From a virus (taxonomy: Duplodnaviria; Caudoviricetes), in the IMG/VR virus record IMGVR_UViG_3300001335_000583, positions 1 through 64,000 of that record: a stretch of DNA of 64,000 nucleotides; one strand, written 5' to 3'. This document shows, one piece after another, positions 1 to 64,000 of the stretch. Each line of letters opens with the position of its first letter. The stretch's first letter is position 1. Under the pieces are notes generated by a model that did no database searches, had not been told where the DNA came from, and saw only the letters and a program-made list of their open reading frames with translations. Made by a program: the position numbers and the translations under genes.

Positions 1-1
1 A

Positions 2-142
2 CAAGTATATTCTTTAACTGATTGTACTGCACCTCCAGCATTAAGCGTTTGGAGATTATTTCTCGTGAGTTCTAGTTCTTATTACATAGGATACATAAAC
101 TCTGAAGGAATTTTAAGTACTTTATATGAATATACTCCTTAA
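2..142 (+). CDS. 3' end of an upstream gene (partial, hypothetical)
   Basis: Frame 2 is open from the window edge: QVYSLTDCTAPPALSVW...LYEYTP, TAA at 140-142. Confidence 0.4.
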   Translation, partial: QVYSLTDCTAPPALSVWRLFLVSSSSYYIGYINSEGILSTLYEYTP

Positions 143-210
143 AATATAATTTAGACCGATGAAATATAAATTATAATATTTGATATAAATATTTTAAATA
201 AAATAAAGCT

Positions 211-441
211 ATGAAAAAGAAATGGAAGTAGTTCAGACAAAAGATTGAGAAGTTATGGTACTAGATGGATGGTAAGAAAACTTATGCATCCGCGTTTATG
301 TTATTAACAATCACACTTATTAAATCAATAACACCCGATACTATCCCAGCTGAATTCTATGAAACCCTGAAAGGGATCTTGGAAGTAATGCTGTTTGGGA
401 GCGCATCTCACGGTGTTTATAAAACAATTAAAAAAAAGTAA
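211..441 (+). CDS. holin-like small membrane protein, 76 aa (TAG=Gln)
   Basis: ATG 211 to TAA 439-441 with 2 in-frame TAG (codons 7, 18). GKKTY followed by two hydrophobic segments and a basic tail. Lies upstream of the endolysin-like gene. Missing from the ORF track. Confidence 0.55.
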
Positions 442-443
442 TT

Positions 444-806
444 ATGGAAAGAAAAGGTTTTTTCACTCCTGAACAGGAGAAGTTGATTGCAGATGCTTTG
501 GATTATTTAATCAAGTTTAAGAATCCAATAGTAGAGAAGCTGGATTAGCCGATGTTTTTAATATTGGTTAGAGGAGTAGACAATAAAATCCTGGATGGGA
601 TTAGCCCCAAATGGAAAGAGCTGGTTATTCCCGTGTTGGATGCAGCCCTGGCTAAAGACTATGACAAGTTAAGAAGTGGCGTGGTATTGGCCGTTAACAC
701 CCCTTTAGGAGATGACCTGGAGTTCCTGGTATATGATACCCTGGTCCAGTTTATCATCACTGCAGTAGCTCGTTATACCGACTCTAAAAAAGAAAACGCG
801 GCATGA
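444..806 (+). CDS. hypothetical protein in lysis cassette, 120 aa (TAG=Gln)
   Basis: ATG 444, one in-frame TAG, continues into track ORF 552..806, ends TGA overlapping the next start. Confidence 0.65.
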
Positions 807-1171
807 TCATGAGTGAAGCTGTCTTAACCGCTGTAATAGGGGGAGCAACTTCAATAATAGGAGGATTTGTAGGTTGGTTGATGGGGAGAAGGAAGCAAAA
901 AGCAGAAGCCTCTATATTGGAAATAAAGGGTTTGGATTCTGTAAGGGAGTTTTACGAGAAAGTATTGCAGGATAATCTATCTAAACTGGATTATTACATA
1001 CAACTCTCCGAGGATAACCGTAAAGAACTCCACTCTTTAAGACTCATCGTGGACAGGCTGGTGCAGGATGGTTGCATAAGAAAAGGTTGTACCATCCGTA
1101 TTCCTTACGATGAAGAGGAAGTTAAAAGAATTCTTCATGAAGATGAAGAGTCAACTGGTAAAAAAAAATGA
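803..1171 (+). CDS. membrane-anchored coiled-coil protein (holin/spanin-like)
   Basis: N-terminal TM AVLTAVIGGATSIIGGFVGWLMG then a coiled coil. Its stop overlaps the endolysin ATG. Confidence 0.55.
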   Translation: MIMSEAVLTAVIGGATSIIGGFVGWLMGRRKQKAEASILEIKGLDSVREFYEKVLQDNLSKLDYYIQLSEDNRKELHSLRLIVDRLVQDGCIRKGCTIRIPYDEEEVKRILHEDEESTGKKK

Positions 1172-1596
1172 AACTAACATTGAAACGAAGGTATCTTAAA
1201 GAGGATTACACGATAGGAGATCTGTACTTAAATGGCCAGTTCTTCTGTAATACTTTAGAGGATACCACCCGTGACTTGAATAGAGATGGGAGTTTCAGCA
1301 AGGGGGAACAAAAGGTATACGGCAAAACTAGTATACCTTTTGGTACCTACCAGGTTGTGCTTAACAAATCCCCTAAGTTTAAAAGAGTTCTCCCCAGGCT
1401 TGTAGATGTACCCCACTTTACCGGGATACTTATTCACCGGGGGAATACTGCATAGGACACGGCAGGTTGTATTCTTGTCGGTGAGAATAAACAGAAGGGT
1501 AAAGTCTTAAACTCTACCTATTATGAGAAACACTTGACCCAATTGCTTAAAGAAGCAGTTGCCCGGGGTGAAAAGATTACTATAGAAATACAGTAA
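1168..1596 (+). CDS. DUF5675-type L,D-peptidase-like putative endolysin, 142 aa (TAG=Gln)
   Basis: MKLTLKR...TIGDLY...TLED...IPFGTY...IHRGNTA(TAG)DTAGCILVGEN. The His/Cys motif is complete only on readthrough. TAA 1594-1596. Confidence 0.8.
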
Positions 1597-1640
1597 TTAA
1601 TTACTTTTATTGGGCATCCTGTAGGATGGGAGTTAGTTTA

Positions 1641-1671
1641 TTGTAAAATAGAGTTGGATTACATACTTTTG
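1641..1671 (+). promoter_or_regulatory. Bacteroidota-type sigma-A promoter (TTG-N20-TACTTTTG) for the capsid operon
   Basis: Matches the -33 TTG / -7 TAnnTTTG consensus with a 20-nt spacer, 33 nt before ATG 1704. Confidence 0.6.
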
Positions 1672-1703
1672 TAAATGTTTGAAACATTTAGAAGCTAATT
1701 AAT

Positions 1704-2864
1704 ATGTTGGGAGAAGAATTAAGTATTGATAATATTATTACCGGGGAAGAGGTGGAAGATCTTTTTTCTTCTACATCCCGTGAAGAGCCTGAAAAATAGG
1801 CTGAAACAAAAGACGAGAAAGATACAAAAGAAGAAACTACTGAGGTTAATGCTGATACCTTATTTGGCGATACACCAGAGAGCGTAAGTAGTGAAGAATC
1901 AGAAGATGATAACAATCAGGAAAAGGGAGGTGCCGAGTCTGAAAAAGATAGTGGTGCTTCTCCCCAATCAAGCTTCTACTCTTCCATAGCTACTGCTTTG
2001 AGAGATGAAGGTATCCTCCCTGACCTTGATGATGAAGTTCTGAAAAAGATTAAAGATCCTGAAGATTTTGCCCAGGCTATTGAGAAATAGTTGCAAGCTA
2101 AATTTGAGGAAAGACAGCGAAGAGTTGATGAAGCCTTACAGGCTGGCGTGGAAACTCCCGAGGTAAAACGGTATGAAAACATCTTAGGTTATCTTGACAC
2201 CCTTGAGGGAGACAAGTTAAAAGATGAATCAGAGGAGGGAGAAAACATTCGCAAAAATTTAATCTACCAGGATTTCATTAACAAGGGATTCAGTGAAACC
2301 AGGGCTAAGAGAGAAACAGAAAAATCTTTTAGTGCCGGTACAGATGTAGAGGATGCAACTGAAGCCTTAAACAGTAACAAAGAGTTCTTCCAGAGTAGTT
2401 ACCAGAAACTTATTGATGAAGCTAAGAATGAAGACAAGAAACTCCAGGAGCAGGTTAAAAAGCAATCGGAGGATTTGAAAAAATCCATTCTTAGTGAAGA
2501 CAAGGTATTTGGGGAATTATAGCTGGACAAAAGTACAAGACAGAGGGTTCTGGATAACCTTACCAAACCTATGTTTAAAGATGAAAACGGTCAGTACCTC
2601 ACAGCTCTGCAAAAGGCTGAAAGAGACAACAGGACTAGTTTTCTCAAGAACATGGGAATTGTTTTTACCCTAACCAACGGGTTTAAGGATCTGGACGGTC
2701 TTGTAAAAGGTAGAGTCAAAAAGGAAACAAGGAAAAGCCTGAAGGAATTAGAGCATGTCCTCAGTAACACATCAAGAAATTCAAGTGGTAACTTGACATA
2801 TTTAACTGGTACTGGTGGCGCAGATGATCCTGAATCCAAGATTGGGCTTAAACTTGACATTTAA
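1704..2864 (+). CDS. conserved acidic protein upstream of MCP, putative scaffolding protein, 386 aa (TAG=Gln)
   Basis: ATG 1704, 3 in-frame TAG join track ORFs 2091..2522 and 2571..2864, TAA end. Acidic/helical and immediately upstream of MCP. Confidence 0.7.
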
Positions 2865-2897
2865 CACATAATCTTTAACGGATAAACAACGTAATTT

Positions 2898-5233
2898 ATG
2901 GCACAATTAAGCAAATTTCAGACTTTGACATTTTCACATTGGAAGGGTCAATGAGTCAGGCCCCCCTCATTAGTAATAATGAGGTAAACTTCGAGCAAAA
3001 TCGGTGAAACCTACCAGAACATTTTAGGTAATACCGAGGTAAATTAAAGGTAAAAACTTTAATCACCGTAACGCATAGAGGATGAAACTATGAAAAAAGC
3101 GTTCATTTACATAATAAGGAATACCAAGAATAACAAAGTTTACATCGGACAAACCAAAGTTAATTTGGAAACTAGATGGAAAGAACATGTTAGACATGCT
3201 AAGTATGGGAGATAGCTTATTAACAGAGCAATGAAAAAACATGGTATAGAAAATTTCCAAATGGAGTTAATAGAGGAATGTACAGTAAATGATGTTGATA
3301 GTAGAGAGATATTTTATAAAAAGAAATACAACGCTACTAATTTAAAACTTGGTTATAACATCAGTTTAGGAGGGGAAACTCCTAAATTAAAAAGACCTTG
3401 TTATGATCGTAATGACGCTTTAAAACTTTACAAAGAAAGGAAAAGTCTTGACTATGTCAGTAAACTATTTTGTGTAACAAGATATATACTGAGACAAGAT
3501 TTTGAAAAAGGAGGGGTAAGTATTAGAGATAGATATTTTTATAATAGAAAGTTTAATAGAATCCCAGAGTAGGAGATTTTAGAAAAACTAAATAAAAAAC
3601 TATCTATGAGAAAAGCAGCTAAAGCTTTAAACATTCCCTATTCAACTTTCCGTAAAGCTTGTAAAAATTACAACATAGAATATAATTCCTCCACGAGTGT
3701 TCGACATCCTGAAAAGGATGAAAATGTATGCTGACCTTACAGAATGGTAAATTGTAAGAACTAAGGGATAAAAAGCCTTTAGGATAACATCTGCTGACGA
3801 AAGAAAATCATTTAGGATCTATTTTCAAAGCTGCTCCCCAGAAAGCTACCAATCTTATGGTTTAGCTTTTAGCTTATTATAGGGGAAAAAACCTCGAAAC
3901 TTATTTGTCTCAGTTCCCTGTAAAGGAATTTGAAACTGATGATGAATATACCTGGGAAGTTATTGGTAACTCCCGCAGAAACATCCCTCTCATTGAAGCC
4001 AGAGATGAAGATGGTAATGTTATTACTACCGGCAATGCTGGTGTTGGAGGTGTTCCATTTTTTGTAGTATTCCCAGAAGACTGGTTTGCTGATGGCAACG
4101 TGATCGTGGGTGAGAAGAATGAGGTATATCCTTTGCGTGTTCTGGGAGATGCCAGGATGGAAGGAAGTAACGCGGTTTATAAGGTTGAACTTATGGGCGG
4201 AGTTACTGGTGGTATGCCTGCAGAAGAGCTGGCTGCTTTCAAGAGATTCAGTGTTGAATACTCACCTGTGGAGAAAGAACTCTCTCGTGAAGTTGGTGAT
4301 GTAAGATACACCTCTCCCGTGGCCATGCGTAACGAGTGGTCTACCATTAGAATCAAGCATAAAGTACCTGGTGGTATGCTGGGTAAGAAGCTTGCTGTAG
4401 GTATTCCATTTGTAGATGATGGCGGTAAAAAGATAATTCACAACATGTGGATGCATCATGTAGACTGGACTGTTGAACAAACCTTCGCTGATGAGAAAAA
4501 CAACCTTATCATGTATGGAAGAAGCAACAGGAACAGCAACGGTGAATACATGAACTTTGGTAAATCTGGCAATGTCATCAAGATGGGTGCTGGTATGAGA
4601 GAACAAATGGAAGTAGCCAACGTGCTTTACTACAACAACTTCTCTTTGAAACTCATTGAAGATGCCCTGTATGAACTTTCTGCTTCCAAGCTTGCTATGG
4701 GAGACAGGGTATTTGTTCTTAAAACAGGTGAAAGAGGAGCTGTTAAGTTCCATAAAGCTGTCCTTGAAGATGTATCTGGGTGGACTCTCTTTACCTTTGA
4801 TAACAACTCCATCGGTGCTATCAGTAAAACTACTTCAAAACTTCACTCTAATTCGTTGAGTGCAGGGTTCCAGTTTACCGAGTTTAAAGCTCCCAACGGG
4901 GTAACTGTAAAGGTAGAGGTAGATCCCATGTATGATGATCCTGTAAGAAACAAGGTACTGCATCCTGAGGGTGGGGTAGCTGAATCTTATCGCTTTGATC
5001 TGCTCTACATTGGTTCTATGGATCAACCAAACATCCAGTTGGCCCGTGTCAAGGGGATGCCTGAATTGAGAGGTTACCAGTGGGGTTTGAGAAATCCTTT
5101 TACAGGATAGATCAACAACGATAACATGAGTTATGATGAAGACTCTGCAGTAATTCACAAGATGTGGACAGGGGGAGTATTCATTTTGGATCCAACCAGA
5201 ACTATGTCGATCATTCCGTCAGTTCTAAGATGA
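2898..5233 (+). CDS. major capsid protein, spliced join(2898..2948,3794..5233), 496 aa (TAG=Gln)
   Basis: Exon 1 MAQLSKFQTLTFSHWKG plus exon 2 LTKENHLGSIF...NLMV(TAG)LLAYYRG...EYTWEVIG...RNPFTG(TAG)INNDNMSYDEDSAVIHK. Resembles the crAss-like HK97-fold MCP. TGA 5231-5233. Confidence 0.9.
2949..3793 (+). mobile_element. group I self-splicing intron in the MCP gene (845 nt)
   Basis: Exon ends in U (GGT 2946-2948) and the intron ends in G. IGS GGCCCC, P2 CTCATTA/TAATGAG, P3 TCGAGC/GTTCGA, P4 region AAATCGGTGAA, P7 GCATA/TATGC, P8 CATCC/GGATG, P9 CTTACA/TGTAAG. Removal restores the frame. Confidence 0.9.
3090..3734 (+). CDS. intron-encoded GIY-YIG homing endonuclease, 214 aa (TAG=Gln)
   Basis: MKKAFIYIIRNTKNNKVYIGQT...RWKEH...(TAG)LINRAMKKHGIENF...GYN, with C-terminal HTH-like repeats. 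TAG at 3213 and 3570, TGA 3732-3734. Confidence 0.85.
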
Positions 5234-5244
5234 AGTATATGATC

Positions 5245-5290
5245 AGGGTGGGGGAAGTAACTCTTCCCCTACTCTTTATTTTTTTTTTTA
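5245..5290 (+). terminator. intrinsic terminator after MCP
   Basis: G-rich/C-rich stem (GGGGAAG...CTTCCC) followed by a long T run. Confidence 0.7.
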
Positions 5291-5302
5291 ATTAATTAAT
5301 AT

Positions 5303-6289
5303 TTGGGAGAGTATATGGAAGAGAATTTAGCCCTGGATTTGGAAGACATCCAGGAAAACAAGAAAGTGGTTAAAAAGAGCTCTAGGGCCACGGAGACTAC
5401 TACAGAAGTAAAGAGGGAAAAGGCGGCAGAGCCTGCTGAATTTATATCCTGCCTGAGAAATGAAAAAGTGCTTGTTAAGCATATTCCCAGGGAATCCGGG
5501 ATGGTCAGTAACCCCAAGCATGTGTTTTACGGGGGTATGGCAGAGAATTCAGTGAGGATATTCACAGTTCCTATCCTGGAGAGTAGTGGTTCATTTATGA
5601 ATGTTCTTACAAATGATGAGAAGAATTTTCTTGAAGAGATAATGGGATTGGAATACAATGCTTTATCTATTTACAAGAAGCAAAATAACTTTTGGGCAAA
5701 CTATACGGTGCGCCTGACCAAGGGAGAGAATTACCTGGATTTAAGTAATCCGGATGATTACATTAAATATAAAGTCCTGTTAGCTAACAAGGATTTTATT
5801 GCTGCCTCCCTCAGGGATCTTCAAGACAGGCCCAAGGCTACTTACCAGTTCGTACTGATCATGGAAGAAGAAGAAACCAAACATGCCAGCATGAAGATGA
5901 GTGCCACCATGGAAGCTTACCTTGAATTTGGAAAGCTTCAGGAAGAAACAGACACCCTGAGATTGGTACTGGAAACCCTGGATGGAAGGCCTACTTCACC
6001 CAAAAGCAAACTGGATTTCTTGCAAACACAGGTAAATAAACTGATTCAAAGTAACCCGCAGCTATTTCTTAAAACTGTAAAAGATCCTTTTCTGCCTACA
6101 AAGGTTTTGATCAGGAGATCCATAGAAGCTGGTTTACTTGCCAAAAGAGGGGATTACCTCTATTTAAAATCAGATAACTCCCCATTATGTGAATCAGGAG
6201 AAGATCCTACTTTAAATGTAGCAGCGAAATACCTGAACTCTCCTAAACACCAGGAAGTAAAATTGATGTTGGAAGCTAAACTGAAGTGA
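5303..6289 (+). CDS. conserved post-MCP virion protein (portal-vertex protein-like)
   Basis: CLRNEKV...NPKHVFYGGMAENS... motif and position after MCP as in crAss-like phages. TTG start, alternative ATG 5315. No TAG. Confidence 0.7.
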   Translation: MGEYMEENLALDLEDIQENKKVVKKSSRATETTTEVKREKAAEPAEFISCLRNEKVLVKHIPRESGMVSNPKHVFYGGMAENSVRIFTVPILESSGSFMNVLTNDEKNFLEEIMGLEYNALSIYKKQNNFWANYTVRLTKGENYLDLSNPDDYIKYKVLLANKDFIAASLRDLQDRPKATYQFVLIMEEEETKHASMKMSATMEAYLEFGKLQEETDTLRLVLETLDGRPTSPKSKLDFLQTQVNKLIQSNPQLFLKTVKDPFLPTKVLIRRSIEAGLLAKRGDYLYLKSDNSPLCESGEDPTLNVAAKYLNSPKHQEVKLMLEAKLK

Positions 6290-6290
6290 T

Positions 6291-7067
6291 ATGACTACTA
6301 CTGAATTCTCTAACGAGTTCGACATTTTATACAACAATGTAATGAGCAACAAGGCTCCTGGTCTGGAGGGGTATGAAAAATCCGTGTTCCTGACTAAAGC
6401 TTAGTTGCAAGTAGTGTAGAATCATTTCAATCCTGCAGGTAATAAGTATGGTGCGGGGGCAGATGGTAATCCTAAAAGACAGGTAGAACTATCTGAATTG
6501 ATCGAGGTAGCTGCTCCTACTTTACTGTCTGGAGTTACTCCTTTTGATCGCAGGGGATTACAGTATGCTTTACCTACAGATACCTTGCTTATTCTCAATG
6601 AAACTTTTTCCTGGGAGAAACTTATAGGAGTAGGCGAGCTAGCCACACCTATAATTCTTAACGTGGATTACCAGGTACTTCCTTTAAGCTTTGATGAATA
6701 CTTCCGGTTGATGTTAAAGCCTTATAAAGCCCCCCTGAAAAACCAGGTTTGGAGACTTAGTAAAGATAGGGGTACGGGAGGTAACACGGCTACTACGGAT
6801 ATAATAGTGGAGATCATACCCCACCTGAGCAGTACGGAGGGAAGTAATCCCTTGTACCAGGTAAGGTACGTGAGAACTCCCAATCCTATCATCCTGGAGA
6901 ATCTGGCTGATTTAAGCGTGACCATACAAGGTGTTACAGCTGTTACGGAGTGTGAACTCAATCCAATTGTACACGGGGAGATTTTAGACAGGGCAGTAGA
7001 ACTAGCTAAATCTGCTTACCTGGGTAACCTGCAAAGTACTGTAGAACTTAATAATAGAAATGAATAA
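6291..7067 (+). CDS. tail ring protein paralog 1, 258 aa (TAG=Gln)
   Basis: MTTTEFSNEFDILYNNVMSNKAPGLEGYEKSVFLTKA(TAG)...YVRTPNPIILE...CELNPIVHGEILDRAVELAK. Confidence 0.8.
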
Positions 7068-7834
7068 TGACTACACAAGAATTTTCAAACGCGTTTGACA
7101 CGCTTTTAAACAGTTATAGAGATATTAAAGAGTTTGGTAAAGCAAACAGTGCTTACTCTTTAGAACTGGATGAATACGAGAAATCCATCCTTTTAACCCA
7201 GGCACAGGACATGATTGTCAAATCCTATTTTGACAGGAGTTTGAATCCTCAAGGACAAGGGTTTGATGATACGGAGAGAAGGCAAATTGATTTTTCTGAA
7301 CTCATTAAAGTCAATGAACCTACCCTTCAGGACCCACAATCCACCACTTATGATGACAGGGGGATTCTCTACGAGATGCCTGTAGATATTCTTTTCATGC
7401 TGAATGAAAAGATCGTATCCACTACAGGGGTAGATCCTAATGAAGTAACCAAGTCTTACATAGTGGTTCCTTTGAATTACAAAGAGTATGACAGGTTGAT
7501 GTCCAAGGCATTTGCCCAGCCCCTTAAAAAACAGGCATGGAGACTTTTCCAGACACCTACGGGGGTAGATATGCTTTCTGAACTTATTCCTATCTATGGA
7601 GTACCTATTACTTCCTACAAGATCAGGTATGTAAGAAGGCCCCTGCCTATTGTACTGGCAGATCTTTCCAGTGGTGAATACGCCGGAGGGTTGGATATTG
7701 ATGGAGTCTCTACTGTAAGTGAATGTGAACTTAACAAAGTCGTCCACATGGACATTCTCAACAAAGCTGTTGAACTGGCTTTGAGCAGGGTGGGGGTAGG
7801 AACACCTACCAGACGACAAGATAATCAAGATTAA
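7067..7834 (+). CDS. tail ring protein paralog 2
   Basis: MTTQEFSNAFD...DEYEKSILLTQAQD...YVRRPLPIVL...CELNKVVHMDILNKAVELAL. Clear paralog of its neighbours. Confidence 0.8.
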   Translation: MTTQEFSNAFDTLLNSYRDIKEFGKANSAYSLELDEYEKSILLTQAQDMIVKSYFDRSLNPQGQGFDDTERRQIDFSELIKVNEPTLQDPQSTTYDDRGILYEMPVDILFMLNEKIVSTTGVDPNEVTKSYIVVPLNYKEYDRLMSKAFAQPLKKQAWRLFQTPTGVDMLSELIPIYGVPITSYKIRYVRRPLPIVLADLSSGEYAGGLDIDGVSTVSECELNKVVHMDILNKAVELALSRVGVGTPTRRQDNQD

Positions 7835-7836
7835 TT

Positions 7837-8520
7837 ATGACCTGTGAAGAATTTTCCAACGAGTTTGATACCCTGTTAAATAGCTACAACAAGAGTGCTA
7901 AGTTTGAATCCAAACAAGTCAGTGGGTCCATCGAATTGGATGAATATGAAAAGTCTTCACTTTTAACACAGGCTTAGGAAGAGTTGGTTCTTGAATATTA
8001 CAGCGGTAAGAATCCTTTCAGGGATCATGTAGATAACAAGGAAGAGGTTAGAAGATACCTCAGTCAGCTCGTGAAAGATTACGAGACCACTGTGAAAGTG
8101 TCTGACCTGGATGGTTTAAGCAGCGAATCTTGCTTTTATGAAATTCCTTCAAATACCTGGTTCATTTTATATGAACAGGTTACCTTCTCGGAAGGGGGAA
8201 CAGCTGTAGTAAAACCTGTAACTTACGATACTTACAACTCTTTCTCTAGAAATCCCTTTAAAGGGACCAATAAAAACAGGGCTTTAAGGCTGGATAGTGA
8301 AGACAACATAGTGTAGATTATTCCTGACAGGGGTGTAGATTCTTACTCTATGAGATATATTTCCCAGCCCCTGCCTATTATTTTAACAGACCTCCCCGAT
8401 CTTAGTATCAACGGGGTGAGTAATAAAACAGAATGTGTTTTAAACCCTGCATTGCATAGGAGTATATTAAAAAGAGCTGTTGAGATAGCTTTAAAAAGAT
8501 TCAATGTATCAGGTAATTAA
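7837..8520 (+). CDS. tail ring protein paralog 3, 227 aa (TAG=Gln)
   Basis: MTCEEFSNEFD...DEYEKSSLLTQA(TAG)EE...YISQPLPIIL...CVLNPALHRSILKRAVEIAL, TAA 8518-8520. Confidence 0.8.
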
Positions 8521-8549
8521 ATAATTGTATAATTAAACTTTTTTTTAAA

Positions 8550-9803
8550 ATGGCAACTTTTAGCACAAATCAAGCGAGACAACTTTTTGTAGTAAAAGCT
8601 TATTCAGCAAACGCTGTAACTGAAGCTGATGCGGTGGGAACTGTTTCAGTTCATAGTAATAATGATGATATTTACCTGCTCTATAGAGGAGTAGGAGGTT
8701 TAATGCGGAGTGATCTGATCAAGAAAACCAACATCACTTATGCCAAGGCTACCCCGGCTACTTCCTTGCAAAGATCTTTGAGAAGTAAACTGGTTAGTTT
8801 GGATCCTAACGTGAATGGTGGAGATCCTGTAGCAGGAGAAAATTACCTGCTTAGAATTACTTTCCAGCAGTTCATTGGCCTTAGCCATGAAGATCAGTAT
8901 TTCAAGTATGGAGCCGTAAGAGCTGCTGCAGGTATGACTGCAGACACGTTCTATAAGACCCTGATTGAATCACTGAATCTTAACTTTGCCAGAGAGCTTG
9001 TGCCCTTGCTTTCTTTTAGCCTGTATGGAGATACAGCCAGTGCAGTCCTGGATGATAATGACGGGGTAACTGTTACTGCTGTAGACAACGGTGTGTTGAG
9101 TAATAACATTACCTTCGTTATTGCAGCGGTAGATGCTGTATCTGCATCTGTCACTGTAACTGGCACAGCCATCTCGGTGAGTTTAACCGCTGCTGCTAAA
9201 ACTATAGGTGATCTTAAAGATGTCGTTGAAGCCAGTGCTGAAGCCAGTGCTTTGGTCACTATAGCAGGTGTTAATGCTACAGAAGTGGTAGTAGAATCTT
9301 CTGCAGTAGCATTGACTGGAGGTACTTCAGGAGGTGTAAGAATCGACGAGATTGCTCAGCCTTACTCCAGAGGTAAGAAAGAGTCTGTACCCCTGTTATT
9401 CTATCCCCAGGCTGATATGATTACAGTTACCGGGCAAGAAGTTGTGTGGGGTGTTACCACTGATCTGGATAGTTGGTCATCTGTGACCAGTGCATATCCT
9501 GCAGCTGATATGGAGTATTTCTACATGGGTGAAAGAGGAGACATCTACAGGGGTGTTGGGTTCCCCCATGACCTGGAAACTACCTATCTGGTAGAACTGG
9601 ATAAAGAGTATGCAGCTTTTGATCTGCACTACTTCTACCAGGGAGCCAACGAAGCTGTCCAGAAGTCTGAGAAAGATATCAGCTTGTTGGTAATCAGTGA
9701 TGCTGACGATGGTGAAGCAGGTTCTGACATTATCAACGATGTTATTGAAGATATTAACACTGCTTATGGCAGCACTCTGGTAGCTCTTTTGCCTACTTCG
9801 TAA
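8550..9803 (+). CDS. auxiliary capsid (decoration) protein with internal insertion
   Basis: MATFSTNQARQLFV...RSDLI...FKYGAV...ADMEYFYMGERGDIYRG...FYQGANEAVQKSEKDI motifs of the crAss auxiliary capsid protein. Confidence 0.7.
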   Translation: MATFSTNQARQLFVVKAYSANAVTEADAVGTVSVHSNNDDIYLLYRGVGGLMRSDLIKKTNITYAKATPATSLQRSLRSKLVSLDPNVNGGDPVAGENYLLRITFQQFIGLSHEDQYFKYGAVRAAAGMTADTFYKTLIESLNLNFARELVPLLSFSLYGDTASAVLDDNDGVTVTAVDNGVLSNNITFVIAAVDAVSASVTVTGTAISVSLTAAAKTIGDLKDVVEASAEASALVTIAGVNATEVVVESSAVALTGGTSGGVRIDEIAQPYSRGKKESVPLLFYPQADMITVTGQEVVWGVTTDLDSWSSVTSAYPAADMEYFYMGERGDIYRGVGFPHDLETTYLVELDKEYAAFDLHYFYQGANEAVQKSEKDISLLVISDADDGEAGSDIINDVIEDINTAYGSTLVALLPTS

Positions 9804-9813
9804 TTATAATATT

Positions 9814-9846
9814 AAGGGAGAGAGTCTTTCTCTCCCTTTTTCTTTT
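9814..9846 (+). terminator. intrinsic terminator
   Basis: AAGGGAGAGA-GTCT-TTCTCTCCCTT followed by TTCTTTT. Confidence 0.75.
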
Positions 9847-9854
9847 AATCTAAC

Positions 9855-10385
9855 ATGGGAATTATGATAGAATTTAATGAACTTCATATCAACCAGGAAG
9901 GTACTAAATTAAGCGTGGATGTATCTGTTCTGGATTTACCTTATTTTACAAACATTTACATAGATAAGATAGACATAGATTCCCAAGATACTTATGTGAT
10001 CACAGGTCCCAGTACCACTCCTGTTTATACCCGTACACTTGATGGAAGCAACAAGACTTTACAGCTGGAATTAACCCCGGAGGATCTGGGAGTATCTTTT
10101 GTGGATCACATGTTCTTTGTTTATATTACTGTAAAAGGTACCCCTGCTGAAGACACTCCGGATGATATGGACAGGCCTGTTACCCTGGGGGTAGTGGTTT
10201 ACTTGTATCCTTTCTATGTGAAGATCATGGAATATGCCGGAGAGGTAGATGCAGATTGTGATATATCTAAACGCTTCATGAACTTGCTTTTAAGAATCAA
10301 AGCCCTGGAGCTGTCTATCAACACGGAACATTACACTTTGGCGACATCCTACTGGAATAAACATTTCAAAGGGAAACTCTCCTGA
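9855..10385 (+). CDS. tail hub/collar-type virion protein
   Basis: IEFNELHI...YFTNIYIDKIDIDSQDTY...MFFVYITVKGTP motifs. Synteny after the auxiliary capsid gene. Confidence 0.6.
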   Translation: MGIMIEFNELHINQEGTKLSVDVSVLDLPYFTNIYIDKIDIDSQDTYVITGPSTTPVYTRTLDGSNKTLQLELTPEDLGVSFVDHMFFVYITVKGTPAEDTPDDMDRPVTLGVVVYLYPFYVKIMEYAGEVDADCDISKRFMNLLLRIKALELSINTEHYTLATSYWNKHFKGKLS

Positions 10386-10399
10386 TAAATATCTAAGCT

Positions 10400-10741
10400 A
10401 TGGAAGAAGTAACTAATATATCTTACGAAGCGATAAGAAGATATTTTACCACTCTCAGCTCCTTTGGATATAAGAGTTACAAAGAAGTTGACAAGTTACT
10501 GGTACTCCTTTTTATAGATGATCTTCTAAAAGGATCATTAAGTCAGTACGTAACAGAGGAAGATTACAGGGTTTTAATAAGACTCCTGAATAATCTGGGA
10601 GGGACAACCTGTCTTGTTCCCTATATCCAGTTGGAAGAAACACTGCATGTATAGAACAAGAAAATAGGAAGTTTTGTGTCAACAGACTATCAAAGTGCTA
10701 GTTACCAGCTATTAGATAATACATCTTTTACAATTATCTAA
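10400..10741 (+). CDS. small conserved virion protein (tail hub-type), 113 aa (TAG=Gln)
   Basis: YEAIRRYFTTLSSFGYKSY...CLVPY. One TAG at 10652, TAA 10739-10741. Confidence 0.6.
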
Positions 10742-10784
10742 TAACCGTATTTTTTTACCTTAAATAAGTAAACCCCTTAAATCC

Positions 10785-10815
10785 TTGTGTATATGAGATA
10801 CCTTTCTTATATTGC
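10785..10815 (+). promoter_or_regulatory. Bacteroidota-type promoter (TTG-N20-TATATTGC)
   Basis: Same 20-nt spacing as at 1641 and 18129, 23 nt upstream of ATG 10838. Confidence 0.5.
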
Positions 10816-10837
10816 AAGGATTTTTTAATTTAAAGCT

Positions 10838-11767
10838 ATGAATAGTATGCAGTAGGTATTAGACCTTTTCAAGTAGAAACCCTACCTAATCCGGATGGGA
10901 GCTAAAAAGATATCAGCCATCAGTGGCTTCAGTATTAAAGATATTAAAGAAGCACGCTCTCATCTTAGACACCAGAGAAGACAGTGTTACAACTCGCAAG
11001 TTAAAATACTTATTTTTGATATCGAGACATCTCCTTTAAAAGGTTTTGTATGGAGCAGGTGGAAACAAAACATCTACCTGGATCAAACTATAGCCGAGTG
11101 GTTCATGATCTCCTGGTCAGCAAAATGGGTAGGGTCTGATATCATGTATTCTGACGTACTTACTCCTGAAGAGATTTTAAAGGAAGATGATAAAAGAATT
11201 ACCGGAGGAATTTGGAAATTACTGGATGAAGCAGATATAGTGGTTGCTCATAATGGTAAAAGATTTGACATTCCCAAGTTAAACTCCAGGTTCATCTTGA
11301 ACAGGTTAAGCCCACCAGCTCCTTACAAACAGATAGATACCAAAGAAGTGTCAGCAAGATAGTTTGGGTTTAGTTCAAACAAGTTAGACGCGTTGGCTGG
11401 CTATTTTGATATACCTCACAAGTCTGACACAAATTTCCAATTATGGGGGGATTGTTTGGAAGGAAAACAAGAAGCCCTGGATTACATGCGAAAGTACAAC
11501 GAGCAGGATGTAAGAATCCTGGAGAGGGTGTACCTCAGGCTTAGACCCTGGATAAAAAACCATCCAAACATAGCCGTGTTTATTGAATCAGACGAGATAG
11601 TTTGTCCCTATTGTGGGTCTGCCAGCCTGGTAGAAACAGACAACTACTACCCCACCCAGGTCAATAAATACAAGACTCTGCGCTGTAAAGAGTGCGGAGG
11701 TATAGCAAGGAGAAGGACTACTGCCTATCCTAAAGATAAGAGGGAAAATTTAGTAACAAGTATTTGA
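10838..11767 (+). CDS. DEDD/RNase H-like 3'-5' exonuclease with C-terminal Zn ribbon, 309 aa (TAG=Gln)
   Basis: FDIETSP, AHNGKRFD, AR(TAG)FGFSSNKLDALA, YNEQDV, CPYC...CKEC. 3 TAG. Confidence 0.8.
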
Positions 11768-11768
11768 C

Positions 11769-12455
11769 ATGGCAACGTATAAAGAGATTATTTACATGTG
11801 TCTGGATGAACTTAAAATCAATTCAGACGACTCCTATTTTGAAGAAGAACACGTTCTCTTTTTAATGGATAAGTTTCGGGCATTTCTGTTAAAGCAGAGA
11901 TACAGTGATGTGAAGAAGCAGATGGCTACGGGAAATAACCAGGCTATAGAGTTACCCCTGGTAGAGGTACCTGCCATTTCAGGAGAAGTTTGCGAGGGGG
12001 GAAGTTATTTAAAATCATCCAGTAAAATCCCCAACTTGATGCAAATCTCCAAGCCTGTAGTTTATCCTGTAGATTATTACCAGGGAGAGATAGCTTACGT
12101 GTCCAGGGACAGGATGAAATACGTGGGGTATAATAAATACCTGCAGAATATCATCTATACCTCTTTAGGACCTGACAACTACCTTTACTTTAAAAGCCCA
12201 AATCCCTAGTTTCTCTACCTGGAAAAGGTCAGGATGAATGGGGTATTTGAGGACACCCAGAAAGCTAACGAGCTTAAACCTGCTGAAGATGGAGATCCTA
12301 CAGATATCATGGATATGGATTTTCCACTCGAACATGCTTTAATTCCCCCGTTGGTAGAGTTGATAGTGAGAGAGTTACTCCCTCCTACCTACAGGCCACA
12401 GGATGAGCAGAACAATGCCAGTGATGATTTAAGCGGGTTAACTGTTAAAGAGTGA
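11769..12455 (+). CDS. tail ring protein, 228 aa (TAG=Gln)
   Basis: MATYKEIIYMCLDELK..SDD...KSPNP(TAG)FLYLEKVRMNGVFED...NNASDDL, TGA end. Confidence 0.75.
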
Positions 12456-12457
12456 TC

Positions 12458-13012
12458 ATGATTATAAACTTTGAAGATTTCAAGCAACAGGTCAGGAGAA
12501 GGAAGGGGATTAACAAGAAGCACAAGATTACCAATTCTTACGGCACTTATGATTATTTTAAGCATTACAGAAAACACAGGCCTAAGGATAAAAAATATGT
12601 TTTGAATGAATCCCAGTACTTTGCCATCGTGCGTAATGTAAATATCTTGTTGGGGGAATAGCTGGTAGAAACCAATAGTGTTACTTTCCCAAAGAAGATG
12701 GGCACCATAGAGATCAGGAAGTACTCCATCAGCCCTAAAATTGGGGAAGATGGGAAAGTGATCTTTAATGCTCCCATAGACTGGGACAAGACTTTAAAAC
12801 TATGGTTTGAAGATGAAGAGGCCCGTTAGAATAAAACTTTGATTAAGGTAGACAACAGGGAAGTATTTAGAACCATTTACAGCAGGGTTAGGGCTAACTA
12901 CAACAATAAGTCTTTTTATGCCTTCAGGCTAACCAAGGCAGTTAAGATCCAGTTAAACTAGAAAATTAAAACAGGCAGGATGGATGCCTTTGAATACATA
13001 GGAGGAATTTAA
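12458..13012 (+). CDS. crAss IHF/HU-like DNA-binding protein, 184 aa (TAG=Gln)
   Basis: HKITNSYGTYDYFKHYRK...FPKKMGTIEIRK...PIDWDKTLKLW. 3 TAG, TAA 13010-13012. Confidence 0.65.
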
Positions 13013-13014
13013 TT

Positions 13015-13683
13015 ATGGCAGATCAATATGTGAACGTGAGAATAATCCTGGATAAGATCATGAGACACCCCCTGCTGCAAGATCTCAACTTCGAGACTGT
13101 AGTAGACTATACGGTAGATTTCATGCGTATTGTAGGTGTACCCAGGATGTTTAAAAACAAGGTGGCTACTATAGAAATCTCTAACTACAGGGGTGCTTTA
13201 CCCTGTGACTGGTATGAAACAATACAGATCAGGGACCCTGAAACTTACGAGACTTACAGGTATGCTTCAGATGTCTTTCACATCAGTGAGAATAAAACTC
13301 CTGAAGTGGATTATACCTTTATGACACAGGGTAACCTGATCTATACCTCTTTGGAAGAAGGAGAGATAGAGATGGCTTACCAGGCCATTGAAACAGACAA
13401 TGATGGGTTTCCTGTAATACCGGACAATAGTAATTTCCAGAGAGCTTTAGAGGGGTATATTAAAAAACAGTATTTTACCATCATGTTTGATATGGGAAAA
13501 ATAAGTGGGTAGTCTCTTCAACAGGCTCAACAGGATTATGCCTGGGCTGTAGGTGCTGTAGAAGCAGAGTTTCACCGGTTGGATTTAAGTAAAGCTGAAA
13601 GTTTCTTTAACTCTTTCAGGACTCTTATTGTAAGAGACAAAGCGTTTCAAAGAGGGTTTAAAGGCAACGGCACTAAAGAGTAA
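13015..13683 (+). CDS. tail tubular/first ring protein, 222 aa (TAG=Gln)
   Basis: MADQYVNVRIILDKIMRHPLLQDL...LPCD...GKISG(TAG)SLQQAQQDYAWAVG. Directly precedes the muzzle gene. Confidence 0.75.
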
Positions 13684-13688
13684 TTGAT

Positions 13689-16600
13689 ATGGAAGCAAAA
13701 CAGATACAATGGATTATTACGGGAATGCAAAGGGATGTATCTCCCTCTAAGTTCAGCCCAAAGCATAGTTATGAAAATTTTAATATCAGGCTAACTGCCC
13801 GGGAGGATAGTACTTTACTTTCCATCACCAACGAGAAAGGTACTAAGCAACATACTATAACAGGTTTAACAGGGAGTACCATCTCTGGTACTTATTTGGG
13901 TTAGGGTATGATCAATAACATCATGGTAATCTTTACCAAGGATGATACAAATGATAAGATATATCGTTTGATTTATGATACAGTGGATAATAGTTTTGAA
14001 GGAGAGATCTATTACGAGGGGTAGCTTGGATTTGACAGGGAATATCCCATCGAAACTATCAGCGTGTATGAGAATGAAGATATACAGAAAGTCTATTTTG
14101 TAGATGGTTTAAACCAGCCCAGGATGATCAATGTATCCCTCTCTATGGATTCAACCAAGTTCAGTGATACTTTTTTTGACTTTGTAGCTACCCTGCAATT
14201 AAAGGAAACTGTTTCTGTTTTGAGAGATTCCAGGGCTGTTGGTAATTTCGCTCCTGGCACCATACAGTATGCTTTTACCTACTTCAACACCTATGGGCAG
14301 GAAAGTAATATCTTCTATACAACTCCTTTAAGGTATATTTCTTTCAACGAGAGGGGGGCTAGTCCCGAGGACAAGGTTAGTAACAGTTTTAATATCTAGG
14401 TACAGGACCTGGATACCTCTTTTGACTACCTGAGAATTTACTCTATACACAGGACTAGTCTAGAGGCTACTCCCACTGTTTTAAAAGTGGTAGACTTGTT
14501 TATTGATGACGGAACTACTTCTTTATCCTACATGGATTCTGGTATTACAGGAAGCACTATAGATCCTGCCCAGTTCCTCTTTATAGGAGGGGAAACTATT
14601 GTAGCAGGTACATTGACCCATAAAGATAACACCTTGTTTTTGGGTGATATTACTTTAAGCAGGAAGACAGTACCATCTTCTGTAAGAGACGCTTTAGAGG
14701 GAGGAACTATCACCTGGTCTGTAAACAATCCTAACAGGGCTTTCGAGATACCTACCTCCAAGAATTACTATTCTTATGATAATAGCCTGAACTCAGGACA
14801 TGAGTTTATCAGTACTTTTAAATACCTGGACTGGTACAGGTTTGGGATACAGTTCCAGCATTACACGGGTAAATGGTCAGAAACCTTATGGGTTAATGAT
14901 GACCAGAATACACGGCCTGTACGAACTGAACTGGTTGAAAATGTTCTTTATCCCGCACTCTCTTAGATCAGGATAAAACTTACACAAGCTTCTTATACAT
15001 TTAGTAACAATGCCCAGATAGAGCTTTTAGTGGAACAGGGTTACATTCGTGCAAGAGGGGTTATCTGTTTCCCTACCCTCACAGACAGGGAAGTTGTGGC
15101 CCAGGGTGTACTGGCTCCAACCGTTTATAACGTGCAAGACAGGGCTGGTAACTCCCCCTTTTCATAGTCTTCCTGGTTTTTCAGGCCTAATTCTCCTTTT
15201 GATTATACCGCGGCTATGGCTGGATCAGGAGACTGGGCTGATTGGTATAATCCATCAATAGACAGTATCAATTCAAAAGCAGGGATGTGGACTAACGATG
15301 TAGTCGTTCAGGGAGATCTTGTAAACGAGGGAGCCTGGGCAGAGTTTAGACACAACTATCCCATTCCTGATAACCACCAGAGAAATGCAGAGATTCAGTG
15401 TATAATGAATCCCCCGGACAATCCTTATACAGATGGGTTCACTGCCGCGGAGCTAACTCTTTACACTTCTTCTAACGCGGAGTATTTCTATGTGGATCAA
15501 TCCATTGTAACATTCCATTCCCCTGATATAGAGTTTGATGACAGGGTCAGGGACTTAGCTACTTCCAATCTAAAACTTCGTATTGTAGGGATGGCACCTT
15601 TTTCAGCCAATGCTTCAGATTTGGATATTATCACTTCTACCCAGCAGAACTCTTATGTAAAGCGTCCTCAGACTAAACCTATAGGCTTTTACAAGGAACT
15701 CATAGGAAGTCAAAATCTTTCTTAGTTTGGATGGAGAGGTATGCTTACAGGAGCTTTCTGGTTGGATGAACTCTCCAACTATAAATCTACAGGGATGAAT
15801 GAAGATATGAATACTTTCGGATTCATGGTATATCCCTGGCATCGTAGTGGTTCCCTTAATAACTACGGAGTACCTTTAGCAGATGCTACACGCAGTGCCA
15901 TGCTGGATAAAAAGAAAATGTCTAACCTCAGGTATTCCTTTAATTCCTATTATTATTATGCTTCAGATGTATGGTATGCTTAGATTGATGATGTGGAACA
16001 CTATGAATATTTAGAAAAAAGGGGTATATCTGGTGTAACTATTTTTGACTCTGACCAGGTGTCCATGATAAAGGTACCTGCTCCTCAAAACTCCCCTTTA
16101 AGTGATATTAATTATTACGGGAATGTAGATAAACTGGTTAATGTAGGTATGACCACTCCCGAGAAGAAACTAGGCTATCCCATTGTAACCACTGGTTTCT
16201 ATAAGATAGAAGCTGATTCAGCGGGTGGCTACCATACTCTCTTTTCAGGAGATCCTATCTCCGTGGATAATGAAGCAAATCCTTTTGTCATTAGTGAATT
16301 GACTAATGATACTTACGGTACAGAACCTGTACACATGAAATACAAGTCAACAGCTCATGCCGTGATAGCTTTAAATTATACCATAAATGCTACCCAAGCC
16401 GGTAGTGCCCAAAGGGTACTTCCTACTGTTACAGAGATAGATGGGCATATTCTGCGGCATGCCAATCCTGTATAGTCACCTCCAACAGGTAATAGGCCCT
16501 TCTGGGATAAAGATACTCACGTAATTTCACAGGATGTCATATCTGCTCCTTACATTGTAGAGCCTCCTTCTATCTTGGGAGGAAGCAATGGTAGGTTAAG

Positions 16601-18071
16601 ATATGGATTTCTCTGGCTGGCTGAATTATACAACGATACTATAACCAACAGGTTTGGCGGGTAGACCCAGGAAGCTTTTGAAAACAACTTGTGGTTACCT
16701 GGGGGAGAACCAGTAAGTCTATTAGATGAAGAGGGTTTTTCTAAATCTTCCATCACGGTGGATTACACTTTGGGAGATACTTTTTACCAGAGGTATGATT
16801 GTCTTAAAACCTATCCTTTTACTTTAGAGGACACCAACAGCGTGGTAGACATCGCTTCTTTCATGTGTGAAACCAGGATTAATATGGATGGAAGGTATGA
16901 CAGGAACAGGGGATAGATTAGTAACTTGGTCATGACTCCTGAGAATTTCAACAAGATGAATCCTGTATACTCACAGTCTGATAACTTTTTTAATTACAAA
17001 ACCCTGAACTACAACAGGTTTTCTTTGGATACTTTTCCCAATACAGTAACCTGGAGTAAGTCCAAAACTTCAGGAGATCTTATAGATACCTGGACCAACA
17101 TCAACGTGGTGTCTGTACTAGACATGGATGGGGACAAGGGAAATGTAGTAGCTCTTAGAAGATTTAACAACGAGATCTTTTGTTTCCAGGAGACAGGGGT
17201 AAGCAGGATTCTTTTTAACTCCAGGGTACAGGTTCCTACCTCAGATGGTACACCCATTGAAATATCCAATAACTACAAGGTGGATGGAAAAATATACGTC
17301 TCGGAAGATATTGGATGCAAGAATAAATGGTCTATCGTGACTACCCAACAGGGGATCTATTTCATTGATAACAACACGGATTCTATTTATATTTTCAACG
17401 GGTAGAACATAGAGAATGTCTCGGATGCTTATGGGTTCAGAACTTTCCTGCAGGACAACAATAGTGCGGAGGTATGGGATAGTTTCAACTTTGATAATTT
17501 TATCAGTTTCAAGGATAAAAAGAACAGGGATATTTACTTTATAAACAGTGAATACTGCCTGGGATATTCAGAAATTTTGAAACAGTTTACATCCTTTTAC
17601 AGTTATGAAAAGGTTCCATTAATGTTTAATAATGGAAGCAGGTGGTTCTCTTTAAAGGATGGCAAGATCTGGGAACATGGGGCCGGGCATTACAATCTCT
17701 TCTATGATGAAATCAAACCCTATTCTATCACCCTGATTGCCAATCCTGACATAGATAAGGATAAAACATTCAGCACGGTATAGTTTAAAGCTGATAGCTA
17801 CATGGGAGACACCTACCTACCTAATGAAACTTTCAACCATTTCTCTATATGGAATGAGTATCAGGAAGGGTCAGTAGACTTAAACACACGAAGGGGTTAT
17901 CCTTCCAGCCTGAAAAAGAAGTTTAGGTATTGGAATATCAACATACCCAGGGATAGAGCCAACTTCAGGGACAGGATTAGAAATCCCTGGGCTTTTATAA
18001 AGTTGGAGAATACAGACCCGGGAGTATATAAAACACAGTTACACGACGTGGTTTTACAGTATTTTATTTAA
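13689..18071 (+). CDS. tail stabilization/muzzle protein, 1460 aa (TAG=Gln)
   Basis: Ten track ORFs share one frame, joined by 12 TAG. YENEDIQKVYFVDGLNQPR, NSPFS(TAG)SSWFFRP, NRFGG(TAG)TQEAFENN, YQRYDCLKTYP, KKKFRYW, RDRIRNPW. TAA 18069-18071. Confidence 0.85.
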
Positions 18072-18074
18072 TTC

Positions 18075-18112
18075 GTTAGGGTGAGTAAGTACTTTTATCT
18101 GCTCACCCTAAC
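18075..18112 (+). terminator. hairpin / probable terminator after the muzzle gene
   Basis: GTTAGGGTGAG...CTCACCCTAAC inverted repeat with a weak U tract. Confidence 0.5.
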
Positions 18113-18128
18113 TGATTTATATAATCCA

Positions 18129-18159
18129 TTGTAAATGTAATTAATATTACATATTTTTG
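18129..18159 (+). promoter_or_regulatory. Bacteroidota-type promoter (TTG-N20-TATTTTTG) for cargo genes
   Basis: Exact TAnnTTTG with a 20-nt spacer. Shares ATTGTAAA...ATTACATAYTTTTG with the 1641 promoter. Confidence 0.65.
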
Positions 18160-18180
18160 ATACTAAATACTTAATTGGCT

Positions 18181-20046
18181 ATGACAAATAAAAAAGTTAA
18201 GAGAAGGAGTAAAGTTCCTTTTAATATATATGCCGGAGGAGGTTGGGCTGGCTTGACTGGTGCTCAAAAAGGAGGTGTTATTTCCGGAGGTATAGGAGTA
18301 GTAACCAATGCCTTGAAACAGGCTTAGATTGCAGACACTACCGGCATTGAGAGCAGTATATCCCAGCAAAACAATTCTGTAGTAGAGGCAAACAGTAATG
18401 AATCTCTTTTAGACGAATGGGCAAACTATTCTAATCTGGATAGAGTCAAAGAGAAAGATCTGAGAATGGGAAGTGTAGGAGGAGGAATGCTTTCAGGTGC
18501 TGGGACAGGGGCTGCAGCTGGAGCTGCATTAGGCCCTATAGGAGCACTTGCAGGTGCAGGGATTGGAGCGGCTGTTTCTGGCATAGGCAGTCTTATTGGG
18601 AGAAAAAGGGCTAATAATAAAGCACAAGATCTTAATAAAGATGTAGAAGCAGCCAATTTAAGGAGATTATCTGGGTTTCAAAATAAGGCTATGGGTATTG
18701 ACAAGATGAATGATTAGAATCTCATGGCTGGTTATTTTGTAGAAGGGGGAGATTTAAATAATGGAGTTTCCTTCATTGATGAAGGAGGTACACATGAACA
18801 GAATCCTTTACGGGGAGTACCTATGGGTATGGGAGAAAATGGTAAACCCAACCTGGTAGAAGAGGGTGAAGTAAAATTCAAAGACTACATTTTTAGCAAT
18901 AGATTATATGCAGATAAAGAGACTTTAGAGGCTACGGGCCTGGGCAATAAATATGCTAATCATAGTTTTGCTAAAATAGCAGAGAGCCTTTCCAAAGAAT
19001 CCAGAGAAAGACCCAATGACCCCATCAGTAAAAGAGGTCTTTTGGACAATATGACTAAATTAACCCAAGTACAAGAACAGTATAAGATGAAGACAAACAA
19101 GAACAATAAATCCAACCAGTTTGCCTGGGGAGACATGCTCCCAATGAGAAGTATAGATGGTAAAGTACCTGGATATCCTGATTATATGGGAGGAGTAGTA
19201 GGAGGCTTTGCATGGCCTGGATATGGGGATAAAACTCCCAACTTAACTTCTATGAATACGGAATTAGATACTACCTTAGATACAAATAAGCTCAATGCTA
19301 AGGTAGAAGATAATGAGCAGTATGTTGAAGGTAATAGCTCTTCTGGATAGGGGCTCAATGCAAGTATGTTAAGATACGCCCCTGTTGTAGGTTCTGGTAT
19401 AGGAGTCCTTACAGATATATTCGGAGTAACTAATAAACCAGATTATAGAAATGCTGATATGGCTTTGGGATCTTATAAGCCTGTATCAGCTCAACCTTTG
19501 GGAGATTACATGTCTTACAATCCTTTAGACAGGGATTATTATACGAACAAACTCAACAAGCAATCTGCATCTACAAGAGACACTATCATCAATACCTCCG
19601 GGGGAAACAGGGCTACTGCCATGGCTGGATTACTTTCTGCAGACAGGAATAGTCAGGATGCTATGGGAGATCTGTTCAGAAGGGCAGAAGAGTTTAATTT
19701 AGGGTAGAAGGAAAAGGTAAAAACCTTTAACAGGGGAACCAACCAGTATAACTCCGAGAGTGCTTTAAGGGCAGACTCTATTAACAACCAGATGAGAATG
19801 GATGCGAGCAGGACTTCTGCTACGCTGAGAGACAGGGAAAAAGAGAGAACTGATTCAGCCAGGTCTGTTAATCTGACCAACTTCTTTGATAACCTGGGAG
19901 GTATAGGAAAAGAATCAGCCACCAAAGAGATGATTAACTCTAATCCTGCCTATTACTACGAGTGGATTCGTAATAAAATGGGATACAAAGGGGAGGGTGA
20001 AAATCAGGCCTACGGAGGTAATTTAAAAACTAAAAAAAGACGTTGA
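18181..20046 (+). CDS. ejected cargo protein 1 (Gly-zipper membrane segment), 621 aa (TAG=Gln)
   Basis: GAGTGAAAGAALGPIGALAGAGIG hydrophobic segment, GGTHEQNPLRGVPMG, NLVEEGEV, DPISKRGL, LRYAP, NRATAMAGLLSAD. 4 TAG, TGA end. Confidence 0.8.
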
Positions 20047-20047
20047 T

Positions 20048-21778
20048 ATGGCTACAGTGATAGGAAGTAAATTTCAACCATTTACATATCAGGAGTTACT
20101 GGCTCCTGTAGAAACAGCTACTACAGCTCACATGGATCTGGAGAATCAATTTGGACAGGTCCAGGCAGAATCAGGATTGCTTGAAAATTTAATTAATCCT
20201 GAAAGAGACGTCTATGCTTCTTAGTTGTATTCTAATTACAATAAAGATCTGCACGATCGAATAAATATTTTATCCAAGGAGGGTCTTAATCCTACCAGTA
20301 GGAAACAATTAATGGAGATGAAAGGGAGGTATTCCAAGGAGATTGTACCTATTCAAAGTGCTTACCAGAGAAGACAGGATATACTGAAACAACAGGAAGA
20401 TTAGTTCAAAAAAGATCCTACTACTCTATTAGATAAAAGAGCAGAAGACTTTAGTTTAGATGAGTTAATCAAGAATCCTAATTCTACTTATAGTGCTTAT
20501 TCAGGAGCAGTTTTAACCCAACAAGTAGCACAGGGAGCAAAGCAACTGGCTACTTAGATGCGTAATAATCCTACCAAATGGGAGAGTATTTTAGGGGGAC
20601 AGTATTTTCAAGCCATTAAACAGAGGGGGTTCAGGCCTCAGGATATAGTACAGGCTTTAGCCAGTAATCCTGATGCAGCCCCTGAATTGACTGGTCTGGT
20701 AGAACAAACTATAGAGAGTTCTGGAATAAAGAATTGGGGAGATGAGAATACTATACAAAGAGCCTACGAGTTTGCTCAACAAGGATTGTGGGAAGCTGTG
20801 GGAGAAGAAAAAGATGATATACTCCAAGACAGAGGTTATGTGAGTCCCTATGATTTATGGAAAGCAAATAAAGGCGAGGAACCTGCAGAGATGGACTTGC
20901 CTTTTACCTTAATCCCGTAGACAACTGTGGATAAAGATGCTATTAAAGGGTTAGATCCGTAGAAACTGGAATAGGACATGGCTTTTGTAGATAAAATTAT
21001 GAGTCGCCCTGAGTTTTTAAATACAGAAGGAAACTTTTCAGAAACTGATCCTGATGATCCTACCTTTCAAATCCTGGAAGGAACAAAACCTGTTTCTTAT
21101 GGTTAGGATGATCCTACTATAGCTCGCAGAGAAAAGGAGTGGGAGAAACAAAGGAAAGATTTCTTTATAGGACAGGATATGCCTAATAAAGAAAACACCC
21201 AGGTACATTCTGAACATTTAAGACAATTGATGGGATAGTACGGAGTGAATAACCCATCCGAATTAAGAGATGCTATTATGGATATGTCGCAAAGAGGGGC
21301 TTATGTACAGAGTCATTATCAGTTTGAAAAGACTGACAATGAGCTGGCCTATGATAAACTTTTAGATAGGATAAATAGCTATGGAGCAGTAAATGGTAAC
21401 ACTGGAGTATTTAAAGTCAGGAAAGATGGTAGTAGGGAAAGAAAGTCCTTAAATCAAAAAGATGTAGAAGAACTATTCACTGCAAAAGAAAATGGCAGGC
21501 TTACTATACTTCACAATACTAATACCAACAGGTATGAATTTGTAAGGGATGGCAGTACTTATTCTTTCGATGTTAATGTAGTAGACCCCAGTGGAACTAT
21601 CAATCAAAGATTACAAGTAGATAAAGATTTATCAAGGCTTATGGAAGAGAATAAAAACAATCTGCCTGCATACAGGCAACTATCTGCCTTATATACAAAC
21701 AATGCTTTACAGATGAATAAACTCTTTGGTTCACTGTTAAATGACTTTTCTAAAAAACAAGGAATTTCAGGAGAATAA
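20048..21778 (+). CDS. ejected cargo protein, 576 aa (TAG=Gln)
   Basis: MATVIGSKFQPFTYQELLAP N-terminus typical of the crAss cargo gene. 8 in-frame TAG, TAA 21776-21778. Confidence 0.75.
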
Positions 21779-21780
21779 TT

Positions 21781-24700
21781 ATGACAAACGAAAATAAAAT
21801 AGCAGATCCTTCAAAAGAAGGAATAGGGGGGATTCGAGGTTTAAAGGTAGATAAAACCCAGCAAACTATAGATAGTATCGCGAATAAACTTCTTTAGCTG
21901 AACTTACCAAATGAAGCTGCTTTTAAAAACTTTAAAGAGGCTTCTATTTTAAATACTCCTAACAAGAGGTATGTAGGAACCCCCGGATTAGGAGAAAGTG
22001 GGTTAGACTATGATATAACTCAGGAACAACAACTTCTTAATTTAGATAATACCCGTGGAGAATTACAACCCTGGTACACACAAATTAGAAATGGTGTGGC
22101 TAAAGGGGCTGTACTGGCAGGGACTACTTTTGCAGATGGTTTCGGGGGTACTCTTATGGGAGCTTTAAATGTGCTGGGAAATATGGATGAAATTGCTCAA
22201 AGTGATAATTCCCTGAGGGAATTAGGTGATCAGTTCATAAACAATCCTTTTAGTACAACTATGCAGGCCATCAATGATAAAGCTGAAGAGTTGTTGCCAA
22301 ATTATTATACAGAGGCAGAGCAAACTTAGCCCTGGTGGAACCATGTATTTACTTCTAACTTTTTGGGAGATAAGTTCCTTAAAAACTTCGGGTTTGTAGT
22401 AGGGGCTGCTTACAGTGCCAAGGCTACAGCAGGGCTTGCAGCCAAAGCCATGAACCTTAAAAATGTTAGAAATGCTTTTAAAGGAGCTGTCACAACTGCT
22501 TCAGGGAGATTATTAAACAGTGGGGATGAAATCTACCAAGCCTATAGATCCGGAGATGCCTTTATTGACGGTGCCAAGCTTATGGATGATATGGGCAAAG
22601 CTGCAAAGAAGTTAAAAAATGCAGAGTGGGGACTTAAAACGATAGGATCTGTCAATGCAGCTATGGGAGAAGGCAGGATTGAAGCTATTGGTAATTCCAA
22701 AGAATGGTCTGAACTACAACATGCTCACGCGGAGGATAAGTTAAAAACAGATATAGACAGTCTTGAATCTCAACTTTATCAGGAACATCCAGAGTGGTTT
22801 CAGACTGTGGTAACACCTGAAGGAGATGTAGATGTGAGGTTAAATCACCCGGAAGGAGTGGCTGAATGGGAAAGAAGAAAAAGTGAAGTAGAGACAAATC
22901 ATAACAAGACTTTAGAGGAGATCTCCAAGCAAAGAGCTTCTATGGCTAACTCTATGTTTCTGATGAACACGGGGCTTCTTTCTGCAAGTAACATGTGGCA
23001 GTTTGGAAGGTTTATTTCGGGTGGATATAACTCAGGCAGGATAGCTAAAAACCTGGTTACAGGTTCTTTAAAAGATGGCTACAAAGCTTCTGGCAAAGAG
23101 GCTAATAAAGCCTTGTTAAAAGCTGTATCCAATCCTTTTATGGAAGCACAGGAGGAGATGTCCCAGGCTTTAATTTCAGAAGCTACAGGGATGAAATCAG
23201 CTGCTGCAGTTAATAGTTTTCATGGAGCCAAGATTGATCCAGAAGCAGAAGAAGAAACTATAGGATGGTTAAATGCTTTAAAGGATGGTTTTTCCAATAC
23301 TTACGGGGATGTTCATGCCTGGGAAGAGGGTTTACTGGGATTTTTAACAGGCTCCATAGGTATGCCTGGTGTTAAGACCAAGACTAATGCACAGGGAAAA
23401 CAGGGTAAAGCCCTGACACTCCAGGGAGAGCTTTGGGACAATCTAAAAGAGTCCAAACAACTCAGGGAAGAGGCTAAAACAGTAGCAGAGGCTCTGAATG
23501 AAAGAGTACAGTCTCCCGAATTTGTCAACTACTACCAGGGTATGATACGACACAATAAGTATCAGAAAGATATGGATAAGTTCCTGGAAGAAGGAAACAA
23601 CTTCGAGTTTAAAAACTCCCAGCACTCCCAGATGCTTTCTGATATCGTGATGTTTGAAAAGGCAGGAAGGATAGAAGATTTATATGATATTATACAGGAA
23701 GCGGGCAGTGTCACCAATGAAGATGCTTAGCAGATCAGGGAACAGGCTGTAGTTAAAGGTATAAACAAAGAGATCTTTGCAGATAAAACAGACGAGCAGG
23801 TTATTGACCATGTAAAGAAACAGGCCGAAGAGTTGAAGGAGAAAGTAGAGCTTTATCAAAAGGTCTCTTCTGATTTAAAAAGCGTGTATGGGGAAGATCT
23901 TTCTGAAGAGTTTCTGGAAGAGATGACCTGGATGACTACCCAGCAACAGGATTGGGAAAAGAGGTTTAAATCCCTTTATGAAGATGTCAGTAAAGATCTG
24001 GATGATGTCATTATTAAGAATAAGAATCTTAAAATAGGAAGATTAAACTCCCTCAGTCCCAAGCAACTGCTGGATAATATGGCCAGGGAAGATGTTTTGA
24101 AAGTCCTGGATGGGGAGAGAATACGTCTTGAACAAGACAAGGATAAATCTGTTCGGAACAGACAACTCTATCAAAACCTGGAAGATATGGTCAATATCTT
24201 TCAAGCCAGGGGTCAGATGATTGATAAGTTTCAACAACTATCCAAGAATCCAGGGGTGTTTACCCAACAAACTCAGGACAGGATAAAGCAGATTATTGAG
24301 CAAAAAGCCCAGGAATAGATTGATAACACCGCGTCTACTTTGGAAGGAGTTACCACTGTTGCAGAGGTAAGGAATGGACTGAGAGATCTTGATGAGAAGG
24401 TCCGGGTAAAAGTAGTGGATAAGTTAAAAAAGAGTGAGAACCCCAACCTGGCTACTGTGTTTAAAAACTATGAGGATCTGGAGACAATGCAGTCTGGTGT
24501 AGAGGACTATGTTTTAAGAACAGAGGGGTCTCAGGGATTAGAAGATGCCAAAGAGGTTCTGGACCAAGCTATCGGGACTAATGAGTCTGTAGAAGACGTA
24601 CAAGCTGCAGTACAAGCAACAATCAAACAGTACCAGGAAGTTATATCTCAAGAGAAGAAAAAGGGTGCAGATAGTACAGAGATGAAAAGAGATGTAATCT

Positions 24701-27700
24701 GGATGGAAGAGTCTGTACAACATCTCACTACCATGCTGGAAAGATACAAACGGAACATCCAGTCTGAAAGTGTGAATAAGCCAGATCCTACTCCCTCCTC
24801 TCAACAGCCTAAAAACAGGGGAGAAGAGTAGAAGTAGAGTGACTCTGAAGCACCCAGCCTATTTTCTCAATTTGCAGAAGATGAAGGGGAACCTGGAAAA
24901 GAAGCTTGGGAAAAAGAGGAAAAACCTTTGGTTTCTACTCCTGCAGAGACAGACCCTGTATTAGCTCCTTTTATACAGGCAAAATCAGAAGAACTGGAAA
25001 AAATAGCTGCTGGAAAGAATATTCCGGAAGAGTTATCTGATAAAAAGCCTACAGAAGATTTAAATAAACAGAGAGAAGAGATTGAGAGAAAGAGAAAAGA
25101 GGAATTAAACAGCATTATTGTTAATACAAATAACGAGGGAAAAACTAAATCATTATCTGAATTTAATGATGGAGATTATATTGTAAATACAGACAATGGT
25201 AAAGAGTATGAAGTTATTAACAAAAGTAATACAAAGGTAAAACTTAGACCAATTGATACAAATTTTCAGGAAATACATGATTCTGATGGGGGGAATTTTA
25301 TTTTAAAACCTATAAATACAGATAAAGAACAAGCTGAGAAAATCAACGAGAAGTATGATTTAGAATTAGCAGAGCTGAATAAAGTAAGCAAAACTACAGA
25401 AGCTCCAAATGCAGAGTAGAGGAGTTATCAGGAAATAGCAAAAAGAACTTTGCAATCAAGGCAGGCTCCACCTGTGGCAGAAAGCAGTGAACAACCTGAT
25501 TTGAAACCTATCGAAGATGCCCAGAAACAAGCAGTAGAAGGTCTTAGAAGTTTTATTGCCACCAAGTATGACTATAATCTTCTGAAAGACCCTGCTTTAA
25601 GGCAAAAAAGCAAGTACCAGATTCAGGACAAACAGACAGGAGAGTGGATAACTCCCCCCAACGTGAAGTTTGTAGATGATCTGGGAGCCTTTGATTTTGT
25701 AGATGATGGACGTTTGGAAAAAGTTGTTTCTCAAAATCCCCAGACTGCCATAAAATACGTGGTTACTAACGATGAAAACTTCAGGGATAACACTGGGAAT
25801 CCTCATGTACTTTTAGCCATAGAGGTAACTGAAGATATGAAGAAATCCGGGGAGATTGCTTTCCAGATTTTTGAAGGATCTGATGGTAAACAGTACCAGG
25901 CTGTAGGGGCATTATGGCCTCAAAAGACTGAAGACAATGACTTTGTACCTGAATCTGTAGCACAGTACAATATTATTAAGAAGAAGTTACAGAAAGAGTA
26001 TAACCAGACGGAAGGGGCTCCTAAATTCTACGTGTCTCCCTCTTTTAATAATCAGGTGAAACATATTTACAGTGGCAGGATGGTTAATTCCCAGGAAGGG
26101 GAGATGCCTGCAGAGAAACCTTTGAAAGAGTTGGTTAAGGATTCAAATGCTCCTTTACACCTGGGATTCTATTACAGTCCTGTCAACTTCAAAACTCCTA
26201 CATTGGGAGAAAATGCTAAAGTTGCATAGCCTAATATGAATAATTCCAACCCCAGGGAAGGCTCTGTATGGATTATGACCCAGGGAGCAGATGGGGTGTA
26301 TTATCCCAAAGCTTTAACAGTTAAGAGGTTTAATGCAGATGAATTTGACTTGAAGCAAAAAGCTGATTCTCCTATAGTTCAAGAGTTGCTTCAACACTTG
26401 GAAATCCTGAGTGACCCAACCAAAGGAAAGTATGAGAGATCCTTGGCTAAATTTGCTATTGAAGACATCCTTCATTTTGATAAAGAGGGAACCAGACTAT
26501 TATTTGTAGAAGGTTCTGATGTAGTATCCCTTTCAGGAATGGAGAATAATATAGGACAAGGCCTTGATCCCAAGCAAAAAGCTCAGGTGCTTTTAGGCAA
26601 ACTGCATGATCTGAATCTGAGGTTTCAGATACAACCCTCCAGGATTACAGAGTCCAGGTACAAACAACAGTTACTTGATTCTGATATACTTACCACCAAC
26701 CTGGCTCAACTGCAAAATGTAAATGCCAGCTTTGATATGTATTACCATAATGCCGATGGTACTCCTGTTATTACACAAAAGGAGACTACCACAGGGCACA
26801 GGGGTAAAACAGGTATCCAGTCTCATTTAAATAAACAGGCTGTATTGTTCGAGGGGAAACAGTATCATATTACAGAAGGGGGCCAGGTAGTCCGGGGAGA
26901 TAAAGAAATAACTGACTCTGCTTTAAAAGAGTATATCCTATTTATGTCCAGGTTGCAGGCTATTGATTCTGAGCAAAAACCCAACCCGGATTATACACAC
27001 AAGGGAATAAGTTTGTATCTTTATACCAACGCCAAAGGGGAAGAAATAGGAGTTGTTTCTGATGGAGGAACTCTTAACTCTAAACCTCTCAAAGGCCAAA
27101 AGTTACAAGAAAAGAAAGCAACTATGAAGAAACAAACGGAACAAACAGAGAAAGAAATCACCCTGAGTGCCAAAGCTAACACGGAAGGACAAAGTTTATT
27201 TGAACTTTTAGGATTATCTATTGAAAATGATAATAATGAAAGGAGCAGACAAGACATTCATGATGACTCTGTTTTACATGGAGCAGTAAACGGTTTTAAT
27301 GTTAAGAAGTCTGAAAAATCTTATGAAACTGCTGTTGACCTGAGAGGTGAGCGTTATAGGGGTAAAGTACCTCTTGATAAGGAGGGGCAACATTTCCAAT
27401 TTAAGGAAGATGTAGAAGGAGGATCAATATACCATGCTGGGGTAACATTGTATGATAGGCAACGTGGTGCTGGAATGGGATATGTAGCATATAGTGTAAA
27501 GGTTGGAAATGATTCTAACCTGACAGATGCCCAGATATATGATATATTAAATAATAATTTAACAACTGCCATAAGTGGTATGACAGATTCTAAAGGGCAG
27601 ATGAGAACCGATGCATCATTAAAATCTATTGAAAAAAGTAAAGTGTTATCCCCGAAAGAAAGCACTGCTCAAGAAGAGACAGAAGGCAGCTTATTTTCAA

Positions 27701-28014
27701 GTATTCCAGAGGAGTCTTCTGCAGAAGAGGCACAGACTCCAGTACTGCAGACACCTTCTAAAACTCCTAAGGCAGAGGAGAAGTCCAGGGAAGAGTTAAA
27801 CAAGGCAAAGAATCAGGTAACTTTCCGTTCACTTATGTTTTCTTCTCCAGCTAATAAGGCTAAGGTGCAAGAAGCTATGAGTAAGGTAGGGGGAGGTTTA
27901 CCGGGGTTAATAGCCTTTATTAATAATCCTGCTAACAGTTTACCCAGTGTAGAGAGTATAAATAGTCAGGAAGCTTTTGACAGTTTGTTAAACACCATTA
28001 TAGACTGTAGATAA
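21781..28014 (+). CDS. giant ejected cargo/structural protein, 2077 aa (TAG=Gln)
   Basis: Seven track ORFs share one frame, joined by 8 TAG. Hydrophobic N-terminal helices (GDKFLKNFGFVVGA, NAAMGEGRIEA, FMEAQEEMSQ), TAA 28012-28014. Confidence 0.8.
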
Positions 28015-28025
28015 GCCAAACAGAT

Positions 28026-28066
28026 AAAAAAAATAAGGGGAGTGATTAATTTCACTCCCCTTTTTT
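28026..28066. terminator. bidirectional intrinsic terminator between convergent cargo genes
   Basis: A run, AAGGGGAGTGA-loop-TCACTCCCCTT, T run. Confidence 0.85.
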
Positions 28067-28067
28067 A

Positions 28068-31000
28068 TTACTTGTTAAACATGGTAAACATGTAATCTTC
28101 TTCTGTAATATCCTTTACTTTCCTTGCCTAACCAAGAATAGGCATTAGTCTCATCAGGTTAACCCAATATTCATTCTATCCCTTGTACCTGCCTCCCTCT
28201 ATCTCGTTAAAGATACTAGTGATGTTCAGCAGGTTTATAAGATTATCAGCCTGTTTCACTGCAGGCATGGGGGTCTAAACCAGGGTCAGCCAGTTTTTAA
28301 TAAAATCTGTCCATGGAACAGAGACTCCCACTTCCACCTTTAGCCTTTTTAACTGGTATAAAAGCATCCTTTCTGCCCACTTGCCTTTCCTGTCCTTTTC
28401 CGGGCCAGCCAGTGCCAGTAACATTTTTAACACGGCAAATATACCTATCTCTGTCAGGGATCTTTTCAGGTTGGCTTTTTCATGAGGATTAAGCTGCTTC
28501 CAGTGCGTGGCCATTTCAAACTTAGCCCGCACCAGGTCTTTTACCAGGTTCTGGGTAAATCTCCAGGCTGTATTGTAATAACCTTCCCTGTATTGACCCA
28601 GCTAAGCATCGTAATAAGTACCTGCAAGTCTCCTGCTGAAGTGTCCTACCATCCACTGCCTGAACTGCATAGCCAGTCTGGCTAATACATACTGGTGTAC
28701 TGCCCCCTTATCCTCCGCATTAAATGCCCCGTTAAGAGCCTGATTCACCTTACCTATTTTAAACCTTAACTGGGTAATGGTATCATCGGTAAGTTCACTT
28801 CCATCCAGGTTCCTCACTCCCTCTTTAAGCTTTAACCTTCCTCCCAGATTTTTACCATCCACGATGTGTTTCTCTACTTCAAATGCTTCAAACAGGGACA
28901 TGACTTGTCCTCTCCTATCCTTTACCTTGTAGTTATTTAAAAGAGCCAGCATAGTCCTGTTGTGCAGGTAATGTTCTCCAGCCCTGTTTAAAAAAAATAG
29001 AGTACTGTTTCCAAAGATCCTGGCTAGTTTACTTTTATAGTAGTTTTGTCTCCTTAACTCCGCATAAAAATCCTCAAGGGAATCAAATTTTTCACTCAAC
29101 AAGGCCAGCTTACTGGATACTTTTGTAGAGTTCAGTTCTGCCAAAGCTTCGGGAATTAAAGCAAAGTAGTTTTTAGTGCCCACGATAAAGTCTTTGGCAG
29201 TGTAATATTCCCCACCAGCAGCTTCTATCAAGGCCTGTACATCTCCCACTATGACGTTGCCTATACCAGAGAAAAGGTTCACCCCAAGGTTGATCACGCT
29301 GGACATGTGTTTCAAAGTATCCCCTGTTTTGGCAGTATTAACACTGGTTCCTTTAATATTTGTTCCCTCATTTTTATACTTGCCATAGATGACCTGGGTG
29401 TAATAGTCATTTAGCCTGGCTCCTATAGCAGTTTTTGCACCTTCTTCTGTATACTTCTTACTGAAGGTTTTATTCATAATTTTGAAAAACTCTACCACTT
29501 TATGATCTCCAGACATTTGCTGAACCTTTCTCTCTTGCACCAGATCCCTGGTTAATTCAAGGGCATCTATAATCTTGTTTAGCTAAAAATAGTTCGTAGC
29601 CATACCTGAATAGGCAACCAGGGAAGAGGTAAAGTCTGTACTGAGCATATCCATATCCTTTAAAGGAGAGGTGTAATACACCGGTAATTTCTATACATCT
29701 TTTCCTGCAAAATCTCTCATAACAGTCTTGTATTCATCCGTCAGGTTAAAGCCATCTTCTTCAGTAAGCATGGCTCCAAAGTCTACATCATCCTCCCTGC
29801 GCATGAACTTTTCCTTTATATTTTCCACCACGATCTTGGCAGCTTTTTTAGGATCATTCAGGTTACCCGTAACTGCTTCCATCATGTCCTTTCTAATCTG
29901 GACAGCATTATATAACCCTACATATCTTTGAGGCAAGAAAGAGTCCATAGCAGCTTTAATCCGGATCATATTGTCATAATACTCTCTCTATACGGGGTTG
30001 AGTTTACCAATAACCTCTTTTTTGTATAGAACTGGATCTGGAAGTATCTCTACTCTTCCTTCCTTCTTATCCACAACTACAGCTTTGGTTCTGGAAGCTT
30101 CCCAACCCTGCATCCTAACCATGATGGTATACCCATCTGTGGTATTCTTTTTGATCTGTTTTTTAAACTCTGCCTTCTCTTTCTCGAAGCGAATAAAATC
30201 TATATCACTGATGATCCTGCCGGTAAGGTTCCCATTCTCATCTCTTTCATACATGAAGTTGGTATCTTCACCACTTCTGCTTAACTTGTTGTGGTGGCCC
30301 CTAATTTCATACAAGAGATCTTCCAGGACAGCACCCCTGTTTGCATTGGCTGTCTTTACCACCTTATCTACCAGAGATAACATGGGGTCAGAAGCATCTC
30401 CCAAAGAACTTAACCACCTGTCTGCAATACCTATATCTTTCATGGCCATATCCATGATCAGTTCCAGGGTAACTTTTTGACCTTTATCCTTTCCTACCTG
30501 TATGATCTTATCCTCTCCCCAGTACAGTTTCAAAAAGTTAAAAACCGTGTTAAACCTGTTACTTCTATACTGGTTCTATACATCAGAGATAGTCCTGTCC
30601 AAATCCGCAGCCAGTGCACTTATTTTAGCGGCATCTTCCGTGGTTAAATCTATCTCTCCCCTTTGTTGCATCTTATCTATGATGGATAGATTTTTAATGA
30701 TAGGGGCATACCCATCTGTAAACTCCTTGATACCCCTTAGAATCTGACTCATGCGGGATATTTTAGAGAGGTCTGAGTTGGACCTTCCATCCTGTGAGGG
30801 ATCTGTCAGAGTTTTAAACTGTTGATTCAGGCTGTCTATAACTTCTGTAGCATCTTTAAGAAAAGATAACAAGCTCAGGTTATACTGCTTCTTATCTGCA
30901 GTGTTTTGCAAGTTTTTAACAAGGGCTACCTCTTTGGCAGTAAACTGCTTGTTCTTACTTCTCAGCTATGCTATTTTAAGTCTCCTGCTAACCAATTCTA

Positions 31001-32099
31001 AGGCATCTCTAGAGAGTTTCTCCAGGTTGGTGATGTCTTGCCCCACCTTGTATAACTTAGAGGCCTTAGTGAGCTAATTTCCATCAAACAGGGGCAAGAT
31101 AGATTCATCCATAACAGCACTTGCTAACCTGGCAAATCCCTAGTTGGCTTCATTGATAGCTTCGTCTATATCAGTAACCTGTAACTACCCAAAAATTCTT
31201 TTAACCCTGTCCCATAACCTGCCTATAAGATTCTTTCTCTCTTTATTAACACCCTGGTTGATTATCTGCCTGGCCAACATTTTACCTGCAGCCTCTTTTT
31301 GCATGAGTAAAGTGTTTCCATTATATAGCTTAAAATAAGAATCATACTGTTCTCCCAGTACTTCTCTCTGTATTTCCTCTCCCTGTAAAGAATCTACCAA
31401 CCTTTTAACCAGGGGTTCTCTCATAAGACCTTCTATGATTAAATGACTGAACTCTTCAGGAAAAGCCTCTTCTCCCCTTTGCCCTTTAGCAATCTGTATG
31501 ATCTTTCTCAATCCCTCTGCTGTAGTTTCTGCATTTAAAGGATCAAACACGCCATCATGGGTGGGGTTATTAATAACTTCCGCGTCAAACCCCAACCTTT
31601 TCATAATGTTTCTCAGCCTGTTATTCAGGTTATTTTTGAACATTAATTCATTAGGAACTTCTGAGTTAACGGGAGTTTTGTAATCCACCTGGATACCATA
31701 CTTTCCTATGTTCTTATGAATAGAAGCTACCAGTGTCGGGTTGTTCTGATTAAAGTCATTTACCCTCCCAATGATTTCATCAAAAGAGTTGTACTCCACG
31801 GGGTTATTGTTACTGTTAACAGCCCCTATATCTCTTTTCTATGCTAAAAGAGACGTTTTACCCTGAACAATATTTTCAATATTCAAAGCTTTATTAAGTG
31901 ACTCCAGGGTAGGTTCGCCATTTTCATCTCTTTGAATGCCTTGTAAAGTCTCCACATACTCGGGTATTTGAGTTATAGCCCAAAGGTATTTAGACTCTTC
32001 TCTGCTTCCTGTAAAAGAGAGTAAGTCCCGAAATAACTTACTCTCTACTTCTTTTCCACCTACCTTCACGGTAGGTATATAAATGCAACTATTTCCCAT
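28068..32099 (-). CDS. large ejected RNAP-associated cargo protein, 1343 aa (TAG=Gln)
   Basis: Seven track ORFs share one frame, about 13 TAG. MGNSCIY...FPEEFSH...DRWLSSLGDASDP...QFRQWM...QYREGYY. TAA at 28068-28070. Confidence 0.8.
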
Positions 32100-32100
32100 A

Positions 32101-35100
32101 TCAACATATCTTTTCTAATATTTTTTCCAACCTGTTTCTAACTTCTTTATCTGTCTGATGACTTAACTCCTGTTGTACCAGCTCTGCATACTTTTGCTTG
32201 ACCATCTCTTTGTTTCCTTCCTGTTGTATTTGCTTTAACTCAACAGCATCGGTAGGACTGAGTATATCATTTACCACCCAGTTAAAATCAGCAATTTTCT
32301 CCTGATTGGAGTATCCATCCCCTTCCTGACTTTTAGCAGGTATAGCCTCTGCCTCTTCTGTCTCGAAGATGTAGCTATCTACAGAGGTAACCATATCCTC
32401 ACTATTGACATTACCATCATACTCCAGGAAGTTGTTTGGATTTCCCAATACACCGCCCTTAACCATTTTATAGACTACTTCATCCCTGTTGTTGCTATAG
32501 ACTTCATATAAATTATCCCTGTACCAGATCATGGGAGTGTATTGAATACCTTCCATATCTTCCTTGATAATAATGTTTCTAATGCCTGCCCGGGTTTTAG
32601 TCACAGGAATATGAATGTAATTAGTGTCATTTGCATGCCTGTGGTTTATGCTGATTTTATTAGTCTCGGGCAATACAGGAACTAACCTGGGATCTTTTGC
32701 ATGATTTCTTCTGAACATGTGTAAGAAGTTGGTAAAGTTAAATTCCAGATCCCTGTAATCAGTATCCCTGATAGCATCAATGTATCCCTGTACAGCAGCT
32801 TTAACTTCAGAGGAAGCCAGGTGAGTAAAGGATTTAGGGCTAAAACCAAAACCACTTCTTAACACGTTATAGAAGAAAAGATCTATACCTACCTGCCTGG
32901 TTTCTGGATTTTCTATCAGGGTAGTCCAGGCATCTTTAATTCTCCCCTGCATATCTGCAGTAAACCCACCTGTCTTAGCTTCCAGGGTAGGCACAGGCAC
33001 CCTGTTGTTGCTGGGCACTGTAACAATAATATTGATCAGGTCATTGTCTATAACTCCCTGTGCTTTCTCTTTAAACTTCAGGGGGAATTTCTTAATCAAC
33101 CGGTCTCTCTCCTCTTTACTCGTGTTAAATACAGGGGCTTTGGTAATTACCTAACCATTTACAAGCTCTTCCGAAGCAGTAGTTAACTTGTATAAAACAA
33201 AGTCGTTTACAAGCTTGTTGATGATTTTACTATCTAAGGGAGCTTTAACGGTATCCCTAAGTGTTTGCAACACCATGGTAAAAGCCGTGTTGTAATGAGG
33301 AAAATACTGCTTAAAAAACAGCCTTGAAGCTCCCTGTTCTCCTATGGTAGTAGAGTAAAAAGCCTTTAGAATGGGAGAATTTTCCAACATGGTTAAGACT
33401 TCTCCTGCATCAAAAGAGCCTCCCTCTGCCATATCTTTGATAAACTTCTCGAACCTGTGTTCCAGTACCAGTGTATCTGCAACTAATGGACCAGGGCTAT
33501 TACTGGAAGAGTTGAACTTGGTCACAAAGGTGAGATTATTCAAGTCCCTGCTCAGGTTCAAAAGCCTTTTAAGCAACAGGGCTGTCTGGGCCTGAAAGGT
33601 AGTATCCAGCAATCCTTTGGATAACTCTTCTGCCAGAGCCTTTTTGGTAAAAGGTTGTTGAGTCAATCCCTGTTCCAGATCATCTGCATTTACACTCAAC
33701 CCCTCTAAAACAGTGTCAATGATATCTTCAGCAGAAGTGTAACCTTCGTTATTTCTCCTGAAATATTCATCTGTAATTTTTTCAATAATAGGTTGAGTCA
33801 TAAGCAAAGCTATACTATCTTCATCAAATCCCAATCTGGCTAACACCATAGATGGGCCTGCAGTAAGGATATTTAAATTCAGATAGTTTAACACGGGATC
33901 TTTAACAGCATCTACAGAAGCTGCCAGGAAGCTGGCTATTCTTTTACTGAGAAAATTACCATTCTTATCTGCAATAGGGTCTATCTTTGCTCTTTTCGCA
34001 CTGTTAATCTCTCTTCCGTCAAAGGTAAACTCGTTATCCCCAGGGTAGAGGTACATCTCCTGCATGGATATAAAACCATGGCTCACGTTGTTATTGGCAA
34101 AGATACCAATCAACTTGGCAGCAGTCATGTTCTGTCGGAAAAGATAGGTCTGTGAACTGGGATGTAAAATACTCATTTCTGTTCCCTTGCCTTCTACCTT
34201 CTTTAATTCATCTAAAGACATCTGGGAGAGCTGTTCATAAAAGTAAGACGGGTTGGATTTTACAATGTTGATAATCCTGGCACTCTTTTTTAAAGTATCA
34301 AAAGATCCCGGGTTAAACATCTTACTCATGGTATCAGGACGGGTCAGCACTTCCCATTGTATGTCAAAAATCCTGTTGTTCCTGCCGGCTTTGTTCATTA
34401 CCAGGGGATTCCCCTGATCATCTTTTTTGATCTTCTTTTCAGAGAACCTGACCGAGGTGTACTTAGTCTTGTTATTATTATAAAAATTATAGATAGCATC
34501 TCCCAGGGTACCTTTTTCAAAATCTGTTTTACCCTGTTGCATCTCTGCTATAACTTCATAAGCCTGTGTTTTGAAAGTATCCCTGTTAACCTATTCTGGT
34601 TTATTCTTTAAAATATCTGCTACAAGAATAGTTGCGTTGATTTTTTCTTCTTTATAAAACTCCTTAACTATAGCATATACTTTATCTATGTCAAAGTCAG
34701 AACCAGACAAAAGAGTGATTTCCCTGGGCAACATGATAGATTCTCCACTGGCCCTGGGCATGAATCCTTTAATTTTCATGGGAAACATGGAGTACTTATC
34801 TTCCGTGGGAATCCTGTATCCAATAGATTTAAGCTATTCTTCATTAAGAATACCTGCTTTTACAGCCTCTTCCACGGTCATTAAAGTACCATCCGGCTTT
34901 GTTAAAGCCTGTTGCATGGCTTCAGAAGGCATGGGCATGTATACTTCAAAATAGGCTACAGAGTGCTGATTATTTTTTATATAGTCAGCATAAGCCGCAT
35001 CTACATTGGTTCCTTCAGGAACTTTTTTAGCAAATTCTACTTTGGTTTTAAGCAGTTTTCCTTTAGAATCTCTCCATCTGATCTGTAAATCTTCACTTAA

Positions 35101-38100
35101 CCCAAAGCTGGATAACTGTACCAGGGGTCCCCCAGCTATTTTCTGCTTGTTAATCCTGCTTTTAATGATGGAATTTATTAGTTGCTGAATCCTAACAGAG
35201 TGGATAGGATCACTAAGAGGGATAACAAAATCTCCATTCTCTATAGATACAGCCCTGATCAGGTCTGCTCCATACCTCTGATCCTTTCTCATGGCATCAA
35301 TCAGTAGTTTGGATATGGCTTCCCTCTGTTTTACAGGATCAGAATCTTCCAGTTTAAGATCCTCTACTAAAGTATCAAAACTTTCCTGAATATTATCTGC
35401 TATAAGATTTTGGTACTCCTTGATTAAAGGTCTCAATGTTTCATCCTGTACATCACTGATAGATAAGATCCTGTTCTGCGTACCCATCAAAGACATCTCA
35501 TCCCTGAAGTGGTCAGGAACTTCCTGCTGTATAGCATAGTCTTTAAAGGGAATGTTATGTACAAAATTATTATTGTAGATATCACTTGCATTGGCAGTAT
35601 CTTCAGAATGGTTTTCATTGTAGTAGGTATTTCTTTCCAACCTCTCTATAATCTCACCCACGCTGTTTAAATCATTAACATCAATACTGCCTTGCAACCC
35701 GGATTTAACAGCAGATTCAAACTGGACAGTATCTATCCCTTTGCCATTATAGATTCCTTTATTCAGGATGGTTCCTTCTTTTTCACCCTCTACAGCTTTT
35801 CTTAAAAACTTGTTATCCCTGTAAACCTTGCCATCCCTGACTACTTCCCTTCCATTATAAGCAGAGCTTTCCATGAATTCAAATATAGCAGTCAGCTTGT
35901 TGGGTTTGTTCCCCCCTCTCATAAGGGCATCTGCTAAAATAAGCAAATGTTCACTATTCTTATTTTGCACAGGAACCTTGATCCTGCTCATAGCAGAAGC
36001 CCCTGTACTTTTACCTATCTGGGAATATACAAAAGGTTTCAAAGGTTGCCATAGTACTCCCAGATCATCCAGATCAAAGTTTCCCTGGGTGATTCTGTCA
36101 TAAGCCTCTTCCATGGTACTGTCCCATCTGCCTGCCATACCTGCCTTTTTCCTGTAAGAAGTGGGAGAAGAATATCCCTGGGCATCTGTCACATTGACCT
36201 TTTCAAAAGAGATCAAGATCAAATCCATCATCTTCTTGAATTCATCCTTTTGACCTGCTGGAATTTGACTCATTCTCTCTTGAAAGACCTGTCGTATGTT
36301 CTCGATAATATCTGATTTAATCAGTTCATCCTTGAGATAAATGGTTCTTTCTATGCCATCTGCAGAATACTTATTTCCCTTGTTATCCACGACAGATGTA
36401 TTTGATCTTAAACCAGGGGAGTGTACCTGTGCAAACCTCTTTTGAAAATCTGTAATACCATCATAGTAAGCCAGATCTGTTACAGACAGCTAAATTATAT
36501 TGATAGAGGCGAACATATCGTTCCATACATACTCCTCCATGGCTTTGTCTATCTCCTCTTTGGTATTTCCTACCTGATTCAGGTATTTAAATCGTGTCTT
36601 TTCTACATTCTCTTTTTTCTTTGTTTCAGGATCTACAGACAGGACATGATAAGTTTCTGTTTCATAAAGTCCCAACCCTTCCAAAGCTGCTATCTCCTTG
36701 GCAACTTGAGCATCCATATAGGTATAAAGAGACTGCTCCAGGGCCTGGTTTAAAGTACTTTCAAAGATAGGTTCTGTTTTTAACCCTTGTTCTTTTAAAG
36801 CTTGCTCTTCTTGAGATAAAACCCTGTTATCCCCGTTAATTTTAGAGATAATCATCTAACCTAAAGGAGTCCCTGTTAAAAGTTCCTGGTTTAACCCCGG
36901 TAAGAAATTAAACTACATTCCCCTGGATTTAAACCTGAACTGTCCATTTTGAACCAGATCAGAAAGGTTCGGGGGTTTTCCCTCTTTGAGTTTATCTATA
37001 ACATCTTGATTAAGGGCAATGTCTTCCTCGCTGATATTGTAGTTCTTAATGGCTTTAAAGTCCCCTTTGGCTGCCATCTCCAATACAGTTTTGATACGCA
37101 TGATCTCCTGATCAAATACATTTTTAAGACCGTGTATTATATCCTCTTTGTACTTGGTAGAAGCGTATCTTTTAAACTTGATGAATTCAGAGGAGGGCTT
37201 ATCTGACAATATAGGAACCCTGTACCAGGCATATTTTTTATTCTTCTGGTCATAAAAGTACTCTCTAAGCATGGACAGGGCGTAAAAAGCAGGGCTTAAC
37301 TCCTTATAAACAGTCTTGTTAAAAGAGAGTTGTACCTTATGCTATAGTTCCCTTCTTAAATTAGGGGTACTGTCTAAAAGTTGTAACCATTCATTTTTCC
37401 AGACATTTCCGTCTTTGAAAAATCTGTATTGTCTGAATTCTTTCTGGAGATAATCCTTGAATTTATTCTCATTTTTCAGGGAATCACTCAGGTTTCTCAG
37501 CAGGCCCCCCATGTAAGAGGGAGTTACAAAAGAGTAGTACATCTTGCCCCCCTCATACGTGGAGGACTCTATAAAACTCGTTACAAAAGGAGACAGTATG
37601 TCTACAATCCTACGATAGTTTTGATAGACATTACCAGCGGTTTCTTCCTTATCCATAGGATTATAATCCTTCCTGTTAACATTGTTTAACAGGGTATCTG
37701 CTATATGAGTGGCTTGATTTAATAAAGCCTGTACATTGGTTGTACTGATATTTCTTTTCTTATGATCTCCCTGCAGGGCATCCTTTAAGATTTTCTGATC
37801 TACACGAACTCCCAAATCATTTAAAAGAGATACTATCTTGGGAATATTCTTATCAATGGCTTTCTTAAAAGACTCGGTAGTTCTGAAATTATCCAGCAAA
37901 TCTTTATTTATCCCCAAAATCTCTCCCTTTAGGGTCTGTACTTTAACCCTGTTTACCTGCCCCTTACCTTGTACAATATCTAAGGTCTGGATAAGAGTTT
38001 TAACAGCCCCTATCTTGAAATCAGAAACAATATCATCCAGCATCTGTTTAGAGGCCTCTTTGGTATTTATAATCTATGTATCAAAAGAGATGCTGCCATC

Positions 38101-39972
38101 CTGATTCACTCTTTTAACCACGGTGGCATACATGGTAAAATCTTTCCTGAAGTTCTGATAAAACTGACTTCTCAGGGGCTCCTTTTTAATGGTATCCAGT
38201 ATAGTGTTAAGCCACGGATTAGAGCCTTTTCTTTCTTCCAGTATACTCTCCATCTCTTCAATAGATTCTGCATCTTTAACCCACTCCAGGATACTGTTTA
38301 CAGCTATTCCTGCATCTACAAAGGTTTTAAAGCCAAATCCATATTTATCCAATACAGGATTTCCATCCTGATCTATAACTGCCAGAGTTTCAAATACTCT
38401 TCGTATCTCACGGCTTAGACTGTTTTTTACAGAGACATGCCTGGCCTCTACTTTAACAGGGCCCCTGTCTTTATTTTCATTCTCATCAGTTTCATTCTGT
38501 TGATGCAGATCTTCAAATTCCAAGGTCTTGATATCTTCTAAATCCTTGGCAGTAACATAATCTAAACCCAGTCCTTCCAAAGAGATCAACATGGAGTAAC
38601 CCACCTCTTGTAAAGCTTGCCAATTTTCAGCAGCTACACTGAGTTTTTGCAAAGCTTCAAAATCCTCGATATCAGTTCTGTTTTCAGGACTGTAAAATGT
38701 TTCCTTTATATAGTTAAAGAAATCCTGTATCCCTATAGTCTCTATAATCTCTGTCCTGCTCTTGGTAGTAAAGTTTTCAGGATACTTATCCCCAAAGTAA
38801 TATTGACTCTTCGCGGGATCTCTTTGCAATTCATTAAGCATGTGAGAGATCTGTTTCATCATGTAGTTACCCAGGAAGGACCTCTCTTCTGCAGTCAAGG
38901 CTTTGTTGGCTCCATATAAGGAGTTTCCTTGAGCTTCAATATTTTTATCTGTATTTTCTACCGACTCTTCCGTTTTAGGAGAAGAAGCAGAGGTAGTTTT
39001 TGTATAAACATCTCTAATGGCTTGTTTCCCTTGTTCATTTATCCCTCTGGTACCAATACCAGCAAAATTTTTAGTTAATGTAGGAGTACTAGTTTCAATA
39101 AAGGCGTTGTTTTGCCAGGTGAACCACTTACCTTGAATTTGATCAAATACATATACAGGCTTATTTTCTGCAATAGCCATGTGTACTGCCCATCCAGTAC
39201 CTCCATTCACTTTGTTATCCGTGATAGAACTTATAGCAAAAACTGCGTCAGAGTTTTTAACCTGCCACCAGTTTCTTCTAAGTAAATTATCTACATATTC
39301 TTTAGATGTAGGAAATTTTCTGCCTAAAGTTTTATTAGCAGCATTTAGTTTTTCATCGGCCTCATTTTTAAGACTAACAGGAATAGCAGTATTACCACTT
39401 GGAGTTTTAAATCCTTCAAAATAGTAATGCTTATTATTTACCATTCCAAATTCTTTACCTATTTTATCCCACACGGTGTCTGCCCCTATAGCTCCTCCAG
39501 AATGATTTGTATAATCTTTTACGGAGTTGTCTTGACCTGTGCTTTGGGATTGTAACGGGCCAACAGAGTTTGTTCCTAATTTAGGTTCAGCCACTCTTAC
39601 CAGATATTGCCCAGATGTATTTGACTCATACATGATAACAGCGTCCTTACCAAAGTCCTTGATGGCTTCATTCTTTACAGCGGTAGCTACATTTTCACTC
39701 AAGGAAGTTTCAGCCAGGTTTTTATAATCTCTTTCCCAGACTGTTTGGGCATCTTTTAAAGTCTTTTGAGAAGAAAAAAGATTAGCAGTAGGGCTACTTA
39801 TCTTAAAATAGTTATTTAAATGGGCTATAAAATTCTAATCCTTAGGGTCATAATCCTCCACCCCCTTGGTATCATACCACACTTTAATGGCATTCTCCAT
39901 TATCCCTGAAGAAGCCTTGTATTTATCCTGTAAATTCTTAAAGTCTTCACTACTAGTTACAACACAAACCAT
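32101..39972 (-). CDS. virion-packaged two-barrel RNA polymerase, 2623 aa (TAG=Gln)
   Basis: Eight track ORFs share one frame, 9 TAG. FQKRFAQVHSPG, TDAQGY, GYRIPTEDKYSM, catalytic GSDFDIDK, GIFANNN, SVDAVKDP. ATG 39970-39972, TGA 32101-32103. Confidence 0.9.
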
Positions 39973-40008
39973 AGTATTTTATTTTTTCTTGATTATACAA
40001 TTAATACG

Positions 40009-40039
40009 CTAAAGTAAGTATTTATCTTTTAATGGGCAA
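40009..40039 (-). promoter_or_regulatory. Bacteroidota-type promoter (TTG-N20-TACTTTAG) for the vRNAP gene
   Basis: Same 20-nt spacing as the other three promoters, one mismatch in the -7 box, located below a terminator. Confidence 0.5.
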
Positions 40040-40091
40040 TATAATAAGTAGAATCGTTAGGATGATGTAACAACCTTATTACTCACGGAAT

Positions 40092-40133
40092 AAAAAAAGG
40101 GGCAAGGGAAGATGTAACTCTTCTCCCTGCCCC
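40092..40133 (-). terminator. intrinsic terminator ending the replication/accessory transcript
   Basis: Minus strand GGGGCAGGGAGAAGA...TCTTCCCTTGCCCC followed by T7. Confidence 0.8.
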
Positions 40134-40231
40134 AAAGGTATTACTGTATTAACCTGTATCGTGTTTCCTGTAATAGCAGATAATTATAGATTATCTCTTT
40201 ACCCTGTCAATAGGAGTCAGGTAAGAGGGAT

Positions 40232-40471
40232 TTAATTAATTACTACAGCATTACAATCCACTTTATTTATATTTTTTTCACCCATGTACCCTACAATTTC
40301 AAAAAAACTATCAATAGAAAGGTCTTCAACTTGGGCTATTTGGGGGTAGAAAAATACTTTATTATACTCGTTAGCTCCATCATTACTTGCGTATATAACC
40401 GGAAAGTCTAAAATAGCGGGATTTTCCTTAACCATGTTATTTAAAGCATCTAAATAAGATTTTAATGTCAT
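40232..40471 (-). CDS. hypothetical protein
   Basis: 79-aa ORF, ATG/TAA, co-oriented in the operon. Confidence 0.6.
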   Translation of the reverse strand: MTLKSYLDALNNMVKENPAILDFPVIYASNDGANEYNKVFFYPQIAQVEDLSIDSFFEIVGYMGEKNINKVDCNAVVIN

Positions 40472-40476
40472 AACTT

Positions 40477-40746
40477 TTAATCTACAAGTTCTTTTAACTT
40501 TTCTTCCATAAATTTCTCAATCTCATCAAAAAACTCCCCATCCCACTCTCTGTTCTTGTTGAGTTTTTCAAATTCATCCGTGAGATCTTCTGCCAATTGC
40601 CACAGGGCACCCGTCCCATCACTACTTCGTAGCGTTTCAACCACTCCACCTGGATTATTGTTGATATCCCCAGTCATATAACTAACCACTTCGAAGTGAG
40701 TTTCCTGCCAACAGGGGAAACCATTGGGAAAATGTTTTTCTGTCAT
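40477..40746 (-). CDS. hypothetical phage protein
   Basis: 89 aa, WQETHFEVV...LTDEFE. ATGA overlap with the upstream gene. Confidence 0.65.
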   Translation of the reverse strand: MTEKHFPNGFPCWQETHFEVVSYMTGDINNNPGGVVETLRSSDGTGALWQLAEDLTDEFEKLNKNREWDGEFFDEIEKFMEEKLKELVD

Positions 40747-41414
40747 ATTAAATTCCAGTTAATTCTTTTGCATTGTACTACTCTATCTGCAGAATATTTC
40801 TTATATAATTCATAACCAAGCATAACCCTTTTAATATAGTTATCTCTTAGTTCATCAAACATTCCTTCAGGAGCAAGATTTAAAAAGCTTTGAAAGTTCA
40901 ATAGAGCTTTGCTGGCCTCTTCAATATTCCTTTCCTTATAAGCATCCTCTCCAATACTTAAAAGTATCTGCTCGAAACTTACTTCACCAAGTTCAATGAA
41001 CCTTTTCCAAGCACTTGCCCATTGTTCTTTTGGTTTTAAAGGAATACCCAAAGTAATACCATTTACACGTACTTCAGCAGTCCCTTCGATGTCTTTAAAA
41101 TCTACACTTCCTGAGATACTCCAACTGGTACTTCTATCAAATGTAGACATTCCAAACATCTCTCCTTTAAATACAAAAAACCTTCTTTTATCCCATTGAC
41201 CATAAGCTCCGGAAGAATCAACATACCAGCTATGTTCATATCCTGTAACTTTAAACACGGACCAAGAATGGCTTGTATAGAATTGAATAAATTCTTTACC
41301 AATAGCCCATTTACCTATTCTATCGTAGTTATCACTAAGCTCTTTCCAGGTATTATCTTCTTTTTCTTTTTTCAACTTTTCCAGTTGAGCTTCTAATTTT
41401 TGTATATCATTCAT
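40743..41414 (-). CDS. hypothetical protein
   Basis: 223-aa ORF, AT-rich, overlap-coupled. Confidence 0.65.
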   Translation of the reverse strand: MNDIQKLEAQLEKLKKEKEDNTWKELSDNYDRIGKWAIGKEFIQFYTSHSWSVFKVTGYEHSWYVDSSGAYGQWDKRRFFVFKGEMFGMSTFDRSTSWSISGSVDFKDIEGTAEVRVNGITLGIPLKPKEQWASAWKRFIELGEVSFEQILLSIGEDAYKERNIEEASKALLNFQSFLNLAPEGMFDELRDNYIKRVMLGYELYKKYSADRVVQCKRINWNLI

Positions 41415-41435
41415 GAATAATCTTTTGTTAGCCCT

Positions 41436-41720
41436 TTATTCCGATTGAACTGTATTATCCCAAATCATTTCTACATCACTACCATCGCCTTTATATATCT
41501 CGATGGTAGGTTGATTTCCATTTTCAATGGGTTTCAGAAATTTTTCAGTATCATATAAAGGTTCGCATTGTCCTATTTCAATATCTGAATCTAATAGATC
41601 ATATAAATCAGCAGGTGTTAAACCTTCTTTTAATTTTCGCCTTATCTTAAATAAAGCTTCTTCTGACCATATAGGTATTCTAAACCATATAGTAGCCTTG
41701 TAATCTAAATAGTTATCCAT
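41436..41720 (-). CDS. hypothetical protein
   Basis: 94-aa ORF, tight spacing. Confidence 0.6.
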   Translation of the reverse strand: MDNYLDYKATIWFRIPIWSEEALFKIRRKLKEGLTPADLYDLLDSDIEIGQCEPLYDTEKFLKPIENGNQPTIEIYKGDGSDVEMIWDNTVQSE

Positions 41721-41723
41721 AAA

Positions 41724-42869
41724 TTATACATTTTCAATTAAATATCTGTATTGTATCCAGCCGCGGAAATTATTACACCAACCATATTGAGAATAATCTC
41801 GTCTTGAAAACCCGTTAGATATACTAACAGTATATTCATTTTCAGACATGGCTCTGGCACAATGCTCGAAGGGACTCATATGACCATTAACTAAAAGTTG
41901 ATCATGTAACTGAATATCTTTTGCATAATCAATTGCACTATCAAAAGTTAGATAAGAAAGTCTGGCACACCTAGCTGTTGCTATCCATACTTTTACTCGT
42001 TCACCGTCTTGCCAAGACAGTACAGGAATTTTTAATTTACTACAAGTTTTTGTAAGTAACTTTGTATCAAATTGATCTCCAAAAGGTATATGCCATTCCC
42101 CAGCTTCTAACTCTTTAGGTTTACTCTCATTCATTGTATCCCACATGCTTTCAGCAAGAGCTTGAATATGAATTTCTGCCTGAGATTTATTAATAGACAT
42201 CCTTTCCTCTATGGTATTTAAAGTTTTAGGAAAAGTACCAAGATTAGCATTTAATAAATCTTTCCATGATTTAAAAATTTCACCTTTGTATGTACATTGA
42301 GGACATCGAAGTTTAAAAAAGTTATCAAATTCTGTTGCAGTTACCAAAGCTGTATGCCACATAAAAGGTTCCAAAAGACGGTTACAAAGTTGTTTGGTAA
42401 CACCAAATCCATACAGAATAATAGCACTTGCTACTACCATGTCCTTGATCTTAAGCCACCAGCCAACAACGGTCAGAGGAGAATTAGAATTAAACAAGTC
42501 TGACACGTACCTGTCAAATAATTCAAGCATCTGACTTCTATCTTCATTCTCAAATCCTTCCAAGAACTGGGCTTTAATAGCTGAATGAATCTCTTCCCAA
42601 ACATATTTTTTGTTGGGATCCAAGTACTCAGTACCCTGCATTCTTCTATGGTCCTTCTGCCAGGCAATGGGAATAAAAGGATCTTCCTCTACCATTTTTA
42701 CCATCTTTTCAAAAGGAATAGCCCTACTAGATGCAGAGTTTCTGGAAAATACTCTATGTGTATTTAACTCAGCCAGAATAAATCTTGGAAAGGTCAGGAG
42801 CATAGTTGTAATTCTATGCCCCTGTGGTGAAATACTATCTGCTACTATTTTTGCTTTAATTTTTTTCAT
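41724..42869 (-). CDS. thyX: flavin-dependent thymidylate synthase (Thy1/ThyX family)
   Basis: ELNTHRVFSRNSASSRAIP, TKQLCNRLLEPF, ARCARLSY, HMSPFEH. Confidence 0.8.
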   Translation of the reverse strand: MKKIKAKIVADSISPQGHRITTMLLTFPRFILAELNTHRVFSRNSASSRAIPFEKMVKMVEEDPFIPIAWQKDHRRMQGTEYLDPNKKYVWEEIHSAIKAQFLEGFENEDRSQMLELFDRYVSDLFNSNSPLTVVGWWLKIKDMVVASAIILYGFGVTKQLCNRLLEPFMWHTALVTATEFDNFFKLRCPQCTYKGEIFKSWKDLLNANLGTFPKTLNTIEERMSINKSQAEIHIQALAESMWDTMNESKPKELEAGEWHIPFGDQFDTKLLTKTCSKLKIPVLSWQDGERVKVWIATARCARLSYLTFDSAIDYAKDIQLHDQLLVNGHMSPFEHCARAMSENEYTVSISNGFSRRDYSQYGWCNNFRGWIQYRYLIENV

Positions 42870-42995
42870 ATTATTTTTATTTTTATTTCAATATTATTAC
42901 CGCTTATATTTGATAAAATGTAACCAAGAGCACTCTATTTTTTCCTCATGCGCCTTGATTTCTTCTTATAATTGCGTTTACACTTGTTTATCATC

Positions 42996-43658
42996 CACAA
43001 TACTTCTCATTATTTAATCAATACAATATAATCCTCCCCAACATATCTACCTATAAGGTCAAATGATATGCCTTTAGGTAAATATTGCTTTCTTAAATGC
43101 CTTACGACACCTTTAATACTCCTGATATGAGCAGTATTTGTGCTATGTGGATAATAAGTATTAGTACTTGACCATGTTTTGGTTTCCTCATTATACACAA
43201 AATTGCCATTACTCTGTAACCACCATTTTATTTTACCCCCGTAAGGTTTTGAATGTATAGGGAATTTAGTTTTTTTACCACGTTTTATTGTGATTTTTCT
43301 ATTTTGTTTAAAATTAGCTGGTGGTTTTGCGGTTAAATCAATACCTTGAAAATAATTATATGATTCTTTATTATAAACAGACTTTAATCTATCTAAAACA
43401 AATTCAACTTTGCAGTTTTGAATTAAATAAATATCAAGCCAAGTTGGAGTATTCATAATTGGAATTTCACCATTTTTAAAGTCTTTTTCTTCACAATTCC
43501 ATACCCTATCACCGATACATACAGTAAATCCATCAAAAAAAGTTAATTTCTGAGTATCAGCCCAATCTTTAAATTCTTTGTAATCTTTATAAGAATCTGT
43601 ATAGGTTTTATCAATCTCTGCCATAATTATATGTTGTTTTATTCACAATACTTCTCAT
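42996..43658. repeat. 15-bp direct repeat CACAATACTTCTCAT at 42996-43010 and 43644-43658
   Basis: Two identical copies read directly, sitting at both boundaries of the 43010..43624 gene. Confidence 0.8.
43010..43624 (-). CDS. hypothetical protein in a cassette flanked by 15-bp direct repeats
   Basis: 204-aa AT-rich ORF, ATG/TAA. Confidence 0.7.
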   Translation of the reverse strand: MAEIDKTYTDSYKDYKEFKDWADTQKLTFFDGFTVCIGDRVWNCEEKDFKNGEIPIMNTPTWLDIYLIQNCKVEFVLDRLKSVYNKESYNYFQGIDLTAKPPANFKQNRKITIKRGKKTKFPIHSKPYGGKIKWWLQSNGNFVYNEETKTWSSTNTYYPHSTNTAHIRSIKGVVRHLRKQYLPKGISFDLIGRYVGEDYIVLIK

Positions 43659-43828
43659 CGTCCAGCAGCATCCCCGGTATCTTCATCCATCTTCTTCTCA
43701 AGTAGCACCTGTATAGCCACCTTAATAGCCTTCCCGATCTCCCTAGGTGTACAGGTTAAATCGTTAGCAAATCCACGCCTCCAATAGTTGTAGGTGCGGC
43801 GAATCGTTAGTGCTTCGGTTGGGGTCAT
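43655..43828 (-). CDS. hypothetical protein, 57 aa
   Basis: MTPTEALTIRRTYNYWRRG... ATGA overlap with the stop at 43825 favours this start over the track start at 43876. Confidence 0.55.
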   Translation of the reverse strand: MTPTEALTIRRTYNYWRRGFANDLTCTPREIGKAIKVAIQVLLEKKMDEDTGDAAGR

Positions 43829-44313
43829 AGGTTTAGTTTTTCCTTTATCTGTCGCTCCACATTGGATTTCGCCCAATATTCAGAGCGGGATGACTCAATC
43901 GCCTCCAATATCTGCTTCCGGCTGTAGACCGGTTTGTTTTCACTGATCCATGATTCAGCGGCCTCTACGGTGGAGAATACTTTTAGAATCTCGCCAAGAT
44001 CGTTATTAAAGGAACCCCAAGATATTTTACGTAATTTATATGTCTTGGGATGTACAACGTATACATATGCCCAGTCATAAAATACTTCCACACCATCCTC
44101 GGTGGTAAATAGCGGCTTTTTATCCACGATCTCCTCCTCCCAAAAGTCAGGGTTGTTCTCAACTTCCCAAGCTGGTATTATATGTATATTATCCCCATAA
44201 AACACATAATTTCTTATTTTCTTGTCATACTCAAGAACTATCTCCCTGGCTATTCAATCCTTCGGCAGTCCGGGGTACCATTGTATTAATTTATAACTTT
44301 TATTATCACTCAT
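43825..44313 (-). pseudogene. phage hypothetical gene with one in-frame TGA (44254-44256)
   Basis: MSDNKSYKLIQWYPGLPKD*IARE...VENNPDFWEEEIVDKKPLFTTEDGV. The N-terminal YKLI..YPG.P motif is in frame with track ORF 43825..44205. Confidence 0.55.
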
Positions 44314-45250
44314 ATCTTTCATAATATTTAAATTCTTTTATAATAAAATCTTCTGGTTTTGTTGTGAAATTAGCCGAGTGAACGGCATTGTTCATTATAA
44401 CATTTATAGGTTCAGGGGATAACCCCGTTTTCATGATCCCGGTAAAATAACCGTCAATATAGAACTTGTACTTATCTGGGGATATTACAACAGCAAATTC
44501 ATGTTCAGATTGAAGGTTCTTTGCTTTCAATTGTGTCCCAGAGCCATCAGTCGCATACTTCCCGTATTCAAATCCATAGTGCAGAGTATGCCCAAACTTT
44601 CCATTGTTTAAAAGTTCCATTATATCCACTTCAGGCGTGATAGCATCTTGGCCGATAAAAACATAGTCTTCTGAATATCTTGCGTGATCATGGTCTTTTA
44701 TTATTAATACTCTACTAATAGAATCATAACTATGCACTCTTCCCAAATATTGATTATATTGATCATACACCCACATGTTAGGCGTGAGGTTATACATGGG
44801 TACTTCCATTAGATATAACTCATCAGGATTAACACCATATACTCGACACTTGAATCTTGTTTCACTAGGGCAGTATCTTTTTCTGAGCATCCAAAGTGCA
44901 GAAAAAGAGTTTTCAGGTACAATAGCTTTCCATACCCATGTGCCATAAGCAGGGAACATATCGTGATATTCTACCCACCCTATCTTCCAGCTGCATTGTT
45001 GCCATCTGTCCCAATGAAACCTGTTCTCATCAGTGGCTTGCACTTTCAGATGTAGACCATCTTCTTTTATCTCAACACAGTCTTTTGAACAGTAACTGTG
45101 TCCAGCATAGAAATTATTTTCTACGATTGAGAATTGAGGATTGTCAAAGTTCTCTTTCCAGTCGGGGACTGGAGGAAACTGAATAGGTTTAATGCACTTC
45201 TGGAAGTGATTATACCTAAGTGCTAATAATCTATTTTGAATTGTTCTCAT
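44306..45250 (-). CDS. glycoside hydrolase family 16-like (ConA-fold) protein
   Basis: YGTW...P..FSALWM, catalytic ExDxxE (EVDIME), HTLHYG, HEFAV...FYIDG, PINVIMN. Confidence 0.7.
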   Translation of the reverse strand: MRTIQNRLLALRYNHFQKCIKPIQFPPVPDWKENFDNPQFSIVENNFYAGHSYCSKDCVEIKEDGLHLKVQATDENRFHWDRWQQCSWKIGWVEYHDMFPAYGTWVWKAIVPENSFSALWMLRKRYCPSETRFKCRVYGVNPDELYLMEVPMYNLTPNMWVYDQYNQYLGRVHSYDSISRVLIIKDHDHARYSEDYVFIGQDAITPEVDIMELLNNGKFGHTLHYGFEYGKYATDGSGTQLKAKNLQSEHEFAVVISPDKYKFYIDGYFTGIMKTGLSPEPINVIMNNAVHSANFTTKPEDFIIKEFKYYERYE

Positions 45251-45614
45251 TGTACCATTTAATAAATTCCACTAGTGCAAGCCATACTGCTTTTATTTTA
45301 GTCCTTTTTGTATCTGTTAAATAAATCATAGGTTCCCATTTTGACAATCTGCTATTTCTTTGTTCTATATAAACAGTGTCTTTTATAATAATCATTCTAA
45401 AATAAAAATTATCTCCTGTCTTTAGAGGAGTACTTAAATTCTCAATCTTCTCCACAACTGGCATTAACCAATCCCAAGAAGAATCATAAGCAAGACAGTC
45501 TGCCTTATAGCACTCTGCTTCATGGTCAGGAATATACATTTGATCTTCTTTTTGAAAACCACCCATAAACTCTGCTATGAGCTTATTTCCTTCAATTATT
45601 TCTTGTTCTTGCAT
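45231..45614 (-). CDS. hypothetical phage protein (ends at TAG; TAA 7 codons later)
   Basis: NKLIAEFMG...YDSSWDWLMPVVEKIE motif of a common phage family. Confidence 0.7.
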   Translation of the reverse strand: MQEQEIIEGNKLIAEFMGGFQKEDQMYIPDHEAECYKADCLAYDSSWDWLMPVVEKIENLSTPLKTGDNFYFRMIIIKDTVYIEQRNSRLSKWEPMIYLTDTKRTKIKAVWLALVEFIKWYNENNSK

Positions 45615-45949
45615 AACTCTGTTGCTTTTAAAATTGCTTCTTCAATTCCGTCAAATTCAATATCAATTCCTTCATTACCTGTAAAATTATCTTGAGATTG
45701 AAACCAAATTCCAGAATAATCAGAAAATATTTGAAACTCTAATGCTGGGTAATAAAAGCTAAGTTTTTTGAATAAAAATGACCATGCCTGTTGCCAGAGT
45801 GGGGCACCAAATGCTCTATTTCCTGCATCTACTTGATCTGGAATTACAATATTTTCTGTATAATAACACCAATATCCAAAACATTCTTCATCAAACCCCA
45901 GCTCTTTTAGAGCTAAGGCTATTTCATACGTTACAAATTGATTTTTCAT
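45596..45949 (-). CDS. hypothetical phage protein
   Basis: FVTYEIALALKELGFDEEC...APLWQQA motif of a common phage family. Confidence 0.7.
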   Translation of the reverse strand: MKNQFVTYEIALALKELGFDEECFGYWCYYTENIVIPDQVDAGNRAFGAPLWQQAWSFLFKKLSFYYPALEFQIFSDYSGIWFQSQDNFTGNEGIDIEFDGIEEAILKATELCKNKK

Positions 45950-46496
45950 TTATTAATTCTTTTATTTTGTGGTAACTAACAGGTTTATAGTCCCAAGCAT
46001 CAACCCCAATATCATACCTGTAAGGGTGCGGGGGTACTTTATCTGTAGTGGTGCTATTTGGTCCTGAATGTACATGGCCATGCAGGTGGATATACCCACT
46101 TCTCCAGTACATGAGTGGGTAATGACACAGTAAGACAGGTTTGACATCTTTAGGTAAGATATAGTACATATCCTGCACATCTGCAAAGATGGATTTAAAT
46201 ACTTCCCTGTCTAACCTGTTCTGATAGTCATGGTTTCCCAGGGTCAGGTATATCCTCCCATTTAACCGACCCACTACGTGTTTTATCCAATCAATTTTAC
46301 CTGTCCAGATCAAATCTCCCCCATGAAATACAATACCATCTTCAGGTACTACATCATTCCAGTTTTGAATTAATGCTTCATCATGTATCTTAATATCTCC
46401 CCAGGGTCTGGAACAAAATTCTAAGATATTAGCATGGTGGAAGTGTGTATCTGATGTAAAAAATATATTATCTATATTATCAGTCTTAAATATCAT
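45924..46496 (-). CDS. calcineurin-like metallophosphoesterase
   Basis: SDTHFHH, GGDL, GNHD, CHYP, HLHGHVH. Confidence 0.85.
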   Translation of the reverse strand: MIFKTDNIDNIFFTSDTHFHHANILEFCSRPWGDIKIHDEALIQNWNDVVPEDGIVFHGGDLIWTGKIDWIKHVVGRLNGRIYLTLGNHDYQNRLDREVFKSIFADVQDMYYILPKDVKPVLLCHYPLMYWRSGYIHLHGHVHSGPNSTTTDKVPPHPYRYDIGVDAWDYKPVSYHKIKELINEKSICNV

Positions 46497-46498
46497 TT

Positions 46499-46639
46499 TT
46501 ATCGTATTAATCTGGGTTTATCAAAAAAGAATTGAAACGTTAAAAGGGGTATATCAAAGGTGAGATACCTCCTTCCTTCATAGTTTTTACCTATTGCTAC
46601 TGTAAATCCAAACTGAGTAGCTGTCCATACATAAAACAT
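46499..46639 (-). CDS. small hypothetical protein, 46 aa
   Basis: MFYVWTATQFGFTVAIGKNY...FDKPRLIR fills the gap between kinase and phosphoesterase. Confidence 0.35.
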   Translation of the reverse strand: MFYVWTATQFGFTVAIGKNYEGRRYLTFDIPLLTFQFFFDKPRLIR

Positions 46640-46668
46640 CCTGTTGCTTTTTAAAATTTTCATAGCCT

Positions 46669-47295
46669 TCATATTGAATATTTTTTAACTAATTTTTGTA
46701 TTTTTTCCTCTAATTCTATAAGGGATGAATCATTGTAAATAACTTCATTCCAGTCGTCATACTGATCCAGGGCTGTTTCAGAAGCATGATCTAACAGGGG
46801 AATTCCCGGTCTTTCTATTCTAAACAGCAGACCTCCCCTGTCTATAACAGCTTTTGCTTCATTGGGAAATCTGACATCAGTGATAATCCAGTTTATAGAG
46901 GGTGAGAATCGATAGTTTCTTATAACAGCATTAACCCAGATATTGGGATGAATCAGATTCCTGCCACACTCTGTTCCCAACAGTTGCATAAGCAGTCTGG
47001 GAGTTAATTCCTGTATAGCATAATTCATACTTATGGCTTCTTGTGCTTCTTTTTCAGTGTTGTATACTTTGCCTAAAAAATCTTCTTTGTATCTCACCCA
47101 GTCTATTCCTAAAGAGGTGTTCTTAAAGTCTATATCTTCCAGTTGCTCCCTGGTACAGCCTATTAATAAACAAGTCATATCCTTCAGAGGGTCTGCAAAC
47201 TTTTTAAACTCCCAGTTTCTTGAAGAGTAGTTTCTGATTATCTTGGCTACAGTATCTTTCCCACTTTGAGCCTTGCCGCTTATTCCTATTAACAT
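46669..47295 (-). CDS. deoxynucleoside monophosphate kinase
   Basis: P-loop GKAQSGKD, FADPLK, PRLLMQLLGTECGR, TDVRFPNE. Confidence 0.85.
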   Translation of the reverse strand: MLIGISGKAQSGKDTVAKIIRNYSSRNWEFKKFADPLKDMTCLLIGCTREQLEDIDFKNTSLGIDWVRYKEDFLGKVYNTEKEAQEAISMNYAIQELTPRLLMQLLGTECGRNLIHPNIWVNAVIRNYRFSPSINWIITDVRFPNEAKAVIDRGGLLFRIERPGIPLLDHASETALDQYDDWNEVIYNDSSLIELEEKIQKLVKKYSI

Positions 47296-47313
47296 TTTAA
47301 TTATGATTTAAAT

Positions 47314-47348
47314 AAAAAATAAACCAGGGGAAGATTATATCCCCTGGT
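47314..47348 (-). terminator. intrinsic terminator after polA
   Basis: Minus strand ACCAGGGGA...TCCCCTGGT followed by TTATTTTTT. Confidence 0.75.
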
Positions 47349-47351
47349 GTT

Positions 47352-49373
47352 TTAATGAACCCAATACTCAGCTATCTCTGGGACAGCCTTTAGTCTCACA
47401 TCTTTACAAAAGATAGCTCCTGCATCTTCCATGCACTTTTGAAGCCAGTCAGCTTCATCATGTGCCAAGACATCGGGGGCTTCTACTAAATATTCATCAT
47501 GTACAATATTAACTATCCACACTGCAAAGAGCAGGTTAGCTTCTATTAAATGATTGAAATACTTGATACCTGCTATCTTGGTAATAATAGCTGATGTGCC
47601 CTGAACAGGGGCATTTAGTGAGTTCCTTTCATACCCACTTCTCTTCCTGAAAAACTCTCGTACAGTTTGAACCATGGGATCATCCGGATCTTTGCTCTTA
47701 ACATACCTGTACCTATCCCAAAATTCTGAATTAAACTGACCTTCTATGTCTTTTAATTCTTCCCAGTTGGGAATAAACATCTTGTGCCCCGTAATATCAG
47801 ATATAAGGATATACCCCCTGTTCCACATATTTCTCTTGCACTGCTTGAAGTATTCATTGATCTTGCTAAAACCACTGAGGTAAGACTTCTCTATATATAA
47901 GCCTTGTTCTACAGGAAGCGCGAGGTTCTTTGCTATGGTAGTGCCATTCCCGCCGTAATGGATGGAAAATTTAGCCTTCTTAGCAAGGGCTCTGAGATCA
48001 GGCCTTTTCTTTTTAACCTCTTCTTCTGGGATACTATCTAGATCTTCAGGAAAACAGATTTTAGCTACAAAACTATGCCCATCCCTTTCCTCCTCTGTAT
48101 CATTATAAAATTCAATCAGCTTGGGTTCTCGGGATAACTGGGTAAACACGTAGTCTTCCTGGGCGGTATAGTCACAATCAATAAGTACATGACCTTTTTT
48201 TGCAACAAAGCTGCTCCTGGTTTCATGGTCACTGGGCAGATTCTGGATATTAATATACTCCTCTTTGGTGTTTTTGTTCTTACCCCCGCAACTTAACCTG
48301 CCTGTATCCATCAACTGGTTAAAGTTGGTATGTATCCTTCCAGTCATGGGATTGATCTGTTTGAGAACATTCTCCCCATAGGTAGTTACGATCTTATACT
48401 TTTTAGTATAAGCCAGGTACAAGGGAGATATGTCTGACAAGTCCTTCTGTTTGTCTATAACTTTAGCTTCTACAGACTTTTTATACAACCCTGTCCTTTT
48501 ATCCTTCACCCTCAGATCAAAGCCCATATGCTCAAAAAGAGGGATCAGCTGTTTGGAACTGTTCCAGTTTAGTATGCAGACAGGGTCTGTATTAAACCCT
48601 GTAAAGAGATTTCCCTGGGCTTCTACGTAAGTATAAACCTTGAAAGAGGGATCTTCTTTACTTTTATTAATGATCCATTCATTCAAGACCTTTTCTGCTT
48701 CAACCAGGTCTTCCTTATCCTTCTGCATCTTGTCTGACCACTTCTTCCTATCTAGCTTAATACCTGAATACTCTATGTAGGCCAGTACCTTTACAAACTC
48801 GTTTTCAATGGAAACAGCCGTAAGTAACCCTTTCTTTACTAGTTCAGGATGTTGTGCTTCCATTAGTTTTTCCAGGTATTTAACATCCTCGCAACCATAC
48901 ATGATCACATCTTCAGACAGGCCTCTCTTCCCCCTCAAAGATTTATCCAACCCTACTCCCAGGTACTCCATGGTTAAACTGTCCAACCCCATAGACCTGT
49001 ATCCAGGGGGATAACCCAACCAGAGCAGTTTCTCTGCCAGGTAGGTGTCATATACTCTTTTAAGAACAATCCTACAGTGATAAAAGAACTTTAAATCAAA
49101 CTTGGCATTCTGTAACAAGAACAATTTATCTGATTCAAGCAAGGCTTTATACTTCTGTATATCTACCGTTGTAGTATCTATAAATACCTGGAAGTCATAA
49201 TTTCCCATCTGAACAGACACCAGGGTAGTGGTATAAACGTCAAATCCAGTAGTTTCCGTGTCTAGCCCTATGATGTCTAACCCCCAAAGCATCTCCAGTG
49301 ATTTCTCAATGGAGATAACTTTGTAGGTGTCAGACTCATACAGGCGTGTTTGTTTTGTAACTAAATATCTCAT
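47352..49373 (-). CDS. polA: family A DNA polymerase with 3'-5' exonuclease
   Basis: DTETTG (ExoI), QNAKFD, TGRLS, NIQNLP, DCDYTAQE (motif A), AKKAKFSIHYG (B), VHDE (C). Confidence 0.92.
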   Translation of the reverse strand: MRYLVTKQTRLYESDTYKVISIEKSLEMLWGLDIIGLDTETTGFDVYTTTLVSVQMGNYDFQVFIDTTTVDIQKYKALLESDKLFLLQNAKFDLKFFYHCRIVLKRVYDTYLAEKLLWLGYPPGYRSMGLDSLTMEYLGVGLDKSLRGKRGLSEDVIMYGCEDVKYLEKLMEAQHPELVKKGLLTAVSIENEFVKVLAYIEYSGIKLDRKKWSDKMQKDKEDLVEAEKVLNEWIINKSKEDPSFKVYTYVEAQGNLFTGFNTDPVCILNWNSSKQLIPLFEHMGFDLRVKDKRTGLYKKSVEAKVIDKQKDLSDISPLYLAYTKKYKIVTTYGENVLKQINPMTGRIHTNFNQLMDTGRLSCGGKNKNTKEEYINIQNLPSDHETRSSFVAKKGHVLIDCDYTAQEDYVFTQLSREPKLIEFYNDTEEERDGHSFVAKICFPEDLDSIPEEEVKKKRPDLRALAKKAKFSIHYGGNGTTIAKNLALPVEQGLYIEKSYLSGFSKINEYFKQCKRNMWNRGYILISDITGHKMFIPNWEELKDIEGQFNSEFWDRYRYVKSKDPDDPMVQTVREFFRKRSGYERNSLNAPVQGTSAIITKIAGIKYFNHLIEANLLFAVWIVNIVHDEYLVEAPDVLAHDEADWLQKCMEDAGAIFCKDVRLKAVPEIAEYWVH

Positions 49374-49642
49374 TATTCAAAGGTTATGAAGCATCCACGC
49401 CCTTCTATAAAATTAATGAATTTGATTTTTGCATCTGCTTCTTTTAGGATTTCCCCTTCAGCCATCAAGGGCCCTCCTGCAGGATTTACGTATACTTTTT
49501 TATTCTCCGTGTATCCTGCTCCAAAGGTGGGAGTACTGGTTTTTAAAAGAAATGTCTTGCTCTCTTCTCCATCAACTTTACGGATCTTTTTAAGGTAGTT
49601 TTTTTCACCTCGTCTTGATCTCAAATGAATGGTGCTTTCCAT
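49373..49642 (-). CDS. conserved hypothetical protein
   Basis: 89 aa, VNPAGGP motif, TAATG-coupled on both sides. Confidence 0.65.
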   Translation of the reverse strand: MESTIHLRSRRGEKNYLKKIRKVDGEESKTFLLKTSTPTFGAGYTENKKVYVNPAGGPLMAEGEILKEADAKIKFINFIEGRGCFITFE

Positions 49643-50133
49643 TATTTTAAATAGGCTATCAACGTGTCAAAATCCAATACATATTTATATTTCTGAAAGA
49701 ATAAGCTTCCCAGTATCCCATGAATCTGCACACCAGATTCTTGCTTTACCACGCTGAAAGCATTATCCAAATCATTTACATTAAAGTCTGTATTAAAATC
49801 TCTATCCTTGTAGGAAATGGTCATGTTACAGGTATCATTTTGAATCCTGTTACCCTCCATTCCAGTGGTTTCCCTTTTTACAGGAGATGTTCTATAGGAT
49901 AAATTAGAAAGTACAGAAGAATTAATGTGAGAATCATTACTTCCTGTATCCAACAAGAAATTAAGCTTATAACCCTTATTGTAAAAAGTTACAACTGGTA
50001 ACTCCGTTAAATCCATCGCTTCTTTGAAAGATATATTGCAGATCTGTTTGCTTTTCTTTTTTGTATTTATATAAAATGTAAAGGACAAAATTGGCAGTAA
50101 TACCGCCCCTATAATTAAAAGTTCAAGTGTCAT
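49642..50133 (-). CDS. retropepsin-like aspartyl protease with N-terminal membrane anchor
   Basis: FLLDTGS and GILGS motifs, hydrophobic N-terminus. Confidence 0.75.
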   Translation of the reverse strand: MTLELLIIGAVLLPILSFTFYINTKKKSKQICNISFKEAMDLTELPVVTFYNKGYKLNFLLDTGSNDSHINSSVLSNLSYRTSPVKRETTGMEGNRIQNDTCNMTISYKDRDFNTDFNVNDLDNAFSVVKQESGVQIHGILGSLFFQKYKYVLDFDTLIAYLK

Positions 50134-50153
50134 ATCTGTTTATTCAATGTTTA

Positions 50154-50642
50154 TTATTTACCTGTAGAACCAAAACCCCCCCTGTTTTCATTACCTAGGC
50201 TACTTACTTCAATGAATTTAATCTTCGAGGTAAATAACCATTTCAGTTTTATCCACCAGGGAGCAAACTGGCTGGGCCTGATTCTAAACTGGGCTATCCT
50301 GGTTCCTTTCTCTATGACAGTATCTCTAAAGGGTATGGCAGAAAATAACCACTCATCTTCATCCCCATGATAGGTATGATCTATCACTCCCATGCTGTTA
50401 GCCATCATGATACCATACTTGGGAAAAGTGGAACTTCTCGGGAGTATGTTGGCTTCAAAATATTTAGGAAGCTGCATGGCTATACCCAACGGGATTAATT
50501 CCGGGTAAGAAGTAACTTTTTGATGAAAAGAAGATGGCCCTTTCAATTTTAAGTTATCCCTGGTTTTTAAATCTACCCACTCCCCCTTTTCATGTTGACA
50601 AAGATCAAAAGGACTATCTATGGATTTTACTTTTATTTTCAT
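50154..50642 (-). CDS. dut: trimeric dUTPase
   Basis: PRSS, GVIDHTY.G, RIAQ, NRGGFGSTG. Confidence 0.88.
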   Translation of the reverse strand: MKIKVKSIDSPFDLCQHEKGEWVDLKTRDNLKLKGPSSFHQKVTSYPELIPLGIAMQLPKYFEANILPRSSTFPKYGIMMANSMGVIDHTYHGDEDEWLFSAIPFRDTVIEKGTRIAQFRIRPSQFAPWWIKLKWLFTSKIKFIEVSSLGNENRGGFGSTGK

Positions 50643-50832
50643 TTTCTCTTAATAAGATTTGTTTGTAAATAGAATCATGTCTTATAATAGGTATAGAGTG
50701 AATACTGTCCATGTACAGTTCAACGCGTTGAAAACACAGGTCCACTTTGGGATCAACAGGTACTTGTCGAGAAATCTGACAAGAGAGAATTATAAATACG
50801 CAAACTATGATGGTTATGACTTTTATCTTCAT
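50614..50832 (-). CDS. putative small lipoprotein, 72 aa (ends at TAG; TGA 3 codons later)
   Basis: MKIKVITIIVCVFIILSC signal peptide/lipobox. ATG overlaps the RNR stop (TAATG). Confidence 0.5.
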   Translation of the reverse strand: MKIKVITIIVCVFIILSCQISRQVPVDPKVDLCFQRVELYMDSIHSIPIIRHDSIYKQILLRENENKSKIHR

Positions 50833-53354
50833 TATAAACATTTTGAATATCCACAATCCAGGCACTTGTCACAACTTGCTTCCCTGATGAGCCTACCCCC
50901 ACATTCAGGACAACTTTCACCATTAACCATTTCCTTGTCTACATATTTAGATAACACCCTGCACATGGCAGAAGAGAAAGAGGTAATGTTATCATTTATC
51001 TTCCTGGCAGTCTTGATAATAAACTTGATATCGGCACTATGCCTTAACAACATGGAGGTATATAAAGTACAGGCTTTTTCCTCTATATTAGAGGTAGACA
51101 GTTGTAAATCTGAGACATTGATATGCTCGGAATCAAAACTGTAATGACCTTTTTTAACTTTAGTGATCACTCCTTTATGCTGCTCAATATTGACAGGTTT
51201 CAGAGGTTCAAACGTGAAAATCTCGTAAGGTTTGCCATGCAATAGACCTACCAGCACTATATACTGCTTACCTTTGGATTTAACCTGGTAATAATCAGCT
51301 TCAAGTACTTTAGGTCTTTTGTGAGCTTGCCTGCCCTCTTCAAGAACCTCCTCTGCCTGTTTAATGGCATTTAAGATGCCCTGCCGGCAGTTATCCCTGT
51401 AAATGGTAATCCCCTTGAGTCCCTTCTTCCATGCCTGCATGTACAGATCCGCCACGGTACTTTCCGTGGTATTCTCAGGTAGGTTTACAGTGGAACTGAT
51501 GGCATGAGTGATAAACCTCTGCACCATACTTTGCGTTTCAATCCTGTCTGTATAAGATATTTCAGGAGCAGTAGACCCGTACCAGGGAGAAGCCTGGAAT
51601 AAAACACCCAACTCCTTGGGGGTTAAAGTTTCCAGAAATTGTTTGGTATTACTGTAATTCTTTGTTTGACACCATCGTATAAACTGGGGGTGTAAAACTG
51701 CAAATTCCGTAAACTTCTCACCATTCTGATCTGTAAAATCCACCCTGTCATCTGGAGATGATACCCTCCTCCTTCTCATATAATAAGGCATAAACACCGG
51801 CTCTATACCTGAAGATGTCTGGGACATGATGCTAACCGTGCCTGTAGGAGCCACTGTACTGAAAGAGAGGTTCCTCCTGCCAAATGCAGCCATTCTTTTA
51901 TAGATAACGGGAAAACTCTCTTTGACAAAATCTGTCCAGGCATTGTCCTCTTCCTCTTCTTTACCCGGGAACATTCCCCTTGTTACGGCTAAATCTGTAG
52001 TTGCATCTAACTGGGCATTAAATATGATATACATCATCATCTCTGTAACATCTACATCTTCACCACTTCCATATTTTAAACCAAGCATAGCTCTAGCATC
52101 TGCTAAACCAGTGAATCCTACTCCTATCCTTCTGTATCTAAAGGCAGTTCCCCTTATATCCACCCATAATTTTTCTTCCACAAAGTCTTTGTCATTAGAA
52201 ACTTTATTTAAAATACGGTCAATAGCTTCTATCTCCAGATCTACCAGATCATCCCCCAGGACAATGGCTTCATAGGCTACTCTGTACAACTCTTCTGCAT
52301 CCATGTAAACATCCTCTGTATAAGGATTGTGAATGAAAGAGGTTAAGTTCAAGTGCATCAACCTGCAAGAGTCATAAGGCCCCAGTGGAATCTCCCCACA
52401 AGGATTAGTTGAAATGGCTTTAGCTTCCTCGTAAGTACCATCTGGAGAGTAGTCATGTATTCTGTCAATGAAAAGAATTCCTGGTTCTGCCGTGTTCCAG
52501 GCAGCATGAATTAACTGTTCCCACAACTTTTTGGCTTTTACCCTTTTGACCTGGGAAGTAGTTCCATCAACATGATGTACAGGAGTCAAGACATCATATT
52601 CAAAACTTTCAGGAGAGTCTGTTGTAAACTCTTTATCTACAGGCCACCTGAGCAGGTAATCTTCATCCTTCTCAACAGCTTGCATGAAGTCATCCCTGAC
52701 TTTAAGAGAGATATTAGCTCCTGTTACCTTGGTTAAATCCTGCTTCATATTAATGAAATCAGGTGAATCAGGATGTCTTATATCCATGGTAAGCATGAGT
52801 GCTCCTCTCCTGCCATCCTGGGCTACCTCTTTGGTAATAGCCGAGTTTACCTCCATAAAAGAGGCTGGCCCTGTGGCAGTACCTGCAGCATTGTTTACCT
52901 TAGATCCCTTGGGCCTTAAATTGGACAAATCATACCCGACTCCTCCCCTTCTCTTCATCAGGTGGGCTTGTTGTGTCCGTGCTTCCATTATAGATGTATA
53001 ACTATCCTCAGGACTGCCTATCACGAAGCAATTGCTTAAACTGGTAATACTATTAGTTCCTAAAGAAGCCATGATAGATCCCCCGGGAATGATGTATTTA
53101 AAGTTTTCAAACAGTTGATAGATATCCTGCTCAGTCAATTTTTTCCTGCTCTGGCCATACTCTGAAAGGTCTTGCCTGAACATCTCCGGTGTGTCCTTGA
53201 TATCATATTTATCCTCTATACGGGCAAATTCCCTGGCCATCCTCATGTGCATGTCTGCAGGGGTTTTCTCTCCTGCTTCTTTCCAGGCATACTTGTTTTT
53301 CCAGGTAGTAGCAGCCAGCTCGTCCCCTTTAAAATATTCCAGTAGTTCTTTCAT
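50832..53354 (-). CDS. nrdJ: class II (B12-dependent) ribonucleotide reductase
   Basis: NCFV, RRGGGVG, RRGALM, TNPCGEI, APTGTVS, GITIYRD, C-terminal CPEC...CxxCGYSKC. Confidence 0.9.
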   Translation of the reverse strand: MKELLEYFKGDELAATTWKNKYAWKEAGEKTPADMHMRMAREFARIEDKYDIKDTPEMFRQDLSEYGQSRKKLTEQDIYQLFENFKYIIPGGSIMASLGTNSITSLSNCFVIGSPEDSYTSIMEARTQQAHLMKRRGGVGYDLSNLRPKGSKVNNAAGTATGPASFMEVNSAITKEVAQDGRRGALMLTMDIRHPDSPDFINMKQDLTKVTGANISLKVRDDFMQAVEKDEDYLLRWPVDKEFTTDSPESFEYDVLTPVHHVDGTTSQVKRVKAKKLWEQLIHAAWNTAEPGILFIDRIHDYSPDGTYEEAKAISTNPCGEIPLGPYDSCRLMHLNLTSFIHNPYTEDVYMDAEELYRVAYEAIVLGDDLVDLEIEAIDRILNKVSNDKDFVEEKLWVDIRGTAFRYRRIGVGFTGLADARAMLGLKYGSGEDVDVTEMMMYIIFNAQLDATTDLAVTRGMFPGKEEEEDNAWTDFVKESFPVIYKRMAAFGRRNLSFSTVAPTGTVSIMSQTSSGIEPVFMPYYMRRRRVSSPDDRVDFTDQNGEKFTEFAVLHPQFIRWCQTKNYSNTKQFLETLTPKELGVLFQASPWYGSTAPEISYTDRIETQSMVQRFITHAISSTVNLPENTTESTVADLYMQAWKKGLKGITIYRDNCRQGILNAIKQAEEVLEEGRQAHKRPKVLEADYYQVKSKGKQYIVLVGLLHGKPYEIFTFEPLKPVNIEQHKGVITKVKKGHYSFDSEHINVSDLQLSTSNIEEKACTLYTSMLLRHSADIKFIIKTARKINDNITSFSSAMCRVLSKYVDKEMVNGESCPECGGRLIREASCDKCLDCGYSKCL

Positions 53355-54397
53355 ACTTGTATTAAATTATTTAAAGTCATCACTCCCTGGTTGGCATAAG
53401 CCTCGATGGGGTATTCATACTTCTCATTTTTAAGGTACCAATCCAACTCCTGCAAAAGAGTTCGCCATCCTTTGTGTTTAACTCCATCGGCACTTACCCA
53501 GTCTGAAACAGTCAGGTTATCCTTGAATTTCCACACCAAAGGAGTCAGGTTATACCTGTTAACCACTATAAACATGAAGGGGTAGATTTTAAAATCCTTG
53601 TAATAGTCATCACTGGCTAGAATTTTGAAAAGGATGTAACTGTACAGGGTAGCCTGCAGGTCATATCTCCATTGCAAGAAGGATTCATCAAACTTGTATT
53701 CAGGTTTTCCAGTGGTTTTTAAATCACAGGGAATGATAATCTTCCTCTTATGGTCCACTATAATCCTGTCAAACATGCACCTGACAGGTCTTACCAGGTT
53801 CTCATCTTTCTCCAGTAAAAATTTAAGCTGATAGAATCCCTCGATGTCTTCATTGAAAGGATTGACAGATAAAAAATTTTTAGTGTAGGGGTGAGTTTTT
53901 AATGTATCCACGCAACTGGTTGCAGTGGTGTAATCCTGGGAAGATACTATCATTTTATCCCCCGAGAGAAAAAGTAGATCATAGTACTCTTTTCCCTTTT
54001 TAATGATGTCATTTATCCTGGTTTGAGGTAACCAGTTCGATGCGTATTTATTGGTATTTATGATGTCCAGGAGCCCTTCTGAAGGGATTTTATCCAAACT
54101 CCTATGCTCCTGACCATACATGGCAAAACTATCCCTCACGATGGTTAAAACAGCATCAGAGACAGATGGGAAATCTGCTACAAAATACTTTTCTTCTACC
54201 TTTTCTGGTTCAGTCAACAGGGTGTCTACAAGCCCCCCAAAACGTAAAGCCTCCGAGTCTTTCTTTTCCCAAAGAGTGGGCACCTTGGTGTGCCCCTCCC
54301 TGGCAAAAGTACTTAACGCGGAATAGCTTATAGCGGGATTACTCCTGTAGGTATTTTCATCTACCTGCCAGCTTAAATCGTATAAACTCTTCTTCAT
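53351..54397 (-). CDS. PD-(D/E)XK exonuclease (RecE/ExoVIII-like)
   Basis: ISYSALS, ALRFGGLVD, CMFDRI, DLKTTG, YDLQATLY. Confidence 0.75.
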   Translation of the reverse strand: MKKSLYDLSWQVDENTYRSNPAISYSALSTFAREGHTKVPTLWEKKDSEALRFGGLVDTLLTEPEKVEEKYFVADFPSVSDAVLTIVRDSFAMYGQEHRSLDKIPSEGLLDIINTNKYASNWLPQTRINDIIKKGKEYYDLLFLSGDKMIVSSQDYTTATSCVDTLKTHPYTKNFLSVNPFNEDIEGFYQLKFLLEKDENLVRPVRCMFDRIIVDHKRKIIIPCDLKTTGKPEYKFDESFLQWRYDLQATLYSYILFKILASDDYYKDFKIYPFMFIVVNRYNLTPLVWKFKDNLTVSDWVSADGVKHKGWRTLLQELDWYLKNEKYEYPIEAYANQGVMTLNNLIQV

Positions 54398-54409
54398 ATA
54401 TTTAATTTG

Positions 54410-54745
54410 TTAATGATCATCTTCTCCGGTTCTATCCGCGAATGTATCCATGTCTACCCCGTCAGATTCTATAACATCTTCACTGATAGAGATTTCATTA
54501 TAAAGTAAATCCACGTAGGCACATACATGATAATGTAACACCTCCAACTGGGGTAAAACAGCTGAATCAAATTGATCTGCCCAGAATCTTTTTCTTACTT
54601 TTTTCTGTTCCTTTGTTAAATCTGAATAGACTAGTTCCTGCAGGGAGTCAAAATCCCTCTCCTCTATAAATAGATGAGCCAATCTTTGATCCCTCTCTGG
54701 CAAACATTTAAGAAGTCCTTCAATCACTCTTACTGGATTCTTCAT
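54410..54745 (-). CDS. conserved hypothetical protein
   Basis: 111 aa, overlap-coupled. Confidence 0.65.
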   Translation of the reverse strand: MKNPVRVIEGLLKCLPERDQRLAHLFIEERDFDSLQELVYSDLTKEQKKVRKRFWADQFDSAVLPQLEVLHYHVCAYVDLLYNEISISEDVIESDGVDMDTFADRTGEDDH

Positions 54746-55209
54746 AGCTTCTGTATTAATTCAATAGACTCTACCATTTGTTTCACTGAATGTGGTTCAT
54801 AGAAGCTATATATAAACCCGTCATCCCTGCTTTCCAGCATTTTTAAAAACATCTTCTTCTTGAGGGGGTAAGTGTCGTTCTCTTTCCCTTTTGCATCAAA
54901 ATAGATACGATGATTTCCTTTTTCTACCAGAAAGTCAGGAGTATAAGTTATATCCCTAAGTGCTCTTACTTGCGGACTTAATGTTTTTTCAAATTTGCCT
55001 ACCTTGATTTTTTTAGGGGCCATCACCTGGGTGTTTTCCAGCTTAATCCCTTTCCATAAAGCAATCCTTTCAGGCTCGTGGTAAAACTTCAATCCAGAAT
55101 CTTTCAATTTCTTGTAACAAGAACATTCCAGGCGACTTCTAAACTTGATACCATCAAATTCAGTGGCAACGGCTCCTTTAATTTTCTTGTTGACAATCTT
55201 TTCCATCAA
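54742..55209 (-). CDS. PD-(D/E)XK endonuclease (DUF1064-like)
   Basis: FDGIKFRSRLE, YTPDF, DAKG. Confidence 0.7.
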   Translation of the reverse strand: MMEKIVNKKIKGAVATEFDGIKFRSRLECSCYKKLKDSGLKFYHEPERIALWKGIKLENTQVMAPKKIKVGKFEKTLSPQVRALRDITYTPDFLVEKGNHRIYFDAKGKENDTYPLKKKMFLKMLESRDDGFIYSFYEPHSVKQMVESIELIQKL

Positions 55210-55717
55210 CTTCCTCTATAATAGATTCATAATAGGCCAAAGCAGTTATAGCATCAGCATAATCTCGAAATGCAGCAAAGTTTTTGAAAGATTGAATTCT
55301 GTCTTTTGGGACAGGTACGATGACATCATCCATTATAGTGGATATGCCGTAAATAGCAGGACTTTTAGAGATGTGATTACCATAGAATTTATCCAGGTTA
55401 ATGGCCATCTCTTTTAATATAAGATGCTTCACAGACGAGGGGGATATTTTATATAACTGTTTCAGGTATCTCATCACTTTTTCCTCACTCCAGTCCAACC
55501 TGACAGCCATGGATTTTACAGGATTTAGGAATAGATCTTTTTTAGGGGAGTCATCTTTTACATGAGATAGTATACCCATTTCTACCAAATCATATTCCAA
55601 GCCTTGGTGGGAGTAAGAAACACGTCTTTGAGTATCAGGATCTATAAAAGAAATTCTATTAATTTCACCCTCTTCAAAGATTATGTCTGTCTTGTTTAAT
55701 TTAAATTTTCTTGTCAT
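55178..55717 (-). CDS. conserved hypothetical protein
   Basis: 179 aa, SFKNFAAFR motif. Confidence 0.65.
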   Translation of the reverse strand: MTRKFKLNKTDIIFEEGEINRISFIDPDTQRRVSYSHQGLEYDLVEMGILSHVKDDSPKKDLFLNPVKSMAVRLDWSEEKVMRYLKQLYKISPSSVKHLILKEMAINLDKFYGNHISKSPAIYGISTIMDDVIVPVPKDRIQSFKNFAAFRDYADAITALAYYESIIEEVDGKDCQQEN

Positions 55718-55732
55718 ACTTATATTTTTTAA

Positions 55733-56404
55733 TTAGTTTTCATAATACCAGCTTATGGTAGTATTATGATTATTTAAAAGAATTTGATTAATTTTCACGA
55801 AGGCATCACACTCGTAGTTCTGTCCTGTTCTTGCTGCATGGGCCGGGTGTTTGTATTTTAAAATGTAATTATGCTTTCCCAGGTAAGGGATAAAGGTGTG
55901 AGCAATACTCCCGAACAGAACATAGATGATACCTGTATTAATCTCCGAGAGTCTTTGTAAAAAACTGGTCATGAAAGATCTCCACAACATCGTGTGGCTA
56001 CCTGTATAACCAGTCTCTACAGTAAGAGCTGAATTTATCATTAAACACCCCTGTCTGGCCCAAGTTTCCAGGCTATGGTCAAAAGTAATCTGGTTATGAG
56101 GCTTGGAAAAATCAACAGCACTCTCCTTTATCACCCTCAAAGAGGGGCTAATCTTAGCATCATCTTCTACATAATTGCCAAACAGTACACCTGTAGCTAT
56201 CCCTTTTTGGGGATAAGGATCTAGTCCTATCATAACTACTTTTAGTTCCGAGTAAGGACAAATATGAAAAGCTTTGAATACTAAAGATTTGGGGGGAGAG
56301 ATTTCTTTATGAGCATACTCATGTTCGAGTGTACCCATGATTTTTCTAAGTTCCTTGTAACTGATTACTTTTTTCCAATCACCAAAATAATCAGAAATAT
56401 CCAT
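55733..56404 (-). CDS. ung: uracil-DNA glycosylase (family 1)
   Basis: GLDPYP, WARQG, NSALTV, HTMLW, HPA. Confidence 0.85.
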   Translation of the reverse strand: MDISDYFGDWKKVISYKELRKIMGTLEHEYAHKEISPPKSLVFKAFHICPYSELKVVMIGLDPYPQKGIATGVLFGNYVEDDAKISPSLRVIKESAVDFSKPHNQITFDHSLETWARQGCLMINSALTVETGYTGSHTMLWRSFMTSFLQRLSEINTGIIYVLFGSIAHTFIPYLGKHNYILKYKHPAHAARTGQNYECDAFVKINQILLNNHNTTISWYYEN

Positions 56405-57105
56405 CAGGATACATTTAATATTTCATCTGCATGTGTTATTAAAAAGTTATTGATTTCATCATCGTTAATACCTTTTACAGGAACAGAAGGGGTTTTGATC
56501 CAGCTATCCAGATCCTCTACCTCTATCTTAATCTCCTGGGTAGATAGAACGTGGGGGACAACATGGCTTAGTATCATCTTGTGAATAGGATCGGTATTTT
56601 CTATAAAGACCCGGGGATGAAGAACTAGTTTCACGTCAGGATCACGTCTTGAAACTCCCCTTTCCAAGGTAATTCTCCCCATAAACGTGAAAATAAACTG
56701 GAAATCCTTGTTCAAGACCAGAGAGCTTCCCCCGTAATAAATACCCCCCTTGGAGGTAGTTACCTGAGTCAATCTTACCTTCTGATCAGTAGTTAATAAA
56801 GAGGTCAATACACTCTGGTTTGTTCTTCTCGAAACTTTTTGTTGAACCCACAAGGGACACATCAATCTTATAATATCTGGAGATGTGTCCAAGCTATCTA
56901 GTATATCCTGACGATTATACAAGATTACGGGAAGATAGAAATTTTCCAGTTCTTCCTTGCGCAGGCTTATATCCAGGTAACGATTGAAAAGTGTATTTTG
57001 TTGGAAATTTATCAACCTTCTATTCTCTACTACAGGCCCATACTCGTTGTGCTGGTAAGGAGCTGCTTCCAAGACATCTATTAAAGTTCTGCTTAAAGCC
57101 ATCAC
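56404..57105 (-). CDS. hypothetical protein coupled to the E1 gene
   Basis: 233 aa, ATGA overlap with the E1 stop and 1-nt overlap with ung. Confidence 0.7.
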   Translation of the reverse strand: MMALSRTLIDVLEAAPYQHNEYGPVVENRRLINFQQNTLFNRYLDISLRKEELENFYLPVILYNRQDILDSLDTSPDIIRLMCPLWVQQKVSRRTNQSVLTSLLTTDQKVRLTQVTTSKGGIYYGGSSLVLNKDFQFIFTFMGRITLERGVSRRDPDVKLVLHPRVFIENTDPIHKMILSHVVPHVLSTQEIKIEVEDLDSWIKTPSVPVKGINDDEINNFLITHADEILNVS

Positions 57106-58280
57106 GCGATTGTTTTAAAGTACATAGTCTCCGCGTTGTATGTAGTATAGAAGGGAACATCCCTTGGAATGACAGGATCACACTGGTTGGCTATGAAGTT
57201 TACAAAGGCATTGACCATCACAGACCCGATCATATTGGCCATGAAAGTAGTCTGCTTGTAACTACAAACAGTCTCTTCAGCTTCTTCATCTGTAAACAAG
57301 TGATTATCTGCATACTCTTTTATAGCCCTCTCGTCATCTCCTGCAATGGTAAACACCTGAAACTCTTCTGCAGCAAGCCTTCCATCTATGAAAAGACATT
57401 TAGACTTGTTCTGGGCACATTTTATATACCTTGACCAGTTCTGAAAAAAGGTTTTCCTGGCTTCCATGTTATCAAAGCCACAAATCATCACATCGTAGGT
57501 AGGGCTGGTTGAAGTGTATTTTTCACTAAGGGCACTGACGTGATAATAGTTGGCAAATTGCATCAGGTGACGAGCCAGACTAGCTGCTTTTTGTTCCTGT
57601 ACATCTCCCATGCCGTACCACTGGCCTGACAAGTTTACCTCTTCTACTATATCATCATCATACATGATAAGTTGAAGAGGATTCATCCTAGCCAATAAAA
57701 AGGCTACATAACTCCCTATCCCTCCCAACCCAGCTAATAAAATTCTTTGTTCCTGAATCTTCCCATACCAGAGGGCACTGCTAAAACGACTTGTAGTCTC
57801 TTTCAGCAGGATACTCTCTGAATTGGGAGTTACTGTAAACTCTGGGGAATCTTCAGGATTAGAATTTTGTTGTTCCTCTTCTGCTTCCTCCTCTGTTTCC
57901 CCATCATCTGATTCATCCCGCCACAACTGGTCAACCTGCCTATCTATCCCGAAGAAGGCTTCATTTATAGAAGCAAGATAGGGCCTTGAATCTTCTTCAG
58001 AGTCATCAGCAGGCTCTTCTGAAGGAGTATCTAATCCTAAATCCTGCAAGATCTCATCCGTGTTTACCTCTACACTTGCAGTAGTTTCGACAGTTTCCTG
58101 GATTACCTCGGACTCTTCTTCAGAAACTTCAATAGATTCTGAAGGTGGTGGGGAAACAACTGCCCCGGATTCAAAAATATTTCTCAGATACTCACTGACA
58201 TTTTCTGGTAGTAACGGGACACTTTCAGGTAAAGCTGTACTAATAAGGGGTGTCCTCATTGTATACGCATCATTATTCAT
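57102..58280 (-). CDS. E1/ThiF-family adenylyltransferase with acidic N-terminal extension, 392 aa
   Basis: GLGGIGS, DDDIVEEVNLSGQ, K..SL, CGFDNMEAR, DGR, TVCSYKQT. ATG 58278-58280 overlaps the JAB TGA. Confidence 0.85.
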   Translation of the reverse strand: MNNDAYTMRTPLISTALPESVPLLPENVSEYLRNIFESGAVVSPPPSESIEVSEEESEVIQETVETTASVEVNTDEILQDLGLDTPSEEPADDSEEDSRPYLASINEAFFGIDRQVDQLWRDESDDGETEEEAEEEQQNSNPEDSPEFTVTPNSESILLKETTSRFSSALWYGKIQEQRILLAGLGGIGSYVAFLLARMNPLQLIMYDDDIVEEVNLSGQWYGMGDVQEQKAASLARHLMQFANYYHVSALSEKYTSTSPTYDVMICGFDNMEARKTFFQNWSRYIKCAQNKSKCLFIDGRLAAEEFQVFTIAGDDERAIKEYADNHLFTDEEAEETVCSYKQTTFMANMIGSVMVNAFVNFIANQCDPVIPRDVPFYTTYNAETMYFKTIA

Positions 58281-59509
58281 AAAATATACAAACTTACGGT
58301 ATCTATCAGACTTTCTGTATAAATATTGCAAGGCAGCTTTTTAAGCTCTTCCTTAACACCAAAAGCACACAGGGCAAGCATGGCATCTTCTCCATAACCC
58401 CATAAATTAGGGTCTATTGTAGTAGTAAGAATAAACTCCACATGACCTTCTGCCCACATCTTGTAATCACTCAGGGTTTCAAACCTACGTTGAAAAAGTT
58501 GCTCAGATTTTTTTACAAAGCTCTCCAGGTCAAAATCATCAGAAGCATGGGTTAAAACAGACCCTGTTACAAGCTGCCTGACTACCTTTTTGATTATATC
58601 TTCATCAAAACGAACCACTCCGTAAGGAATACTAGTGTCTTCAAAAGGCTCTTCAAAGTCTTGTTCTGTTTGCTTTTGATACTTTTTAGAGTCTTTATAG
58701 GACATATCTACGAAGTCATCTTGAAAATCAAAATCAAAAGCTTTCTGTTTAAAAGCAGGAATTTTGTAATTTTCAGTTATAAGAGAGTTTGAATTGTTTG
58801 GAAATAACGTCTTATTTTTAAATGTACTTTGCCTGTCTTTTAAAGTTCTGATCTCTTTGATCCTGCCTTTTAATTCAGCGTGATCAAAATTGCCTTCAAT
58901 GATGACATCCAGGTAAAACCATTCTATCACTTCCACCTCTTCTACCCTGTTCCTGGAAGCATTTACCACACGATCAAAAAAGGAATGATATGAATAATCC
59001 TCTTTGATATCTTGCTTGGTAATAACCTTCCTGGTGATACCAGCCGTGTATTCCTTGTGATTGTTCACAATAAGGGATACAAAGTGGTTTTGATCTGCTC
59101 CTTCCTGTCTCAGGGTATTTTGATCTGTCCCAGAGAAGAAAGTAGACATGGAGTTGTGGGAGTGAATCAGTCCCATGAAGACATTTTCATCCAGTAGCTC
59201 CGGGTTATAAGCCATGTAACCGGCCAGATCAGGAGATCTGCTAAATTCCGTGTAAGCCATGCTCCCAATATCCTGTAAAAAGATATCCAGAACTGTGACT
59301 ATTAAAGGATTCTCTTTAGAATCAAACTCTCCCGAGATGGTATAGAACAGGGTTCCTGACCACTCTACTTCATGTATCTGGTTACACAGGTAATCTATTT
59401 TTTGTTGTACAGTGCCGGGGATTATCAGATCATAATATTCGGATTGCTTGCTTAATTGGGGCAATATTTTCTCCGGGGTTTTCACCGCTTTCATCGTGAG
59501 TGTTTCCAT
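58277..59509 (-). CDS. JAB/MPN metallopeptidase with C-terminal extension
   Basis: EWSG (catalytic E), HSHNSMSTFFSGTD (HxH-x7-S-x2-D). Confidence 0.85.
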   Translation of the reverse strand: METLTMKAVKTPEKILPQLSKQSEYYDLIIPGTVQQKIDYLCNQIHEVEWSGTLFYTISGEFDSKENPLIVTVLDIFLQDIGSMAYTEFSRSPDLAGYMAYNPELLDENVFMGLIHSHNSMSTFFSGTDQNTLRQEGADQNHFVSLIVNNHKEYTAGITRKVITKQDIKEDYSYHSFFDRVVNASRNRVEEVEVIEWFYLDVIIEGNFDHAELKGRIKEIRTLKDRQSTFKNKTLFPNNSNSLITENYKIPAFKQKAFDFDFQDDFVDMSYKDSKKYQKQTEQDFEEPFEDTSIPYGVVRFDEDIIKKVVRQLVTGSVLTHASDDFDLESFVKKSEQLFQRRFETLSDYKMWAEGHVEFILTTTIDPNLWGYGEDAMLALCAFGVKEELKKLPCNIYTESLIDTVSLYIL

Positions 59510-60600
59510 AATTTAAATTTATAATTGCTAAAATCTTCAACATTATTATTTCCAGGATGGCGGGATTTAACAGCAGGCTGTATTTGTCTGATTCTGAAAT
59601 ATCTGCATGTAACTCTAAAAAGACAGGTTGACCTTTAAAATCAAACAGGGGATGTTCACGGGGAACCCGTGAATAGTCTTGTATCTCTGATGCCAATTCG
59701 TAAAAACTGCTATTTTTAATAACACCTTTTACAAGCACACCATGTCCAAGTAAATCACCTTCATGCAACTTGTTGAGATTACACCATTCAATAAAACAGT
59801 TACTTACCAGTACCCAGAGATTCATGAAAGGAATCCCTATTCCATAACTGTGATTAAGATAATTAAACTTTAAAACTTTTTTTTGTAAAAGATACCTTTC
59901 AAAATCTTTCATACGATACGAGCTGGCATAACCACCATAAGATAAATTCCACAGCATAGTATACTTATTTATCTTACCTGTAGACAGGTTTGTTATAGCC
60001 TCTAACTTATGGTAAGGCCCTCCCGTGAGGGATTCTGTATGCACGAATTTATCCAGTTCATAGCAAAATATCTGCCACCTGGTTTCATCATAATCTACTC
60101 GTAAATTTCTCGAAGTATTAGCAATAGGGCCGCGTCCTATACAGGGAGTTCTAAATACCCCGGGATCATCTTTTGATATACTGTTTACATGACTGTGTAG
60201 GTAATTTTGTTCCCAATGTAAATAAGAATACCTAGACCTGTTTAATTCAATTGCAACTAGTTCTCCATTACCCCTGAGGGATATTTTAGCCCACAATCCT
60301 TCTATATCAATACTTTTATTGTATTCATTAGTCACGGTGATATCACCAAATTGAACTAATATGTAGGGAATAAAGTAATTACCCAGGTTAAAAATATGCT
60401 TCAAAGTCTTCTTCAGACAAGTCATCTAGTATCAAACGCGAGGATATGTTAAGAGCAGGATACATAGCCTCTTTTTCAATCACTTTTAACTCTACCTTTT
60501 CTTCCCCGTAATAGTCAGAAAAGATAGAGAGGACTTGCCGAGGCATCCTCAGCAAGTCTTCATACATCTCGTTAAAAAGCTGTTCCCTATCTTTCTCCAT
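59430..60600 (-). CDS. E2/UBC-like protein, about 389 aa, requires a +1 frameshift near 60390
   Basis: ORF 60388..60600 ends TAT TTT TAA and ORF 59430..60425 continues in the +1 frame. HSHV-x14-CIG resembles the E2 HPN...C signature. Confidence 0.55.
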
Positions 60601-60612
60601 ACCTTTTTTTAT

Positions 60613-61230
60613 TTAAGAAAGGCAATCATCAATCATCTCGTCCAGTTCATCTTTTTCATAAGGAGAATCTATCCCTGGTTCAGAGATATCTCCTTTTAAA
60701 ACACGACGGATAGGCTCTGTCTGCCGGGAAAAAAGATAATCATCTTCTTCCAATACATCCAACAGCATGTCAAGAGCTTTAGCACAATCCCCATCCTTTG
60801 CCTGAGGTTCTGCTTCAGGCTCTTCTTCCAGGTTTTCCTCTATAAAGTCTTCCAGTTCCGTGCTGGATACCTGGGTATAATTACGACCAAAAGTACCCTT
60901 GATGGCATCTTCCAAACCTTCATTTTTAATGATGTTGTACAAGGCCTTGCGAGAAGTCATCCCGGAACGAATCTTCTTGTTAGTGGTTGAAAGAACAAAC
61001 ACCAGTTCGTTGGTGATACTTCCCTTGTAAGGGATATTGGTAGGGAGAATGGAATCATCCCTTTTCAGGTCTGTTTTAGACACACCTTCGTAAAAATCCA
61101 TATCGGTGTAATCAATTCCCTGTGCATCCAGATCAGCTTTAAGTTCTCCCAAGGTAACAGCTGAAGACATGATCACCTTTTTGGCTTGTGCGTTTGTGGT
61201 TAAAACCACGGTAATTTTACGAGCTTCCAT
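60613..61230 (-). CDS. ubiquitin-like (beta-grasp) precursor: 90-aa Ubl ending KIRSG plus C-terminal extension
   Basis: Strand-strand-helix (TLGELKADL)-strand...strand (ELVFVL)-KKIRSG pattern. First gene upstream of E2/JAB/E1. Confidence 0.55.
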   Translation of the reverse strand: MEARKITVVLTTNAQAKKVIMSSAVTLGELKADLDAQGIDYTDMDFYEGVSKTDLKRDDSILPTNIPYKGSITNELVFVLSTTNKKIRSGMTSRKALYNIIKNEGLEDAIKGTFGRNYTQVSSTELEDFIEENLEEEPEAEPQAKDGDCAKALDMLLDVLEEDDYLFSRQTEPIRRVLKGDISEPGIDSPYEKDELDEMIDDCLS

Positions 61231-61244
61231 AATTTTTTCTATTT

Positions 61245-62279
61245 TTAAAATGAATTATTGATTTGTTTCTCTTTAATAAGGTGAGAAATAACCTTTTTTA
61301 CTTTCTCTCTGTTAAAATTCTTACATAGATCTGAAGGATCTTTTGACTGGTACTCTTCCGGAATCTCTATCTGAATTAATCCAAACTCTATTGCCATTCC
61401 TTCTGCCAGTAATCTTCCATAATTGATGTCTGAATTAAAGTCGTTATCATACAGTACAAATACATTTTTAAAACGATCCTTTAATTCTTGTACCACATGT
61501 TGTTTAGGTAAGTAACTTTCTGCCTGTAGAGAGCAACTGGGTATGCCTGTATTCTCCCAGACACACAAGGCATCTTTTCTGGAAGAGGCTATAACCAGGT
61601 TTTCTCCACTTTTAGGAAGTTGTTCCCATAGATCCCACACGCTGGAATCGTGTTTATTAGACCATTTAAAAGTAGTGTTGAAAGGTTGATAAATTTTCAA
61701 AGTTGTATTATCATCCTTGTGTTCTACATACACATAAGCATGCCTGTCTGCAGGTATAATAAACTCTCTCCCCCGTTTTTTCACGATAACATGTGAAATA
61801 GCATGCACGTTTCCAAACTTTAACCAGGGAATAGAGATACCATACTCTTCCCAGTAAGCCAGGTCATGGGCTCTCCAGGGTCTTACCTTGACTTGTAGAT
61901 CTACCTGCGAAGAGTAAACCTTTTTGTTTTGCCTGTATTGTGGTTTTTTAGTAAAAGTTGTTTCAGCTCCTGTTGAATTGGCAATCTTAAGGAGGTCTGC
62001 TGTTAGCCTCTCTACCACACTGGTAAAGGGTATCCCCCATAAGGCAGATAAAAGATCCATAGTACCACCAGATTCCCTGGTCCTGAAATCCCTGTAATGT
62101 AACTTTATCCCGTTGTTAGAGTAAATCCCGAAAGAGGGTTTTACATCTTTTCGCAAGGGAGAATTAATCAGGCAGGGGATGGTGTTAATTTCTAAGTAGT
62201 AAGCGAGTATTTGAAACTCACTTACTACATTGAGAATATCTTCCAGGGTAGTGCTACTATTGCCTTTACTAAAACCCAT
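61245..62279 (-). CDS. DNA primase (TOPRIM)
   Basis: SPLRKDVKPSF, YRDF, SSRKD, LYDND, KDPSD. Confidence 0.8.
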   Translation of the reverse strand: MGFSKGNSSTTLEDILNVVSEFQILAYYLEINTIPCLINSPLRKDVKPSFGIYSNNGIKLHYRDFRTRESGGTMDLLSALWGIPFTSVVERLTADLLKIANSTGAETTFTKKPQYRQNKKVYSSQVDLQVKVRPWRAHDLAYWEEYGISIPWLKFGNVHAISHVIVKKRGREFIIPADRHAYVYVEHKDDNTTLKIYQPFNTTFKWSNKHDSSVWDLWEQLPKSGENLVIASSRKDALCVWENTGIPSCSLQAESYLPKQHVVQELKDRFKNVFVLYDNDFNSDINYGRLLAEGMAIEFGLIQIEIPEEYQSKDPSDLCKNFNREKVKKVISHLIKEKQINNSF

Positions 62280-62281
62280 GA

Positions 62282-63202
62282 TTAAGCTTTAAACCACTCG
62301 TCTGTAGCAGGAGCTGACGTAGCTGTTGCATCTTCCTTGGCAAACTCCGTGGGAGTTAAGGAAAACTCTTTCAATGGTTCTACACTAAACGTGGTGTGGC
62401 TGTAACCACCATTACTTTGTCTGTCCTTGATCTCTGCATCAATCTTGCTAAAATCACTGGTGTAATTTTTCAAAATTCTCTGCGTGTAGACATCCTGGTA
62501 CATCTTGTTGTTCTCAGCAGTTTTCACGCCAAATACAACTTTAACCCTGTTGTTGGGCTGCAGGGTTACAACACTTTTCAACTCGCTGATGTCTCCATCA
62601 AAATAAGAGGCAACTCTATCCAGGCGAGCTTCTGCATCTGCAGGATTCTCGATAGTAATAATTTCTCCTGTTTTGGAGTTCTTGTACTGACGTGCCGGAA
62701 CATTCAGGTAAGCTTTCAAAAAGCCTGTCAACTCTTCTTCTCCAATGTAAGCAGGTCTGTAGTCTGCATCAATGTTGGCAGGGCCAGAAGCATACTGGGG
62801 GATTGTCTTATTTTTAGCCTCTTCAATAGTAGGCCAGGCACATTCCCCGTACTTGTCAATAACCTGAACTTTGGTTTTATTCTTGTTGAAACGGTACTCC
62901 TTTTTAAGGAAAAAGGAAATCTTGCTGGTCATGTCAATCCCGTTGTTTTTTTCAGGATCAGTATGAACAATAAAATCCAACCGTATTTGAGGTTTTTCTT
63001 CCTCACCTACCTTACCTACTCCGAGGTATTCAGGTTCTTTGTCCAGAGTAGTGCCATACAGCTTTTCCAGCTCTGCCTTTGAGGGATTAACAGCCAATAC
63101 TCCCACGGAAGCTACGCCGATATACCTCCTCATCGCCGCACCTTCTGTTGTTTCTGAACCACTGGCAAAAGCCATGTACACTTTACTACTTGTTTTACTC
63201 AT
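62282..63202 (-). CDS. conserved crAss protein, probable ssDNA-binding protein
   Basis: RRYIGVASVGVLAVNP...RLDF...QVIDKYG. Acidic/aromatic tail ATDEWFKA. Next to primase. Confidence 0.6.
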   Translation of the reverse strand: MSKTSSKVYMAFASGSETTEGAAMRRYIGVASVGVLAVNPSKAELEKLYGTTLDKEPEYLGVGKVGEEEKPQIRLDFIVHTDPEKNNGIDMTSKISFFLKKEYRFNKNKTKVQVIDKYGECAWPTIEEAKNKTIPQYASGPANIDADYRPAYIGEEELTGFLKAYLNVPARQYKNSKTGEIITIENPADAEARLDRVASYFDGDISELKSVVTLQPNNRVKVVFGVKTAENNKMYQDVYTQRILKNYTSDFSKIDAEIKDRQSNGGYSHTTFSVEPLKEFSLTPTEFAKEDATATSAPATDEWFKA

Positions 63203-63267
63203 AACAAAATGAATTAATAAATTAATTAAATAAAAACGTTTTTATAAACAATTTGAGAATGAACTTC

Positions 63268-63585
63268 TTACACCCAAGGGGTTGACTCTTCTGCTTCTAC
63301 TTCATTAAACAGTTCTTCAGGTATTTCTTCTGAAGCCTCTGCCAGTATGCCTTCTTCTTGTGTTTCTACTTCAGCAGGATTAGTACCATAAAGTACTTCC
63401 TTATAAGAACCTCCCGCGTAAGTATCCATTACTTCCGCGATCTTCTTGTACTGACCTTCTATCTCTTTTCTCTCCGAGATGATTTTTTCCAACTTCTCAT
63501 CAATCTTGTGCAACTTGTTGACTAAAGGATGTAAGCTTTTTTCCATCCTTTTCAAAGCGGCTATCTCCATTCTTCCTAAACTCAT
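63268..63585 (-). CDS. hypothetical coiled-coil protein
   Basis: 105 aa, coiled coil plus acidic tail. Confidence 0.6.
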   Translation of the reverse strand: MSLGRMEIAALKRMEKSLHPLVNKLHKIDEKLEKIISERKEIEGQYKKIAEVMDTYAGGSYKEVLYGTNPAEVETQEEGILAEASEEIPEELFNEVEAEESTPWV

Positions 63586-63596
63586 AATTTCAATTT

Positions 63597-63878
63597 TTAA
63601 AAGATTTTTACTATTTGATTATTCTCTAAATTCGTGATATACTGAACCTCATACTCCCTGCTCTTTTCCTGTAAAATAAAATTAAAGACTTGATGTATAT
63701 CCTGTACGGCAGAAGCCCCAGGTAGCACGCTTAATTGAATAAGGGCTTGTGCGAATTTTTCAGATAAAGATCTTTCCTTACCTTTTTCTACACAGAATTC
63801 TACTATTTCTTTGGCTTTTATTTCTAAAGGAATCTGGTTGGGATGTATTAAGTAATGGATTAGATCACTCTTCTCCAT
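63597..63878 (-). CDS. hypothetical protein
   Basis: 93 aa, ATG/TAA. Confidence 0.6.
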   Translation of the reverse strand: MEKSDLIHYLIHPNQIPLEIKAKEIVEFCVEKGKERSLSEKFAQALIQLSVLPGASAVQDIHQVFNFILQEKSREYEVQYITNLENNQIVKIF

Positions 63879-63999
63879 TATAATAGGCCATGGCTTTTTC
63901 CACGATCAACCCCAAATCATTTGGAATATACAGGCTGTCAAACATTCCTACCGGGGTTTTGGCAGGAAATTGCCCGTCATCATTGGTTACAAACTGCCT
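63865..63999 (-). CDS. C-terminus of AAA_24-type ATPase (partial)
   Basis: FVTNDDGQFPAKTPVGMF..LYIPNDL...YYNGEE*, open to the window edge. Confidence 0.6.
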   Translation of the reverse strand, partial: RQFVTNDDGQFPAKTPVGMFDSLYIPNDLGLIVEKAMAYYNGEE

Positions 64000-64000
64000 G

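Follow-up and report, generated by a model that had tools for sequence, protein, structure and literature searches.

In prokaryotes, the conjugation of ubiquitin-like (Ubl) proteins is at present regarded as a weapon of bacteria against phages, as in CBASS Cap2/Cap3 and Bil, and not as a function of phage genes. The Bil operons (BilA Ubl, BilB E2, BilC JAB and BilD E1; class 6d of Iyer et al. 2006) conjugate proteins in bacteria, and in some BilA homologues the conserved Gly is followed by 2-9 residues (10.1101/2023.09.04.556158). For Ubls fused to a C-terminal domain, release of the Ubl by a JAB peptidase was predicted by Iyer et al. 2006 (PMC1779556). Here we analyzed a 64,000-nt stretch of DNA of a crAss-like gut phage (hereafter the window), in which the replication genes enclose a conserved row that looks like a complete ubiquitin-type tagging kit, with parts resembling a tag precursor, a carrier enzyme, a trimming protease and an activating enzyme. 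As in Bil, the four parts are on separate genes and are accompanied by an extra uncharacterized gene. In the literature, no paper was found that describes such a phage cassette. From the folds, the conserved residues, the linkage of the genes and the separability of the tag, we infer that the phage probably encodes its own Ubl conjugation cassette in this row, transcribed together with the genes for replication.

Gene row and its distribution

The features of the locus are as follows.

55733-56404, flanking the row: UDG (PF03167)
56404-57105, minus strand: fifth conserved gene, 233 aa, equivalent of crAss001 gp75, translationally coupled to E1 and UDG
57102-58331, minus strand: E1-like ThiF adenylation enzyme, 409 aa, with an acidic low-complexity N-terminal ~180 aa and then a Rossmann domain (PF00899, 4e-21)
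57252-57272, 57468-57482, 57621-57635 and 57714-57731, minus strand: E1 motifs TVCSYKQ (candidate catalytic Cys356), CGFDN, NLSGQ and GLGGIG, respectively
58277-59509, minus strand: JAB/JAMM metallopeptidase, 410 aa, ~260 aa of them in a C-terminal extension (Prok-JAB, JAMM motif)
59430-60425, minus strand: 3′ fragment of the E2-like gene, 331-aa ORF, with a predicted UBC-like core and a C-terminal domain of unknown fold
60388-60600, minus strand: 5′ fragment of the broken E2-like gene, 70 aa, ending in a TTT TAA made by the deletion (matches residues 1-68 of the intact protein P0121)
60397-60398, minus strand: site of a 20-nt deletion that shifts the E2-like frame (pairwise DNA alignment with contig L083)
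60613-61230, minus strand: Ubl precursor gene, 205 aa, with a beta-grasp, an S-G junction and a helical extension whose C-terminal motif is acidic (ORF; AF2)
60961-61230, minus strand: residues 1-90 of the precursor, ubiquitin-like beta-grasp (strand-strand-helix-strands) and flexible tail NKKIRSG (VIA-align, Foldseek)
60616-60960, minus strand: residues 91-205 of the precursor, C-terminal extension (alignment; model helices 94-204)
61245-62279, flanking the row: primase (phrog_12622, 1e-50)

The initial annotation had described four coupled minus-strand genes between primase and ung. The four ORFs (205, 331, 410 and 409 aa), their flanks and their overlaps (80 nt for E2/JAB, 55 nt for JAB/E1 and 4 nt for E1 and the next gene) were confirmed, and a motif check on the sequence found the motifs quoted for all four proteins where they had been placed; however, the fifth conserved gene also lies between E1 and UDG. 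It occupies the same position in 76 of 84 loci, and profile and fold searches gave no family or fold lead for it.

Each of the 84 phage or viral loci that hold enough DNA had the same gene order, and the synteny includes crAss001, Kolpuevirus and Flavobacterium phage FpV4; the same order was present in Dulem virus 41, FpV4 and four MAG contigs. Bacteroides serves as the culture host for crAss001, DAC15 and the isolates of Kolpuevirus and Kehishuvirus, and Flavobacterium for FpV4. The adjacency of the tag, JAB, E1 and UBC-like genes was kept in every locus, even where the flanks differ (FpV4), and the four genes stay together, in phages whose hosts belong to different genera, even where identity falls to ~25-40%. 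In 185,579 prokaryote genomes the family was found at four loci only, all of them with the phage synteny. When the synteny and conservation proposed as a check were followed out to the distant Flavobacterium phages, the four genes proved to be strictly co-conserved; among the homologues aligned, the S-G of the tag and C160 of the E2-like protein are invariant and C356 of the E1 is at least 95% conserved.

Proposed tag precursor and its split variants

The first 90 aa of the 205-aa protein had been read as a beta-grasp ending in KKIRSG and followed by a helical/acidic extension, and this description was borne out. In the AF2 model (pLDDT 78) residues 1-85 form the beta-grasp: over this range, 50 of the 50 top VIA-align rows were beta-grasp/ubiquitin-superfold domains (Z 6.7-9.2, rmsd 2.1-3.6 over 68-83 residues), and the best Foldseek matches were ubiquitin, Ubl and DIX (probability ~1.0, E ~2e-3). 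KKIRSG corresponds to residues 85-90 (Gly90 codon, 60961-60963), and residues 84-91, with pLDDT below 50, were read as a disordered tail. Ser89-Gly90 is invariant, with S-G in 120 of 120 homologues (1465 were found) and in 90 of 90 loci; the FpV4 tag reads KSGG at the equivalent site. In 87 of the 90 loci the Gly lies within the protein; in the other three it stands two residues before the C-terminus. The tag protein thus shows one of the marks of a prokaryotic Ubl operon, a beta-grasp fold that ends in a conserved Gly.

In the alignment, three segments make up the extension: a helix pair that is conserved (R94, Y98, L106, FG-x-N-x-T), an acidic linker that varies and, at the C-terminus, the conserved acidic motif D-E-L/I-D-E/D-M-I/F. 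The precursor has no family match in Pfam, NCBIfam or PADLOC, and corresponds to phrog_15560, a family without assigned function.

In three loci (L026, L036 and L087) the tag ORF ends two residues past the S-G, a free-standing HNH homing-endonuclease gene or its remnant comes next, between the tag halves, and the C-domain is encoded separately with its own ATG. Rfam detected no group I intron at this split; such introns are present in the JAB and E1 genes within the same set of loci. Since the tag gene is naturally split exactly after S-G, the tag domain works without a covalent bond to the extension. These variants fit the precursor model, and we propose that the tag genes split by a homing endonuclease are a natural experiment that marks the processing site.

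Peptidase, activating enzyme and E2-like protein

An intact E/HxH/S/D metal site had been claimed for the JAB peptidase, and the JAMM motif was indeed exact. Glu49 (E47 in the motif listing) lies in E-V-E-W-S-G (59354-59371) and HSH-x7-S-x2-D (residues 116-129) at 59123-59164; E49, H116, H118, S126 and D129 are at least 95% conserved among 42 non-redundant homologues. The match to Prok-JAB was weak (5e-4, under the family cutoff), whereas the E...HxH-x7-S-x2-D pattern that marks the JAB of prokaryotic Ubl operons is there in full.

In the ThiF/E1 protein all the motifs described before were found (GxGGxG as GLGGIG, D-x-D as DDD, CGFD and TVCS). GxGGxG, D225, N233, Q237, K248, D287 and the crossover-loop C356 are at least 95% conserved in the family. 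What had been overlooked is a non-canonical ATP motif: the protein reads NLSGQ where the canonical sequence is N-L-x-R-Q, so that the Arg is replaced by Gly236, which is itself at least 95% conserved (MccB alignment). In addition, the N-terminal helix with the R-x-x-R-Q pattern is missing its second Arg, and because of the missing Arg residues the ATP chemistry is not guaranteed. With the exception of this conserved Gly, the set expected of the E1 in a prokaryotic Ubl operon (ThiF adenylation domain, ATP residues and crossover-loop Cys) is complete. A profile search revealed no rhodanese domain in the protein.

The protein of ORF 59430-60425 had been noted for HSHV...C(IG). Both motifs are there (L-H-S-H-V at 60186-60200; P-C-I-G, within PCIGRGP, with the Cys codon at 60141-60143), but the ORF covers just the 3′ portion of a frameshifted gene. 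Where window positions 60398 and 60397 adjoin, contig L083 has a further 20 nt, and over the rest of the ~290 aligned nt the two are identical; in L083 the E2-like gene is a single intact 396-aa ORF (P0121), whose residues 1-68 are identical to the 70-aa ORF of the window. In the window the cascade may thus halt at the E1, unless the deletion is an assembly error or is rescued, which might occur by a two-piece protein or by +1 slippage at TTT-TAA-C.

A UBC fold with a conserved Cys had been predicted for this protein, and the prediction is partly supported. With the AF2 model of P0121 (pLDDT 88, pTM 0.79), most of the top 50 VIA-align rows were UBC/UEV/RWD domains, the sole recurring fold among the top matches, but at a modest Z of 4.2-5.9, and a VIA-align Z below 8 can reflect merely a common arrangement; these matches included BubB (9eav_D, Z 4.6) and the E2 domain of Cap2 (7to3_A, Z 4.4). 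Foldseek against the PDB gave no match, and sequence profiles (Pfam, NCBIfam, PADLOC or PDB) did not recognize the protein or link it to E2s. On the other hand, S143, H144, C160 and G162 are invariant in 145 sequences that are mutually <50% identical. The second Cys, C186, is absent in FpV4, so that C160 is the single universal Cys of the family. The invariant His is located 16 residues upstream of the invariant Cys, as in classical E2s, and the order of secondary-structure elements would place Cys160 at the E2 active-site position. The fold matches together with the invariant His and Cys suggest a UBC-like protein. The family defined here is very large (2761 clusters at 50% identity) and had no database annotation.

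As a whole, the earlier observation was confirmed except for the broken E2-like gene, the fifth gene and the non-canonical E1 ATP motif, and its interpretation received partial support from the fold, conservation and synteny tests.

Proposed cascade, alternatives and known systems

In the model that we favor, the 205-aa protein would be a pro-Ubl, with a beta-grasp, a flexible tail up to Ser89-Gly90 and a fused helical/acidic C-terminal domain. The JAMM peptidase would cleave after Gly90, freeing the Gly carboxylate, and might also reverse conjugation. The ThiF-type E1 would then adenylate Gly90 and probably load the Ubl onto the crossover-loop Cys356, and the UBC-like protein would accept it through the invariant Cys, which is Cys160 in the intact homologue, before passing it to lysines of the targets. 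The obvious candidate targets would be phage replication proteins or host proteins, and their choice might depend on the fifth gene or on the large domains at the C-terminal ends of the E2-like protein and the JAB. The proposed set has no E3. We see an even chance that Steigviridae crAss-like phages and FpV4-like Flavobacterium phages run a complete Ubl cascade of their own during replication, with a fusion-precursor tag and a new, phage-specific E2 family.

It is unlikely, but conceivable, that the Ubl is processed and activated without conjugation to proteins, so that the UBC-like protein would be a non-catalytic scaffold of the UEV/RWD type and the set would serve maturation, a thiocarboxylate like that of sulfur carriers, or a regulated release of the C-domain, as proposed for lambda TAPI/gpK. 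Sets of JAB, ThiS/MoaD-like protein and E1 do serve sulfur transfer, and phage TAPI-type proteins (Ubl plus C-domain) adjoin JAB genes (PMC1779556). Furthermore, MoaD was among the VIA-align matches of the tag (Z 7.3-7.4), sequence searches of PDB and NCBIfam matched the E1 best with MccB and ThiF, which are non-conjugating enzymes, and the E2 match is weak, with UEV/RWD domains ranking beside E2s. However, the Cys and His of the UBC-like protein are invariant in its 145 diverse members, unlike in UEV/RWD domains, and Cys356 of the E1 is conserved. Membership among the ThiS/MoaD sulfur carriers was rejected: the tail reads x-S-G, where a sulfur carrier typically has G-G, the E1 lacks a rhodanese domain, and the row is devoid of genes for a cysteine desulfurase or a sulfur-acceptor enzyme.

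A role in counter-defence appears improbable. The JAB would strip Ubl or cGAS conjugates of the host (Bil, type II CBASS), the E1 and E2-like proteins would mimic or titrate host parts, and the beta-grasp would be a decoy. By sequence the E1 is indeed nearest to the CBASS Cap2 E1-E2 models of PADLOC (down to 4e-13) and matches the anti-phage 6A-MBL cap2_3 model (1e-8), the JAB matches the CBASS-type PADLOC JAB model (2e-3), and the location among replication genes makes early expression plausible. Yet these Cap2- and JAB-type matches span the Rossmann core only and are far under the family cutoffs, and a decoy leaves unexplained why four genes with all their catalytic residues are co-conserved at such low identity across host genera. 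Equally doubtful is that the 205-aa protein stays uncleaved as an accessory of the replisome, i.e., a self-associating DIX/PB1-like beta-grasp with a helix-hairpin and an SSB-like acidic tail, whose neighbors have unrelated roles: its best VIA-align rows are the polymerizing DIX/SOSEKI domains (Z 8.3-9.2, tied with ubiquitin), its acidic motif is conserved, its helix pair is duplicated in some homologues and its gene directly follows primase, but this reading is at odds with an invariant S-G in a disordered tail, with the split at exactly that point in three relatives, and with the constant JAB, E1 and UBC-like neighbors.

If the conjugation cassette is real, it would give viruses of bacteria their first complete system for Ubl conjugation, placed among the replication genes of phages that count with the most abundant in the human gut. 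The proteins tagged by such a cascade could be those of the replisome or of the host, or it could subvert Ubl-based host immunity, and a complete, strictly conserved phage cassette would mean that bacterial viruses, like eukaryotic viruses, use protein tagging.

The cassette shares features with several described systems. PRTRC (ParB-related, ThiF-related cassette) of plasmids and ICEs also pairs a ThiF with a JAB-like protein on mobile elements, and weak matches were obtained with PRTRC_ThiF (2.5e-9; 36.8 bits versus a cutoff of 144.75) and PRTRC protein A (1e-3; 18.5 versus 101.8 bits). Membership was rejected, given scores far under the NCBIfam cutoffs and neither ParB nor any other PRTRC match. 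With type II CBASS the cassette shares the Rossmann core of the E1, closest by sequence to the Cap2 (E2-E1 fusion) models, and a JAB partner (Cap3), and the E2 domain of Cap2 is among the modest fold matches of the E2-like protein. It differs in having a dedicated beta-grasp tag in place of the cyclase C-terminus and no CD-NTase or effector. CBASS membership was also rejected, since the E1 and E2-like proteins are separate and the neighbors are primase, UDG and nucleases. The Bub pathways (BubA Ubl, BubB E2 and BubC E1) are diverged bacterial pathways with unusual Ubl architectures, and BubB is among the structural matches of the E2-like model, but they are cellular operons and no sequence similarity to the cassette was detected. 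In lambda/T1, TAPI is a phage beta-grasp with a conserved Gly and a C-terminal domain, and the adjoining gpK JAB is predicted to free the Ubl (PMC1779556); those sets are in tail modules and lack E1 and E2, whereas the cassette is in a replication module and has both, the E2 being predicted.

In composition the cassette resembles Bil, whose Ubl also has a single conserved Gly and whose E1 also lacks a rhodanese domain and has a thioester Cys (a candidate in the cassette). Membership in the Bil sequence families was rejected, as PADLOC matched only BilD (4.4e-5, over the Rossmann core), with no BilA, BilB or BilC match among the cassette proteins. Class 6d E2s have no upstream His and carry a downstream one (PMC1779556), in contrast to the upstream His of the cassette. 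Finally, Bil is a bacterial defence system, whereas the cassette is nearly absent from cellular genomes and resides in phage replication modules, and its Ubl bears a C-terminal domain of ~115 aa.

Gene content and genomic setting of the cassette

The window covers positions 1-64,000 of a virus record that is 78,361 bp long, and its nearest annotated relatives are the Steigviridae crAss-like phages crAss001, Kolpuevirus, cr126_1 and bajarodcaudo virus 1. The cassette sits in a long minus-strand replication run, in which SSB-like and annealing proteins, the primase, the cassette, the uracil-DNA glycosylase (UDG), nucleases and RNR are encoded. ORF calling and a motif check on the window placed the four ORFs of the ubiquitin-like (Ubl) conjugation operon proposed in the initial annotation, and all the motifs quoted for them, where that annotation had located them. 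A fifth gene follows E1, and no in-frame stops under table 11 were observed in the five genes.

Cassette genes in the window and their crAss001 equivalents
60613-61230, minus strand: Ubl (tag) gene, 205 aa; gp79, annotated hypothetical
59430-60425, minus strand: fragment of the E2-like gene; gp78, annotated hypothetical
58277-59509, minus strand: JAB gene; gp77, annotated 'metalloprotease domain'
57102-58331, minus strand: E1 gene; gp76, annotated 'thiamine biosynthesis protein ThiF'
56404-57105, minus strand: fifth gene, 233 aa; gp75, annotated hypothetical

The ThiF domain of E1 was recognized by Pfam at 4e-21 and the Prok-JAB domain weakly (5e-4), and the identities of the flanking UDG and primase were confirmed by domain and PHROG searches. 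The tag and E2-like proteins matched no family in Pfam (for the latter, the window protein and 10 members were searched), NCBIfam or PADLOC, no relevant E2 profile among them, and the PHROGs that they did match have unknown function.

The row primase, Ubl, E2-like, JAB, E1, fifth gene and UDG was shared, in this order, by all 84 loci that had enough DNA (80 IMG/VR contigs, crAss001, Kolpuevirus, the related phage contig L083 and the distant Flavobacterium phage FpV4). The fifth gene was conserved in 76 of them. The FpV4-group phages, at ~25-40% identity, carry the four genes in the same order with the UDG upstream of the cassette. The same row recurred in Dulem virus 41 and four MAG contigs, the latter evidently phage DNA. 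An E1 search of the prototype crAssphage gave no match, and in the phage collection the cassette was confined to Steigviridae-like and FpV4-like phages. The fifth gene overlaps E1 by 4 nt and UDG by 1 nt and is translationally coupled to both; searches for a family and for a confident fold were both empty, and its product might serve the cassette as a specificity factor or be one of its targets. The ThiF of a Xanthomonas jumbo phage was rejected as part of the same system: in phage PhiXhv-12 (2241-6491) this 227-aa protein (30% identical; PF00899, 5e-21) is encoded a short way upstream of topoisomerase genes, next to small ORFs and a gene for a hypothetical protein of 892 aa, and its neighbours gave no match to the E2-like or Ubl profiles. 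It may represent a different ThiF-based system.

Predicted folds and conserved residues of the four proteins

The first 90 residues of the tag had been proposed to form a beta-grasp domain ending at Ser89-Gly90 (S-G), and the model and the conservation of this site support this. The AF2 model (pLDDT 78) contains a strand-strand-helix-strands domain at residues 1-82, a low-confidence segment at 84-91 and then helical domains. Foldseek ranked ubiquitin, Ubl and DIX domains at the top (prob ~1.0, E ~2e-3), and in an exhaustive structure search (VIA-align, scored by Z) the best 50 matches were beta-grasp domains only, with Z 8.3-9.2 for DIX/SOSEKI, about Z 7 for ubiquitin, FAT10, UBX and MoaD, and rmsd 2.1-3 Å over ~70-77 residues. 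The database searched held 1465 tag homologues; a K-K-I-x-S-G type motif was present in 120/120 of the first of them and x-S-G in 90 of 90 loci, and S89 and G90 were invariant in a 37-sequence alignment. Two features of the C-terminal extension are conserved: a helix pair, of which some homologues have two copies, and an acidic motif at the C-terminus.

The E2-like gene was likewise present as a 331-aa ORF at the position claimed for it, but this ORF is a fragment of a 396-aa gene. The cluster representative P0121, an intact relative of 396 aa, is 98% identical to it, and residues 1-68 of P0121 are identical to those of a separate 70-aa ORF at 60388-60600. When ~290 nt of the window were aligned with DNA of L083, the contig that encodes P0121, the sole difference was 20 nt absent from the window between 60398 and 60397. 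A programmed +1 frameshift at TTT-TAA-C was rejected as the primary reading because L083, identical elsewhere over this stretch, carries the 20 additional nt and one intact ORF. The gap reflects either a deletion or an error in assembly and no designed frameshift site, and low-level +1 read-through at the new TTT-TAA-C junction could in principle occur.

Among 1.84 billion representatives, 2761 clusters of the E2-like family were collected by profile search. Across 145 members with mutual identity <50%, N98, E99, S143, H144, C160, G162, W182, C186, E188, E196, S197, G200 and P202 were invariant and H142 almost so. FpV4 keeps H-S-H and C160 but has a residue other than Cys at position 186. The AF2 model (pLDDT 88, pTM 0.79) gave zero Foldseek matches in PDB at E<=0.001, and the ESM Atlas gave no usable lead. 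Profiles built from 10 and from 145 sequences matched nothing relevant when run against the PDB by hmmsearch. The matches of the Foldseek-independent VIA search were mostly E2/UEV/RWD domains, covering model residues ~10-210 at Z 4.2-5.9, and included BubB (Z 4.6), the Cap2 E2 domain (Z 4.4) and Atg10. The order of elements (N-terminal helices, three long strands, H-S-H loop, Cys, two helices) is that of the UBC topology, and the motif [aromatic]-[LM]-H-S-H-[VL]...P-C-[LI]-G resembles the classical E2 motif [FY]-H-P-N-[IV]...C-[LI]. A UBC fold is probable on the predicted model, and we infer from the order of these elements that the H-S-H/C160 region would be equivalent to the E2 active site. 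Residues ~215-396 form an additional domain of a kind that was not recognized.

In JAB, E49, H116, H118, S126 and D129 were at least 95% conserved among 42 non-redundant homologues, and in E1 the same held for R182, G201/G203/G204, D225/D227, N233, Q237, K248, D287, R292 and C356 (n=51). C356 lies 69 residues past the Mg-binding Asp, a position corresponding to that of the Cys in the ThiF and MoeB crossover loop. In the N-L-x-R-Q motif a conserved Gly replaces the Arg, in comparison with MccB, and this is also the case in FpV4. E1 carries neither a Zn-binding CxxC pair nor a rhodanese domain. Its N-terminal extension of ~180 aa (57792-58331, residues 1-180) is strongly acidic and of low complexity; FpV4 lacks it, and its length differs from one relative to another.

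Homing genes and introns in related cassettes

A search for short tag relatives yielded 91-96-aa proteins that terminate two residues past S-G. At three related phage loci (L026, L036 and L087) a homing-endonuclease gene or its remnant was found exactly at this point, and at L012, L065 and L087 other cassette genes are interrupted by group I introns (Rfam RF00028, 66-97 bits).

Insertions in cassette genes of related phages
L087, 6309-6857: free-standing HNH/NUMOD homing-endonuclease gene, inserted in the Ubl gene exactly behind its S-G codons
L026, ~4990-5700: free-standing HNH/NUMOD homing-endonuclease gene, inserted in the Ubl gene exactly behind its S-G codons
L036, ~5275-5560: decayed remnant of an HNH/NUMOD homing-endonuclease gene, in the Ubl gene exactly behind its S-G codons
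L012, 7485-7744: group I intron in the JAB gene
L065, 8412-8669 and 10703-10975: group I introns in the JAB and E1 genes
L087, 9796-10059: group I intron in the JAB gene

In addition, at L087 a LAGLIDADG-like ORF adjoins the group I intron, and the primase is flanked by HNH genes on both sides.

In the three split tag genes the C-terminal domain has an ATG start of its own, placed a few codons ahead of the point where its usual sequence begins, and just ~15-30 nt of non-coding DNA flank the endonuclease ORF on each side. A group I intron at the split was rejected, since Rfam gave no match there and the other introns were detected by the same search. Hence, the tag halves are separate polypeptides at these loci. 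This arrangement is consistent with a precursor whose normal fate is cleavage at S-G, although a tolerant linker at this site would fit as well. The presence of introns and homing genes in three cassette genes argues that the genes concerned are conserved and needed.

Relation to known ubiquitin-like systems

The literature covered, which was mostly openly available full text and included Yutin et al. 2021, contained no account of this module for crAss-like phages. The part list is identical to that of the bacterial Bil system and of the class 6d operons (Iyer et al. 2006, PMC1779556), but the cassette proteins fail sequence membership in the PADLOC Bil models, the carrier is a phage, and, unlike in class 6d, the E2-like protein has a conserved His upstream of the Cys. 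A fusion-precursor tag is likewise found in lambda TAPI. The CBASS, PRTRC and sulfur-carrier systems each have a defining feature that is absent from the cassette. With these three failing, and given its Bil-like part list, fusion tag and phage carrier, the cassette is filed under the prokaryotic Ubl conjugation systems, with a putative conjugation step.
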